Shown piece by piece: positions 1 through 64,000 of a DNA stretch of 64,000 bases. Source of the stretch: Acidobacteriota bacterium. GTDB taxonomy: Bacteria > Acidobacteriota > UBA6911 > RPQK01 > JAJDTT01. Both the position numbers and the translations under genes were made by a program. The notes beneath the pieces were generated by a model that made no database searches, was not told the DNA's origin, and worked only from the letters and a program-made list of their open reading frames with translations. Within the stretch, counting starts at the first letter, position 1; every line of letters starts with the position of its first letter. The stretch is from NCBI GenBank assembly GCA_965263035.1, contig OZ253580.1, positions 5,440,001-5,504,000 of the forward strand, read 5' to 3'.

Positions 1-567
1 GACCCCGACCGGGGTCAGGTTTTCCTGGGCGGCGAGGACATTACTCCGTTGCCCATGTACGTCCGGGCGCGGCGGGGGATCAGCTATCTTTCCCAGGAAC
101 CTTCCGTGTTTCGCAGGCTTTCGGTGGAGGACAATCTGTACGCCATCGCCGAAACCCTGGATCTCCCTCATGGAGAATCGGATCAGTTGGTCAGCGAGCT
201 GTTGGAAGAATTCGGGATCTCGGCCTTGAGGGAGCGTCCAGCCTACACCCTTTCCGGCGGCGAGAGACGACGTCTGGAAATTGCACGGGCGCTGGTCATC
301 CGGCCTGACTTCATCTTGCTGGACGAGCCTTTTGCCGGAATCGACCCCATCGCCGTGTTGGATATCCAACGCATGGTCTCCCGTCTCCAGGCGCGGAGAA
401 TAGGCGTACTGATCACCGATCACAACGTTCGCGAAACGCTTCGGATCACCGATCGAGCCTACATCATCACGGAGGGGAGAATCTTTCGATCAGGCACCCC
501 GGATCTGCTCTCCTCCGATCCGGACGTGCGCAAAGTTTACCTGGGTGATCAGTTCCAGCTATACTGA
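1..567 (+). CDS. lptB: LPS export ABC transporter ATP-binding protein (5'-truncated by window)
   Basis: Frame open from base 1; [26 protein letters not shown] and [10 protein letters not shown] motifs; immediately upstream of rpoN. Confidence 0.95.
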
Positions 568-630
568 GGCCAGTGGGCGCCAGTTGGACTGGCCTGATAC
601 TTTCCTCCGCGCTACAGCGTGTCATTGTCA

Positions 631-792
631 GCGGTCCGTGGTGAAAGTCCCGCGTAGCACCGACAACGGGTATGCGGCGGCAGGACAAGACGGGGCGAGG
701 AAGCATACTCGATCGGAGGGAAGCGACGGCCGGCAATGACCACCGGGATGCTGGCCCGGCCGAATGACGTGCCGACTTTTGCTTCGGGCCGC
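631..792. repeat. ~162-bp palindromic repeat, divergent copy 1
   Basis: Ends GCGGTCCGTGGTGAAAGTCCCGCG ... GACTTTTGCTTCGGGCCGC match the family; interior diverged. Confidence 0.8.
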
Positions 793-827
793 CAAGGGAA
801 CCTGAACCGGAGCAACGCCGGAGTGTC

Positions 828-2273
828 ATGAGTCGACGCGCTCAATTGAAACCCTCCCTGGTACTCGGCCTTTCGCAACGCTTGGCCATCACTCCCTCGC
901 TCCTCCAGAAGATTGAACTGCTCTCCGTCAACCAGTTGGAACTCTCTGAGATCCTCCAGCAGGAGTTGGAAGAGAACCCCTTGTTGGATGAGGTCTCGGA
1001 TCACTTCGAAGCAGGATCGGAGGCTTCGGAACGGACCCCTGAATCGGAGCAGGAACCGGGTTCCCTCGAGGAAGGAAGTCAGCTGGAGGACTTCGACTTC
1101 GAATATTTCTTCGGGGACTATCTGGGATCGAGTTACGAGCGGCAGGAGTTCGAACCTGTAGAACAGAAAGCTTCGTTCGACCAGTTTCTCTCGTCCTCCG
1201 ATTCTTTGTGGGATTACCTGAATTGGCAGTTGAACCTGAATGACATCGATTCGGATCTGCGGGAGGTCGCCTACTTCATTGTGGGCAACCTGGACGAGGA
1301 TGGCTACCTGACCCTCAGCTTGGAGGAGATCTGCCAGCAACTGCAGGTTTCGTCCGAGAGTGTCGATGCCGCTCTGGCGGCGGTTCAGGCCCTCGACCCG
1401 GTGGGCGTCGGGTGCCGGGACCTCCGCGAATGTCTACTGCTGCAGGCGAGAGCCGCAGGTTTGGAAGACTCTCTGGTGGGTGCGATGATTCGGGACTGCC
1501 TGCCATTGATCGAAGCCAGGAAATTCTCCGGCATACTGAATCGTCTGAAATGCGATCCGAAGGATCTGTCCCGCGTGCTGGAGTCGATTCGAGGCTTTTC
1601 GCCCCGGCCGGGGCAGAAATATGCCGCTACCCAACCGGTCTACGTACGGCCGGACGTACACATTCGCAAGGTTGGAGACGAGTACCAGATCAGTCTCAAC
1701 GACGATGGCCTGCCCAAGCTGAGAATCAACCGCTCCTACCGGAAGCTGCTTCGCAAGAACGGTGTCTCCAAGGAAACCAAGACCTTTATCCGCGAGCGAT
1801 TTCGGTCAGCCATCGATCTGCTGCGAGGGGTGGACCAGCGGGAGGAAACCATTTTCCGAGTCTGCCGCGTGATCGTCCGGCACCAGCACGATTTCATGGA
1901 ATCGGGCATCGGGAAGTTGAAGCCGTTGTTGATCAAGGATGTGGCCGATGAACTGGGGGTTCACCCGTCCACCATCAGTCGTGTCGTCGCCAACAAGTAT
2001 GCCCACACCCCGCAGGGCGTGATGCAGTTGCGCCGATTCTTCTCCGTGGGCGTGGAGCACGCCAACGGAGAGAACGTCTCCACCATGCAGGTGAAGGACA
2101 GGCTCAAAAACCTGATCCAGCAAGAGGATCCCAAGAAGCCCTTGTCCGACCAGAAACTCACCAACCTGTTGAACCGGGATGGGATCCGTATAACCCGTCG
2201 CACCGTCGCCAAGTACCGGGATCAGATGAGAGTTCCCGGGTCGCTCGCCAGAAAGAAGGCGAATCTGTTGTAG
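828..2273 (+). CDS. rpoN: RNA polymerase sigma-54 factor
   Basis: ENPLL region I, HPSTISR HTH, RpoN box TRRTVAKYR. Confidence 0.97.
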   Translation: MSRRAQLKPSLVLGLSQRLAITPSLLQKIELLSVNQLELSEILQQELEENPLLDEVSDHFEAGSEASERTPESEQEPGSLEEGSQLEDFDFEYFFGDYLGSSYERQEFEPVEQKASFDQFLSSSDSLWDYLNWQLNLNDIDSDLREVAYFIVGNLDEDGYLTLSLEEICQQLQVSSESVDAALAAVQALDPVGVGCRDLRECLLLQARAAGLEDSLVGAMIRDCLPLIEARKFSGILNRLKCDPKDLSRVLESIRGFSPRPGQKYAATQPVYVRPDVHIRKVGDEYQISLNDDGLPKLRINRSYRKLLRKNGVSKETKTFIRERFRSAIDLLRGVDQREETIFRVCRVIVRHQHDFMESGIGKLKPLLIKDVADELGVHPSTISRVVANKYAHTPQGVMQLRRFFSVGVEHANGENVSTMQVKDRLKNLIQQEDPKKPLSDQKLTNLLNRDGIRITRRTVAKYRDQMRVPGSLARKKANLL

Positions 2274-2435
2274 CAGTCCGTGGTAAAAGTCCCGCGAGCA
2301 CCGAGACCGTTCCTGCGCCCGCCGGACCAGGCGCAACGGAGGGAGCATACCGGGAGTATGTGAGCCGAGTCGCAACGCAGTCCGCGCACGATGCAGGGAC
2401 GGTCGAATGCCGTGACGACTTTTGCCACGGGCTGG
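2273..2435. repeat. ~162-bp palindromic repeat, copy 2
   Basis: TA-GCAGTCCGTGGTAAAAGTC ... GACTTTTGCCACGGGCTGG-TA; terminal inverted repeats with TA on both sides. Confidence 0.92.
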
Positions 2436-2480
2436 TAACCCTCGATTCCCACCGGGAGGGCCACAGGCGAGGCGTGAACC

Positions 2481-3473
2481 ATGCAGAATCATTCCGTGCC
2501 CTCGGTGACGGTTCGAAAGTTCCACGAGTCCGTGGATCAGACCCTGAACCTGGCGCTGGCCTCCAGCGCGGCCGGTTTGGACAACTCCATCACGTCTCCC
2601 AGAATTCAGAAGTTGGGCTTGGCCCTTTCAGGATACACCCGCTATCTGCACCGGGGACGAGTGCAGTTCGTCGGCCGCACCGAGATTCACTACATGGAGG
2701 ACTTGTCCTCGGAGCGCCGCCGGAAGGTTCTTGCCGACGCCTTCGACGTAGGACTCTGTTGCGTCCTGGTGACGACCGGATTGGCGCCGCCACCGGAGTT
2801 TTTGGCCGCGGCGGAGAAAGCGGCGACTCCGGTCCTCACGACGACGGCGCTCAGCTCCCAGGCCATCGTTGAGGTCACAGCGAATCTGCAGGAGCATCTG
2901 GCACTCACCCAGACCATCCATGGGGTTCTGGTGGAGCTCCTGGGACTTGGGGTCCTGCTGGTGGGGGAGTCGGGAATCGGGAAGAGTGAGTGTGCGCTGG
3001 ACCTGATCCTGAGGGGCCACCGCCTGGTCACCGACGATCTGGTGGTATTGAAGAGGTATTCGGGCGACATCCTGGTGGGGTCCGGTCCTCCGGATGTGCC
3101 CTTCCACATGGAATTGAGGGGCTTGGGCATCATCAACGTCAGGGATCTGTTCGGGATCTCCGTGCTCAGCCCGGCCCGGCCTGTCGATCTGGTGATCAAG
3201 CTGGAAAAATGGCCGGAGCGGGAGACTCGGGACCGTCTGGGACTGGAGGAAGAGAAGTATCGCGTACTGGGAGTGGATCTTCCGTTGATCACGATTCCGG
3301 TGGCGTCGGGACGGACTCTGGCGACCTTGGTGGAGGTGGCCGTCAGAATCCAGAAATTGAAGATGCAGGGATATAATCCCGCGCTGGAGTCGATTCGCCT
3401 TTTGGAAAGGCGTATTCAAGTACCGTGGGATCCAGGAGAGCAACCCCGAGCGGGGGATCGGGACAATGAATGA
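2481..3473 (+). CDS. hprK: HPr kinase/phosphorylase
   Basis: HGVLV, Walker A GESGIGKSE, LVTDD, ELRGLGII motifs. Confidence 0.97.
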   Translation: MQNHSVPSVTVRKFHESVDQTLNLALASSAAGLDNSITSPRIQKLGLALSGYTRYLHRGRVQFVGRTEIHYMEDLSSERRRKVLADAFDVGLCCVLVTTGLAPPPEFLAAAEKAATPVLTTTALSSQAIVEVTANLQEHLALTQTIHGVLVELLGLGVLLVGESGIGKSECALDLILRGHRLVTDDLVVLKRYSGDILVGSGPPDVPFHMELRGLGIINVRDLFGISVLSPARPVDLVIKLEKWPERETRDRLGLEEEKYRVLGVDLPLITIPVASGRTLATLVEVAVRIQKLKMQGYNPALESIRLLERRIQVPWDPGEQPRAGDRDNE

Positions 3474-3885
3474 AACGGAACGGACTCACATCGGAGGACT
3501 GGTCGTCACTCACGGGAGACTGGGCCATGAGTTGGTCGCCGCCGCGGAGATGATCGTCGGGGAGATTCCCCACATCCTGCCGGTTTCCATTGGTTGGCAC
3601 GACGACGTGGATCGGTCCCGGGAGGAGATCAAGGAAGCCATCATCAGCCTGAACCGTGGCGGCGGAGTCATCATCCTGACGGACATGTTCGGAGGGACGC
3701 CATCCAATCTGACCCTCGCCTTGTTGAAGAAGGGAGAGGTGGAAATCGTTACTGGGGTCAACCTGCCCATGATCATCAAGTTGGCCAATCAAACGGGCCA
3801 GGAGGACGTGAGCGTACTCGCGCGCCGGGTCCTGGAACAGGGGCAGAAACACATCGCGTTGGCCAGCGGGTTGCTGGGGGAATGA
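3466..3885 (+). CDS. PTS EIIA component, mannose/fructose type
   Basis: VVTHG phospho-His motif, TDMFGGTPSN, GVNLPM. Confidence 0.95.
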   Translation: MNETERTHIGGLVVTHGRLGHELVAAAEMIVGEIPHILPVSIGWHDDVDRSREEIKEAIISLNRGGGVIILTDMFGGTPSNLTLALLKKGEVEIVTGVNLPMIIKLANQTGQEDVSVLARRVLEQGQKHIALASGLLGE

Positions 3886-4157
3886 TCCGACGCGTCGTCC
3901 GGATCCGGAATCATCTGGGGTTGCACGCTCGCGCGGCGGCCAAGCTGGTGAAGACGGCGTCCCGCTATGACAGCGACGTCAAGCTCTCAAGGGTCGGTGG
4001 GGCCCAGCAGATCGACGGCAAGAGCATTCTGGGCATTCTCTTGTTGGCCGCCTCCTACGGCACCGAGCTGGAATTCACGGTTCGCGGGTCCGACGAGATC
4101 GAGGCCGCCGAGTCCATAGAGAGTCTGGTCAGGAACCGCTTTGGAGAGGAGAAGTGA
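3882..4157 (+). CDS. ptsH: Phosphocarrier protein HPr
   Basis: GLHARAAAKLV (His15) and DGKSILG (Ser46); ATGA overlap with EIIA stop. Confidence 0.96.
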   Translation: MIRRVVRIRNHLGLHARAAAKLVKTASRYDSDVKLSRVGGAQQIDGKSILGILLLAASYGTELEFTVRGSDEIEAAESIESLVRNRFGEEK

Positions 4158-4228
4158 AATCGCTGGGTTGATCAACGCGATTCGCTCCCGATAGGAAGAC
4201 TCGGGTCTTTGCTGTATTTTCGAGGGAA

Positions 4229-6031
4229 ATGGTGGAGAAGCTGCAAGCCAACGAATCCGGCCGGAGATTGGTGGGCACACCCCTGTCTCCAGGACTCGGG
4301 GCTGGAAGAGCGTATCGGATCGAGCAGCATGCGCCGGACTTCCATCGGCTGCATCTTTCTCCGGCCGAAGCGCCACGCGAGTTGGAGAGGCTGCAGGAAG
4401 CCCTGGCCAAGTCCCGAGACCAGTTGGTCCGGATCAAGGAACGATTCGAGCAACAGTTGGGCAAGGAGCACTCCTACATCATCGATGCCCATCGGCTGAT
4501 CCTTGAAGATCAGGAATTCCTGGACCAGATTCGATCCAAGATCAGGGATCATCTGTACGGTCCCGAGCGCGCAGTCTGGGAGGCCACAGAGGAGTGGCTG
4601 GCCGTGTTCCGCACTCTGACCGACCCCTTTTTCCGGGACCGTGGATCGGATCTGGAAGAAGTCGCGCGGAGGATCGTTGCCAACCTGGGTGAATCCGGGC
4701 CGCCCCGCAGGGAGGAAGAACCATCCGAGGACCTGATCCTTGTGGGCTCGGAAATCGGACTCTCGGATCTGGCCGGCTTTCCTCTGAGCCAGGTCAAGGG
4801 ACTGGTCTCGATGCGCGGGGGACAAACCTCGCATATCACCATCATCGCCCGGGTGCACCGTATTCCCGCCGTATCCGGCGTTCGGGAGGTCGAGGGCACC
4901 ATTCGGACTGGAGATGAAATGATCGTCGACGGCTCCGAAGGTATCGTTCTGGTGCAACCCTCGGCGGGAGAACGCCACAGCTTCCAGGTGTTGCTGCGCC
5001 AGCAGGAGCAACGTCGGAGTTCCCAGTTGCAGGGGGACTCCAGACCGTCCCGTACGGCTGACGGGAGGGTGGTCTCGGTGCTCGCCAACACCGACATGGA
5101 AGACGAAGCCACCGTAGCCTTCGGCTTGGGTGCGGAGGGAATCGGACTCTTTCGTTCCGAGTTCGTGTACATGGGTGAAAGGAGTGGCCCGGTCCGGTTC
5201 CAAGAGCAGTTGACCATCTATCGGCGGTTGGCCCGATTGACGGGGCGGCGACCGGCCGTGATCCGGACCTTGGACATGGGAACGGAAGATCACCCTTACT
5301 TTAGTCGGCTGGCGGGCGGGGGACCGGTATTGGGCCTCCGGGGCATTCGATTGAGTCTGGACCAACCCCATCTGTTTCGGGACCAGGTGCGAGCCATTGT
5401 CAGTGCCCGTACGGAGGGAAACCTGCGGATTCTGCTCCCCATGATCTCGAGTGCGGACGAACTGGTCACCGCCCGCGAGTTGATTCGGCAAGTGGAGCGG
5501 GAGGTGTCCAGAGAAACAGGCATTGAACCGGAATCGCCGATCCAAGTGGGTGCCATGATCGAGGTCCCTTCGGCCGTACTGGTTCTGGACGGAATCTGCC
5601 GGTATGCGGATTTCGTTTCGGTGGGCAGCAATGATCTGATCCAGTTCACTCTGGCGGTGGACCGATCCAGCGACGTCCTGTCTCCCCTATTCAACCCCCT
5701 CCACCCGGCCATCCTGAAGAGCTTGGAACGGGTGGCCAGAGTCGCGTCCGAGAATCGCATTCCCGCGTACGTCTGTGGCGAGGTCGCCGCACAGCCACTC
5801 TACGCGTACCTGCTCATCGGTATGGGTTTCCAACGGCTTTCCATGAATCCGTTCTCCATTCCGACGGTGAAGAAACGAATTCGAGAGATGGTCTACGAGG
5901 AAGCAAGGGAGCGAATTCAGGAGCTGTTGGAGTTCTCTACGATCAAAGAAGTCGAGAGGTTCGTGAAACGGGAGATGCCGTCGTGGGAGACCGTCGGTCA
6001 GGGATCGGGACCCCAGTTCGTGAAGAGTTGA
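4229..6031 (+). CDS. ptsI: PEP-protein phosphotransferase (PTS enzyme I)
   Basis: GGQTSH phospho-His, GIGLFRSE, LGLRGIR, GSNDLIQF, CGE motifs. Confidence 0.95.
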   Translation: MVEKLQANESGRRLVGTPLSPGLGAGRAYRIEQHAPDFHRLHLSPAEAPRELERLQEALAKSRDQLVRIKERFEQQLGKEHSYIIDAHRLILEDQEFLDQIRSKIRDHLYGPERAVWEATEEWLAVFRTLTDPFFRDRGSDLEEVARRIVANLGESGPPRREEEPSEDLILVGSEIGLSDLAGFPLSQVKGLVSMRGGQTSHITIIARVHRIPAVSGVREVEGTIRTGDEMIVDGSEGIVLVQPSAGERHSFQVLLRQQEQRRSSQLQGDSRPSRTADGRVVSVLANTDMEDEATVAFGLGAEGIGLFRSEFVYMGERSGPVRFQEQLTIYRRLARLTGRRPAVIRTLDMGTEDHPYFSRLAGGGPVLGLRGIRLSLDQPHLFRDQVRAIVSARTEGNLRILLPMISSADELVTARELIRQVEREVSRETGIEPESPIQVGAMIEVPSAVLVLDGICRYADFVSVGSNDLIQFTLAVDRSSDVLSPLFNPLHPAILKSLERVARVASENRIPAYVCGEVAAQPLYAYLLIGMGFQRLSMNPFSIPTVKKRIREMVYEEARERIQELLEFSTIKEVERFVKREMPSWETVGQGSGPQFVKS

Positions 6032-6089
6032 CCTCTTCGGATCATGACCGGTGCCGCATGGGGGTAAGACCACTTGGCGGTGAATCGCC

Positions 6090-6641
6090 ATGACCTCAGC
6101 AAACCAGCTCACGTTGCTCCGCATTCTCTCGGTTCCGGTTTTTCTGGCTCTGGTCGTTTCCGGCGCCGTCGGAACCGCCCTGCTGGTGTTCCTTCTGGCG
6201 GGGACGACGGATTTGTTGGACGGGCTGATCGCCCGGAAATTCGGTCAACGGACCTCCCTGGGGAGGTTGCTGGATCCCCTGGCCGACAAACTTCTGATGG
6301 TCGGCGCTCTCGTCGTGCTCTCTTGGGAGAACCCGGCTCTGGAGATCCAGATACCCCAATGGTTGACCCTGTCGGTAGTGGCTCGGGACCTGCTTCTGGG
6401 AATTGGCGCCGTCTCGATCTGCGTCTTCACCGGCACCAAGACGTTTCCGCCGTCCATCTGGGGCAAGTTGTCCACACTTGCCCAGTTCACGACCATCTTG
6501 GCGGTCCTCGTGGACAACCTGGTCCCGTGGCGAATGCCTTTTCACGGCAGTCTCTTCGGTCTCACGGCCCTGCTGGCGGTGGGCAGCGGTTTCCAGTATC
6601 TGGTCCGCGGCGTGCGTATCGTTGCCTGTAATCGGGGATGA
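6090..6641 (+). CDS. CDP-alcohol phosphatidyltransferase (PgsA-like)
   Basis: ANQLTLLR; DLLDGLIAR...GRLLDPLADK signature. Confidence 0.92.
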   Translation: MTSANQLTLLRILSVPVFLALVVSGAVGTALLVFLLAGTTDLLDGLIARKFGQRTSLGRLLDPLADKLLMVGALVVLSWENPALEIQIPQWLTLSVVARDLLLGIGAVSICVFTGTKTFPPSIWGKLSTLAQFTTILAVLVDNLVPWRMPFHGSLFGLTALLAVGSGFQYLVRGVRIVACNRG

Positions 6642-6676
6642 ATCGCCTGCATTTCGGGAGTTGAATCAGATTCGTC

Positions 6677-7459
6677 ATGGAATTCCGCAACCTGAGGCTG
6701 GAAGTCGATTCGGGAGGAGTAGCCGAGCTCACCCTTGAACGGCCGGAGGTCCTGAACGCGTTGAACCAGGAAACGATTCGGGAGCTGGAGGCGGCCTTCC
6801 GGTCCCTGGAGCGGAATCAGGAAGTTCGTGTCGTGCTCCTCGCGGGCGGCGGGGCGGCGTTTTCCGCCGGGGCGGACATCCCTGAGGTCCACCGGTTGGA
6901 CGCCGAGACCGCCCAGGCTTTCTCTCGACGGGGCCAGGCCGTCCTGAATCGGATCGAAGGCGGATCCAAACCGGTTGTGGCCGCAGTGCGGGGCTTCTGT
7001 CTTGGTGGGGGCTGCGAACTCGCGCTGGGGTGCCATATCCGGATTGCGGCGACGGATGCTCGAATCGGATTGCCTGAAGTGAAGCTGGGCATCATTCCCG
7101 GCTATGGTGGCACGCAGCGTCTGCCCCGAATCGTGGGACGTTCCAAGGCCCTCGAGTTGTTGCTCTGCGGCAGGATCATGACCGCCCAGGAGGCCTTGCA
7201 GGCCGGTCTGGTGAGCCGCGTGGTGGAGCCGGACGAGCTTCTGCCCACGTGTAGAGATCTGGCGTCCAGGATCGCCGGGCAGGCGCCCTTGGCTGTAAGG
7301 TACTGCTTCGAGGCCGTCAATCGGGGTTACGGCCTGCCTCTGCAAGCCGGGCTTGCCCTGGAGACGGCCCTCTTCGGGCTGGCTTCGGGCACGGATGACA
7401 TGAGGGAGGGGACCCGGGCCTTCATGGAAAAGAGAAAGGCCCGTTTCAAGGGCCGGTGA
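6677..7459 (+). CDS. Enoyl-CoA hydratase/isomerase (crotonase family)
   Basis: FSAGADI, GGGCELAL, GLPEVKLGIIPGYGGTQRLPR. Confidence 0.95.
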   Translation: MEFRNLRLEVDSGGVAELTLERPEVLNALNQETIRELEAAFRSLERNQEVRVVLLAGGGAAFSAGADIPEVHRLDAETAQAFSRRGQAVLNRIEGGSKPVVAAVRGFCLGGGCELALGCHIRIAATDARIGLPEVKLGIIPGYGGTQRLPRIVGRSKALELLLCGRIMTAQEALQAGLVSRVVEPDELLPTCRDLASRIAGQAPLAVRYCFEAVNRGYGLPLQAGLALETALFGLASGTDDMREGTRAFMEKRKARFKGR

Positions 7460-7472
7460 AGCCGAAAGTCTG

Positions 7473-7634
7473 GCAGCCCGTGGCAAAAGTCGTCACGGCA
7501 TTCGACCGGGTCTGCATCGTGCGCGGACTGCGTTGCTCCTCGGTCACATACTCCCGGTATGCTCCCTCAGAGCGCCTGGTCCGGCGGGCGCAGCCCCGGT
7601 CTCGGTGCTGCGTGAGACTTTCACCACGGACTGC
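7473..7634. repeat. ~162-bp palindromic repeat, copy 3 (reverse orientation)
   Basis: GCAGCCCGTGGCAAAAGTC ... GACTTTCACCACGGACTGC-TA. Confidence 0.92.
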
Positions 7635-7663
7635 TAGTCGTAGTAGACTGGGATTTGGGAGAC

Positions 7664-8143
7664 ATGGACGTGAAGGAAATCTCAGGACGTATGGATGGGG
7701 CGGATCTCAGGATCGGCGTGGTTGTCAGCCGCTTCAACGAGTTGGTCACCGATCGACTTCTGAAGGGGGCGTTGGACGTGCTCGACCGGCTCGGAGTCCC
7801 GGATGAGGATGTGACGGTCGTTCATGTCCCTGGGAGCTTCGAAATCCCTTTTGCCGCCCGGAAATTGGCTTCCGCCGGTATCTGCGACGCCGTCGTCTGC
7901 CTCGGGACCCTGATTCGGGGAGAGACGGACCATTACGAGTACTTGGCTTCGCATGTGACCGGAGCTCTGTCGCGGTTGGCGCTGGAGCAGGGCGTCCCCA
8001 TCACCTACGGCCTGATCACGGCGGACACCACCGAACAAGCCATCAATCGTGCGGGTTTGAAGCATGGCAACAAGGGAGCGGAAGCGGCGTCCGCTGCGGT
8101 GGAAATGGCCGACCTGGCTCGTCAGAAGCTGGCGGACGGCTGA
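7664..8143 (+). CDS. ribH: 6,7-dimethyl-8-ribityllumazine synthase
   Basis: VSRFNE, VPGSFEIP, LIRGETDH, GNKGAEAA. Confidence 0.97.
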   Translation: MDVKEISGRMDGADLRIGVVVSRFNELVTDRLLKGALDVLDRLGVPDEDVTVVHVPGSFEIPFAARKLASAGICDAVVCLGTLIRGETDHYEYLASHVTGALSRLALEQGVPITYGLITADTTEQAINRAGLKHGNKGAEAASAAVEMADLARQKLADG

Positions 8144-8283
8144 TGCGCCCGGTGGACACGGGGAAGGGATGCGCCTCCTGGTCTCCCCTTCCGGCACACA
8201 GACCGGGAATTGCCGCTTCCGAGGTGCGAGACCATCGATCCCACTGGCTGGTGGGACCACTCCCCTGGTTCAAGAGAGTGATA

Positions 8284-8446
8284 TCAGCCCGTGGTAGAAG
8301 TCGTCACGGCATTCGACCGGGTCTGCATCGTGCGCGGACTGCGTTGCGCCTCGGTCACATAGGGTCGAATATGCTCCCTCACCGCGCCTTGTCCGGCGGG
8401 CGCAGCCCCGGTTTCGGTGCTACGCGGGACTTTCACCAAGGACTGA
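8284..8446. repeat. ~162-bp palindromic repeat, copy 4
   Basis: TA-TCAGCCCGTGGTAGAAGTC ... GACTTTCACCAAGGACTGA-TA; abuts the nusB ATG. Confidence 0.92.
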
Positions 8447-8447
8447 T

Positions 8448-8867
8448 ATGAGCAGAAGGAGGGCCCGTGAATTCGCCGTGCAGATGCTCTATCAGCAGGA
8501 GGTGACCCGGGACCCGGGCTCCCAGGTGGAGCGGTCCTTTTGGATCGCTCATTCCGCGGCCGCAGCAGAGTCCCGCAGCTTTGCAGGTCAGCTGTTCGGG
8601 AAATCTCTACAAGCCAGGAGCAGGATCGATACCCTGATCCGACGCCATTGCGACAACTGGAAATTGGAGAGGATTTCGGCAGTCGATCGAAACGTGCTGC
8701 GCCTGGGGATCGCCGAGTTCCTCTTTTTGGACACGCCCAAGGTGGTGGTCATCAACGAGGCCATCGAGATCGCGCGAAAATATGGGACGGAGCGATCGGC
8801 GGATTTCGTCAACGGTATCCTGGATGCCATTCGGAAGGAACTGGATACGGAAAGGGAGGCCGGTTGA
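8448..8867 (+). CDS. nusB: Transcription antitermination factor NusB
   Basis: RRRAREFAVQMLYQ, DRNVLR, INEAIEIARKYG, FVNGILD; follows ribH. Confidence 0.97.
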   Translation: MSRRRAREFAVQMLYQQEVTRDPGSQVERSFWIAHSAAAAESRSFAGQLFGKSLQARSRIDTLIRRHCDNWKLERISAVDRNVLRLGIAEFLFLDTPKVVVINEAIEIARKYGTERSADFVNGILDAIRKELDTEREAG

Positions 8868-8928
8868 GGAGAGAGATGACGCGCGCGGAGGGCCACGCAG
8901 GGAGGACCCGGGAGCGGGGAGCGGCAAG

Positions 8929-10446
8929 ATGAGCTCCGGAAGCGAACTGATCAACCGGCGGCTGGAGAAGCTGCGGAGCATCCGGGCCGGTGGCCATGAT
9001 CCCTATCCCGCCCACTACGACCTGACCCACGAAATTCCCCGGATTCTGGAGAGCTTCTCCCACCTGGAGGCTGCAGAACTGGAGGCCGCGCGGCGGAAGG
9101 TTCGAACCGCCGGCCGCATGGTTTCGATGCGGGGCCATGGCAAGGTCAGCTTCGCCCACTTGAGCCAGGGTGGAGGCCGGCTCCAGATCTACGTCCGCCG
9201 GGATCGGGTGGGACCCGAGGAACACGATCTGTTCCGGTTGCTGGACATCGGGGACTTTCTGGGCGTGGAGGGGGAGTTGCTGCGGACCCGTACGGGAGAA
9301 CTGACGGTCTTCGCCGATTCGGTGCAGTTGTTGTCCAAGTCGGTCCGGCCCCTTCCCGAGAAGTGGCACGGCCTGGCCGACGTGGAAGTGCGTTACCGGC
9401 AGCGCTATCTGGACCTGATGGCCAACCCCCGCGTGCGGTCCGTATTCGTCCGCCGCAACCGGATCATCTCGTTCCTCCGACGCTTTCTGGAGGCCAGGGG
9501 GTTCCTGGAGGTGGAAACCCCCATGATGCAGGTCCTGGCGGGAGGCGCGACGGCCCGTCCCTTCAGGACCTATCACGAGGCGCTGGGAATCCCGTTGTAT
9601 CTGAGGATCGCGCCGGAGCTCTACCTCAAACGCCTGGTGGTGGGCGGGTTGGATCGGGTGTTCGAGATCAACCGGAATTTTCGAAACGAGGGCGTGTCCA
9701 CCCGTCACAATCCCGAGTTCACCATGTTGGAGTTCTACCAGGCCTACAGCGACTACGGTGATCTGATGGATCTGACGGAGGAGATGTTGGGGGGTCTGGT
9801 CCAGGAGGTCTGCCAAGGATTGGAGGTGGAGTACGGACCATCGACCATCGACTTCTCCTCGTTTCAACGGTACAGCATGGTGGATGCGATTCGTCAGTTC
9901 TGGCCCGGGCCACAGGCCCCCTCGGCCGAGAGCCTGATGGACTCCGCCGGGCTGAATACTCTGCTTCGTGGCCAGAACCTGGAAGTGCCGGCGGGGTCGA
10001 GTTGGGATCGCATGCTGGGACTGCTGTTCGAGACGGTGGCCGAAAAGCACTTGATCCAGCCCACATTCATCTATGATTTCCCGGCGCAGCTGTCCCCTCT
10101 CTCCAAGCGGAAGGCCGATGATCCCCGATTCACGGAGCGTTTCGAGCTGTTCGCCGGAGGTCTGGAGCTGGCCAACGCCTACAGCGAGCTGAACGATCCG
10201 GAAGAGCAGAGGCAGCGATTCCGGGAGCAGCTGATCGACCGGGAGCAGGGAAACGACGAGGCCCACGAGATGGATGAGGACTATGTTCGGGCCCTCGAGT
10301 ACGGAATGCCGCCGGTCGCCGGCGAGGGAATCGGCATCGATCGGCTTGCAATGCTGCTGACCAACTCTTCCTCCATCCGGGAAGTGATTCTGTTTCCCCA
10401 CCTCCGTCCGTCGCGAACGGATAGAGGCTCGCGGGACGAAGAGTGA
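8929..10446 (+). CDS. lysS: Lysyl-tRNA synthetase (class II)
   Basis: LPEKWHGL, LRIAPELYLKRL, FRNEG...HNPEF, YGMPP...GIGIDRL; start chosen at ATG 8929. Confidence 0.97.
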   Translation: MSSGSELINRRLEKLRSIRAGGHDPYPAHYDLTHEIPRILESFSHLEAAELEAARRKVRTAGRMVSMRGHGKVSFAHLSQGGGRLQIYVRRDRVGPEEHDLFRLLDIGDFLGVEGELLRTRTGELTVFADSVQLLSKSVRPLPEKWHGLADVEVRYRQRYLDLMANPRVRSVFVRRNRIISFLRRFLEARGFLEVETPMMQVLAGGATARPFRTYHEALGIPLYLRIAPELYLKRLVVGGLDRVFEINRNFRNEGVSTRHNPEFTMLEFYQAYSDYGDLMDLTEEMLGGLVQEVCQGLEVEYGPSTIDFSSFQRYSMVDAIRQFWPGPQAPSAESLMDSAGLNTLLRGQNLEVPAGSSWDRMLGLLFETVAEKHLIQPTFIYDFPAQLSPLSKRKADDPRFTERFELFAGGLELANAYSELNDPEEQRQRFREQLIDREQGNDEAHEMDEDYVRALEYGMPPVAGEGIGIDRLAMLLTNSSSIREVILFPHLRPSRTDRGSRDEE

Positions 10447-10515
10447 GAGGCAGGTACGTTGGCCGGACTGTGCTCACTCGGAGTCGGTGAAAAGGCGACG
10501 AAATAGGGGGCGTGA

Positions 10516-11742
10516 ATGCGTTTCGAGCTGTTTGTCGCCCTCCGGTATCTTCGAGCCCAACGCAAACAAGCCGTCATCTCGGTCATCAGCATCATTTCGG
10601 TGGTCGGGGTAGCCGCCGGCGTGATGGCCCTCACCATCGCGCTGGCCCTGAACAACGGTCTGCAACGAGAGTTTCAGGCCCGCATTCTGGGAGCCACCTC
10701 CCATCTCAATCTCCTGCCCGCCCGGGACCGGGCCATCACCGGGTATCAGGAAATCGCGCGCGCCCTGAATGAGATGCCCCGGATCAAGAGCGTCGTGCCG
10801 ACGGTCTACGGACAGACGATGTTGCGGGTCGGTTCGAGACAGGGAGCGGCAATCCTGAAGGGGATCGGCGGAGATCCGAGCCGGCCGTCCAATCTGAGTG
10901 TCTCCATCATCGAGGGAACCACGGCAGGATTCCATGACGGCGGCAGGCCCTTCCCCATCATCCTCGGGAAGGACCTGGCGGGATCCCTGGGAGCGCTGGT
11001 GGGAGAACAGGTTCGGGCTTACGGGCTACGCGGCGAGCTCTCACCCCTCGGCCGCAGTATTCGGGTCGGGAGTTTCCGGGTCATGGCTCTTTTCGAGTCC
11101 GGGTTGTGGGAATACGACTCCAATTGGGCTCTGGTGCCGCTGGCCGCGGCACAGTCCTTCTTCGGTCTTTCGAAGGATCAGGCCTCGGCGTTGGAAATGC
11201 GGGTCGAGGACATCTACGCCGTCGAAACCCAGGCCCGGACAGTGCAGGAGGCGATGGGTGATGAATTCGCCACGAACACCTGGATCGAACTGAACAGGCC
11301 GCTGTTTTCGGCTCTGGAGTTGGAGAAGCTGGCCCTGTTCGTCGCCATCGGACTCATCGTTCTGGTCGCTGCCCTGAACATTGTCAGCACCCTGACCCTC
11401 ATGGTCATGGACAAGAACCGGGATATTTCCATCATCACCGCCATGGGAGGGACTCCTCGAACGGTCACCGCGGTGTTCATGCTCCAAGGCCTCATCATCG
11501 GTTTGTTCGGCACCGGACTGGGCGGCATCTTGGGGGCGGTCACCGCCTGGTACCTGGACGCCTACCAGGCGATCGAGCTGGAACCTCGTGTCTATTCGAT
11601 TCCATACGTCCCCTTTCAGTTGAATCCGTGGGATCTCGTCGTGGTTTCGCTGCTGGCGATTGTCATCAGTTTTGCCGCCACCCTGTATCCGGCACGCGCC
11701 GCGTCCAGGCTGGATCCGGTGGAAGGGCTCCGCCATGAGTGA
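10516..11742 (+). CDS. Lipoprotein-releasing ABC transporter permease LolC/E
   Basis: FtsX-type permease; N-terminal ALRYL, C-terminal YPARAASRLDPVEGLR. Confidence 0.9.
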   Translation: MRFELFVALRYLRAQRKQAVISVISIISVVGVAAGVMALTIALALNNGLQREFQARILGATSHLNLLPARDRAITGYQEIARALNEMPRIKSVVPTVYGQTMLRVGSRQGAAILKGIGGDPSRPSNLSVSIIEGTTAGFHDGGRPFPIILGKDLAGSLGALVGEQVRAYGLRGELSPLGRSIRVGSFRVMALFESGLWEYDSNWALVPLAAAQSFFGLSKDQASALEMRVEDIYAVETQARTVQEAMGDEFATNTWIELNRPLFSALELEKLALFVAIGLIVLVAALNIVSTLTLMVMDKNRDISIITAMGGTPRTVTAVFMLQGLIIGLFGTGLGGILGAVTAWYLDAYQAIELEPRVYSIPYVPFQLNPWDLVVVSLLAIVISFAATLYPARAASRLDPVEGLRHE

Positions 11743-12406
11743 TCTTCTCAAGATCCGTGACCTGTCGAAATCCTATCGTTCGGGGCAGGAGCGGCTGCGC
11801 ATTCTCGTGGATTTGAAGCTGACGGTCAAGACGGGGCAAATGGTGGCGATCACGGGAGCCAGCGGTTCGGGCAAGAGCACCTTTCTGCATCTGGTCGGGG
11901 GAATGGAGAGACCGGATTCGGGGAGTATCCTCTTCCAGGATCTTGAGATCACCGGACTGCAGGGGCGGGAGCTGGCTGCATACCGGAACCGGACCGTGGG
12001 CTTCGTGTTTCAGTTCCACTACCTCCTCCCCGAGTTCAACGCCCAGGAAAACGCCATGTTTCCCTTGCTGCTGCGGGGGGCCTCCCACCAGGAGGCGTCC
12101 GAGCGGGCTGAAGCTCTTCTGGCAGAGGTGGGGTTGGGTGACCGGATGCGGCACCGGCCGGGCGAACTTTCGGGGGGTGAGCAACAGCGTGTCGCCATCG
12201 CGCGCGCCCTGGCGGGAGAACCCAGACTGTTGTTGGCCGACGAACCCACAGGCAATCTCGATCCGGCCACCTCCGAGCGAATTTACGAACTGCTGGATCA
12301 GGTGCATCGAAACCACGGACTCACTTCCCTGATCGCAACCCACAACGCCACCCTCGCAGATCTTTGCAGCGTCCGTAAGGAGGTCTTTCTAGGGAAACTC
12401 GTTTAG
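11735..12406 (+). CDS. lolD: Lipoprotein-releasing ABC transporter ATP-binding protein
   Basis: [46 protein letters not shown]. Confidence 0.92.
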
Positions 12407-12566
12407 CAGCCCGTGGTAAAAGTCGTCACGGCATTCGACCGTCCCTGCATCGTGCGCGGACTGCGTTGCTATCGGCTCACATACTCCCGGTGTGCTCCCC
12501 GATCGCGCCTTGTCCGGCGGGCGCTGGACCGGTCTCGGTGCTCGCGGGACTTTTCCCACGGACTGC
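12406..12566. repeat. ~162-bp palindromic repeat, copy 5
   Basis: TA-GCAGCCCGTGGTAAAAGTC ... GACTTTTCCCACGGACTGC; starts inside the lolD TAG. Confidence 0.92.
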
Positions 12567-12770
12567 TTGCCCGCCGAGTCCGCCAACGGCGTTCCGCGGT
12601 CTCGCCTGTCTCCGGAAATCCAATCACAACCGGGCGGGATTCCGGGCCCGGAGCATTCGTGCCGGCGCCGGTTTCCCGCTTTATCACTACGCGCGTGTAT
12701 AATCGGTCGAGTCGGTGAGCGGTTTGCTCGGGCATTTGCGGTTTGCTTATATTTAGATGGAAATCGCTCC

Positions 12771-15212
12771 ATGTTTGAGAAGTACACGGAAAAAGCGAGG
12801 CGGGTCATTTTCTTTGCCCGTTATGAGGCCAGTCAGCTCGGTTCCCGGTCCATCGAAACGGAACACCTCCTGCTGGGTCTGCTCCGGGAGGACAAGGGTC
12901 TCACCAACCGCTTCTTTCGCCGGAGCGAAGCCACGCTGGAGGTGATTCGCAAGGAAATCGAGGGTCGTTCGGAAGTCCGGGAAAAAGTCTCGACTTCAGT
13001 CGAACTTCCTCTGAGCGATGAGTCAAAGCGGGTGCTCACGTTTGCCGCCGAAGAAGCGGAACGCCTTCTTTGCAGTTATATCGGGACCGAGCACATTCTT
13101 CTGGGTCTCCTCAGGGAAGAGAAGTCGGCGGCCTCGATGATCCTGACCGAGAAAGGGCTGCATCTGGGGCGGGTTCGGGATGAGCTGTCTGGAAATCCGG
13201 GACGTCCCACGCCGCATAAGGTGAAGGAATCTTTGATCCTGACCGAGTTCAGCCGGGATCTGACCGAAGCGGCCATGCGCGGAGACTTGGATCCCCTCAT
13301 CGGCCGTGAGGCCGAGATCGAGCGTGTCACCCAGATTCTCTGCCGCCGGACCAAGAACAATCCGGCGCTGATCGGCGAGCCGGGAGTGGGGAAAACGGCG
13401 ATCGTAGAGGGCTTGGCCCAAAGAATCGTCAACGGCGACGCTCCCGCCATGCTCCTGGACAAACGAATTCTCGCTCTGGATATTTCCTTGATCGTGGCCG
13501 GCACCAAATACCGCGGGCAGTTCGAGGAGCGGTTGAAGTCCATCATGAAGGAGATCATCGAGAATCCTCAATTCGTGATCTTCGTCGACGAGTTGCACAC
13601 GCTGGTGGGAGCCGGCTCGGCAGAGGGCTCCCTGGATGCGGCGAACATCCTGAAACCGGCCCTGTCGCGTGGAGATCTCCAGTGTGTGGGGGCGACGACC
13701 CCTTACGAATACCGCCGTTTCATCGAGAAGGACCGGGCTCTTGAACGTCGGTTCCAGTCGGTAAAGGTGGCGGCGACCAACGAGGAAGAGACGACAAGGA
13801 TCATCCACGGCATCAAGGAACGTTACGAGAGTTTCCACCGGGTGCAATACGACGACGAATCCATCAAGGCTGCGGTCAGCCATTCCAATCGTTACATTCC
13901 CGATCGTTTTCTGCCGGACAAGGCGATCGACGTCCTGGATGAAGCCGGAGCCAGGGTGAAACTCAACTACACCTCATTTCCCGACGAAGTGACGGTTCTC
14001 CAACAGAAGATTCGGGTGACTGTCCGGGAGGTGGACAACGCCATCTCCGCCAAGGAATTCGACCGGGCGGCCCAACTCAAGGATCGCGAGGTGGTGGAGC
14101 GCGAGAACCTGAAGATCGTCAAGGATCGCTGGAAGCTCAACAATTGCGTCACTCCGATGGTGGGCCGGAAACATGTCGAAGAGGTCATCTCCCGCTGGAC
14201 CGGGATTCCGGTAAGCGCGTTGCGGGAAGAGGAGACACAGAAGCTGTTGCGCATGGAGGTGGACCTGCACCGCCGGGTGATCAGCCAGGACACGGCCGTT
14301 TCCGCGCTCGCCCGGGCAATTCGCCGGAGCCGAGCCGGGATGAAGCATCCAAACCGGCCCGTAGGATCATTCCTGTTCCTGGGGCCCACGGGCGTGGGCA
14401 AGACGGAGTTGGCCAAATCATTGGCCGAGTTCCTGTTCGGAAGCGAGAAGTCGCTGATCCGTTTCGACATGTCCGAGTACTTGGAGAAACATTCGGTGTC
14501 CAAGCTCATCGGTTCGCCCCCCGGATACGTGGGACACGAAGAGGGTGGGCAGCTGACCGAACGTGTCCGGCGCAATCCCTATTGCGTGGTCCTTCTGGAT
14601 GAGGTCGAAAAAGCCCATTTCGACATTTTCAACTTGTTGCTGCAGGTCTTCGAAGACGGCCAGTTGACCGACTCCCATGGGAATACGGTCGATTTCAAGA
14701 ACAGCATCGTCATCATGACCTCCAACATCGGAGCTCGATACCTGATGAACAAACCCCAGATGGGGTTTGCGAGCGGAGTGGATCAGGGGAGGGAGAAGGT
14801 GGAAGAGGTCATCATGGAAGAGGTGAAACGCGTCTTCAATCCCGAGTTCCTGAATCGGGTGGACGACCTCATCCTGTTCGATTCCCTGACCGAAGCGGAT
14901 CTGGGAAAAATCGTCGATCTGCTCATCGACAAGGGCAACGAGAATCTGTCCCAGAAGCAGATTCGTATATCGTTGGGCAAGAGCGCGAAAAGATGGATCA
15001 TAGACAAGACTTGCTGCGACCGTTCCTATGGAGCACGCCCCCTGAGGAGAGCCATCCAGAAATATATTGAAGATCCGGTTTCGGAGCTGATCATTCAGGG
15101 GAAATTGAAAGAAAAGGAAACTCTCTCCATCTTTATCAAGGGTGGAGCATTGTACTATCGGGCCAAGGGATCCAAGAGTGCAGGTGTTCCCCTGTCATTC
15201 GGGATCGCGTAG
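12771..15212 (+). CDS. clpC: ATP-dependent Clp protease ATP-binding subunit
   Basis: [11 protein letters not shown] Clp-N start, two AAA+ Walker A motifs ([16 protein letters not shown]), [11 protein letters not shown]-like middle coil. Confidence 0.93.
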
Positions 15213-15372
15213 CGGCCCGTGGTGTAAGTCCCGCGGAGGACCTGAAGCGGCGAATGGTTCGCCGGGCAAGGCGTGACGACGAAGCATGCGGGGCGTATGT
15301 GACCGAGGAGCAACACCTCCCGCCGGGAGGCGGCTCTGGTCAGATGCCACGGAGACTTATGCCGCGGGCTGC
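15212..15372. repeat. ~162-bp palindromic repeat, divergent copy 6
   Basis: TA-GCGGCCCGTGGTGTAAGTC ... GACTTATGCCGCGGGCTGC; retains the core GTATGTGACCGAGGAGCAAC. Confidence 0.85.
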
Positions 15373-15429
15373 TGATTCACGAGTCTCCCAGTCCAGGTCA
15401 GAAATCGGGATGGGTTCGTCGAGCGAAAA

Positions 15430-15458
15430 TTGTCCTACCGGAGGGCACTGGATAGAAT
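15430..15458 (+). promoter_or_regulatory. Putative sigma70 promoter of bamA-lpx genes
   Basis: TTGTCC-17 bp-TAGAAT. Confidence 0.55.
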
Positions 15459-15465
15459 CTTGATG

Positions 15466-18108
15466 ATGGGCAAACCATTTAGTGCTGCTCACAGACTGAA
15501 CGTCGTCCGGATGTACCGGATCGTGCTTCTGATTCTGGCCCTTTCCTGGGGAGGCTCCGAGCTTCTCAACGCCCAGGGCCGCCAGTCGGTCGGCCGCCTG
15601 GAGGAAGTACGCATCCTCGGGAATCGGCGCATCAGCGAGGACACCATTCGGTTCTACATCCAGAGCCGGCAGGGGGACGTCTACAACGAAGGGCAGATCC
15701 TCCGCGATTTCCGGAGTCTCCTCAACACCAACTTCTTCCTCAATGCCAAGGTGAAGAAGTTGGAGGGAGAGACGGGAACCATCGTCCTGTTCGAGGTCAA
15801 GGAACGCCCCCTCATTCGGACCATCGAATACAAGGGCATGAAGTCCTTCAAGGAATCGGACGTGCTGGAGCAGTTCCGGGAACTCAAGGTGGGGATGACT
15901 GTCGACAACCCCTTCGACGGCGCCAAGCTGCCCAAGGCGCGGCGGGCCCTGCGGACCTTGTTGGACACGAACGGGCGCCCTCTGGGTCGAGTGGAGGTCA
16001 CCGTCGAGCCGATCACGTCGTCCGCCATCAAGGTGGTCTTCAACATCGACGAAGGGCCCAAGGTGAGGATCGGCAAGATTCAATTCGAGGGCAACACGGT
16101 CTTTTCGGACGGGGAACTGCGGGGCGGCTTGAAGCTGACCAAGGAGCGGGGGCCCATCACCCTCTTCAAGGGTTTCGACAAGTACATCAAGGATAAGGTC
16201 GAACACGATCTCCACGTCAACATGATGGACAAGTACCGGGAGATGGGGTACATGGAGGCCCGGCTCGGCGAGCCCCAGGTGGAGATCGTGGAGGCCGGCA
16301 GAGGCCTTTTGTTCGGCTTTCGCAAGACCAAGCAACAGTACTTCATCACCGTGCCCATCGACGAGGGGCCTCAGTTCAGGTTCGGCGAGTTCAAGCTGGA
16401 GGGCATCAAGAATTTCGACTCCGAAGTCCTGACACGCGCCTACAACATTCGGAAGGGTGAAGTCTTCAACTGGGTCCAACTGCAGAAGGCAAACGAGGAC
16501 CTGAAAAAACTCTACGCCCGGTACGGCTACCTGGACATGGAGGCGATTCCCGAGATCGACAAGGACGAAAACGAAAATGTCATGAACGTCGGGATCCGCG
16601 TGGAGGAAGGGAAGCAGTACCTGGTGAAGCGGATCAACTTCCTGGGGAATACCAAGACCCGCGACAAGGTCCTCCGGCGTGAGTTTCTACTGGAGGAGCA
16701 GCGTCAGTTCAACGGCGACCTGTTGGACATTTCCGTCATTCGTCTCAATCAGTTGGGGTTCTTCGACAAGATCGAGGAGGAGGATTACGAGGTCGTCAAG
16801 CGCCCGGATCTGGCCGAGGTGGACATTCTGGTCACGGTCAAGGAGCAGAGTCAACAGTCCATCGGTCTGACCGGCGGCGTCAGCGGCATCAGCGGCAAGT
16901 TCATCGGACTCAGTTATTCGACCAACAACTTCCGGGGATTGGGCCAGCAGATCTACGTCCAGGCAGTCACCGGTACTCGAACTCAGCAGTACAATTTCTC
17001 GTTCCAAGAGCCCTATTTTCTGGATACACGCGTGTCCCTGGGGTTCTCCGTCTTCAGCCAGCGCTTCCGTTACGACACCTTTACGGCATTCTATGGTCTG
17101 TTCCTGCCCGAGAACAACGTCAACCTCTTCACCCGAAACAGTACCGGGTTCAGTGTGCAGACAGCCTATCCCCTGTGGCGATGGGTGCGGGTGGGACTCT
17201 CCTATCAGCTCCAGAGGATCAGCATCACGGACGTGGCAGAAAGCTTCGGCGATTTTGCCTTGAGTCAGCTGACCGGTTTCACTCCCGGCGGCAGCCGCGA
17301 AGATGCCCAGAAAGGCATCATCCGGAGCGAGGTCACACCCAGTTGGACCTACAACAGCAAGAACGCATTTTTTGGCGCCACCCGGGGGTCCATGTTGCGA
17401 CTCCAGGTTCCTCTTGCCGGGGGGCCCCTGGGGGGGACCTACAACGTCGTTTCTCCCATACTCGAATATCAGAAATTCATGGAAGACCGCTGGTTGAGCG
17501 GCGGCCGCAACAGTATGGGCTTCCGAGCCCAGTTCCTGCACCTGCTCCCCTACGGAGAACTGCCCGACGGCGGCCCCATGACGGTGCCATTCTTCGAACG
17601 CATCTACCGGGGCGGCGAGTTCGACTTTCGGGGGTTCGATCTGAGATCGGTGACACCGTGGGCCAAGACTCGATCACCCTTGAGGGACGATTCGGGAAAT
17701 CCCATCATCGATCGCCGGACGGGACTTCCGGCCCTGAGCGAGAATCTGGTGCCCGCGGGTGGAGATACCTCTTTACTCCTGACAGGCGAGTATCGAATTC
17801 CCGTGGCCGGGCCAATACATTTGGCCGCATTCGCGGATTTCGGGATCAACACGGTACTGAAGAAAAACAAGCTGGTTCTGTTCGGACCGAACACGGCGAT
17901 TGACCTGTTGGAGAGCACCAACGATGTTTGGCGGATGTCGACGGGGATGGAATTCCAGTTCATCATGCCTATGCTCAACCAGCCGTTTCGCCTCATATTC
18001 GCCTATAATCCCATGGTCATGGATACCACGGTCACGGTGAATGGAATCCGTTATCCGATGCAGGAACGTCGCAAGAACATCCGATTTACGGTAGGATATA
18101 CCTTCTAA
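15466..18108 (+). CDS. bamA: Outer membrane protein assembly factor BamA (start uncertain: 15463/15466/15511)
   Basis: Signal peptide, POTRA repeats (GNTKTRDKVLRRE), FRGF lid motif, C-terminal Phe. Confidence 0.94.
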   Translation: MGKPFSAAHRLNVVRMYRIVLLILALSWGGSELLNAQGRQSVGRLEEVRILGNRRISEDTIRFYIQSRQGDVYNEGQILRDFRSLLNTNFFLNAKVKKLEGETGTIVLFEVKERPLIRTIEYKGMKSFKESDVLEQFRELKVGMTVDNPFDGAKLPKARRALRTLLDTNGRPLGRVEVTVEPITSSAIKVVFNIDEGPKVRIGKIQFEGNTVFSDGELRGGLKLTKERGPITLFKGFDKYIKDKVEHDLHVNMMDKYREMGYMEARLGEPQVEIVEAGRGLLFGFRKTKQQYFITVPIDEGPQFRFGEFKLEGIKNFDSEVLTRAYNIRKGEVFNWVQLQKANEDLKKLYARYGYLDMEAIPEIDKDENENVMNVGIRVEEGKQYLVKRINFLGNTKTRDKVLRREFLLEEQRQFNGDLLDISVIRLNQLGFFDKIEEEDYEVVKRPDLAEVDILVTVKEQSQQSIGLTGGVSGISGKFIGLSYSTNNFRGLGQQIYVQAVTGTRTQQYNFSFQEPYFLDTRVSLGFSVFSQRFRYDTFTAFYGLFLPENNVNLFTRNSTGFSVQTAYPLWRWVRVGLSYQLQRISITDVAESFGDFALSQLTGFTPGGSREDAQKGIIRSEVTPSWTYNSKNAFFGATRGSMLRLQVPLAGGPLGGTYNVVSPILEYQKFMEDRWLSGGRNSMGFRAQFLHLLPYGELPDGGPMTVPFFERIYRGGEFDFRGFDLRSVTPWAKTRSPLRDDSGNPIIDRRTGLPALSENLVPAGGDTSLLLTGEYRIPVAGPIHLAAFADFGINTVLKKNKLVLFGPNTAIDLLESTNDVWRMSTGMEFQFIMPMLNQPFRLIFAYNPMVMDTTVTVNGIRYPMQERRKNIRFTVGYTF

Positions 18109-18126
18109 AAAGAAGTGGGGAGGATC

Positions 18127-18711
18127 ATGTTCACGAGATATCGAAGAAGTTTGGTCTTGTTTGCCGGCCTTGCCGGTGTGATGGGCGCGGCACCCTGGGC
18201 CATGTCGCAGGGTCTGGCCGCCGCTGGGCTCAAGGTTGGATTTGTCAATTCGGTTGAAGTTCTGCAAGGGACCGACGAAGGCAGGCAGAAGCTGGGCGGG
18301 TTTCAGCAGTGGGCTGAGGCGAGACAAAAGGAACTGCAGCAGGACAAGACCGAGTTGGATCGGTTGCGCGAACAGTTTGCCGCCCAGGAACGCACGTTGA
18401 ATCCGGATACTCGAACCGAAATGATGAGGACCATCGAGGATCGGGACCGGAGGCTGCGCCGGAAACAGGAAGACAGCCAGTTGGAGTCCGAGTCCAGAAA
18501 TCGTCAGATGCTGGAACAGGTCGGAACCAAGATCCAGACGATCATCAGCGAGTACGCCCAGCAGAACGGTTATTCCGTCATCTTCTTGCGCAACGAGAGC
18601 CAGAGCTACGTGGATCCCTCCTTGGACGTCACCAAGGAACTCGTCTCCATCTACAATCAGCGTCATCCGGTGGCTTCCTCCCAGACTTCGTCCGCTCCGG
18701 CCCAGCCCTAG
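18127..18711 (+). CDS. skp: OmpH/Skp periplasmic chaperone
   Basis: Signal peptide, KVGFVN, coiled coil, LDVT; lies between bamA and lpxD. Confidence 0.9.
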   Translation: MFTRYRRSLVLFAGLAGVMGAAPWAMSQGLAAAGLKVGFVNSVEVLQGTDEGRQKLGGFQQWAEARQKELQQDKTELDRLREQFAAQERTLNPDTRTEMMRTIEDRDRRLRRKQEDSQLESESRNRQMLEQVGTKIQTIISEYAQQNGYSVIFLRNESQSYVDPSLDVTKELVSIYNQRHPVASSQTSSAPAQP

Positions 18712-18845
18712 CGCCCGAGCGGGAACCCCGTTCCGGCGGGATTGATGCCGGATTGGCGGGTGCAGGTCCTGCATCCATCCGAGTCCGATGATGCGCCCGG
18801 AGTAATGGCCGTTGCCGGCGCGTCGATACCCGTAAGGCCACGACG

Positions 18846-19853
18846 GTGCTCTATCGTCTGCGACAGCTGGCGAAACACGTGGGTGGAGAGGTCGCGGGCG
18901 ACCCGGACACTCCCATCAGGCGCTTGAGACCCTTCGAGACGGCTGGTCCGGGCGATCTGACGTTGGCGGTCGAGAAGCGGTACGAGGAGCGGATTCGGGA
19001 AACCGGCGCGTCGGCCGTCATCGTATCCAAGACGGTGCGGTTTCGGAACCGTCCCTTGCTTCGCGTCGACAACCCGCGGTTGGCTTTCGCTCGGCTCTTG
19101 CAATTCATCGATAAGACGCCCTTTGTGCCCACCGGCGTATCGCCTGACGCCACCGTGGGCCGCGATTGCTCCATCCCCGAGAGGGTGTCCATCCATCCCC
19201 ATGCCTATGTCGGAGACGGAGTCACCCTGGGCGAAGAGGTGACCCTCCATCCTGGGGTTTATGTGGGGAACGGGTGCACCATCGGTGATGGCACCATTCT
19301 CCATCCGAATGTGACGGTCTACGACGGAATTCGCATCGGTGCCCGCGTCATTCTCCACAGCGGCGCCGTGATCGGTGCCGATGGATTCGGCTATGTTTTC
19401 GACGGGGAACGGCAGGTCAAGATCCCCCAGCGGGGGACGGTTGTGATCGAGGATGACGTGGAGATCGGTGCCAACAGTTGCGTGGACCGGGCCACCTTCG
19501 GTCAGACCACCATTGGCAGGGGCGTCAAGCTGGACGACCACGTGCAGATCGGTCACAACTGCACCATCGGCGAGAACACCGTCATGGTCGGGCAGGTGGG
19601 TGTCTCCGGTAGCGTCACCGTGGGCCGGAACTGCATTCTGGCGGGGCAGTCGGGAGTCGTCGACCACGTCCGAATCGGCGACGGCGTCAAGGTTCTGGCC
19701 AAGACGGCAGTGACCAAAGATGTCCCGGACGGGATGACCGTGTCCGGACAGCCGGCCAGAGACCACCGGACGACGGTGAAGATTCAGGCCCTGACGCGGC
19801 GCCTTCCTCAACTGATGGCGGAATGGCGTGCATGGAAGAAGAGGGGGCCTTGA
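18846..19853 (+). CDS. lpxD: UDP-3-O-acylglucosamine N-acyltransferase
   Basis: Hexapeptide repeats, IGADGFGY, KIPQ.G, KLDDHVQIGHN. Confidence 0.96.
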   Translation: MLYRLRQLAKHVGGEVAGDPDTPIRRLRPFETAGPGDLTLAVEKRYEERIRETGASAVIVSKTVRFRNRPLLRVDNPRLAFARLLQFIDKTPFVPTGVSPDATVGRDCSIPERVSIHPHAYVGDGVTLGEEVTLHPGVYVGNGCTIGDGTILHPNVTVYDGIRIGARVILHSGAVIGADGFGYVFDGERQVKIPQRGTVVIEDDVEIGANSCVDRATFGQTTIGRGVKLDDHVQIGHNCTIGENTVMVGQVGVSGSVTVGRNCILAGQSGVVDHVRIGDGVKVLAKTAVTKDVPDGMTVSGQPARDHRTTVKIQALTRRLPQLMAEWRAWKKRGP

Positions 19854-19923
19854 TGTTGAGCCTTGAAACGCCTTTCCGGTGGTGGGTAGGGTACTGCTTT
19901 TGAAGGAAGGGCAGGAACGCGGC

Positions 19924-20379
19924 ATGTTCGACATTCAGGAGATCATGGATCTCCTCCCCCATCGCTATCCCATGCTCCTGGTGGACCGGGTGGTCGAATA
20001 CCAGGAGGGCGAACGGATCGTGGCCATCAAGAACGTCACTTTCAACGAGCCGTTCTTTCAGGGCCACTTCTCCGGGGCACCCATTATGCCGGGAGTTCTG
20101 ATCATCGAGGCCATGGCGCAGGCTGGCGGCTTTCTGGTGTTCAAGTCTCTCCCGAACCGGGAATCCAAGCTGGTTTTTCTCATGGGTATCGAGAAGGCCC
20201 GGTTTCGCCGGCCGGTCAGGCCGGGAGATCAGTTAAGGCTCGAAATGGTCGTCGTCCGGATCAGGGCCCGGGCGGGCAAACTTCGGGGCCAAGCTTTTGT
20301 CGGAGACCAGCGTGCGGCAGAAGCGGAGATCCTGTTCTCTCTGGTGGACCGTTCCTCGGTCGTTTCCGGCCGGGGTTGA
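19924..20379 (+). CDS. fabZ: 3-hydroxyacyl-ACP dehydratase
   Basis: LPHRYPMLLVDR, NEPFFQGHF, MPGVLIIEAMAQ. Confidence 0.97.
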   Translation: MFDIQEIMDLLPHRYPMLLVDRVVEYQEGERIVAIKNVTFNEPFFQGHFSGAPIMPGVLIIEAMAQAGGFLVFKSLPNRESKLVFLMGIEKARFRRPVRPGDQLRLEMVVVRIRARAGKLRGQAFVGDQRAAEAEILFSLVDRSSVVSGRG

Positions 20380-20383
20380 CACC

Positions 20384-21181
20384 ATGCCCGTCTCCGATAC
20401 TGCCCAGATTCATCCCACGGCACAGGTGTCTTCCGGCGCGCAGTTGGGGCGCGCAGTGACCGTCGGTCCTTTCGCCGTCATCGGGGACGGCGTCGTGATC
20501 GGTGAGGAGACCGCAGTCGGACCTCACACCGTGCTGGAGGGTCCCACCCATTTGGGCAAGCGGAATCGAATCGTGGGGCAAAGCGCCATCGGGACCGATC
20601 CCCAGGACCTGAAGTACCAGGGCGAGGAGACCTCCCTGCATATCGGCGACGAGAACATCATCCGCGAGTTTGTCACCATCAACCGGGGTACCGCTCAGGG
20701 CGGCGGCAAGACCACGATTGGAAGTCGCAACCTGTTCATGACGGGAGTGCATGTGGCGCACGATTGTCATCTGGGAAACGACGGCATTCTCGCGAATGCG
20801 GCGACTCTGGCGGGTCATGTGGAGATCGCAAATGGCGCTACGGTCGGCGCATTCACCGGTGTTCACCAGTTTTGCCGGGTGGGACGCCACGCCTTCATCG
20901 GCGGCTACTCCGTGATCACCCGGGACGCACCACCCTTCATCAAGACGGTGGGACATCGCAACCAGGCCCGGACTTACGGAATCAATGGCATCGGTCTCTC
21001 CCGCAAGGGGTTCTCGGAGGAACGAATCCTGGCATTGAGGAAGGCCTACCGGTGGATTTTTCGAAAGGATCTCACCGTGCCGCAGGCTCGGGACCGGATA
21101 GTCCGAGAGGAGTTGCAAACGCCCGATGTCGAATCGTTGCTACAGTTCCTGGGGACCTCGAGCCGAGGGTTTATTCGGTAG
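20384..21181 (+). CDS. lpxA: Acyl-ACP--UDP-GlcNAc acyltransferase
   Basis: IHPTA, PQDLKY, HVAHDC, LAGHV, VHQFCRVG. Confidence 0.97.
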   Translation: MPVSDTAQIHPTAQVSSGAQLGRAVTVGPFAVIGDGVVIGEETAVGPHTVLEGPTHLGKRNRIVGQSAIGTDPQDLKYQGEETSLHIGDENIIREFVTINRGTAQGGGKTTIGSRNLFMTGVHVAHDCHLGNDGILANAATLAGHVEIANGATVGAFTGVHQFCRVGRHAFIGGYSVITRDAPPFIKTVGHRNQARTYGINGIGLSRKGFSEERILALRKAYRWIFRKDLTVPQARDRIVREELQTPDVESLLQFLGTSSRGFIR

Positions 21182-21268
21182 ACGCTCCGTGCCGAATACT
21201 CCAGAGCCAAGCGTGGGACCGGTGCAGGATTCTATTCGAGCACCCCTTGGGGCCGGGGAGGGGAATCG

Positions 21269-22126
21269 TTGGAAGTCGAAAAGCTCGGATTGATCGCCGG
21301 CAACGGGCAGTTCCCGTTTCTGGTATTGGATGAAGCCCGAAATCGGCGGTTGCCGGTGGTCGTGGCGGCCATTCGAGAAGAAGCGGATCCCGGTTTGGAA
21401 GAGATATCGGGCCAACTCTCCCGCGGCTCTTCGTTTCACTGGATCGGGTTGGGCCAGTTGGGGAAGTTGGTCCGCGTGTTCAAGAGCACGGGCATACGGC
21501 ACGCGGTCATGGCCGGCCAGGTGAAGCATGTCCGCATATTCGCAGCCGGCGTTCGGACGCCGGCGGGAATCCTTTCCGCGTTGCCCGACGGCAGAATGTT
21601 GCGCATGCTGGCGTCACTACGGCGACGCAATACGCGGTCGCTGATCGAAGGCGTCATCGGAGTCCTGCGGACCGAAGGGATCGAGGTCCTGGACTCGACC
21701 TGGCTGCTTGCCGACCTGATCCCGGGACCGGGTGTGCTCACTCGACGCAAGCCCAACGGCCGGGAAAAACGGGACATGGATTATGGGCTGGAGGTGGCCA
21801 AGGAGTTGTCGAGACTGGATCTGGGCCAGACCGTGGTCGTCAAGGATCGGGCCGTGGTGGCGGTGGAGGCTATGGAGGGGACGGATGCCACCATCCGGAG
21901 AGCCGCCGGATTGGTTGCGGGGAGCCGTCTCACGGTGGTCAAAGTCAGCCGCGCCCGCGACGAGATGAGATACGACGTTCCCGTCATCGGATCGGAGACA
22001 TTGAAGGTTTTGAGAGAGTGTCGGGTCTCAGCCCTCTCCATAGACTCCGGGCGAACCCTGATCCTGGACCGCGATCAGTTCGTCCGGGGCGCCGACGAGT
22101 CGAGAATTACGGTGGTCTGCCAGTGA
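21269..22126 (+). CDS. lpxI: UDP-2,3-diacylglucosamine diphosphatase LpxI
   Basis: LGLIAGNGQFP, DLGQTVVV, AVEAMEGTD, RYDVPVIG. Confidence 0.92.
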   Translation: MEVEKLGLIAGNGQFPFLVLDEARNRRLPVVVAAIREEADPGLEEISGQLSRGSSFHWIGLGQLGKLVRVFKSTGIRHAVMAGQVKHVRIFAAGVRTPAGILSALPDGRMLRMLASLRRRNTRSLIEGVIGVLRTEGIEVLDSTWLLADLIPGPGVLTRRKPNGREKRDMDYGLEVAKELSRLDLGQTVVVKDRAVVAVEAMEGTDATIRRAAGLVAGSRLTVVKVSRARDEMRYDVPVIGSETLKVLRECRVSALSIDSGRTLILDRDQFVRGADESRITVVCQ

Positions 22127-23115
22127 ATGCCAAGGACAGGATCCGGGTCGGCGTAGTCGGCGTTGGGGTATTGGGGAGTCACCATGCCCGCATTTACAGC
22201 AGTCTCCCGCAGGTGAAGCTCGTAGGAGTGGTGGATCCGATCCGAGCAAGGCGGCGGGAGCTGGCATCCCGGCATGACTGCCGATCCTGGGCCCACCACG
22301 GCCCCCTGTTGGATCGGGTAGACGCCGTCAGCGTGGCTGCTCCCACCTCTTTGCACGTTGCAGTCGCCCTGCCGTTCTTGAAGCGGGGAATCCACGTCCT
22401 GGTGGAGAAACCCATCGCCGAAGACATGGAATCCGCTCGGGGCATGGTGGATGAGGCTCGAGGGACGGTCCTCCATGTGGGTCATTCCGAGCGGTTCAAT
22501 CCCGCAGTGCTGGCAATACAGCCCTTCATCAAGACTCCCCGGTTCTTCGAGGTCCACCGGCTCAGCGTACTGACGCCACGCAGTCTTGACGTGGATGTGG
22601 TGTTGGACCTGATGATTCATGATCTGGATCTCATCACCCAGATGGTCCGGAATCCCATTCGGGAGATTCGTGCCGTGGGGATTCCGGTGCTCACCCCCCG
22701 GATCGACATCGCCAACGCCCGTCTGGAATTCGAGGACGGATGTGTCGCCAATCTCACTTCGAGCCGGGTCTCGAAGCAGAAGATGAGAAAGTTGAGGTTC
22801 TTCCAAGCGGACGATTACATCTCCCTGGATCTGGACCGTCAGGTGGCGGAGGTCTCGAGCATGGTGGAGGTGAATGGGACCAAGCGGATCGTCAACCGGT
22901 CTCCGCGGGTGACGCGCGAAGAACCTCTCAAGATGGAGATTTTGGCGTTCCTGGCGGAGATTGCGAGCCAGCCAGGTCAGGAGCCGAAAATCCGGCGGGG
23001 ATGTAGCGGCGGGGAAGGCGCCGGGGTCCTGGGGCTGGCTCTGGAGATCCTGGACCGGATGACCGTAGCCGGCCAGACTGGGTCGGCGTTTTCCGTCCCG
23101 GACCACGCCGGTTGA
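22123..23115 (+). CDS. Gfo/Idh/MocA oxidoreductase, GnnA-like (UDP-GlcNAc 3-dehydrogenase)
   Basis: GVGVLG, VEKP, GHSERFNP, DVVLDLMIHDLD; GTGA-coupled to lpxI. Confidence 0.85.
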   Translation: MNAKDRIRVGVVGVGVLGSHHARIYSSLPQVKLVGVVDPIRARRRELASRHDCRSWAHHGPLLDRVDAVSVAAPTSLHVAVALPFLKRGIHVLVEKPIAEDMESARGMVDEARGTVLHVGHSERFNPAVLAIQPFIKTPRFFEVHRLSVLTPRSLDVDVVLDLMIHDLDLITQMVRNPIREIRAVGIPVLTPRIDIANARLEFEDGCVANLTSSRVSKQKMRKLRFFQADDYISLDLDRQVAEVSSMVEVNGTKRIVNRSPRVTREEPLKMEILAFLAEIASQPGQEPKIRRGCSGGEGAGVLGLALEILDRMTVAGQTGSAFSVPDHAG

Positions 23116-23215
23116 TGGGACAGGCAAGTACCGGCTGTTCCATTCACCGAAAGGATTTCCCTCGGATGTCCATTGCGGTCGTCCGTATCCGGAAGCATCA
23201 CGCACACGACGTGGA

Positions 23216-24184
23216 ATGGAAACGTTCGCGTTGAAGACGCCGTCGCCGCCCCCTGAAGATCCCCTTCTGATCGTTATCGCCGGTCCGACGGCATCCGGCA
23301 AGAGCGCCCTGGCGGTCCAGGCGGCTCTCCGGCTGGACGGGGAGATCATCAACTGCGATTCACTCCAGTTGTACCGGGAACTCCAGATCGGGACCGGGAA
23401 ACCATCGGCGCGGGAAACCGGGTCCGTGCCCCATCATCTATACGACTTTCTGAAACCGGACGAGATCTACAGTGCAGGGCGATATATGGTGGAAGCCAGG
23501 AGAGTCTGTCACCTGGTCCGGGAGCGGGGAAAGATTCCGTTCGTGGTGGGAGGCACCGGACTCTATCTCAGGGCTCTGCTGATGGGAGTCTTCGTTGGAC
23601 CCTCCCGCTGTGAAATCCTGCGGGATCGCTTGGAGAAGATTGTGCAACGCCGGGGTCAGGAGAGATTGCATCGACTTCTGGCCCGGAAGGACCCGGCGAC
23701 GGCCCGGAAGATCGGCGTGGGGGACCGGCGGCGCCTGATACGGGCCCTGGAGGTCTACTTCCTGACAGGGACTCCCATCAGTCTGCTTCAGGAGCGCCGA
23801 AAACCGCTCGCCGGATACCGCATTGTTAAGATCGGACTGAACTTGTGCCGTACGCTCCTCTATCAAAGGATCGATTCTCGAGTCCGGGAAATGTTTCGCA
23901 GTGGCCTTCTGGACGAAGTGGATCGACTACTCCGGAAGGGGTACGATGAGCGATGCAAGGCCTTCGAGGCGTTGGGATACCGGTACGCTTTGCAGGCCCT
24001 TCGGGGTGAGTTGAAGCTGGAGGATGCCATCGAGCTGACGCGCCGGGACACGCGTCGCTATGCCAAACGGCAGATGACCTGGTTTCGCCGGGAGGACGCC
24101 ATGCAGTGGATCCCGTCGCCCGGAGAGTCGGAATCGGCGTTGAAGCAGCTTCTGGAGTTGGTCCGATGCAGTACGAACCGGTAA
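23216..24184 (+). CDS. miaA: tRNA dimethylallyltransferase
   Basis: GPTASGKS, DSLQLY, VGGTGLY, TRRYAKRQMTWF. Confidence 0.97.
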   Translation: METFALKTPSPPPEDPLLIVIAGPTASGKSALAVQAALRLDGEIINCDSLQLYRELQIGTGKPSARETGSVPHHLYDFLKPDEIYSAGRYMVEARRVCHLVRERGKIPFVVGGTGLYLRALLMGVFVGPSRCEILRDRLEKIVQRRGQERLHRLLARKDPATARKIGVGDRRRLIRALEVYFLTGTPISLLQERRKPLAGYRIVKIGLNLCRTLLYQRIDSRVREMFRSGLLDEVDRLLRKGYDERCKAFEALGYRYALQALRGELKLEDAIELTRRDTRRYAKRQMTWFRREDAMQWIPSPGESESALKQLLELVRCSTNR

Positions 24185-25623
24185 TCGGTCTGGAAGTCCA
24201 CGCTCAGCTGCGCACCCGGAGCAAGGTGTTCTGCGGTTGCAGCACCCGGTTCGGAGCTCCCCCAAATTCCCAGACCTGCCCGGTCTGTCTGGGTCTTCCC
24301 GGCTCGCTTCCGGTGGTCAACGGACCTGCCGTGGAGATGGCGGTCACGGCCGGCTTGGCCCTGGGCTGCCGCATCAATCGGCGTTCGCTTCTGGCCCGAA
24401 AGAACTATTTCTACCCTGACCTGCCCAAGGGTTACCAGATCTCCCAGTATGAAGAGCCCTTGGCGGTCGACGGGCGAGTACGGCTTCTGACGCTGGATTT
24501 CGGGGCCCCGGGGAATCGGGGAACACTGCGTGAATTCAGTGTGGAGATCATTCGTGTCCATCTGGAGGAGGACGCCGGCAAGTCGATTCATGCCGCGAGG
24601 CAGGACACACAGGTCAATTTGAATCGGTGCGGCGTTCCGTTGATGGAGATCGTCACCCATCCCGATCTGAGGTCCGGCCGGGAGGCCAGCGATTTTCTGG
24701 ACTACCTGAGAAGAGTCCTGCTTTATCTGGCGCTGTGTGACGGGAACATGGAGGAAGGGAGTCTCCGCTGCGACGCCAATATCTCAGTCCGGCCACTGGG
24801 GGAGACTTCACTCGGGACCAAGACTGAAATCAAGAACCTGAACTCCTTCCGTTTTCTGAACAAGGCTCTGGACTATGAGATTCAAAGGCAGATTCGAGTC
24901 TTGGAGTCGGGGCGGCAGGTGGTTCAGGAAACGCGGCTCTGGGAAGAGGATCTGGAAGAGACCCGTCCCATGAGAAGCAAGGAAGAGGCCCACGACTACC
25001 GGTACTTTCCGGATCCCGATCTGCTTCCGGTCGTGATCTCGGCTGAGCGGCTGGACGAGCTCAGGAAGGATTTGCCCGAGCTTCCCGGCGCGCGCGCGCG
25101 CCGGTTCGGGTCCCGGTACGGTCTGGATCAGAGCGACGCCCTCGTGGCCACCCGGACCCCCGAGTTTGCCGATTACTTCGAAGCATCCGCAAAAAGTGCT
25201 GGAAACCCCAAGACGGTTCTGAACTGGATGGTAGGGGATTTGACCCATCGTTTGAGGAAAGATGGGCTGGGACTCCACGAATCTCCCGTCAAGACTGCGG
25301 ATCTCGGAGGGTTGGTCCGGCTCTTGGACGACGGAGCCATCAGCGGCAAGATGGCCAAGGATGTCTTCGGTCAAATGTATGAGACGGGTAAGTCTCCACG
25401 GACGATCGTCAGGGAACAGAAGCTGGCCCAGATCAGTGATCGAAGCGAATTGGAAACCGTCGTTTCCGGGATTCTGGAGTCGCATGCCGACGCCGTGGAA
25501 CGTTATCGGAATGGGAAGCGTGGCCTGCTGGGATTCTTTGTAGGACAAGTGATGCGGCAGACCCGCGGGCAAGCCAATCCGAAGATGGTCAACGAACTGC
25601 TCAGAAAGATGTTGGACCGGTGA
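24166..25623 (+). CDS. gatB: Asp/Glu-tRNA amidotransferase subunit B
   Basis: IGLEVHAQL, RKNYFYPDLPKGYQISQ, HLEEDAGK, YRYFPDPDL. Confidence 0.97.
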   Translation: MQYEPVIGLEVHAQLRTRSKVFCGCSTRFGAPPNSQTCPVCLGLPGSLPVVNGPAVEMAVTAGLALGCRINRRSLLARKNYFYPDLPKGYQISQYEEPLAVDGRVRLLTLDFGAPGNRGTLREFSVEIIRVHLEEDAGKSIHAARQDTQVNLNRCGVPLMEIVTHPDLRSGREASDFLDYLRRVLLYLALCDGNMEEGSLRCDANISVRPLGETSLGTKTEIKNLNSFRFLNKALDYEIQRQIRVLESGRQVVQETRLWEEDLEETRPMRSKEEAHDYRYFPDPDLLPVVISAERLDELRKDLPELPGARARRFGSRYGLDQSDALVATRTPEFADYFEASAKSAGNPKTVLNWMVGDLTHRLRKDGLGLHESPVKTADLGGLVRLLDDGAISGKMAKDVFGQMYETGKSPRTIVREQKLAQISDRSELETVVSGILESHADAVERYRNGKRGLLGFFVGQVMRQTRGQANPKMVNELLRKMLDR

Positions 25624-26024
25624 GGCGCCGCCGCCCACGGGTTCCGGCTACCGAATCGAAACGGTTGGCCGTGATCGAGGAGATGTCCGACGACATCTAC
25701 TCGGTTCAATTCGTTCTGCAGAGTCTCGGTTTTGAAACGCGGTCGTTCTCGTCCCGGTCCTCGATCGCCGAATTAATGGAATTCGACCCGGATTTGATCA
25801 TCGTGGACATGATGATCTCTCGTGGAGGCGGATATCGGATCATCCGTCAGATTCGCAGGGCCGGGAACTTGGCTCGGGTGCCGATCCTGGCCATCGCTGC
25901 CGCGGCCATGGAGGGAAGCGCCGAAGAAATTCTGGCCGCGGGCGGTCAGGACGTGGTGACGAAGCCCTACAGCATGGCTGAACTAAAGGAGAAGTTGGAC
26001 CGCTTGGTTCCGAAGACGAAATGA
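25620..26024 (+). CDS. Single-domain response regulator (receiver)
   Basis: PDLIIVDMM, VPILAI, VTKPY receiver pattern; acidic pocket atypical (IEEM). Confidence 0.85.
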   Translation: MRRRRPRVPATESKRLAVIEEMSDDIYSVQFVLQSLGFETRSFSSRSSIAELMEFDPDLIIVDMMISRGGGYRIIRQIRRAGNLARVPILAIAAAAMEGSAEEILAAGGQDVVTKPYSMAELKEKLDRLVPKTK

Positions 26025-26110
26025 GAAGCGCCGTTTCCCGGTAGCTTCCGCGCGGCGCGTAAACCACACGCCATTCGTCACTCTTTCTTCTTTCCTCTTC
26101 TAAGAAACAA

Positions 26111-26182
26111 GGAGGGGCGACTTCCAGTCGCCCATTCCTCCATGCTCCACTGGAGTTCGGCGGTTGGAAACCGGCGCTCCTA
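26111..26182. repeat. Inverted pair of REP-like palindromes
   Basis: GGAGGGGCGACTTCCAGTCGCCC and GGCGGTTGGAAACCGGCGCTCCTA; same family as 57057-57196. Confidence 0.65.
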
Positions 26183-26329
26183 CCCTTTTTCTACCGGGCG
26201 TCCGCCGGACCGGGCCGGTGGGGGAGCTTTTCTCGTTCCTAATCCTCTGTTTCCGAGAAGGGGCGGTAAGACCTCACCACTCCTCACGGTTCCTTTTTGG
26301 AATTTGGAAAATGGGATTTCTCGGAAGGG

Positions 26330-26417
26330 TGGTGCCGGAGGGGAGACTCGAACTCCCACGGGCGTTTAGCCCACTGCGTCCTGAACGCAGCGCGTCTGCC
26401 AATTCCACCACTCCGGC
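26330..26417 (-). tRNA. tRNA-Leu (CAG)
   Basis: GCCGGAG acceptor, anticodon arm CTGCG-TTCAGGA-CGCAG, long variable arm, GTTCGAG T-loop, encoded CCA. Confidence 0.96.
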
Positions 26418-26587
26418 GACCTGTTGATGAGTTTACACCACATCGGGCCGCGGGTGCAGCAACGAAGAATCGACAAATTGATGCGACATGAACTGTCAAA
26501 ATACGATACTCCGATGGGGCTCGGAGAATTGTTTTATCAGAGGCGGTAGGTTAGACTTTGCGGCGTCGAATTGAAGGGAAATCCCGA

Positions 26588-27562
26588 ATGTCCCAGCTCC
26601 ATCGGCGAGCTTTTCTCAAATTCATTCCAGCAGGAGCCGCGACGCTGATGCCCACGGTTTCGGCATTGGGCTCCGGACACAAACCGAAACTGGGAATCGG
26701 CCTGGGCTGGAGTCTCTACAACAACCGTACCCTCCGCACGCCGGACGCGATGCGCATGGCCAGTGAGGTGGGTTACGACGATGTGGAACCGGCCATCTAT
26801 CCCGGTTGGCAGGACGATCCCAAGATCCTCACCCGGTCGGCGCGGCGGGAATTGGCCAATCTATTCGGCGAGTTGGGATTGGGGCTGAGCGGGTTGGACG
26901 AGGACCTGAGATTGCTCGTAGGTCCGGAGGCCCACCGCGAGAACCTGGAGCGGATCAAGCGAGCTGCGCGGCTCTGGCGTGACATCTATCCCTTCAACGT
27001 CAGAACTCCAGGCCGGCGGCACCGTCGGCCCGTACTGGTCTTGACGCTGGGGGGGAAGACCTCCGAGTGGGATCAGGTGAAGGAAGCCATGGCCGAACGG
27101 CTCCGGGATTGGGCCGAGGTGGGCCGATCCCATGAGATCCTTTTGGCCATCAAACCGCATGTGGGGAGCGCCCTGCACAGTCCCGATGGAGCTCTCTGGT
27201 TGATGCAGCAGGCCGCCAGCCAGTGGGTTCGTGTCACCTATGACTACAGTCATTTCAGAGCCCTGAATTTCGACATGGTGGAATCGATTCGCCTTCTCGG
27301 TTCTCATGCGGTCTTCGCACACGCCAAGGACGCGACGAACACCGAGGATGGCAGGACTCAGTTCCTGATGCCGGGTGATGGTGATACGGATTACGTGACC
27401 TACCTCAAAGAACTTCAGGCCCAGGGTTATCGGGGGTCTATCGTGCTTGAGGTCAGTGGCCAGATTCATAGGAAACCGGGTTACGATCCGGTGGCCGCGG
27501 CCAAACATTGCTACCGGAAAATGTCCCGGGCTTTTGAAGAGGCGGGTGTCCGCAGGGGCTGA
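26588..27562 (+). CDS. Tat-exported sugar phosphate isomerase/epimerase (xylose isomerase-like TIM barrel)
   Basis: RRAFLK Tat motif; DYSH, HAKD, PGDGDTDY, GYRGSIVLE. Confidence 0.88.
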   Translation: MSQLHRRAFLKFIPAGAATLMPTVSALGSGHKPKLGIGLGWSLYNNRTLRTPDAMRMASEVGYDDVEPAIYPGWQDDPKILTRSARRELANLFGELGLGLSGLDEDLRLLVGPEAHRENLERIKRAARLWRDIYPFNVRTPGRRHRRPVLVLTLGGKTSEWDQVKEAMAERLRDWAEVGRSHEILLAIKPHVGSALHSPDGALWLMQQAASQWVRVTYDYSHFRALNFDMVESIRLLGSHAVFAHAKDATNTEDGRTQFLMPGDGDTDYVTYLKELQAQGYRGSIVLEVSGQIHRKPGYDPVAAAKHCYRKMSRAFEEAGVRRG

Positions 27563-27633
27563 TTTCTGTGAAATATCGGCCCAACGTGAAGAATACCGGC
27601 TCGGACGTTCCCATGACTTAAGGAGAACAGGAA

Positions 27634-28953
27634 ATGACCAAGGAATTGAATCGTCGCAGCTTCATGGGGGCCACCGCCGGCGCGGGCGCAGTCATGACCG
27701 GACTTTCGGGATCCCTTCTGGCCAAGCGTCGCAGCCTCAACGACACCCTCCAGGTGGCGGTGCTGGGTCCGGGTGGCCGGGGCATGTTCCTGATGAGAAA
27801 GTGCCTGGAACACGCGGATGCCCACAACGCACGGGTCACTGCGGTATGCGAAATCTGGAAGCGGAACCAGGAAATCGCCACCAATCACCTCCGGGAGCAC
27901 TACGGCAGCGAGCCCAAGCTCTACCACCACATCGATGACCTTCTGGCCGATGACGGGATCGACGCCGTCATCATCGCCACGGCCGACCACCAGCACGGCA
28001 AGATGTTGAAGATGGTGGTCGAAGCGGGCAAGGATGCCTATTGCGAGAAGCCCATGGCCAACGTTCTTTCCGAGGCCAACGACGCCATGGATGCCGCCAA
28101 GAAGGCCGGCACCGTGGTTCAGGTCGGCACCCAGGGCAGAAGCCATCCCAAGTGCATCGCCGCCGCCCGGATCATCAGGGAAGGGCACATCGGCGATCTC
28201 GCCCGAGTCACTTTGGTCGAGAACGAATACAGTCCCTACCGGTGGCGCCGCTCGCCGGAGCAACTGGCCGAGTGCCGGGAAGAGGATCTGAACTGGAAGG
28301 AGTTTCTGCTGGGCAAGCCGTACCGGCCCTTCGATCCCAGAATCTACCGTTCTTTCCGGCTGTTCAAGGACTTCTCAAGCGGAATCTACGACCAGTGGAT
28401 GAGCCACGACATCGACACTCTGCACTATCTCACCGGGGAACCTTATCCCATGAGCGCTCGCGCCGAAGGCGGAATCTACCGTTACAAGGACTACCGCGAG
28501 AATCCGGACACCACGGAGGCCGTTTTCGAGTACGGAACGGGTGACAAGAAATTCCTGGCCAGCTACGGCTGCTGCCTGATCAACGGCGCCGGGACCGGCT
28601 ATACCTTCCAGGGAACGAAGGGAACGCTCTCGTTCGAGAAGTCACCGCTCTTCAACGAAGTGCCCTGGCGGGTTTCCGGAGACGGCATTCGCGGCGATGA
28701 AGCTCTGAATCCAGGGGCGAAGCAGATGGAGGGCGAGTACATCGCCGGCGAGCGGGGAGCCATGCCGAACCATCGTTTCCCTCACATGGCCAATTGGCTC
28801 GACTGCGTCCGGCGACGCGATGTCGACGGGGTTGCCTGTCCGGTCGAAGCAGGCTACGGACATTCCATCGCCTGCATCATGGCCACGGACTCGCTCTGGA
28901 GCGGTCGCAAGATGGTTTTCGACCCTGAGAAACGGACCATCACACCTGCGTAA
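27634..28953 (+). CDS. Tat-exported Gfo/Idh/MocA oxidoreductase
   Basis: NRRSFM Tat motif; GPGGRG, IATADHQH, YCEKP, QVGTQGRS. Confidence 0.92.
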   Translation: MTKELNRRSFMGATAGAGAVMTGLSGSLLAKRRSLNDTLQVAVLGPGGRGMFLMRKCLEHADAHNARVTAVCEIWKRNQEIATNHLREHYGSEPKLYHHIDDLLADDGIDAVIIATADHQHGKMLKMVVEAGKDAYCEKPMANVLSEANDAMDAAKKAGTVVQVGTQGRSHPKCIAAARIIREGHIGDLARVTLVENEYSPYRWRRSPEQLAECREEDLNWKEFLLGKPYRPFDPRIYRSFRLFKDFSSGIYDQWMSHDIDTLHYLTGEPYPMSARAEGGIYRYKDYRENPDTTEAVFEYGTGDKKFLASYGCCLINGAGTGYTFQGTKGTLSFEKSPLFNEVPWRVSGDGIRGDEALNPGAKQMEGEYIAGERGAMPNHRFPHMANWLDCVRRRDVDGVACPVEAGYGHSIACIMATDSLWSGRKMVFDPEKRTITPA

Positions 28954-28988
28954 ATGGGTGTTCTGACGAGAGCGGAGGAGGACCGACC

Positions 28989-30275
28989 ATGGCACAAACC
29001 GAAATGACCACTGCCGCCAGCGCGGGAATCTCGGGTGCGGATACCGCGTGGCTGCTGGTTTCTTGTGCCCTGGTCCTCCTCATGACCCCGGGGCTGGCCT
29101 TCTTTTACGGCGGTCTGGTCCGGTCGAAGAACATCCTCAACACCATGATGATGAGCTTCGCTTCGCTGGGAGTGACCGTTCTGGTCTGGGTCCTGGCCGG
29201 TTACAGTCTGGCCTTCGCCCCTGGAAGCGAGTCCATGCAGCCCTGGTTGGGGGGGCTGGGACATCTCTTCTTCCAAGGCGTGAATCTGGAAGCCAACGGC
29301 AGCATTCCCCACCTCCTTTTCGCGGCCTACCAGGGAGCCTTCGCCATCATTACCGCAGCGTTGATCTCCGGAGCCGTGGTGGAACGGATCCGCTTTGCAC
29401 CCTACCTTGCCTTTATCTGCGGTTGGGTGCTGCTGGTCTATGCGCCGGTCTGCCACTGGGTCTGGGGTGGCGGATGGCTGGGTGAACTCGGCGCTCTGGA
29501 CTTCGCGGGCGGCACAGTGGTCCACGTCACTGCGGGAACGGCAGCAGTCGTAGCCGCCTGGAAGGTGGGACCCCGGAGCGACTACGGCCGCCAGGCGATC
29601 ATCCCCCACAATGTGCCGTTCGTTCTGTTGGGCGCCGGACTGCTCTGGTTCGGCTGGTTCGGATTCAACGGCGGCAGCGCCCTGGCGGCCGACGGTTCCG
29701 CCACCCTGGCCTTCGTCAATACCTTGCTGGCCCCTGCGACCGCGTTGACCGTTTGGATGATTCTGGATGCCGTCCGAGACCGGATGGCGACGGCTGTGGG
29801 AGCCGCTACCGGCATCGTCGTCGGACTCGTCGCCGTGACGCCGGCAGCGGGTTTCGTGAGTCCCATGGGAGCCATGGCCATCGGCGCCATCGCCACGTTT
29901 CCCTGCTACTATGCGATCCTCTATCGATCCCGGTCCGGGTTGGATGATTCGCTGGACGTGGCGGCGGCCCACGGAATGGGTGGATTGAGCGGTGCAGTGC
30001 TGACGGGCGTCTTCGCTCACGCGGCCTGGGGTGGAGCCGATGGTCTGCTGTACGGAAACCCGATGCAGGTCGTCATCCAGGCTGTGGGCGTGCTCGCCAC
30101 GATCGCCTATTGCGGCATCGTCACCTGGGTGCTGCTGAAGGTCATCTCACTGTTTGGGACCCTGAGGCCGCTTCGAAATGAAGAAAGGACCGGACTGGAC
30201 ATTCTGGAGCATGGTGAAGACGCGTATGGCCGGGGCGAAGGCGCGACCATGATTCCCCCTGGTTCGACAGTCTGA
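28989..30275 (+). CDS. amtB: Ammonium transporter
   Basis: MTPGLAFFYGG, LDFAGGTVVH, LLWFGWFGFNGGS, DDSLDV..HG. Confidence 0.96.
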   Translation: MAQTEMTTAASAGISGADTAWLLVSCALVLLMTPGLAFFYGGLVRSKNILNTMMMSFASLGVTVLVWVLAGYSLAFAPGSESMQPWLGGLGHLFFQGVNLEANGSIPHLLFAAYQGAFAIITAALISGAVVERIRFAPYLAFICGWVLLVYAPVCHWVWGGGWLGELGALDFAGGTVVHVTAGTAAVVAAWKVGPRSDYGRQAIIPHNVPFVLLGAGLLWFGWFGFNGGSALAADGSATLAFVNTLLAPATALTVWMILDAVRDRMATAVGAATGIVVGLVAVTPAAGFVSPMGAMAIGAIATFPCYYAILYRSRSGLDDSLDVAAAHGMGGLSGAVLTGVFAHAAWGGADGLLYGNPMQVVIQAVGVLATIAYCGIVTWVLLKVISLFGTLRPLRNEERTGLDILEHGEDAYGRGEGATMIPPGSTV

Positions 30276-30428
30276 ACGCCTCACGACTCCATTCGCTCCC
30301 GTCCGGAAGGTTGAATTCAGTGGAGCGGGCCGCGAGTTTCAGCTGGCAGGCCGTCCGCGTCGCCGTCCAAACTGTTGGGAGCGAGATTCATCGATTTCCG
30401 GCAGTCCCCCTTGCCGTAGAATCAATCG

Positions 30429-31421
30429 ATGATTGGACCCTACACCCACCGGATCGATCCGATCCTCTTCGACGTCGCCGGAGTGCACCTCTGGTGGTAC
30501 GGGCTCGGCTTCGCTCTCGGGTTCTTGCATCTCCACTTCTCGATCCGCGGGGCGGGGCGACGTCTGGAGATGTCCGACCGGGAGGTTTGGAGCCTGAGCC
30601 TGTTCATCGTCATCGGGGTTCTGGCCGGGGGCCGCGTCATCGAGATCGCTTTCGATGAATGGCCTTTCTACAGCCGGCACCCAGGGCTGATCCCGGCCTT
30701 CTGGCTCGGGGGCATGGCCACCCATGGGGTCATGTTGGGTGCCGGACTCAGCCTGGTTCTCTTTGCCGGCCTGTACCGAAAGCCTTTCCTGCCGCTAGCC
30801 GACACGCTGGTCATTCCGGCGGCGTTTCTCATGGGGACCGCACGGATCGGGAATTTCATCGACGGCCAGATCCTCGGCACCGTTACCGATGCCTGGTGGG
30901 GGGTGAAGTTCCCCGACGCGGACGGATTTCGCCATCCGGTCGTGCTCTATGACGGAGCCAAGAATCTGCTGTTGATGGGGTACCTGTTCTGGGTCAGGCG
31001 GTCCAACAAGACACCCGGCGCCGTGGCGGCCCGCTTCGTCTTCTGGTACGCGCTACCTCGGTTCGTCATCGACATTTTCCGGGACTATCCGACCCACCGT
31101 CTTCCCATCGGGACGGGGCAGACCTTGAACATTCTGATGACCGTGCTCGGAGCGGTCCTGCTGTATCGATCTCGTCTGCGGCGGCAGGGACGTCTCCGGA
31201 GTGATCCGGCACCTGCTCCCCGGGCGGTGAGCGCCAAGTCTCCCTTGGCCTCCCAGCGGGTCGTCTTCGCCTGTCTGTTGCTGTTCTGCCTGACCATCCC
31301 CAGTAACTGGACTCAGGATGTGCCTGCCCGTTACGGCCAACGTCACCCGGGGCTGACCCACTCCCGGATGTATCCCGGAATCGATACCGATCCACCGCCG
31401 GAAACGGTGCGGCCGCAGTGA
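30429..31421 (+). CDS. lgt: Prolipoprotein diacylglyceryl transferase
   Basis: IDPI, WYG, GGR, GGMATHG, RIGNFIDG, RHP.VLYD. Confidence 0.9.
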   Translation: MIGPYTHRIDPILFDVAGVHLWWYGLGFALGFLHLHFSIRGAGRRLEMSDREVWSLSLFIVIGVLAGGRVIEIAFDEWPFYSRHPGLIPAFWLGGMATHGVMLGAGLSLVLFAGLYRKPFLPLADTLVIPAAFLMGTARIGNFIDGQILGTVTDAWWGVKFPDADGFRHPVVLYDGAKNLLLMGYLFWVRRSNKTPGAVAARFVFWYALPRFVIDIFRDYPTHRLPIGTGQTLNILMTVLGAVLLYRSRLRRQGRLRSDPAPAPRAVSAKSPLASQRVVFACLLLFCLTIPSNWTQDVPARYGQRHPGLTHSRMYPGIDTDPPPETVRPQ

Positions 31422-31586
31422 CCGCGAGTGACCCGTTCAACCTGGGAAAGCCGTCCGGATCACTGCACTCCCCAGTCTGGATCATTCCAAGAGAACCTTG
31501 TAAGTTTGAATCCCGGCGCGTCAATGGCGGCGCCGTACGATTCGGGTGGAAGCGAGCCGGTCTCGAGTCGGCGGATGGATCATCCT

Positions 31587-32261
31587 ATGAAGCTGCTGCT
31601 CACAACCGCCAGGAATCGGCTGACCCAACATCTGGCTCAAGCTCTGGCCACGCGGCACCGAGTCGTTCTCACCGACACTCTACCTGTCCGGAGCCGACAT
31701 CAGTTCGTTTCGTGCGACTTGAATCACGATGCCGAGACACGGCTGTTGGTCGAGGGAATGGACGCCATCATCTGGCCGGGCTGGACGGATCCTGCCGAGG
31801 ACGCCTCCTCGCGGCTGGACCGACAGACGCGCTGCCTGTACAACCTGCTCTGGGCGGCTTGGGAGGCCGGCGTTCCCCGTGTGGTCCAATTGAGCTCCCT
31901 CGCCGTCATGGATCAGCATCCCGCCGATCTGCGGGTCACCGAGAGATGGTTGCCCTGGCCGGCCGCGGAACCGCCGACCCTCACCTATCGCCTGGGAGAG
32001 ATCCTGTGCCGCGAGTTCGCCCGGGAGGGAAAGCTCCAGGTCGTCTGTCTCAGGCTGGGCTCGATCTTGTGGAGCCCCGAGCATTCCTCCTCCGACGGTG
32101 TCACCGTCCAGGACACTGTCGCGGCAGTCGGACGATCACTCACGGCAGATTTGCCTGCGTATTCGGTGTTCCACATCCAGTCCAACGTGTCCGGACAGCG
32201 CTACGGCACCGAACGGGCGCAACGGATTCTGGGATTCGAATCTTTCCGGAGGCGGGCGTGA
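31587..32261 (+). CDS. NAD-dependent epimerase/dehydratase family protein (degenerate Rossmann motif)
   Basis: YNLLWAA..AGVPRVVQLSS, VCLRLG; paralogous to the next gene. Confidence 0.75.
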   Translation: MKLLLTTARNRLTQHLAQALATRHRVVLTDTLPVRSRHQFVSCDLNHDAETRLLVEGMDAIIWPGWTDPAEDASSRLDRQTRCLYNLLWAAWEAGVPRVVQLSSLAVMDQHPADLRVTERWLPWPAAEPPTLTYRLGEILCREFAREGKLQVVCLRLGSILWSPEHSSSDGVTVQDTVAAVGRSLTADLPAYSVFHIQSNVSGQRYGTERAQRILGFESFRRRA

Positions 32262-32986
32262 AGGTCCTGATTCTGGGTGCCGCCGGATACCTGGGGCCCC
32301 ATGTGGTCCGGGCGTTGGAGGATCGGCACGAACTGAGGCTGACCGACATCAAGGAGTCCGGCGACGGGGGGCACGAGTACCGGCACGTCGACGTCGCCGA
32401 CCTGGAGCAGGTGCTGGATGCCGCGCAGGGGATGGACACCATCATCAACCTGTCCGTGCTGCGGCATGACCGGCGCCTGGCTTTCGACGTCAACACCCGA
32501 GGCGCCTACAATGCGTTGGTGGCGGCCTGCAGGCACGGGATGCAAAGGTTCATCCAGACCGGTCCCTTCTATGCAATTACGGGACCCGCCACCTGTGAAC
32601 CCTATGACTTCGCCATGCATCCCGACGTCACGCCTCGGCCGGGAACCCATCTGTATGCCCTGACCAAAGGACTGGCCGAGGAGGTCTGCCGGATCTTCAC
32701 TCGCAATCACGATCTCCATGTCACCTCCTTCCTCTTCTACCACTTCCGGGACACTCGGCCGCGTCCCGGCGACGAGCCCACGTTCGTCCCGTTCACCGTG
32801 ACTTGGCAGGATGCGGCGGCTCTGTTTCCCCTGGCCTTGGACATTCCGTTGGAGCGATTGCCGTCCCGCTACGAGGCCTATTTCGTAGCGGCCGATTTTC
32901 CCCACGGCCAGTTCTCCAATGAGAAGGTCAAACGAGTATTTGGTTGGCGGCCGACTTTTGGTTTCGAAAGCTTTTGGAAGCGTTGA
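32258..32986 (+). CDS. NAD-dependent epimerase/dehydratase family protein
   Basis: GAAGYLG, VNTRG.YN, YALTK catalytic motif; GTGA-coupled. Confidence 0.88.
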   Translation: MKVLILGAAGYLGPHVVRALEDRHELRLTDIKESGDGGHEYRHVDVADLEQVLDAAQGMDTIINLSVLRHDRRLAFDVNTRGAYNALVAACRHGMQRFIQTGPFYAITGPATCEPYDFAMHPDVTPRPGTHLYALTKGLAEEVCRIFTRNHDLHVTSFLFYHFRDTRPRPGDEPTFVPFTVTWQDAAALFPLALDIPLERLPSRYEAYFVAADFPHGQFSNEKVKRVFGWRPTFGFESFWKR

Positions 32987-33068
32987 CGTTCCCATACGAT
33001 GGAGGCTGGGAGGGAACATTGATGACGTGTCAGGACAGCCGGGCAGCTTCCGGACGGAGGGCATCTCC

Positions 33069-33854
33069 GTGACAGGCGAATTGCGTTCGGGACGACTTGC
33101 GGGGAAGCGGACGCTGGTCACCGGAGCCGCAGCCGGCCTCGGCAAGGCCATCGCCCACCGTTTCGCCGAGGAGGGGGCGCGGGTCGTCGTCGTCGATATC
33201 CGGGAGCAGGCTTCACACCAGGTCGTCGAATCGATTCGCCAACAGGGCGGGGAAGCTCATGCCGTGGTGGGTGACGTGGGATCATCGAGCCAGGTGGAGC
33301 GCATCGTCTCCGCGACCCACTCACTGCTGGAGGGCATCGACATCCTGGTCAACAACGCCGGAGTCATCCCTTCTCGCGAAACCGTGGTCGACACCCGGGA
33401 AGAAGATTGGGACAAGACCCTCCGCGTCAATGCCAAAGGCGTTTTTCTCATGAGCCGGGCCGTCATTCCGGGGATGATCCGGCAGGGTGGAGGCGCCATC
33501 GTCAACATGTCGTCGGTGGCAGGATTGGTCGGTCTTCCGATTCGACCGGCGTACGGAGCCTCGAAAGGAGCCGTATCCATCCTGACCCGGCAAATGGCCG
33601 TGGATTTCGGCAAGCACAACGTCCGGGTCAATGCCATCAATCCCTCCTTCGTGATCACCGACCTCAACCGGGAGATGTTTCGGCGTCTCAAGGAGGACGC
33701 GGCCGCGTGGACGGAAATGATTCAGCAGCACCCTCTGGGACGTCTGGGTGAACCGGGAGACGTGGCCGATGCCGCCGTCTACCTGGCTTCAGACGAGGCA
33801 CGTTGGGTCACGGGAGTCCTGCTCCCAGTGGACGGGGGATTCACCGCGCGCTGA
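33069..33854 (+). CDS. SDR family oxidoreductase
   Basis: TGAAAGLG, NNAG, YGASK, VDGG; GGAGG SD before GTG. Confidence 0.93.
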   Translation: MTGELRSGRLAGKRTLVTGAAAGLGKAIAHRFAEEGARVVVVDIREQASHQVVESIRQQGGEAHAVVGDVGSSSQVERIVSATHSLLEGIDILVNNAGVIPSRETVVDTREEDWDKTLRVNAKGVFLMSRAVIPGMIRQGGGAIVNMSSVAGLVGLPIRPAYGASKGAVSILTRQMAVDFGKHNVRVNAINPSFVITDLNREMFRRLKEDAAAWTEMIQQHPLGRLGEPGDVADAAVYLASDEARWVTGVLLPVDGGFTAR

Positions 33855-33859
33855 CCATA

Positions 33860-34021
33860 TCAGCCCGTGGCAAAAGTCGTCGCGGCATTCGACCGGGTCT
33901 GCATCGTGCGCGGACTGCGTTGCTCCTCGGTCACATACTCCCGGTATGCTCCCTCAGAGCGCCTGGTCCGGCGGGCGCAGCCCCGGTCTCGGTGCTACGC
34001 GGGACTTTCACCACGGACTGA
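33860..34021. repeat. ~162-bp palindromic repeat, copy 7
   Basis: TA-TCAGCCCGTGGCAAAAGTC ... GACTTTCACCACGGACTGA-TA. Confidence 0.92.
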
Positions 34022-34078
34022 TAACCATTCAGGCGCTAGGAGTCTGCGCGGCAGGCTCCTCGGCCAGGAGAAACACGA

Positions 34079-35104
34079 ATGCAAGTCGTCGATGTCGAAA
34101 CCAAGCTGGAGACTTACCGGCGTGCCTGCCGGAGGGGCACCGATTGGATGTTGGACCGTTTCAATCCGGATGGATCCCTGGGAAACGTGACGGAACGAAA
34201 CTACTACTATCGCGTCCCCTGGGCATTGGCCCTCATGGGTGAGACCGAGGCGGCTCACCGGTTGCTGGACTGGGTCGATCGCAACCGGATCACGCCCGAC
34301 GGCGCCCTGGACGAGAGTGCCACCGTCGCAGGGCCGCAGCGCCGCTACGGCTCGTACCCTTTGGCATGTCTGATCTACGGCGCCAGCCTCCTGGGCCGGT
34401 TGGATCTGGTGCGGCGTTGCGTCGGTAGTCTACTGACCTGGCAGGACCCGGAGACCGGCGGCTTCTGCGCCAATGCGGAAGAGGGCGTCGAAGGGGAACA
34501 GGAGCTGTTCCCCACGGCCCAAGCCGCCATGACTCTCTCCCTGGTGGGCCGGATTCCCGAGGCGGTCCAGGCCGGTCGCTGGCTCCAGCGCCTCTGGGAA
34601 CTGCAGCCCGATCATGAGCACTGTCTTTACGCCGTATACAGGCGTTCCCAAGGACTGGTGCGCGACTACGATCCCGAGGAGGCAGCGTTCTACGTGACTC
34701 TCAAGGACGAGCCCTGGCAACACCACTTCAACGGCGGGATCGCCGCTGCGGGGCTGCTGCACATCCACGAGGCCACGGGGGAGGACCGTTGGCTCCGGCT
34801 GGCTCGCGAATACGAACGATTCTCCATGAGCACGGAAGACATCCAGTTTCGGTCGAAGCAGGTGTGCAAGTCGGGCTGGGGTTCCGGCCTGTTGTACGTC
34901 GCGACGCGGGAGGAATCGTATCGGGCCTGGACCCTGCGCATGGGAGACTGGTTCGTGGAGCACCAGTTCGACGAGGGCCATTGGGAGAACACCAAATTCT
35001 GGACTCCCAGCCCGACGCTGGGTGACAAGATCGTGATCACGGCCGAATTCGTCATGCATCTGGCCAACATCATCGCCTACCTCTCGGTCAGTCCCGAGCC
35101 GTGA
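34079..35104 (+). CDS. Hypothetical protein, probable (alpha/alpha)6 toroid (prenyltransferase/glycosidase-like)
   Basis: AGGAG SD; repeats such as WMLDRFNPDGS, LLTWQDPETGGF, HQFDEGHW. Confidence 0.7.
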   Translation: MQVVDVETKLETYRRACRRGTDWMLDRFNPDGSLGNVTERNYYYRVPWALALMGETEAAHRLLDWVDRNRITPDGALDESATVAGPQRRYGSYPLACLIYGASLLGRLDLVRRCVGSLLTWQDPETGGFCANAEEGVEGEQELFPTAQAAMTLSLVGRIPEAVQAGRWLQRLWELQPDHEHCLYAVYRRSQGLVRDYDPEEAAFYVTLKDEPWQHHFNGGIAAAGLLHIHEATGEDRWLRLAREYERFSMSTEDIQFRSKQVCKSGWGSGLLYVATREESYRAWTLRMGDWFVEHQFDEGHWENTKFWTPSPTLGDKIVITAEFVMHLANIIAYLSVSPEP

Positions 35105-35558
35105 CGGCGATTTTGCCTGATCCTTCCCCGTCGTCACCGATTCCGAAACTGGAACCCGTAGAGATCCGGATCGCGTAGACGATGCTGGTGTAGAAATCGA
35201 CCACCGGGACCTGGGAGCCTGCGCGGCAGAAATTGATCTACTGCGAAAGCGGTAGAATCGGTCCATATTTCCCCGATTTCTCGGCGAATAGAACGACTAT
35301 GCACCTCAAAATCGAGAAAATCCGGCCTCGATTCCCCGCTTTCTCGCTACGATCATTCCTACCGCGCAGACTCCTCGGTTTTGGAGATGGGGCCGGGGTG
35401 GTGCCGGTCCAGCCGGTCGGTGGACAGCGAGAGGGCCGAATCATCGACGCCGGGAAACAGATCGAGGCGGTGAGACTCGCTGCGGGCGTTGGTCCGGTGT
35501 TGCCCGGGCCCCGGAGCGGTCCGTCTCACATAGGCGGCGTACTTGCCGAACTCGTGGA

Positions 35559-36521
35559 TCAGTTCGACGACGTGGCGCTCAGAATGCGCCAGCGGCCATT
35601 CACGTCACAGGCCTCGTAGAAGAGCCGAAAGCGGCCATCGTCCAAGTCGATGACACACGGCTCGGAGGCGTGCGTCTGGTCCCAGGGACCGCCGATGTCG
35701 AGACAGGGCTCGGGATCCTTGGCCCAGTGCAGTCCGTCGCGGGAGACAGCCGTAAAAATTCGTCCGTGCATGGGATCGTGGGTCCAGGCGGCGTAATACA
35801 TTCGATAAGTGCCGCCGGCCAGATGGATCACTTCCGGCGCATACACGGCATAATCCTCGAAACGGGTCTCCTGGGGAATGCGGACTCCCGGTTCCAGTTC
35901 GAAATGAAGTCCATCTTTCGAGGTGGCGCTCACGATGTGGTTCTGCGACCCCAGACCCGGCTGCAGAGGATGAGAGTAATGGTGGCAATAGATCCGGTAC
36001 CGGAGTCCGCCGTTCGAATCCCGGAAATAGAGGCATCGAGGCGATCCATAGGACCACCGGCCGTCGGCGACTCGAATCCCCGGCTCCGGTTCCCAGTCGA
36101 GTCCGTTTTCCGAGACGGCGCTCAGGACACTGGTGGGACCCGCCGCCGCCCTGGCTTCATAGTACATTCGATACCGTCCGTCCGGCAGCGGGATGACGTC
36201 CGGACAGAGCACCCTGCGGTTCGCGTGAGGAGAGTGGACATCCAATCGAATCCCCGGATCCTTGACCCAGACCTCGGCGTCATCGGACCTGGCGCTCAGA
36301 ATGTAACCCTCGGACTCGACTACGGGACGGCCGAGTCCAAGTCCCGTGTAGTACATGCGGTAGCTTCCATCCGGAAACCGAATCACATTGGGGGTGAGAA
36401 TCTTGGTGGAATCCAAAGGCGTGTCCCGATCCACGGCGATGTGCGCATCCTTTACCCAGTTGCGCCCTGGATCACGCTCCGCAAAATGCACCGAACGAAT
36501 GATCTCGGAGATTTGGACCAT
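35559..36521 (-). CDS. Five-bladed beta-propeller glycoside hydrolase-like protein
   Basis: Repeated P.VI.LPDG.YRMYY and SA.S.DGL.W..EPG units; start at ATG 36521. Confidence 0.8.
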   Translation of the reverse strand: MVQISEIIRSVHFAERDPGRNWVKDAHIAVDRDTPLDSTKILTPNVIRFPDGSYRMYYTGLGLGRPVVESEGYILSARSDDAEVWVKDPGIRLDVHSPHANRRVLCPDVIPLPDGRYRMYYEARAAAGPTSVLSAVSENGLDWEPEPGIRVADGRWSYGSPRCLYFRDSNGGLRYRIYCHHYSHPLQPGLGSQNHIVSATSKDGLHFELEPGVRIPQETRFEDYAVYAPEVIHLAGGTYRMYYAAWTHDPMHGRIFTAVSRDGLHWAKDPEPCLDIGGPWDQTHASEPCVIDLDDGRFRLFYEACDVNGRWRILSATSSN

Positions 36522-36531
36522 ATGTGCCCTT

Positions 36532-36693
36532 GCAGTCCGTGGTGAAAGTCCCACGCAGCACCGAGACCGGGGCTGCGCCCGCCGGACAAGGCGCTCTGAG
36601 GGAGCATACCGGGAGTATGTGACCGAGGAGCAACGCAGTCCGCGCACGATGCAGACCCGGTCGAATGCCGTGACGATTTTTGCCACGGGCTGT
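36532..36693. repeat. ~162-bp palindromic repeat, copy 8
   Basis: GCAGTCCGTGGTGAAAGTC ... GATTTTTGCCACGGGCTGT; near-identical to the reverse complement of copies 3 and 7. Confidence 0.92.
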
Positions 36694-36805
36694 TTGGGCA
36701 AGTCGTATTCGACGGCACGCCGCGGCGTTCGTCACGAACGGACTCTTGGAGGCTACTGAAGCGTGAGCCGTTCTTCAAGCCGATTGCCGGCCGTGGGCAA
36801 CGGCG

Positions 36806-38095
36806 CTACCCTTGCGCGTGACGCCGCAGCCAGAAACGCCATAACCCGGCGGGAACCAGCGTCAGGACACACATCCCCGCCAGGATTTCCGACACCTTCA
36901 ACGGCGAGTCCAGAGCCAGGCCTGTCGCTGTCACGCCGAAAGTGGACAGCAGCGTGAAGATGGCGAACTCGGTGGCGAAGACTCGTCCCCGTACTTTTCC
37001 CGGGACGGATTGGAGCAGAAGCTGAGTGGAAAAGACCCAGATGATTCCGCCACCGACGCCTGCCCCGAGGCTACCCAGGAGCACGGTCTCCAGGTTGACG
37101 AGGAGAGACGAGATCCCCAGGCCCAGAGCACTCAGGAGATAGCCCGCGAACAGGGCCAGACGGAGCCGTTCAGGCCGGTCCGCGGTCCAGACCCGGGCGG
37201 CGATGGGGCCGATACCCGTTCCCAGGCCGGCAGCGGAGAAGAGCAACCCCAGGCTGATTCCGCCGGCTTTGCCCAAGGGAAACAGACTACGGCCGATGAC
37301 CACCTTGACGACCTGATATCCCGAGGAGAAGACCAGCGCCGTGACCCCCTTGTGAAGGGCCGTGACCAGAATCAGCCGGTTGTTCCGGAGGTAGGCGAGA
37401 CCCTCCAGGTACTGCACGACGGCGGTCTCGAACAGCCCCCGGCCGGAGGCAGACGCGGTTTCGGGTACCTTCCGGTACTGCACCCCCAAAAGGATGACGG
37501 CGGATACGATGAAACTGAAGGCATCGATGATGAAGGCGGGATAGATGCCCCAAGTCCCGGCAACGAGCCCTCCCAACGCTGCCCCGAACGCGAGCATCAC
37601 CGACCAGGTGGTCGCGTTGACGGCGTTGGCCGTTCCCAGTTCCCGGGAAGAGACGATGTCGGGGAGGATGGCGTTGCGAGCCGGGAAGAAGAAACCACCC
37701 AAGGCCAGCTGGATTGCCGTCAGTGTGTACAGCAGCCAGACGTCCTGTGGCTCCCGGACCAGCAGGAAGCCGCACACGGTGACGGCACGAAACAGGTCGC
37801 TCAGGATCAGAACGTGCTTACGATTGCATCGGTCGGCGACGACGCCGGCCAATGGGCTAATGAGAAAAGGGGCGAGCATTCGTACCGCAAACAAGCTCCC
37901 TACGGCGAATCCGGAGCCGGTGAGCTGTGCCAGAAGGGCAGCCGAGGCGATCAGATTGAACCAGTCGCCCAGCAGGCTCGCGATCTGCCCGAACCATAGA
38001 TACCGGAAACTGCCGTTTCCCCGAACCAGCTCCCAATAGCCGCTCGCCGACGTGGAATTGTTCGGCTCGGTCCGAGTCTTCAATCGGGCCGGCAT
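36806..38095 (-). CDS. MFS transporter
   Basis: FRYLWFGQIASLLGDW, GVVADRCNRK motif A, RGRVF; multiple TM helices. Confidence 0.92.
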   Translation of the reverse strand: MPARLKTRTEPNNSTSASGYWELVRGNGSFRYLWFGQIASLLGDWFNLIASAALLAQLTGSGFAVGSLFAVRMLAPFLISPLAGVVADRCNRKHVLILSDLFRAVTVCGFLLVREPQDVWLLYTLTAIQLALGGFFFPARNAILPDIVSSRELGTANAVNATTWSVMLAFGAALGGLVAGTWGIYPAFIIDAFSFIVSAVILLGVQYRKVPETASASGRGLFETAVVQYLEGLAYLRNNRLILVTALHKGVTALVFSSGYQVVKVVIGRSLFPLGKAGGISLGLLFSAAGLGTGIGPIAARVWTADRPERLRLALFAGYLLSALGLGISSLLVNLETVLLGSLGAGVGGGIIWVFSTQLLLQSVPGKVRGRVFATEFAIFTLLSTFGVTATGLALDSPLKVSEILAGMCVLTLVPAGLWRFWLRRHAQG

Positions 38096-39306
38096 GGATC
38101 ACACTCGAACAATTCCCGACGGTCTCGTGCCAAACTCGCGCTAACGGAACGGGCGTCCTGTTCCGGAGGCCGGCTCCGGGTCCAACCCGCCCTGCGCATC
38201 TCATCCAGGATCCGTTCGGCGACATGGGCGTGCCCGGTGGGGCTGAAATGGCTGTCGGTGAGAAAGAAATCCTCGACCGGCATCGTACTGGCTTCGATGC
38301 TCCGCCGGACCGAGATCACGGTCGCTCCCAGACCCTCCAACACGCCTTCAACCCGGTTCGTTCCATATCGAGGATCCAATTCTTCAGGTTTCCCGCGCGA
38401 ATATTGGGACCAGAGTTTCGTCAGCGTCCATTTATAGGGGATAACCAAGCCGATGAGGGGGATCTCCCGCTGGTCGAGAAGCTTCTTCACGCGATTCAGA
38501 GTCTCTTCGGTATCTTCCCAGGCTCTCTGCAGCGGTGGAGACTGTCGTCCTTCGGGGAGAAGGGAAGCAAGAGCTCCGGTCACGGAGATTCCGGCCTGCC
38601 GCGCATGCTGCAGGAAATAGCGCTGAGTCGAGCGGGGTTCGCCGGGCCTTGTCTCCTGGATCCAGAGCGAGGCCCGAACCGCGCGTTCCTCCGCCAGTCC
38701 GAAGATCCGGAAACGGCCGCGCAATTCGGCTCTGACGGGATTCAGAAAAACCGGTTGCAGATCCGGAACGGTGGCGTTCAAGTAGGGACGGAAGAGGTCC
38801 TGCATGCTGCAGGTATGGGCAAGTTCAACGCTGTTGTTGCAGAGATCGTTGAACGGAAACACCTGGAGGACCACCACGTCCGGTCTCAGGTCCAGCCCGA
38901 GCGTCTGCAATGCGATCAATTGCTGGTTGGTGCCCCAGTCCCCGACGGCCAGGTTGATGACCTCCCAGGACTCGCCGTTCCGGCTGAGCCAGTCCGCGAG
39001 CCGTCCCGGGTACGTCTGTTCGTAGGCCACGTTTATCCCTGCCGAGAACGAATCTCCCAGGTTCACCAGCCGTCGAGTCCCCTCCGGCTTGATCCGGCTC
39101 ACCTGCGGGTAGCGGAAACCTCCGGAGTTGAGCCCGCCGACACGCCGGTGAACCGGGTCCAACCTCCAGCCCAGATCCGGGTCGAAGCGATACCAGGGAC
39201 TGGTGTTGGGATCATAGTCAGAGACCCGCAGTCCCAACTCGACGACCGTCATCACTAGCAGTGTGGACGCCAGACCCAACAGGAGCTTGATCATTGTGCT
39301 CTTCAT
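38080..39306 (-). CDS. SGNH/GDSL hydrolase family protein, membrane-anchored
   Basis: LGDSF, INLAVGDWG, FNDL, DSHFSPTGH. Confidence 0.88.
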   Translation of the reverse strand: MKSTMIKLLLGLASTLLVMTVVELGLRVSDYDPNTSPWYRFDPDLGWRLDPVHRRVGGLNSGGFRYPQVSRIKPEGTRRLVNLGDSFSAGINVAYEQTYPGRLADWLSRNGESWEVINLAVGDWGTNQQLIALQTLGLDLRPDVVVLQVFPFNDLCNNSVELAHTCSMQDLFRPYLNATVPDLQPVFLNPVRAELRGRFRIFGLAEERAVRASLWIQETRPGEPRSTQRYFLQHARQAGISVTGALASLLPEGRQSPPLQRAWEDTEETLNRVKKLLDQREIPLIGLVIPYKWTLTKLWSQYSRGKPEELDPRYGTNRVEGVLEGLGATVISVRRSIEASTMPVEDFFLTDSHFSPTGHAHVAERILDEMRRAGWTRSRPPEQDARSVSASLARDRRELFECDPCRPD

Positions 39307-39336
39307 CGGAACAGGTATCCCGAGCAGACCCGCCGA

Positions 39337-47916: not shown

Positions 47917-49119
47917 TCAGCTGAGGAACCGTTCCAGCCGCTCCAGACCCTCCTGAATCACGTCCATGCTCGTGGCGAAGCTGAGCCGCACGCAGCTGTC
48001 CAGCCCGAAGGCGGCGCCGGGCACCACGGCCAGATGGGCTTCCCCCAGCAGCCGTGTGGTCCATTCGACCGACCCCGCAACTCCCAATCTCGAATAGGTG
48101 CCGGAGACGTCGGGAAACACGTAGAAAGCACCGGCAGGTTCGGGACAGACCACGCCAGGAATGGCATTGAGCCGGCCGTGCAGGACCTTGGCCCGCCGCT
48201 CGAACTCGGAACGCATCTCTTCGACGCAGTCTTGATTTCCGGTGAGAGCCGCAGCCATGGCATGCATGGTGAAGGTCGCGGCGCCGCTGGTGGTCTGGGA
48301 CTGGAGTTTGCTCATGTTGCGGATCACGTCCTGGGGCCCTGCCACGTAGCCGATGCGCCATCCGGTCATGGAATAGCTCTTGGACATGGAGTTGAAGGTC
48401 AGGGTCCGCTCATAGGCGTGAGATGACGTGGCCGCGAAGCTCTTGTAAGTCCGGCCGCCGTATAGAAGCCGATCGTAGATCTCGTCGCTGATGACGGCCA
48501 CGTCATCCCGTTCGGCCAGGACCTCCGCCAGCGCGTCCGTCTCCTCGGGAGAGTAGACGGTTCCGCTGGGATTGCTCGGAGAGTTGAAGATGACCGCCGC
48601 GGTTCGAGGCGTCAGCGCCTCCCGGAGCTGCTGCGGGGTGATCTTGAAATCGGCGTCGACGGTCGCGCTCACGAACACGGGCACTCCGCCGGCGATCTTC
48701 ACCTGTTCCGGATAGGAAACCCAGTAGGGCGCGGGGATGATGACCTCGTCTCCAGGGTCCAGGACAGTGGCGAAGGCGAGCCAGAGACCCTCCTTGCCGC
48801 CGACCGTGACCAGGATCTGGGAGGGAGAATACTCCAGCGAGTTCTCACGGCGGAGCTTCTCGGCCGCGGCCTCCTTGGCCTCGGGAACTCCCGACGCGGG
48901 TTTGGCGTACTTGGTTTCTCCCGCCTCGATACAATCCAGTGCGTGTTTTCGGATATGGGCGGGAGTGGGAAAATCCGGTTCTCCCGCCCCCAGGCTCACC
49001 ACGTCGATCCCAGCCCGGCGAAGCTCGGCGGCCCGGTTGCTGACCGCGATAGTCGCCGACTCCTGTAGCTGCATAAGCCGCTGTGAAATCTTCAATCCCG
49101 TTCGCTCTTGAACACTCAT
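47917..49119 (-). CDS. PLP-dependent aminotransferase class I (aspartate aminotransferase-like)
   Basis: GEPDFPTP, PSNPSG, SDEIY, SMSKSYSMTGWRIG; start at ATG 49119. Confidence 0.95.
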   Translation of the reverse strand: MSVQERTGLKISQRLMQLQESATIAVSNRAAELRRAGIDVVSLGAGEPDFPTPAHIRKHALDCIEAGETKYAKPASGVPEAKEAAAEKLRRENSLEYSPSQILVTVGGKEGLWLAFATVLDPGDEVIIPAPYWVSYPEQVKIAGGVPVFVSATVDADFKITPQQLREALTPRTAAVIFNSPSNPSGTVYSPEETDALAEVLAERDDVAVISDEIYDRLLYGGRTYKSFAATSSHAYERTLTFNSMSKSYSMTGWRIGYVAGPQDVIRNMSKLQSQTTSGAATFTMHAMAAALTGNQDCVEEMRSEFERRAKVLHGRLNAIPGVVCPEPAGAFYVFPDVSGTYSRLGVAGSVEWTTRLLGEAHLAVVPGAAFGLDSCVRLSFATSMDVIQEGLERLERFLS

Positions 49120-49126
49120 GGCCGGG

Positions 49127-49155
49127 AGTTTAGTCGGGGGGTCAGACACTGTCAA
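49127..49155 (-). promoter_or_regulatory. Sigma70 promoter of the aminotransferase gene (probably leaderless)
   Basis: TTGACA-17 bp-TAAACT, ATG 7 nt after the -10. Confidence 0.75.
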
Positions 49156-49235
49156 TTGGACCCGCCGGGCAGCAGTGGGGCCGTGGAATGCTGGGGAAGA
49201 CCTTGCACTGAGTACACACTCGGCTATACCGGGGG

Positions 49236-49309
49236 TGCACCCGGCGGGACTCGAACCCACAACCTCCAGGGGAGTCAACCCGGTACTGTTCCAGTTCAGC
49301 TTCGGGCGC
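49236..49309 (-). tRNA. Atypical tRNA-like gene (8-nt or bulged anticodon loop; possible pseudo-tRNA)
   Basis: GCGCCCG AA GCTG AACTGGAA CAGT A CCGGG TTGACTCC CCTGG AGGTT GTGGG TTCGAGT CCCGC CGGGTGC A cloverleaf. Confidence 0.75.
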
Positions 49310-50262
49310 ACCCACCTTCGTGCCCATCCCCTCTGACATTCAGCAGAAGTTTTGAAGTTTCTGGTCGGGAGAGAATGGCATGAGGGTGCATTCGCTTGAA
49401 TCTCAGCGGGGGACTTCGCTACGGTGAACTTGTCCAGAGGAAGCGGGCATTGATACGGAAGAAATGATGAGTGTAATGAGACACACGCTAGGTCCAAACT
49501 ATATCGCCCGAGCGAGAGAAGCTCTGGACTTCTTTGGTAATGAGGCTGTAGGGGTCTACCCCGAACACGGAAAAGAATTTAGTGCAGGTTCGCCTGCCGC
49601 CTGTGAGCTATCTGCATCTAGAGACCCCCATATGCCAGTGGATGCACTGACTATGGCTACAGCGTTGATTGGGTCGGGCAGCGAACACGTCCTAGCCTAC
49701 AGCAGAGCCATCACGGAGCCGATTCTGACCACTGCTTGCTGGAGTTGCGCTCGTTCCGTGCTTGAGCCGTGTGCCTTCGCTTTATGGCTTCTCAATCCGC
49801 AAATTGATCCCCACACCCGTGGTGGAAGGGTATACGCTCTCCGTTACAAGAATATGGAAGAAGGGTTGAAGTACATCCGTGCGGTCAGTGGGACCGATAC
49901 GGACATACAAAAACAGAAGAGCCGTATTCGTGAAGTTGAACGAGAGGCGTTTAATTACGGATATCTTCCGCTCACTGCCAGAAGCAGGGGCGGTAAGAGA
50001 AAAGGCAAGCGGATCGGTATTGGTCAAGTTATGCCTTCGGCTACAGAAGTAATCAAACAAATGCTCGATGAGGAAGGAACGTATCGGGTACTCTCAGCCG
50101 CAGCTCATGCGCGCAGTTGGGCAATCAGGGTACTCGGAAAAAGAGAAACTGGGCACAGACGAAAGATTGAAAATACTCAGGTGGTTATTTTCGAGGCTCA
50201 CACTAAACCCGAAACGATAGCAGCATTTAGTGTTGCGTCGGCGAAAGCACTAGCCAAGTCAC

Positions 50263-52258
50263 CCCGGATTATTCATCACGCAAACATAAAATGAGCAAGC
50301 GTGCCCGTCATGTCGAGTCGGATCAGAGGGTTACCGGATACCCACAGAAAACGGCTGGGACCCGACCTGGGTGAAACTCTATATTAGTTTTCAACGTCGG
50401 TTTAAACTCAGGATTCAAGGGGGGCCGAAACCCAAGTATTTCCACGGTTTGCGTCCCCTCCAAGGGTGGCAAAAAGAGGTGGCGTGCCCGTCATTTGTGG
50501 TATAGTTATAGTGCTAAGAAACAACCACAAAGAACGGAGCACGCCATGCCTGAGACGATACCGCAGATCCGGCCCTCATTCAACCGATCCCTCCGCCTCG
50601 AGACCCGCCCCGAGTTGCTCAGTGCGGACACGGGAGCCCTGGTGCAGCGGGAGCTGATGGATCGCAGCGGCCTCATCGACTGGTTGACCGGGCGGTTGCA
50701 CGATCCGCGACACCCGAGTTCGATCCGCTATCCGCTGTCGGATCTGCTGCGGACTCGACTCCTGCTGCTGGGGCAGGGCTGGCGCGACCAGTCCGACGCC
50801 GACCGCCTGCGTCAGGATCCGAGCTTGCGGGTGGCGAGCGAGACTCGTCGGGGCACGGCGGCCTTGGAGGAGGGCCAGGGGCTGGCGTCGCAGCCGACCT
50901 TGTCCCGACTGCTGGACACGCTCAGCCGGGAGGAGAACCTTCCGGTCCTGCACCAGGCGGTGACGGAGCTGGCGTGCCGTCGGATCGAGATGATCGAAGG
51001 CCAGCGGCGAAAACGGGGGAAAAAGACCCCACGGAAGAAGAGACGGAAAAAGACGATGGTCCTGGACGTGGACGGTCTCCCGGTCGAGGTCCATGGGCAT
51101 CCCCCGGGAAGCGAATGGAACGGATACTATCGCCAGCGGATGTACCACGGGTTGGTGGCGAGTTGTGCCGAGACGGGGGACCTGATCGACGGGGAGATTT
51201 TTCCGGGAGCCAGCTACCTGGGGAAAAAGGCGCTGAAGTTGACGCTACGGGTGGTGGACCACTGTCGCGGGCGTCTGTGCGGCTCGATGATCGTGCGGAT
51301 GGATGCGGGGTTCCCGGAGCCGGGGCTGCTGAAGGGGCTGGAGTCGAGAAGCGTGCCCTATATCGCTCGAATCCGCAAGAATGAGGTCCTGAACCGGATG
51401 GCGAAGCCCTACTTGACCCAGCCGGCGGGGCGGTCCCCGAAAGCACCGCCGAGGCTCTGGTTCCATGAGCTGACCTACCAGGCGGAGAGTTGGGATCGGG
51501 CGCGCCGGGTGGTGCTGGTGGTGCGGGAGCGACCGGGGGAGTTGTATCCGGATCATTTCTGGTTGCTGACGAGCCTGAGCCGGAAGCGTTATGAGGCGGA
51601 AGCGTTGCTGGCGCGGTACCGCAAACGGGGGAAGGCGGAAGGCCACATGGGGGAGTTCATGGACGTGCTCGATCCGGCCTTGTCCTCCGCGAGCCGGCCC
51701 AAGACGCACTATCGGGGCAAACCGCTGAAGCCGGGAGCGAAGCCGGAAGCGACGACGGAGGCCGGAGTTCGACCCCACAACGAAGTCTTGTTCCTGCTGA
51801 ATCTGCTGGGGTACGAGATCCTGCACCTGGGTCGGGTGCTGATGGAGCAGGCGACGCGTCGGGGCTGGAGTCTGCGTCGTTTTCGCGAGCGGGTGTTGCG
51901 AGTGGCGAGTCGGGCGCTACGTCAGGGGAGGCGATTGATTTTCGTCATCAGTCAAGGGGCGACGGACTGGAAGCGGTTGTGGCAGAGACTGGCGCGGGTG
52001 TCCTGGGCGCCGGGATAGGGGACGGCGGAGGCATCGGGCCCGTGGAAGGGACCGAAACGGTGGGGATTTCTCACCGGAAAGTCAACCTGTCGGCGGGTGA
52101 CGGCCCCCTTGGCCGTTAAACGGTTTATGACTGGTTCAATCGTCCTGTTTTCGAGCCGATTCAGTCGAATCGACAGAGGTTCAAGAGAAACCGGGCTGCG
52201 ACCGCACGAAAACGCCGGGTTGGAAGCCCTTATCAACATGTCCCATGAATAATCTGGG
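50263..52258 (+). mobile_element. IS1380-family insertion sequence
   Basis: TIRs CCCGGATTATTCAT / ATGAATAATCTGGG; 5-bp target duplication GTCAC. Confidence 0.92.
50546..52018 (+). CDS. IS1380-family DDE transposase
   Basis: LASQPTLSRL, VLDVD, VRMDAGF, YRKRGKAE. Confidence 0.92.
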   Translation: MPETIPQIRPSFNRSLRLETRPELLSADTGALVQRELMDRSGLIDWLTGRLHDPRHPSSIRYPLSDLLRTRLLLLGQGWRDQSDADRLRQDPSLRVASETRRGTAALEEGQGLASQPTLSRLLDTLSREENLPVLHQAVTELACRRIEMIEGQRRKRGKKTPRKKRRKKTMVLDVDGLPVEVHGHPPGSEWNGYYRQRMYHGLVASCAETGDLIDGEIFPGASYLGKKALKLTLRVVDHCRGRLCGSMIVRMDAGFPEPGLLKGLESRSVPYIARIRKNEVLNRMAKPYLTQPAGRSPKAPPRLWFHELTYQAESWDRARRVVLVVRERPGELYPDHFWLLTSLSRKRYEAEALLARYRKRGKAEGHMGEFMDVLDPALSSASRPKTHYRGKPLKPGAKPEATTEAGVRPHNEVLFLLNLLGYEILHLGRVLMEQATRRGWSLRRFRERVLRVASRALRQGRRLIFVISQGATDWKRLWQRLARVSWAPG

Positions 52259-52386
52259 GTCACTGTGGGAACAGCACTGCTACGCTGGATGGGAAAAGAA
52301 GCACTTGATCGAAGTATTTGAGCAGACGTATAACAGACTTGGGATTAAAGAGATCAGACGCTTTTGGCGACAGCCGTCGTAATGTA

Positions 52387-54040
52387 GTTCCCATCCGGAA
52401 AGACGTAAGTTATTGGGAAATAAGGAGTAAGGAGACATTTTCAAGCCCCGGTTTTGTCATAGTCATTTGTTAGTCTGTTGGTCCCAAACAATAGACAACA
52501 AAAGACTTACGCAAAACCGAGGGCTTGAACAATGCGTCGAAAACGGCAAAGCCAGCGTCCGCTTTCCGGACTCTGGCCCGATCACCGACTCGCGCAGGAA
52601 CTGAGAGCCGTTTCCAAAATCTTGGATGACAACCCTTCGATCCTGGAACTGGTTCTACACGATCTGTGTGACACCGGCAGTTCCGGCCAAGGGGCTCCAG
52701 GTCTCTCCGCAGAGCAGGTCCTGCGCTCGGCCATCCTCAAGAACTGGCATCAGCTGTCCTACGCCAAGTTGGCGTTTCTCTTGAGCGACTCCCAAAGTTT
52801 TTGTCGCTTCGCCCGCCTGTCCTGGCACTGGTCCCCCAGTGCTTCCTGTCTGCAGGAGAACATCAGCCGCATCCAGGCCTCCACCTGGGGACAGATCAAC
52901 CGGCTCCTGGTCGGTTGGGCCGACCGCCAGGGACTGGAGCGGGGCCGCAAGATTCGAGCCGATGCCACCGCGGTGGAAAGTCACATCCCCTATCCGACCG
53001 ATTCCCAGTTGCTGTCCGACGCGATTCGGGTCCTCACTCGAACCCTTCGCAGGCTGGCCCAGCGTCAAAAGATCGTCTTCCATGATCACCAGCTCCGGGC
53101 CAAGCGTCGCTGTATGAACATCCGAAGCCACCGGGGCGCACGGCGCCGCCGAGCGTATCGGGATCTGTTGAAGGTCGCTCGCAAGACCGCTCATTACACC
53201 CGGATGCCGCTGCAGCAAGCTCACCTGTGGACGGATCCCCGCAGTCAGGTCAGGGCCGGGAAACTGCGCTATTACTTGGACTTGATGACGCGGATCATCG
53301 ATCAGACCGAGCGCAGGGTCCTGCACGGGGAGTCGGTTCCGGCCCAGGAAAAGGTCCGCTCTCTGTTTGAGGAGCACACCGACATCATCAAGAAGAAACG
53401 GCGGGAGACGGTCTTCGGGTACAAGCTGTACCTGACCAGTGGCGTCTCCGGCCTGATTCTGGATTTTGAGGTCGTGCGAGGGAACCCCAACGATGCCGCT
53501 CAGTTCCAGCCTTGGCTCACGCGTCAGTTCGACCTGTACGGCCGCTGGCCTCGACAGGCCAGCTTCGATGGTTGCTTCGCCTCCAAGGCCAACCTGCAAT
53601 GGGCGAAGGACCAAGGCATCCGAGACGTCGCCTTCGCCAAGAAACGTGGATTGAAGGTTCAAAAGATGGCGCGCTCCAGTTGAGTCTACCGGCAACTGCG
53701 ACGCTTTCGGGCCGGGATCGAAGGTTGCATCTCGATGCTCAAGCGCGTCTTCGGTCTTCGACGCTGCACCTGGAAAGGCTGGGCCCACTTTCAGCAGTAT
53801 GTGGGCCTCTCGATCACCAGCTTCAACTTGCTGGTCCTGGCCCGCCTGCTGTTGTAGCCGCAGCCTTGAAATTCATAGCCAGACGGCGGCTTCCAGGGAC
53901 CCGTGTGTCCAAAACCCGATGCCGACCCTCAAAGGAGTCGAAAATCCTTCTGTCGGCCCAGCCGACGCCGCTCTATTGCAGCTTTTTGTCCATGCCTCAC
54001 CCTATCCAATCCCCGAAAATCGGACTTTCCGGGTGAGAAC
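52387..54040 (+). mobile_element. ISNCY/IS5-like insertion sequence
   Basis: TIRs GTTCCCATCCGGAAAG / CTTTCCGGGTGAGAAC; flanked by TAATGTA on both sides. Confidence 0.85.
52532..53857 (+). pseudogene. ISNCY-type DDE transposase with in-frame TGA at 53681
   Basis: RADATAVE, PTDSQLL, FGYK, GNPND, DGCF; the RFRAGIEG motif lies after the stop in the same frame. Confidence 0.85.
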
Positions 54041-54048
54041 TAATGTAG

Positions 54049-54417
54049 TCACGAGAGCTGGTTGAGTTCTTGCTGTAGCTTAACCAGCTCTCGTAGTTTC
54101 TCCTCATCTGAGAGCTTGGGGTTGTGGTAGATATCCAACATGTCGCAGCCCAAACGCAGGACGGAAAGCGGCGTGCCCAGATTTTGTATGAGAGCCTGGA
54201 ACTGTGGGATTAGCTCTTTCATCTGACCATCAAGTTGTCTCGCTTCTGGCACTTCAGCAAAAGCGGCGCGAATCAGACTCAAGGCGGCGCTGGTTGTCCT
54301 GTCGAAAGTACGTACTGATTCCTGGCTAGACAAAATCAGTTCCCGGGCCATCTTGGTCGTGGTGGAAGCCTTTAGACGAGTTGGCCTGGACTTCACAAAG
54401 CCAATCTGTTTCTTCAT
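54049..54417 (-). CDS. Hypothetical protein (helical)
   Basis: 122-aa ORF in AT-richer DNA, convergent with the DUF5677-like gene. Confidence 0.55.
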   Translation of the reverse strand: MKKQIGFVKSRPTRLKASTTTKMARELILSSQESVRTFDRTTSAALSLIRAAFAEVPEARQLDGQMKELIPQFQALIQNLGTPLSVLRLGCDMLDIYHNPKLSDEEKLRELVKLQQELNQLS

Positions 54418-55322
54418 ATGCGTCTTTTTTCTTTACTTATGCCAGATGGCAGCAAAACGTGCTACGCTTTATTTCTCCCCAAGCTGGAGGTGCAGAATGA
54501 CGATTTCTGACATTCTTGATAGCATGGTCAATGATGCCGAAAGCATCATTGACACCCTCCTCGTATCCAGATCGGTCCGACGCAGTAACCTTCCCAAGAG
54601 AAAACTCCTGTTCTTTCCGGTCGAGCAGGATGAGACGTTCCTGGCTTCATCACTGATTCCTCCTCCGGATAGTAGCAGATCCTCCACCATCCATGTAACT
54701 CCCAAACCGGTCATCGGACGACGAACGAAACAATCCATTCGACTATCGCCCAAAGTATTGCGCTTATATTCTAAACTAGAGTTTTCAGGGCAGAGGGAAT
54801 GACCACCATCGTGAACACGGCCACCACAAGAACAGCGATGATCGCCACTATCCTTACGATCACCCACAGAACGACTCCTGCGCCGCCGTTATAGGTTTCC
54901 TGATTTCTCATTAACGATCTCTGCCTCCATTTTTACAGGGACTACCTCGGCACTAGTACGACTCCATCGCTGGACGGGCGCTTCTCCTCGAACCCCTTCT
55001 GGAACTCCCGAAACATCTCGTCCACTTCGGTCCCCCGCGAACAGAGTTCCTTTTCCAGAGCCTTGGTGAACGTTGTCTCCGTCGTGTTCATCAAGTCCGA
55101 ATGGATTTCAGGACCAAAGTGTTCCGCTAAGAATGTAACGAACAAATTCCCTCCGTGGTAAAGGTTGGTGATGGCAATAGTGAGCGACGAGTCCAACCCC
55201 CAACAGCAAGAAAACGCTCCCCTCGCCGACCACTGATGTAATCCAATTACGCATCGGCACCTGCCGTCACCTGGGCTCTTGAGCACGCGATTTCACTCAA
55301 CTCTGGAGGCATCGCCGGGCCG

Positions 55323-55553
55323 ATGCAACTGGCAGTTCTGGAGAAGAAGTCAAGAAGGCCTGACGCCCATCTCCTGTCGGATGACGAACTTGATGACCAC
55401 AAGGCAAATGCGAAAGACGCCGAAGCCTATCTTGGCGAGTACCAGATCATGGAAAAGAAGGTACTTCCACCAGTGAAACAGATCCCCAAACGTTCCAAAC
55501 TTTCTCGTCGACAACGGAAAATGCAGAAGGCGAAGCGAGCGAAACGGGGCTGA
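55323..55553 (+). CDS. Hypothetical protein with basic C-terminus
   Basis: 76-aa ORF ending near the island edge; upstream GGAGG. Confidence 0.35.
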   Translation: MQLAVLEKKSRRPDAHLLSDDELDDHKANAKDAEAYLGEYQIMEKKVLPPVKQIPKRSKLSRRQRKMQKAKRAKRG

Positions 55554-55703
55554 CTCTACCCCCCCCTGCATATCGAGACCCAAAGTCCTCTCCAACATTC
55601 TACGGCCCCACTACCCGCCGGGCCATAATCGAGCCGGATGGCGTTGACCCGCAAGGGGGCTTCTGTAAGGCTTCTACGGGATGATGACGGCGAGGATTCG
55701 GGC

Positions 55704-57053
55704 ATGAAACCGTTGGCGGTGATATTGGTTCTGTTGGTGACTGTTGCGGCCGGTTGGGCCGTCGCCACTTGGGACTCGTCGCCTCCCGAAGTTCTTTGGA
55801 TCGATCCGCCCCGAATCGTGGGGCCCAAGACGGAGATCCAGGTAGAGGCCAGAGATCAAGGCCGGGGCCTCAAGTCCCTGCGGCTCCTGCTTCGCCAGCA
55901 GGGAAGAGAACGGGTGGTGCACGAAGAGAACTTCGACGAGGCCGGTTTTCTCTGGACGGACGGGACTCTCGAGCGCCGGCTGGAGCTCCGTGTGTCCGAT
56001 CTCGCCCCGCGTGACGAACTGGCAGAAGGCCAGTTCACGCTGGAGACTCAGGTCCAGGACCACGCGAGTCTGGGACTCTGGTCACGGGAAACGGTCGAGG
56101 AACAGACCTTCCATTTAGACCGTACCCCTCCTCGAATTGAGGTTCTCTCCAACCAGCACTATATCCGTCAGGGCGGATCCGCCGCCGTCCGGTACAGATT
56201 GTCCGAGGCGGTCCATTCCAGCGGAATCCAAGTGGGGGACCGGATCTACGCGGGGTACCCCGTCCCCTCCCAAGAAGACGGCGTCTACATCTGTCTTTTC
56301 GCCCTGGGTCACGATCAGAACAGAGAAACCCCCATGACGGTATGGGCCCAGGACGCGGCCGGTAACCGGGGCCGGGAAAACTTTTGGAAGAAGGTATTTC
56401 CGGGCCGTTTCCGAAAGCGAAACCTCAATATCTCCGACCGCTTCATGGAGCGGGTCCTCCCTCGGATAACGGAGCGTAGCGACCAGGTCAGGGCAACCTC
56501 CGATTCACTGGAGACGTTTCTCGAGGTCAACGGATCGTTGCGCCGAGTCAACAACCGGCAGATTGCCGAGATGGCTGCCCAGAGCGCCGCCACGCCTCTC
56601 TGGACCGAGGAGTTTCTGCAGTTGAGCAATTCCCAGGTTGAATCGTCCTTTGCCGACTTCCGCTCCTACTTCTACCGAGGGAAGATGGTGGACGAACAGA
56701 CTCACCTGGGATTCGATCTGGCCTCGCTGGCTCAGGCTCCGGTGGAGTGCTCCAATGACGGCGTCGTCATCTATGCCGACTATCTGGGGATCTACGGCAA
56801 CACCGTGGTCGTGGATCACGGTCTCGGCCTCCAGTCGCTTTATGCTCACCTGAGCCGTTTCGACGTGGAGGTGGGAGAAGAGGTTCGGAAGCGGCAATCG
56901 CTGGGACGGACCGGCCAGACCGGCTTGGCGGGTGGGGACCACCTGCACTTCACCATGGTCCTCCATGGCACTCAGGTGAACCCGATCGAGTGGTGGGACC
57001 CGGCCTGGGTCCGGAAGCGGGTCCTGTCCAGGCTGGCCCCTCCCGGGGAATGA
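55704..57053 (+). CDS. M23 family metallopeptidase
   Basis: HLGFD, YGNTVVVDHG, YAHL, HLHF zinc motifs; N-terminal anchor. Confidence 0.93.
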   Translation: MKPLAVILVLLVTVAAGWAVATWDSSPPEVLWIDPPRIVGPKTEIQVEARDQGRGLKSLRLLLRQQGRERVVHEENFDEAGFLWTDGTLERRLELRVSDLAPRDELAEGQFTLETQVQDHASLGLWSRETVEEQTFHLDRTPPRIEVLSNQHYIRQGGSAAVRYRLSEAVHSSGIQVGDRIYAGYPVPSQEDGVYICLFALGHDQNRETPMTVWAQDAAGNRGRENFWKKVFPGRFRKRNLNISDRFMERVLPRITERSDQVRATSDSLETFLEVNGSLRRVNNRQIAEMAAQSAATPLWTEEFLQLSNSQVESSFADFRSYFYRGKMVDEQTHLGFDLASLAQAPVECSNDGVVIYADYLGIYGNTVVVDHGLGLQSLYAHLSRFDVEVGEEVRKRQSLGRTGQTGLAGGDHLHFTMVLHGTQVNPIEWWDPAWVRKRVLSRLAPPGE

Positions 57054-57056
57054 GAC

Positions 57057-57196
57057 AGGAGGGGCGACTTTCTTGTCGCCTGCTCTTCTGCCGGAAAGTG
57101 TACAGGGGGGACTCCGTCCTCCCTTGACCCCCCTGTCGGCGACAAGAAAGTCGCCGCTCCACCCCCCTATCGGCGGCAAGAAAGCCGCCGCTCCTA
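57057..57196. repeat. Cluster of three REP-like palindromes (BIME-like) between convergent genes
   Basis: GGCGACTTTCTTGTCGCC, GGCGACAAGAAAGTCGCC, GGCGGCAAGAAAGCCGCC, each with a GGAGnG foot. Confidence 0.8.

Positions 57197-64000: not shown

What the first reader, a model, noticed from the sequence alone, without database searches (positions are those of the whole stretch)
49233..49313. Atypical tRNA-like RNA carried just inside the island end
Seen: a complete 74-nt cloverleaf with tRNA-Arg-like acceptor and D-loop, but with A8, a G3:U70 pair (the established AlaRS determinant) and an 8-nt anticodon loop UUGACUCC (or a 7-nt GAC loop with a bulged U). It has no purine 37 and no encoded CCA, and the acceptor stem extends to 11 bp (GGGT/ACCC). 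All stems remain paired while the anticodon loop is non-canonical. It is not the integration site. Inference: a decoy, regulatory or frameshift-type tRNA mimic; a decaying tRNA is the null explanation.
Basis: partly seen in the sequence, partly recalled or inferred. Interest (0 to 1): 0.72.

Follow-up and report, generated by a model that had tools for sequence, protein, structure and literature searches.

The report
Odd tRNA-Arg relic on mobile element
A real but defective-looking transfer-RNA gene, descended from an arginine tRNA, rides just inside the end of a small foreign mobile DNA insertion; it is most likely a non-decoding passenger, and no evidence for a new function was found.

Summary
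The described sequence is there: a 74-nt cloverleaf on the minus strand (49309..49236). It has A8, G3:U70, an 8-nt anticodon loop UUGACUCC, CCC instead of CCA, and an acceptor stem extendable to 11 bp. Rfam scores it 46.3 bits. The genome's five tRNA-Arg genes score 68-71 bits and its normal tRNA-Val(GAC) scores 64.5. It lies 65 nt inside the left end of a 6,443-bp insertion (49171-55613). The insertion is missing from 5 of 5 congeners. It is bounded by a 10-bp direct repeat and 27/33 inverted repeats, and two IS elements have landed inside it. The nearest natural relatives are tRNA-Arg(ACG) genes of another family in the same phylum. Positions 1-7 and 42-76 are nearly identical to these, while positions 8-41 are about 50% different with every stem pair kept. 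No copy with the odd features turned up in 40 relatives, 400 phylum genomes, two viral-contig pattern scans, phage or plasmid records. None lies beside any of 29 homologues of the neighbouring gene. Expression could not be judged. Best reading: a passenger pseudo-tRNA (0.55). A functional tRNA mimic is not excluded.

The parts
49236..49309 (-). tRNA-like gene, 74 nt: tRNA-Arg-type acceptor and T arm, A8, G3:U70, 8-nt anticodon loop UUGACUCC, A73
   Evidence: ARAGORN; Rfam 46.3 bits; fold; segment-by-segment comparison
49233..49313 (-). Extended precursor stem: 5' flank GGGT (49313-49310) pairs with A73-CCC (49236-49233), making the acceptor 11 bp
   Evidence: Sequence; minimum-energy fold. Natural tRNA-Arg(ACG) genes in L049, L050 and L052 also have GGT before and ACC after the gene
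49161..49170 (+). Left copy of the 10-bp direct repeat CCCGCCGGGC (target duplication or recombination core)
   Evidence: The empty site in G004 and G005 has a single copy
55614..55623 (+). Right copy of the 10-bp direct repeat CCCGCCGGGC
49173..49205 (+). Left terminal inverted repeat of the insertion (27 of 33 match the right end)
   Evidence: unique in the genome; 0 of 400 phylum genomes
55581..55613 (-). Right terminal inverted repeat of the insertion
49171..55613 (.). Whole insertion, 6,443 bp, missing from 5 of 5 congeners. Its own DNA is 48-53% GC against 61-62% in the flanks
   Evidence: Synteny; GC; an empty-site contig and contigs crossing the left junction in other samples
49464..50257 (+). 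N-terminal 265 codons of a 304-aa gene of unknown function, cut by IS A
   Evidence: intact form P0001; IS-free joint 50257->52259 in contigs of X12, X14 and X17
52259..52382 (+). C-terminal remainder of the 304-aa gene, with its stop codon
50262..52258 (+). IS A, IS1380-family insertion sequence with about 20 full or partial copies in the genome; a secondary insertion
52388..54042 (+). IS B, ISNCY/IS5-like insertion sequence, inserted just after the stop of the 304-aa gene; a secondary insertion
54043..55580 (.). Right-hand unique part of the insertion, 51.5% GC, only short ORFs and no family match

Best explanation
The sequence is a genuine tRNA-derived gene from the tRNA-Arg lineage. It is carried as passenger DNA 65 nt inside the left inverted repeat of a small, foreign, low-GC mobile insertion. 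That insertion was about 2.8 kb before two IS elements landed in it. It entered an intergenic site of this species by a cut-and-duplicate event that left a 10-bp direct repeat. The tRNA gene is not the attachment site. It is most likely a non-decoding relic, a pseudo-tRNA. It keeps a foldable cloverleaf and a perfect T arm, so if it is transcribed it would probably still be recognised by RNase P and the CCA-adding enzyme. Three features make it unfit as a normal adaptor: A8, an 8-nt anticodon loop with no purine 3' of any U33-anchored triplet, and a drifted acceptor (G3:U70). The genome already has a normal tRNA-Val(GAC) and all five tRNA-Arg isoacceptors. Shown: the anatomy, the insertion boundaries, the ancestry, the redundancy and the lack of homologues. 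Inferred: that it does nothing useful.
For: (1) The Rfam tRNA score is 46.3 bits, against 68.2-71.4 for the genome's five tRNA-Arg genes and 64.5 for its tRNA-Val(GAC). (2) Redundancy: ARAGORN on the whole genome finds Val-GAC at 4,061,063 and Arg-CCT, TCT, TCG, ACG and CCG. (3) The insertion is missing from 5 of 5 congeners that are otherwise 86-91% identical in DNA across the flanks. It has a 10-bp direct repeat, 27/33 inverted repeats and 48-53% GC against 61-62% in the flanks. (4) The three G:U pairs (3:70, 10:25, 29:41) are all G:C->G:U relative to the nearest natural tRNA-Arg. CCA->CCC and U8->A8 are further single changes. (5) No homologue carries the odd features: 0 of 40 relatives and 0 of 400 phylum genomes, where the 61 genomes with hits matched tRNA-length or shorter stretches; every top locus inspected was an ordinary tRNA gene or a 3' fragment of one. 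There were 0 exact hits in two viral-contig pattern scans. Phage and plasmid records gave no hit at >=80% coverage above 79% identity; of their hits only the table rows were read, and most phage hits were short generic matches over the 3' half. (6) It is not a conserved partner of the neighbouring gene: ARAGORN finds a tRNA in 0 of 29 loci that encode homologues of the 304-aa protein. (7) That gene is intact in its IS-free form and collinear with its homologues, so the island shows no need for a frameshifting tRNA.
Against: All 21 stem pairs are standard pairs. Against the nearest natural tRNA-Arg(ACG), the D and anticodon stems carry 7 substitutions, including two double compensatory changes (13:22 and 31:39, C:G->G:C), without breaking a pair. 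Random placement achieves this in 188 of 200,000 trials, and transitions-only placement in 8%. The T arm, variable loop and 5' acceptor strand are unchanged. This fits structural selection, although it may all date from when the ancestor was a working tRNA of unknown sequence. Differences are concentrated in positions 8-41 (about 17 of 34, against 2 of 42 elsewhere; Fisher p = 7e-6). Uniform decay from that relative does not explain this. G3:U70 with A73 is the AlaRS determinant (passage in PMC7609411). 8-nt anticodon loops work in yeast and Ashbya mitochondrial tRNAs. Expression was not measurable here.
Confidence: 0.55

Rival explanations
1. A structural tRNA-like module that serves the mobile element rather than translation. 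It could be an RNase P/RNase Z processing or stabilising signal for read-out transcripts. It could also be a portable copy of the tRNA-Arg 3' region that acts as a recombination target (a landing pad) for integrases that use tRNA-Arg genes.
For: The part that tRNA-targeting integrases normally use (variable loop to 3' end, positions 42-76) is 33 of 35 identical to natural tRNA-Arg genes, while the interior is about 50% different. Genomes G344 and G361 carry 47-nt 3' fragments of this same tRNA-Arg(ACG), starting in the anticodon loop, with no tRNA call at those loci (L054, L055). This is the footprint of elements that integrate there. The insertion's 10-bp direct repeat CCCGCCGGGC is identical to positions 61-70 of that natural tRNA-Arg, and 9 of 10 to the tRNA-like itself, on the opposite strand. 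Only 0.033% of genomic 10-mers match that tRNA on either strand. All stems are intact.
Against: The island has no integrase or transposase of its own. The genome has no partial tRNA-like duplicate: the only 22-mer match with up to 3 mismatches is the real Arg-CCT gene. Nothing is integrated next to the tRNA-like's 3' end. The match between the 10-mer and the tRNA was noticed afterwards, and the motif is a GC-rich near-palindrome present 88 times in the genome. There is no conservation in other elements.
Confidence: 0.18
2. A working non-canonical adaptor. It would be charged with alanine through G3:U70/A73, or with valine through A35-C36/A73. It would read GUC/GUU as a triplet, as the 8-nt-loop mitochondrial tRNAs do, or read a quadruplet (GUCA or AGUC), giving low-level mistranslation or +1 frameshifting.
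For: G3:U70 and A73 are present. The review PMC7609411 (passages read) reports that G3:U70 makes non-Ala tRNA bodies (allo-tRNAs, Ashbya mt-tRNA-Ala-UAG) alanine acceptors. It also reports that an 8-nt anticodon loop works in yeast mt-tRNA-Thr-UAG. Frameshift suppressors SufB2 and SufJ carry an extra anticodon-loop base (search listing and abstract starts only). The T arm, G18 G19 and the A15:U48 pair are intact.
Against: No register of the loop has U33 + triplet + purine 37. A8 replaces the near-universal U8. The acceptor context (C2:G71, C4:G69) differs from the genome's own tRNA-Ala genes, which start GGGG. The Rfam score is 22-25 bits below the real Arg tRNAs. No gene in the island needs recoding. 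It has no homologues.
Confidence: 0.09
3. A recombination scar: a hybrid tRNA formed when an integrative element carrying a canonical tRNA-Arg 3' segment recombined with a different or already diverged tRNA gene in a former host. The whole junction was later captured by the present element. This concerns origin and is compatible with it being non-functional now.
For: The pattern is mosaic, with a sharp switch at about position 42. Integrative-element footprints on the same tRNA-Arg exist in the phylum.
Against: Identity resumes at position 42, not at the anticodon-loop crossover seen in the G344 and G361 fragments. The 5' acceptor strand is also identical, so an ordinary isoacceptor ancestor that shares the acceptor and T arm explains the mosaic as well: Arg-TCT of G125 has the same T arm.
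Confidence: 0.1
4. A decoy for a tRNA-directed nuclease or other tRNA-binding factor, for example in phage-defence conflicts, possibly working with the adjacent 304-aa protein.
For: It is a tRNA-Arg-like body with an altered anticodon loop beside a widespread uncharacterised gene on mobile DNA.
Against: The 304-aa protein has no match in PADLOC, PHROGs, Pfam or NCBIfam. Its confident model (pLDDT 94.9) has no PDB match at E <= 0.001. None of the 29 homologue loci has a tRNA.
Confidence: 0.04

Closest known systems
   Same: Acceptor 5' strand 7 of 7 identical. Variable loop, T arm, 3' acceptor strand and A73 identical except C70->U. A14, A15, G18, G19 and A20 are kept. The GGT/ACC flank pairing is shared.
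   Different: A8 A9 instead of U8 G9. The D stem and anticodon stem are changed at 7 of 18 positions. The loop is 8 nt, UUGACUCC, instead of CUACGGA. CCC replaces CCA. Overall identity is 79%.
tRNA pseudogenes and passenger tRNA genes on mobile DNA (general class; recalled, not taken from a paper read here)
   Same: It is redundant with host tRNAs, sits on horizontally acquired low-GC DNA, scores low against the covariance model and has a non-canonical anticodon loop.
   Different: No stem is broken. It lies between a terminal inverted repeat and the cargo gene of a transposon-like element, not in a phage tRNA array or at an att site.
Mitochondrial tRNAs with 8-nt anticodon loops (yeast mt-tRNA-Thr-UAG; Ashbya mt-tRNA-Ala-UAG with G3:U70). 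PMC3113583 and PMC3874161 were seen as search listings with abstract starts; PMC7609411 passages were read
   Same: An 8-nt anticodon loop on a body derived from another isoacceptor family. In Ashbya, G3:U70 is added to redirect charging to alanine.
   Different: Those are essential, conserved and charged, and they sit in genomes that lack the competing tRNA. Here a normal Val-GAC tRNA exists, there is no conservation, and A8 and the loop's 3' side are abnormal.
+1 frameshift suppressor tRNAs SufB2 and SufJ (10.1101/2020.12.31.424971, PMC4238358; search listing and abstract starts only)
   Same: One extra nucleotide in the anticodon loop.
   Different: The suppressors are otherwise canonical tRNAs with a purine after the anticodon (recalled). 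Here the loop's 3' side is UCC, and no quadruplet target is known.
Integrative elements that use tRNA-Arg 3' ends as attachment sites (footprints seen in G344 and G361; general rule recalled from Williams 2002, not read here)
   Same: The conserved part of the tRNA-like is the part such integrases use. The insertion's 10-bp repeat equals tRNA-Arg positions 61-70.
   Different: The tRNA-like is complete and 65 nt inside the element. The chromosomal site holds no tRNA in 5 of 5 congeners. There is no integrase gene.

Membership tests
tRNA (Rfam RF00005, structural family) | Score at or above the curated gathering score, with the full cloverleaf | tested here: met
   46.3 bits against 29, model positions 1-71 of 71; the cloverleaf is the minimum-energy fold
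Translation-competent elongator tRNA | U8, and a 7-nt anticodon loop with U33 and a purine at 37 | tested here: not met
   A8. The loop is UUGACUCC (8 nt), or UUGACUC with U37 in the bulged register. That these positions are near-universal is recalled knowledge
Translation-competent elongator tRNA | T loop, G18 G19 and the 15:48 pair for the L-shape | tested here: met
   T loop TTCGAGT, D loop AACTGGAA, A15 with U48
Translation-competent elongator tRNA | Expressed, CCA-tailed and aminoacylated | not testable with these tools
   Only assembled contigs of two metatranscriptomes were available. Lack of an encoded CCA is uninformative, since 23 of 63 tRNA calls in this genome lack it
tRNA-Arg | Arg-type body: acceptor GCGCCCG and A20 | tested here: met
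   Identical acceptor 5' strand to 4 of 5 own tRNA-Arg genes; A20 present
tRNA-Arg | Arg anticodon (C35 as the main ArgRS determinant; recalled from E. coli work) | tested here: not met
   The anticodon region is GAC(U), with A at 35
tRNA-Ala identity set | G3:U70 with A73 | tested here: met
   the determinant is as stated in PMC7609411
tRNA-Ala identity set | Actual charging by AlaRS; acceptor context G2:C71 and G4:C69 | tested here: inconclusive
   The context is C2:G71 and C4:G69, unlike the genome's tRNA-Ala genes, which begin GGGG. Charging cannot be tested here
tRNA-Val(GAC) | A35 and C36 in a normal 7-nt loop, with a Val-type body | tested here: not met
   GAC is present but in an 8-nt loop. 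The body is unlike the genome's Val-GAC gene
+1 frameshift suppressor tRNA | 8-nt anticodon loop on an otherwise canonical tRNA, with a quadruplet target | tested here: inconclusive
   The 8-nt loop is present. The body is not canonical (A8, no purine after the anticodon). The island's one intact-type gene needs no frameshift. Decoding was not testable
tRNA-gene attachment site of an integrative element | The tRNA abuts the element end, a repeat of the tRNA 3' segment lies at the far end, and an integrase is present | tested here: not met
   The tRNA-like is complete and 65 nt inside. The site has no tRNA in 5 of 5 congeners. No integrase was found. Only a 10-mer is shared
DDE-type insertion sequence or transposon (for the carrier element) | Terminal inverted repeats and a target-site duplication | tested here: met
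   27/33 inverted repeats exactly at the synteny breakpoints; 10-bp direct repeat; one copy in the empty sites of G004 and G005
DDE-type insertion sequence or transposon (for the carrier element) | Its own transposase, or other copies or a parent element with the same ends | tested here: not met
   The only transposases belong to the two nested IS elements, which have different ends. The ends are unique in the genome and were not found in 400 phylum genomes
YrlA / Y RNA-like (tRNA-like module) | Rfam RF02553 gathering score | tested here: not met
   17.5 bits against 69, E = 0.42

The most novel reading that the evidence does not exclude
A mobile-element-borne adaptor built on a tRNA-Arg body. 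Under this reading, selection has kept every stem while rewriting the identity: G3:U70/A73 for alanine charging, and a GAC-containing 8-nt loop. It would insert alanine at valine codons, or shift frame at GUC-N, in whichever host the element enters. Alternatively, it could be a portable tRNA-Arg-type landing pad whose conserved 3' half recruits tRNA-targeting integrases, in line with the element's own 10-bp repeat matching tRNA-Arg positions 61-70.
Probability: 0.1. Interest if true: 0.7.

Novelty: new member of a known kind. Interest (0 to 1): 0.3.

Why it matters
If it is only a relic, it is a tidy example of a tRNA gene hitch-hiking inside a non-autonomous transposon-like element. It is also a caution for annotation: ARAGORN calls it tRNA-Val(GAC), which would double-count that isoacceptor. 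If the RNA is made and charged, it would be a rare bacterial case of a horizontally mobile tRNA with a rewritten identity (G3:U70 on an Arg body with a Val-type 8-nt loop). That would bear on how mistranslating or frameshifting tRNAs arise and spread. The match between the element's target repeat and the tRNA-Arg T-stem/acceptor sequence, if not chance, would link target choice of a mobile element to the tRNA it carries.

Tried and rejected
Expression: one run search and one read-laying run were available. The two RNA runs (X17, X18) are kept as assembled contigs. They have low-depth pieces on the 304-aa gene (49332-49544, 49484-49716, 49937-50098, and the IS-free joint). No piece lies over 49236-49309. 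Contigs cannot show absence, and size-fractionated libraries usually lose tRNAs, so this says nothing either way.

Variation: the table of differing letters was truncated (283 rows not shown). I therefore could not see whether the 14 and 19 differences in the X12 and X14 contigs fall in the tRNA-like.

Attachment-site idea: rejected.

YrlA-like RNA: rejected.

Promoter: the sigma-70 scan found none upstream of the tRNA-like. Its only hit is the aminotransferase promoter outside the island. The scan does not cover other promoter types, so this is not evidence of silence.

Conserved partner of the 304-aa gene: rejected. 0 of 29 loci have a tRNA, though some loci have under 400 nt upstream. There is no shared DNA or translated similarity between the island's other unique parts and those loci.

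Function of the 304-aa protein: no match in Pfam, NCBIfam, PADLOC or PHROGs. Foldseek against PDB gave nothing at E <= 0.001. The ESM Atlas gives only a DUF5677 lead, found on 13-16% of members of the top clusters.

Parent element: the inverted repeat was not found elsewhere in the genome or in 400 phylum genomes. The 1,091-bp left unique part has no match in plasmid or phage records. I could not assign the carrier to an IS family; comparisons with IS family end sequences were from memory only and are not claimed.

Partial att-like duplicates of the tRNA-like 3' half in the genome: none.

One weak hit used only as an example of an ordinary tRNA (L004, tRNA-Arg-ACG) comes from the unpublished genome G016.

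Literature: four full-text searches (and the find). I did not search for, and do not claim absence of, prior reports of this particular gene. The Bacillus cereus pseudo-tRNA 'tRNA-Other' is recalled and did not appear in the listing. Supplementary files were not consulted.
Full report
THE OBSERVATION. The sequence is as described. ARAGORN calls a tRNA on the minus strand at 49233-49310 with anticodon GAC. Rfam's tRNA model matches 49236-49309 (-) over its full length at 46.3 bits, against a gathering score of 29, with E = 1e-6 for the window.

Read 5'->3' on the minus strand, the parts are:
- acceptor GCGCCCG
- A8 A9
- D stem GCTG/CAGT with loop AACTGGAA
- A26
- anticodon stem CCGGG/CCTGG with the 8-nt loop TTGACTCC
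- variable loop AGGTT
- T arm GTGGG-TTCGAGT-CCCGC
- acceptor 3' strand CGGGTGC, so G3 pairs with U70
- A73, followed by CCC

The flank GGGT pairs with A73-CCC, and RNAfold's minimum-energy structure is this extended cloverleaf. A second register is possible: a 7-nt loop TTGACTC with a bulged U in the stem. In neither register is there a purine after a U33-anchored triplet.

One point in the finding needs correcting. The missing CCA says little, because 23 of 63 ARAGORN calls in this genome lack an encoded CCA. These include single-copy genes such as Lys-TTT, Arg-TCT, Arg-ACG and Arg-CCT.

HOW GOOD A tRNA IS IT. The whole genome holds a normal tRNA-Val(GAC) and all five tRNA-Arg isoacceptors (6.2 Mb, one contig, window = C1:5,440,001-5,504,000). 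Rfam scores the Arg genes 68.2, 71.4, 70.1, 70.6 and 71.1 bits and Val-GAC 64.5 bits. The tRNA-like is 22-25 bits below the Arg genes. Its acceptor 5' strand is identical to that of 4 of the 5 Arg genes.

WHERE IT SITS. I aligned window 40,001-62,000 to the orthologous 19-kb regions of five congeners (G001-G005). Their aminotransferase orthologue is 95-96% identical in protein. In all five, similarity of 86-91% runs up to 49160-49171 and resumes at 55613-55621. The junctions show a single CCCGCCGGGC in the empty sites of G004 and G005. In the window there are two copies, at 49161-49170 and 55614-55623.

Directly inside these repeats the ends are inverted repeats. Positions 49173-49205 match the reverse complement of 55581-55613 at 27 of 33 positions. 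The insertion is therefore 49171-55613, which is 6,443 bp.

Two IS elements have landed inside it:
- An IS1380-family element at 50262-52258, with about 20 full or partial copies in the genome.
- An ISNCY/IS5-like element at about 52388-54042.

Without them the element is about 2.8 kb, with 48-53% GC against 61-62% in the flanks. It holds three things:
- The tRNA-like, whose 3' end is 65 nt from the left end and which points outward.
- A divergent 304-aa gene, cut by the first IS. Its intact form is P0001, and its C-terminus is at 52259-52382.
- About 1.5 kb with only short ORFs and no family match.

No transposase or integrase belongs to the element itself. Its inverted repeat occurs nowhere else in the genome and in none of 400 other genomes of the phylum. 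ARAGORN finds no tRNA in the five orthologous regions.

Contigs from other public samples cross the left junction, carry the element without the first IS (joint 50257->52259), and differ from the window at 14 of about 1,180 and 19 of about 1,126 positions. A more abundant contig in one sample shows the empty site. The element is thus polymorphic in nature, and the IS insertion is recent.

ANCESTRY. A 251-nt query found no homologue in 40 relatives, including 8 of the same genus. The four weak hits were ordinary tRNAs or unrelated flank.

A 160-nt query over 400 genomes of the phylum matched tRNA-length or shorter stretches. The 14 top loci inspected with ARAGORN held ordinary tRNA genes (Arg or Met at the matched place) or, in 3 loci, no tRNA call; sequence reading shows these three are 3' tRNA-Arg pieces, one at a contig edge. 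The best hits are tRNA-Arg(ACG) genes of another family: 79% over the full length in G138, G171, G297 and G336, and 97% over the 3' 34 nt in G127, G307, G344 and G361.

Segment by segment against that tRNA-Arg:
- Positions 1-7: 0 differences.
- Variable loop, T arm and A73: 0 differences.
- 3' acceptor strand: 1 difference (C70->U).
- Tail: CCA->CCC.
- Positions 8-41: about 17 of 34 differ (16-18 depending on how the loop is aligned).

The contrast between regions is significant (2 of 42 against 17 of 34, Fisher p = 7e-6). The 7 substitutions in the D and anticodon stems include two double compensatory changes (13:22 and 31:39). They leave all 9 pairs standard. Random placement does so in 188 of 200,000 trials (0.09%), and transitions-only placement in 8%.

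Two conclusions follow. First, the molecule is not the product of heavy random decay from that relative. Most of its divergence arose under cloverleaf constraint, either in an unknown working ancestor or later. The ancestor could be another Arg isoacceptor, since these share the acceptor and T arm; Arg-TCT of G125 shows this. Second, the clearly abnormal features are few: A8, the anticodon loop, CCC, and three G:U pairs that are each G:C in the relative.

AN UNEXPLAINED COINCIDENCE. The element's 10-bp direct repeat CCCGCCGGGC equals positions 61-70 of the natural tRNA-Arg. It matches 9 of 10 in the tRNA-like, which lies on the opposite strand. Only 0.033% of genomic 10-mers match that tRNA on either strand, and 0.12% of 9-mers match the tRNA-like.

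G344 and G361 carry 47-nt 3' fragments of the same tRNA-Arg, beginning in the anticodon loop, at loci where ARAGORN calls no tRNA. This is the footprint of integrative elements that use this tRNA. It keeps open a link between the element's target choice and the tRNA it carries.

Against that link, I noticed the match afterwards, and the motif is a GC-rich near-palindrome present 88 times in the genome. The geometry does not fit a tRNA attachment site, because the tRNA-like is complete and 65 nt inside. The genome has no partial duplicate of the tRNA-like.

THE NEIGHBOURING GENE. The 304-aa protein belongs to a large uncharacterised family: 1,499 representatives at E <= 0.001 and 384 at E <= 1e-30. 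It folds confidently (pLDDT 94.9), has no PDB match at E <= 0.001, and has only a DUF5677 lead from the Atlas. ARAGORN finds a tRNA in none of 29 loci encoding homologues: 3 genome contigs and 26 metagenome contigs. So the pairing seen here is not conserved. The IS-free protein is collinear with its homologues, so nothing in the island calls for a frameshifting tRNA.

WHAT IT MOST LIKELY IS. I commit to a passenger pseudo-tRNA (0.55). It is a tRNA-Arg-lineage gene that came in with foreign DNA, is redundant in this host, and has lost the features needed for normal decoding. If transcribed it would probably still be folded, processed and CCA-tailed, because the acceptor, T arm and elbow contacts are intact; this step is inferred.

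The rivals are:
- A structural tRNA-like module serving the element, as a processing signal or as a portable tRNA-Arg-type recombination target (0.18).
- A recombination-scar origin (0.10), which is compatible with non-function.
- A working non-canonical adaptor charged through G3:U70 or A35-C36 (0.09).
- A decoy for a tRNA-directed factor (0.04).

Precedents exist for the adaptor reading: 8-nt loops in yeast and Ashbya mitochondrial tRNAs, and G3:U70 transplanted onto other bodies (PMC7609411 passages; listings). SufB2 and SufJ are further precedents (listing only). All of those, however, are conserved or otherwise canonical molecules.

NOVELTY AND SCORE. This is a new instance of a known kind: a non-canonical or pseudo-tRNA on mobile DNA. 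Its placement between a terminal inverted repeat and the cargo is unusual, and the pattern of conservation is curious. No evidence of function was obtainable. Interest 0.3. The boldest reading not excluded is a mobile identity-switched adaptor or landing pad, at about 0.1 probability.

The pdb_via_wide library was not available.

Noticed in passing
G000:C1:42,767-48,752 (outside the window; locus L071): A cluster of low-scoring tRNA-like genes. Two 91-nt 'Leu-CAG' genes and an 89-nt 'Phe-GAA' gene have long variable arms. Four tRNA-like units spaced about 100 bp apart in tandem score 50.6-52.7 Rfam bits. ARAGORN gives three of them alanine anticodons (AGC, CGC, GGC), yet their acceptor starts GCCGGTG and has no G3:U70. 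This looks like a second, larger set of non-canonical tRNAs in this genome.
   Followed up: partly
window 49161-49170 and 55614-55623; loci L049, L056: The insertion's 10-bp direct repeat CCCGCCGGGC is identical to positions 61-70 of the nearest natural tRNA-Arg(ACG). The chance is about 3e-4 per site. It is unexplained.
   Followed up: partly
L054 (G344) and L055 (G361): 47-nt 3' fragments of tRNA-Arg(ACG), starting in the anticodon loop, at loci where ARAGORN calls no tRNA. They are probably att repeats of integrative elements that use this tRNA in another family of the phylum.
   Followed up: no
window 50262-52258; G000:C1:6,090,239-6,096,082: The IS1380-family element has about 20 full or partial copies at 94.6-99.95% identity, including three head-to-tail tandem copies. 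Several copies carry a 244-bp internal deletion (matches stop at 51256 and resume at 51501).
   Followed up: no
window 49127-49155 (-): The only sigma-70-like promoter in the region (TTGACA-17-TAAACT, 10 of 12) serves the aminotransferase gene. Its -35 hexamer lies 15 nt from the insertion boundary. Read-out from the element, which the tRNA-like faces, could therefore enter that gene.
   Followed up: no
window 49464-50257 + 52259-52382; proteins P0001-P0154: The 304-aa protein family is large (1,499 representatives at E <= 0.001), mostly helical and confidently modelled (pLDDT 94.9). It has no Pfam family and no PDB fold match at E <= 0.001. Invariant residues are R96, R118, S210 and H214.
   Followed up: partly
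G000:C1 (whole genome): There are five tRNA-Leu(TAA) calls, two of them identical in sequence and 3' flank (2,101,850 and 2,914,932). This suggests a duplicated segment or a mobile element that carries this tRNA.
   Followed up: no
window 42878-44323: The ankyrin-repeat gene region and the stretch 43975-44246 are rearranged or missing in some congeners (G001 and G004 differ from G002, G003 and G005). This is a second variable spot 5 kb from the insertion.
   Followed up: no
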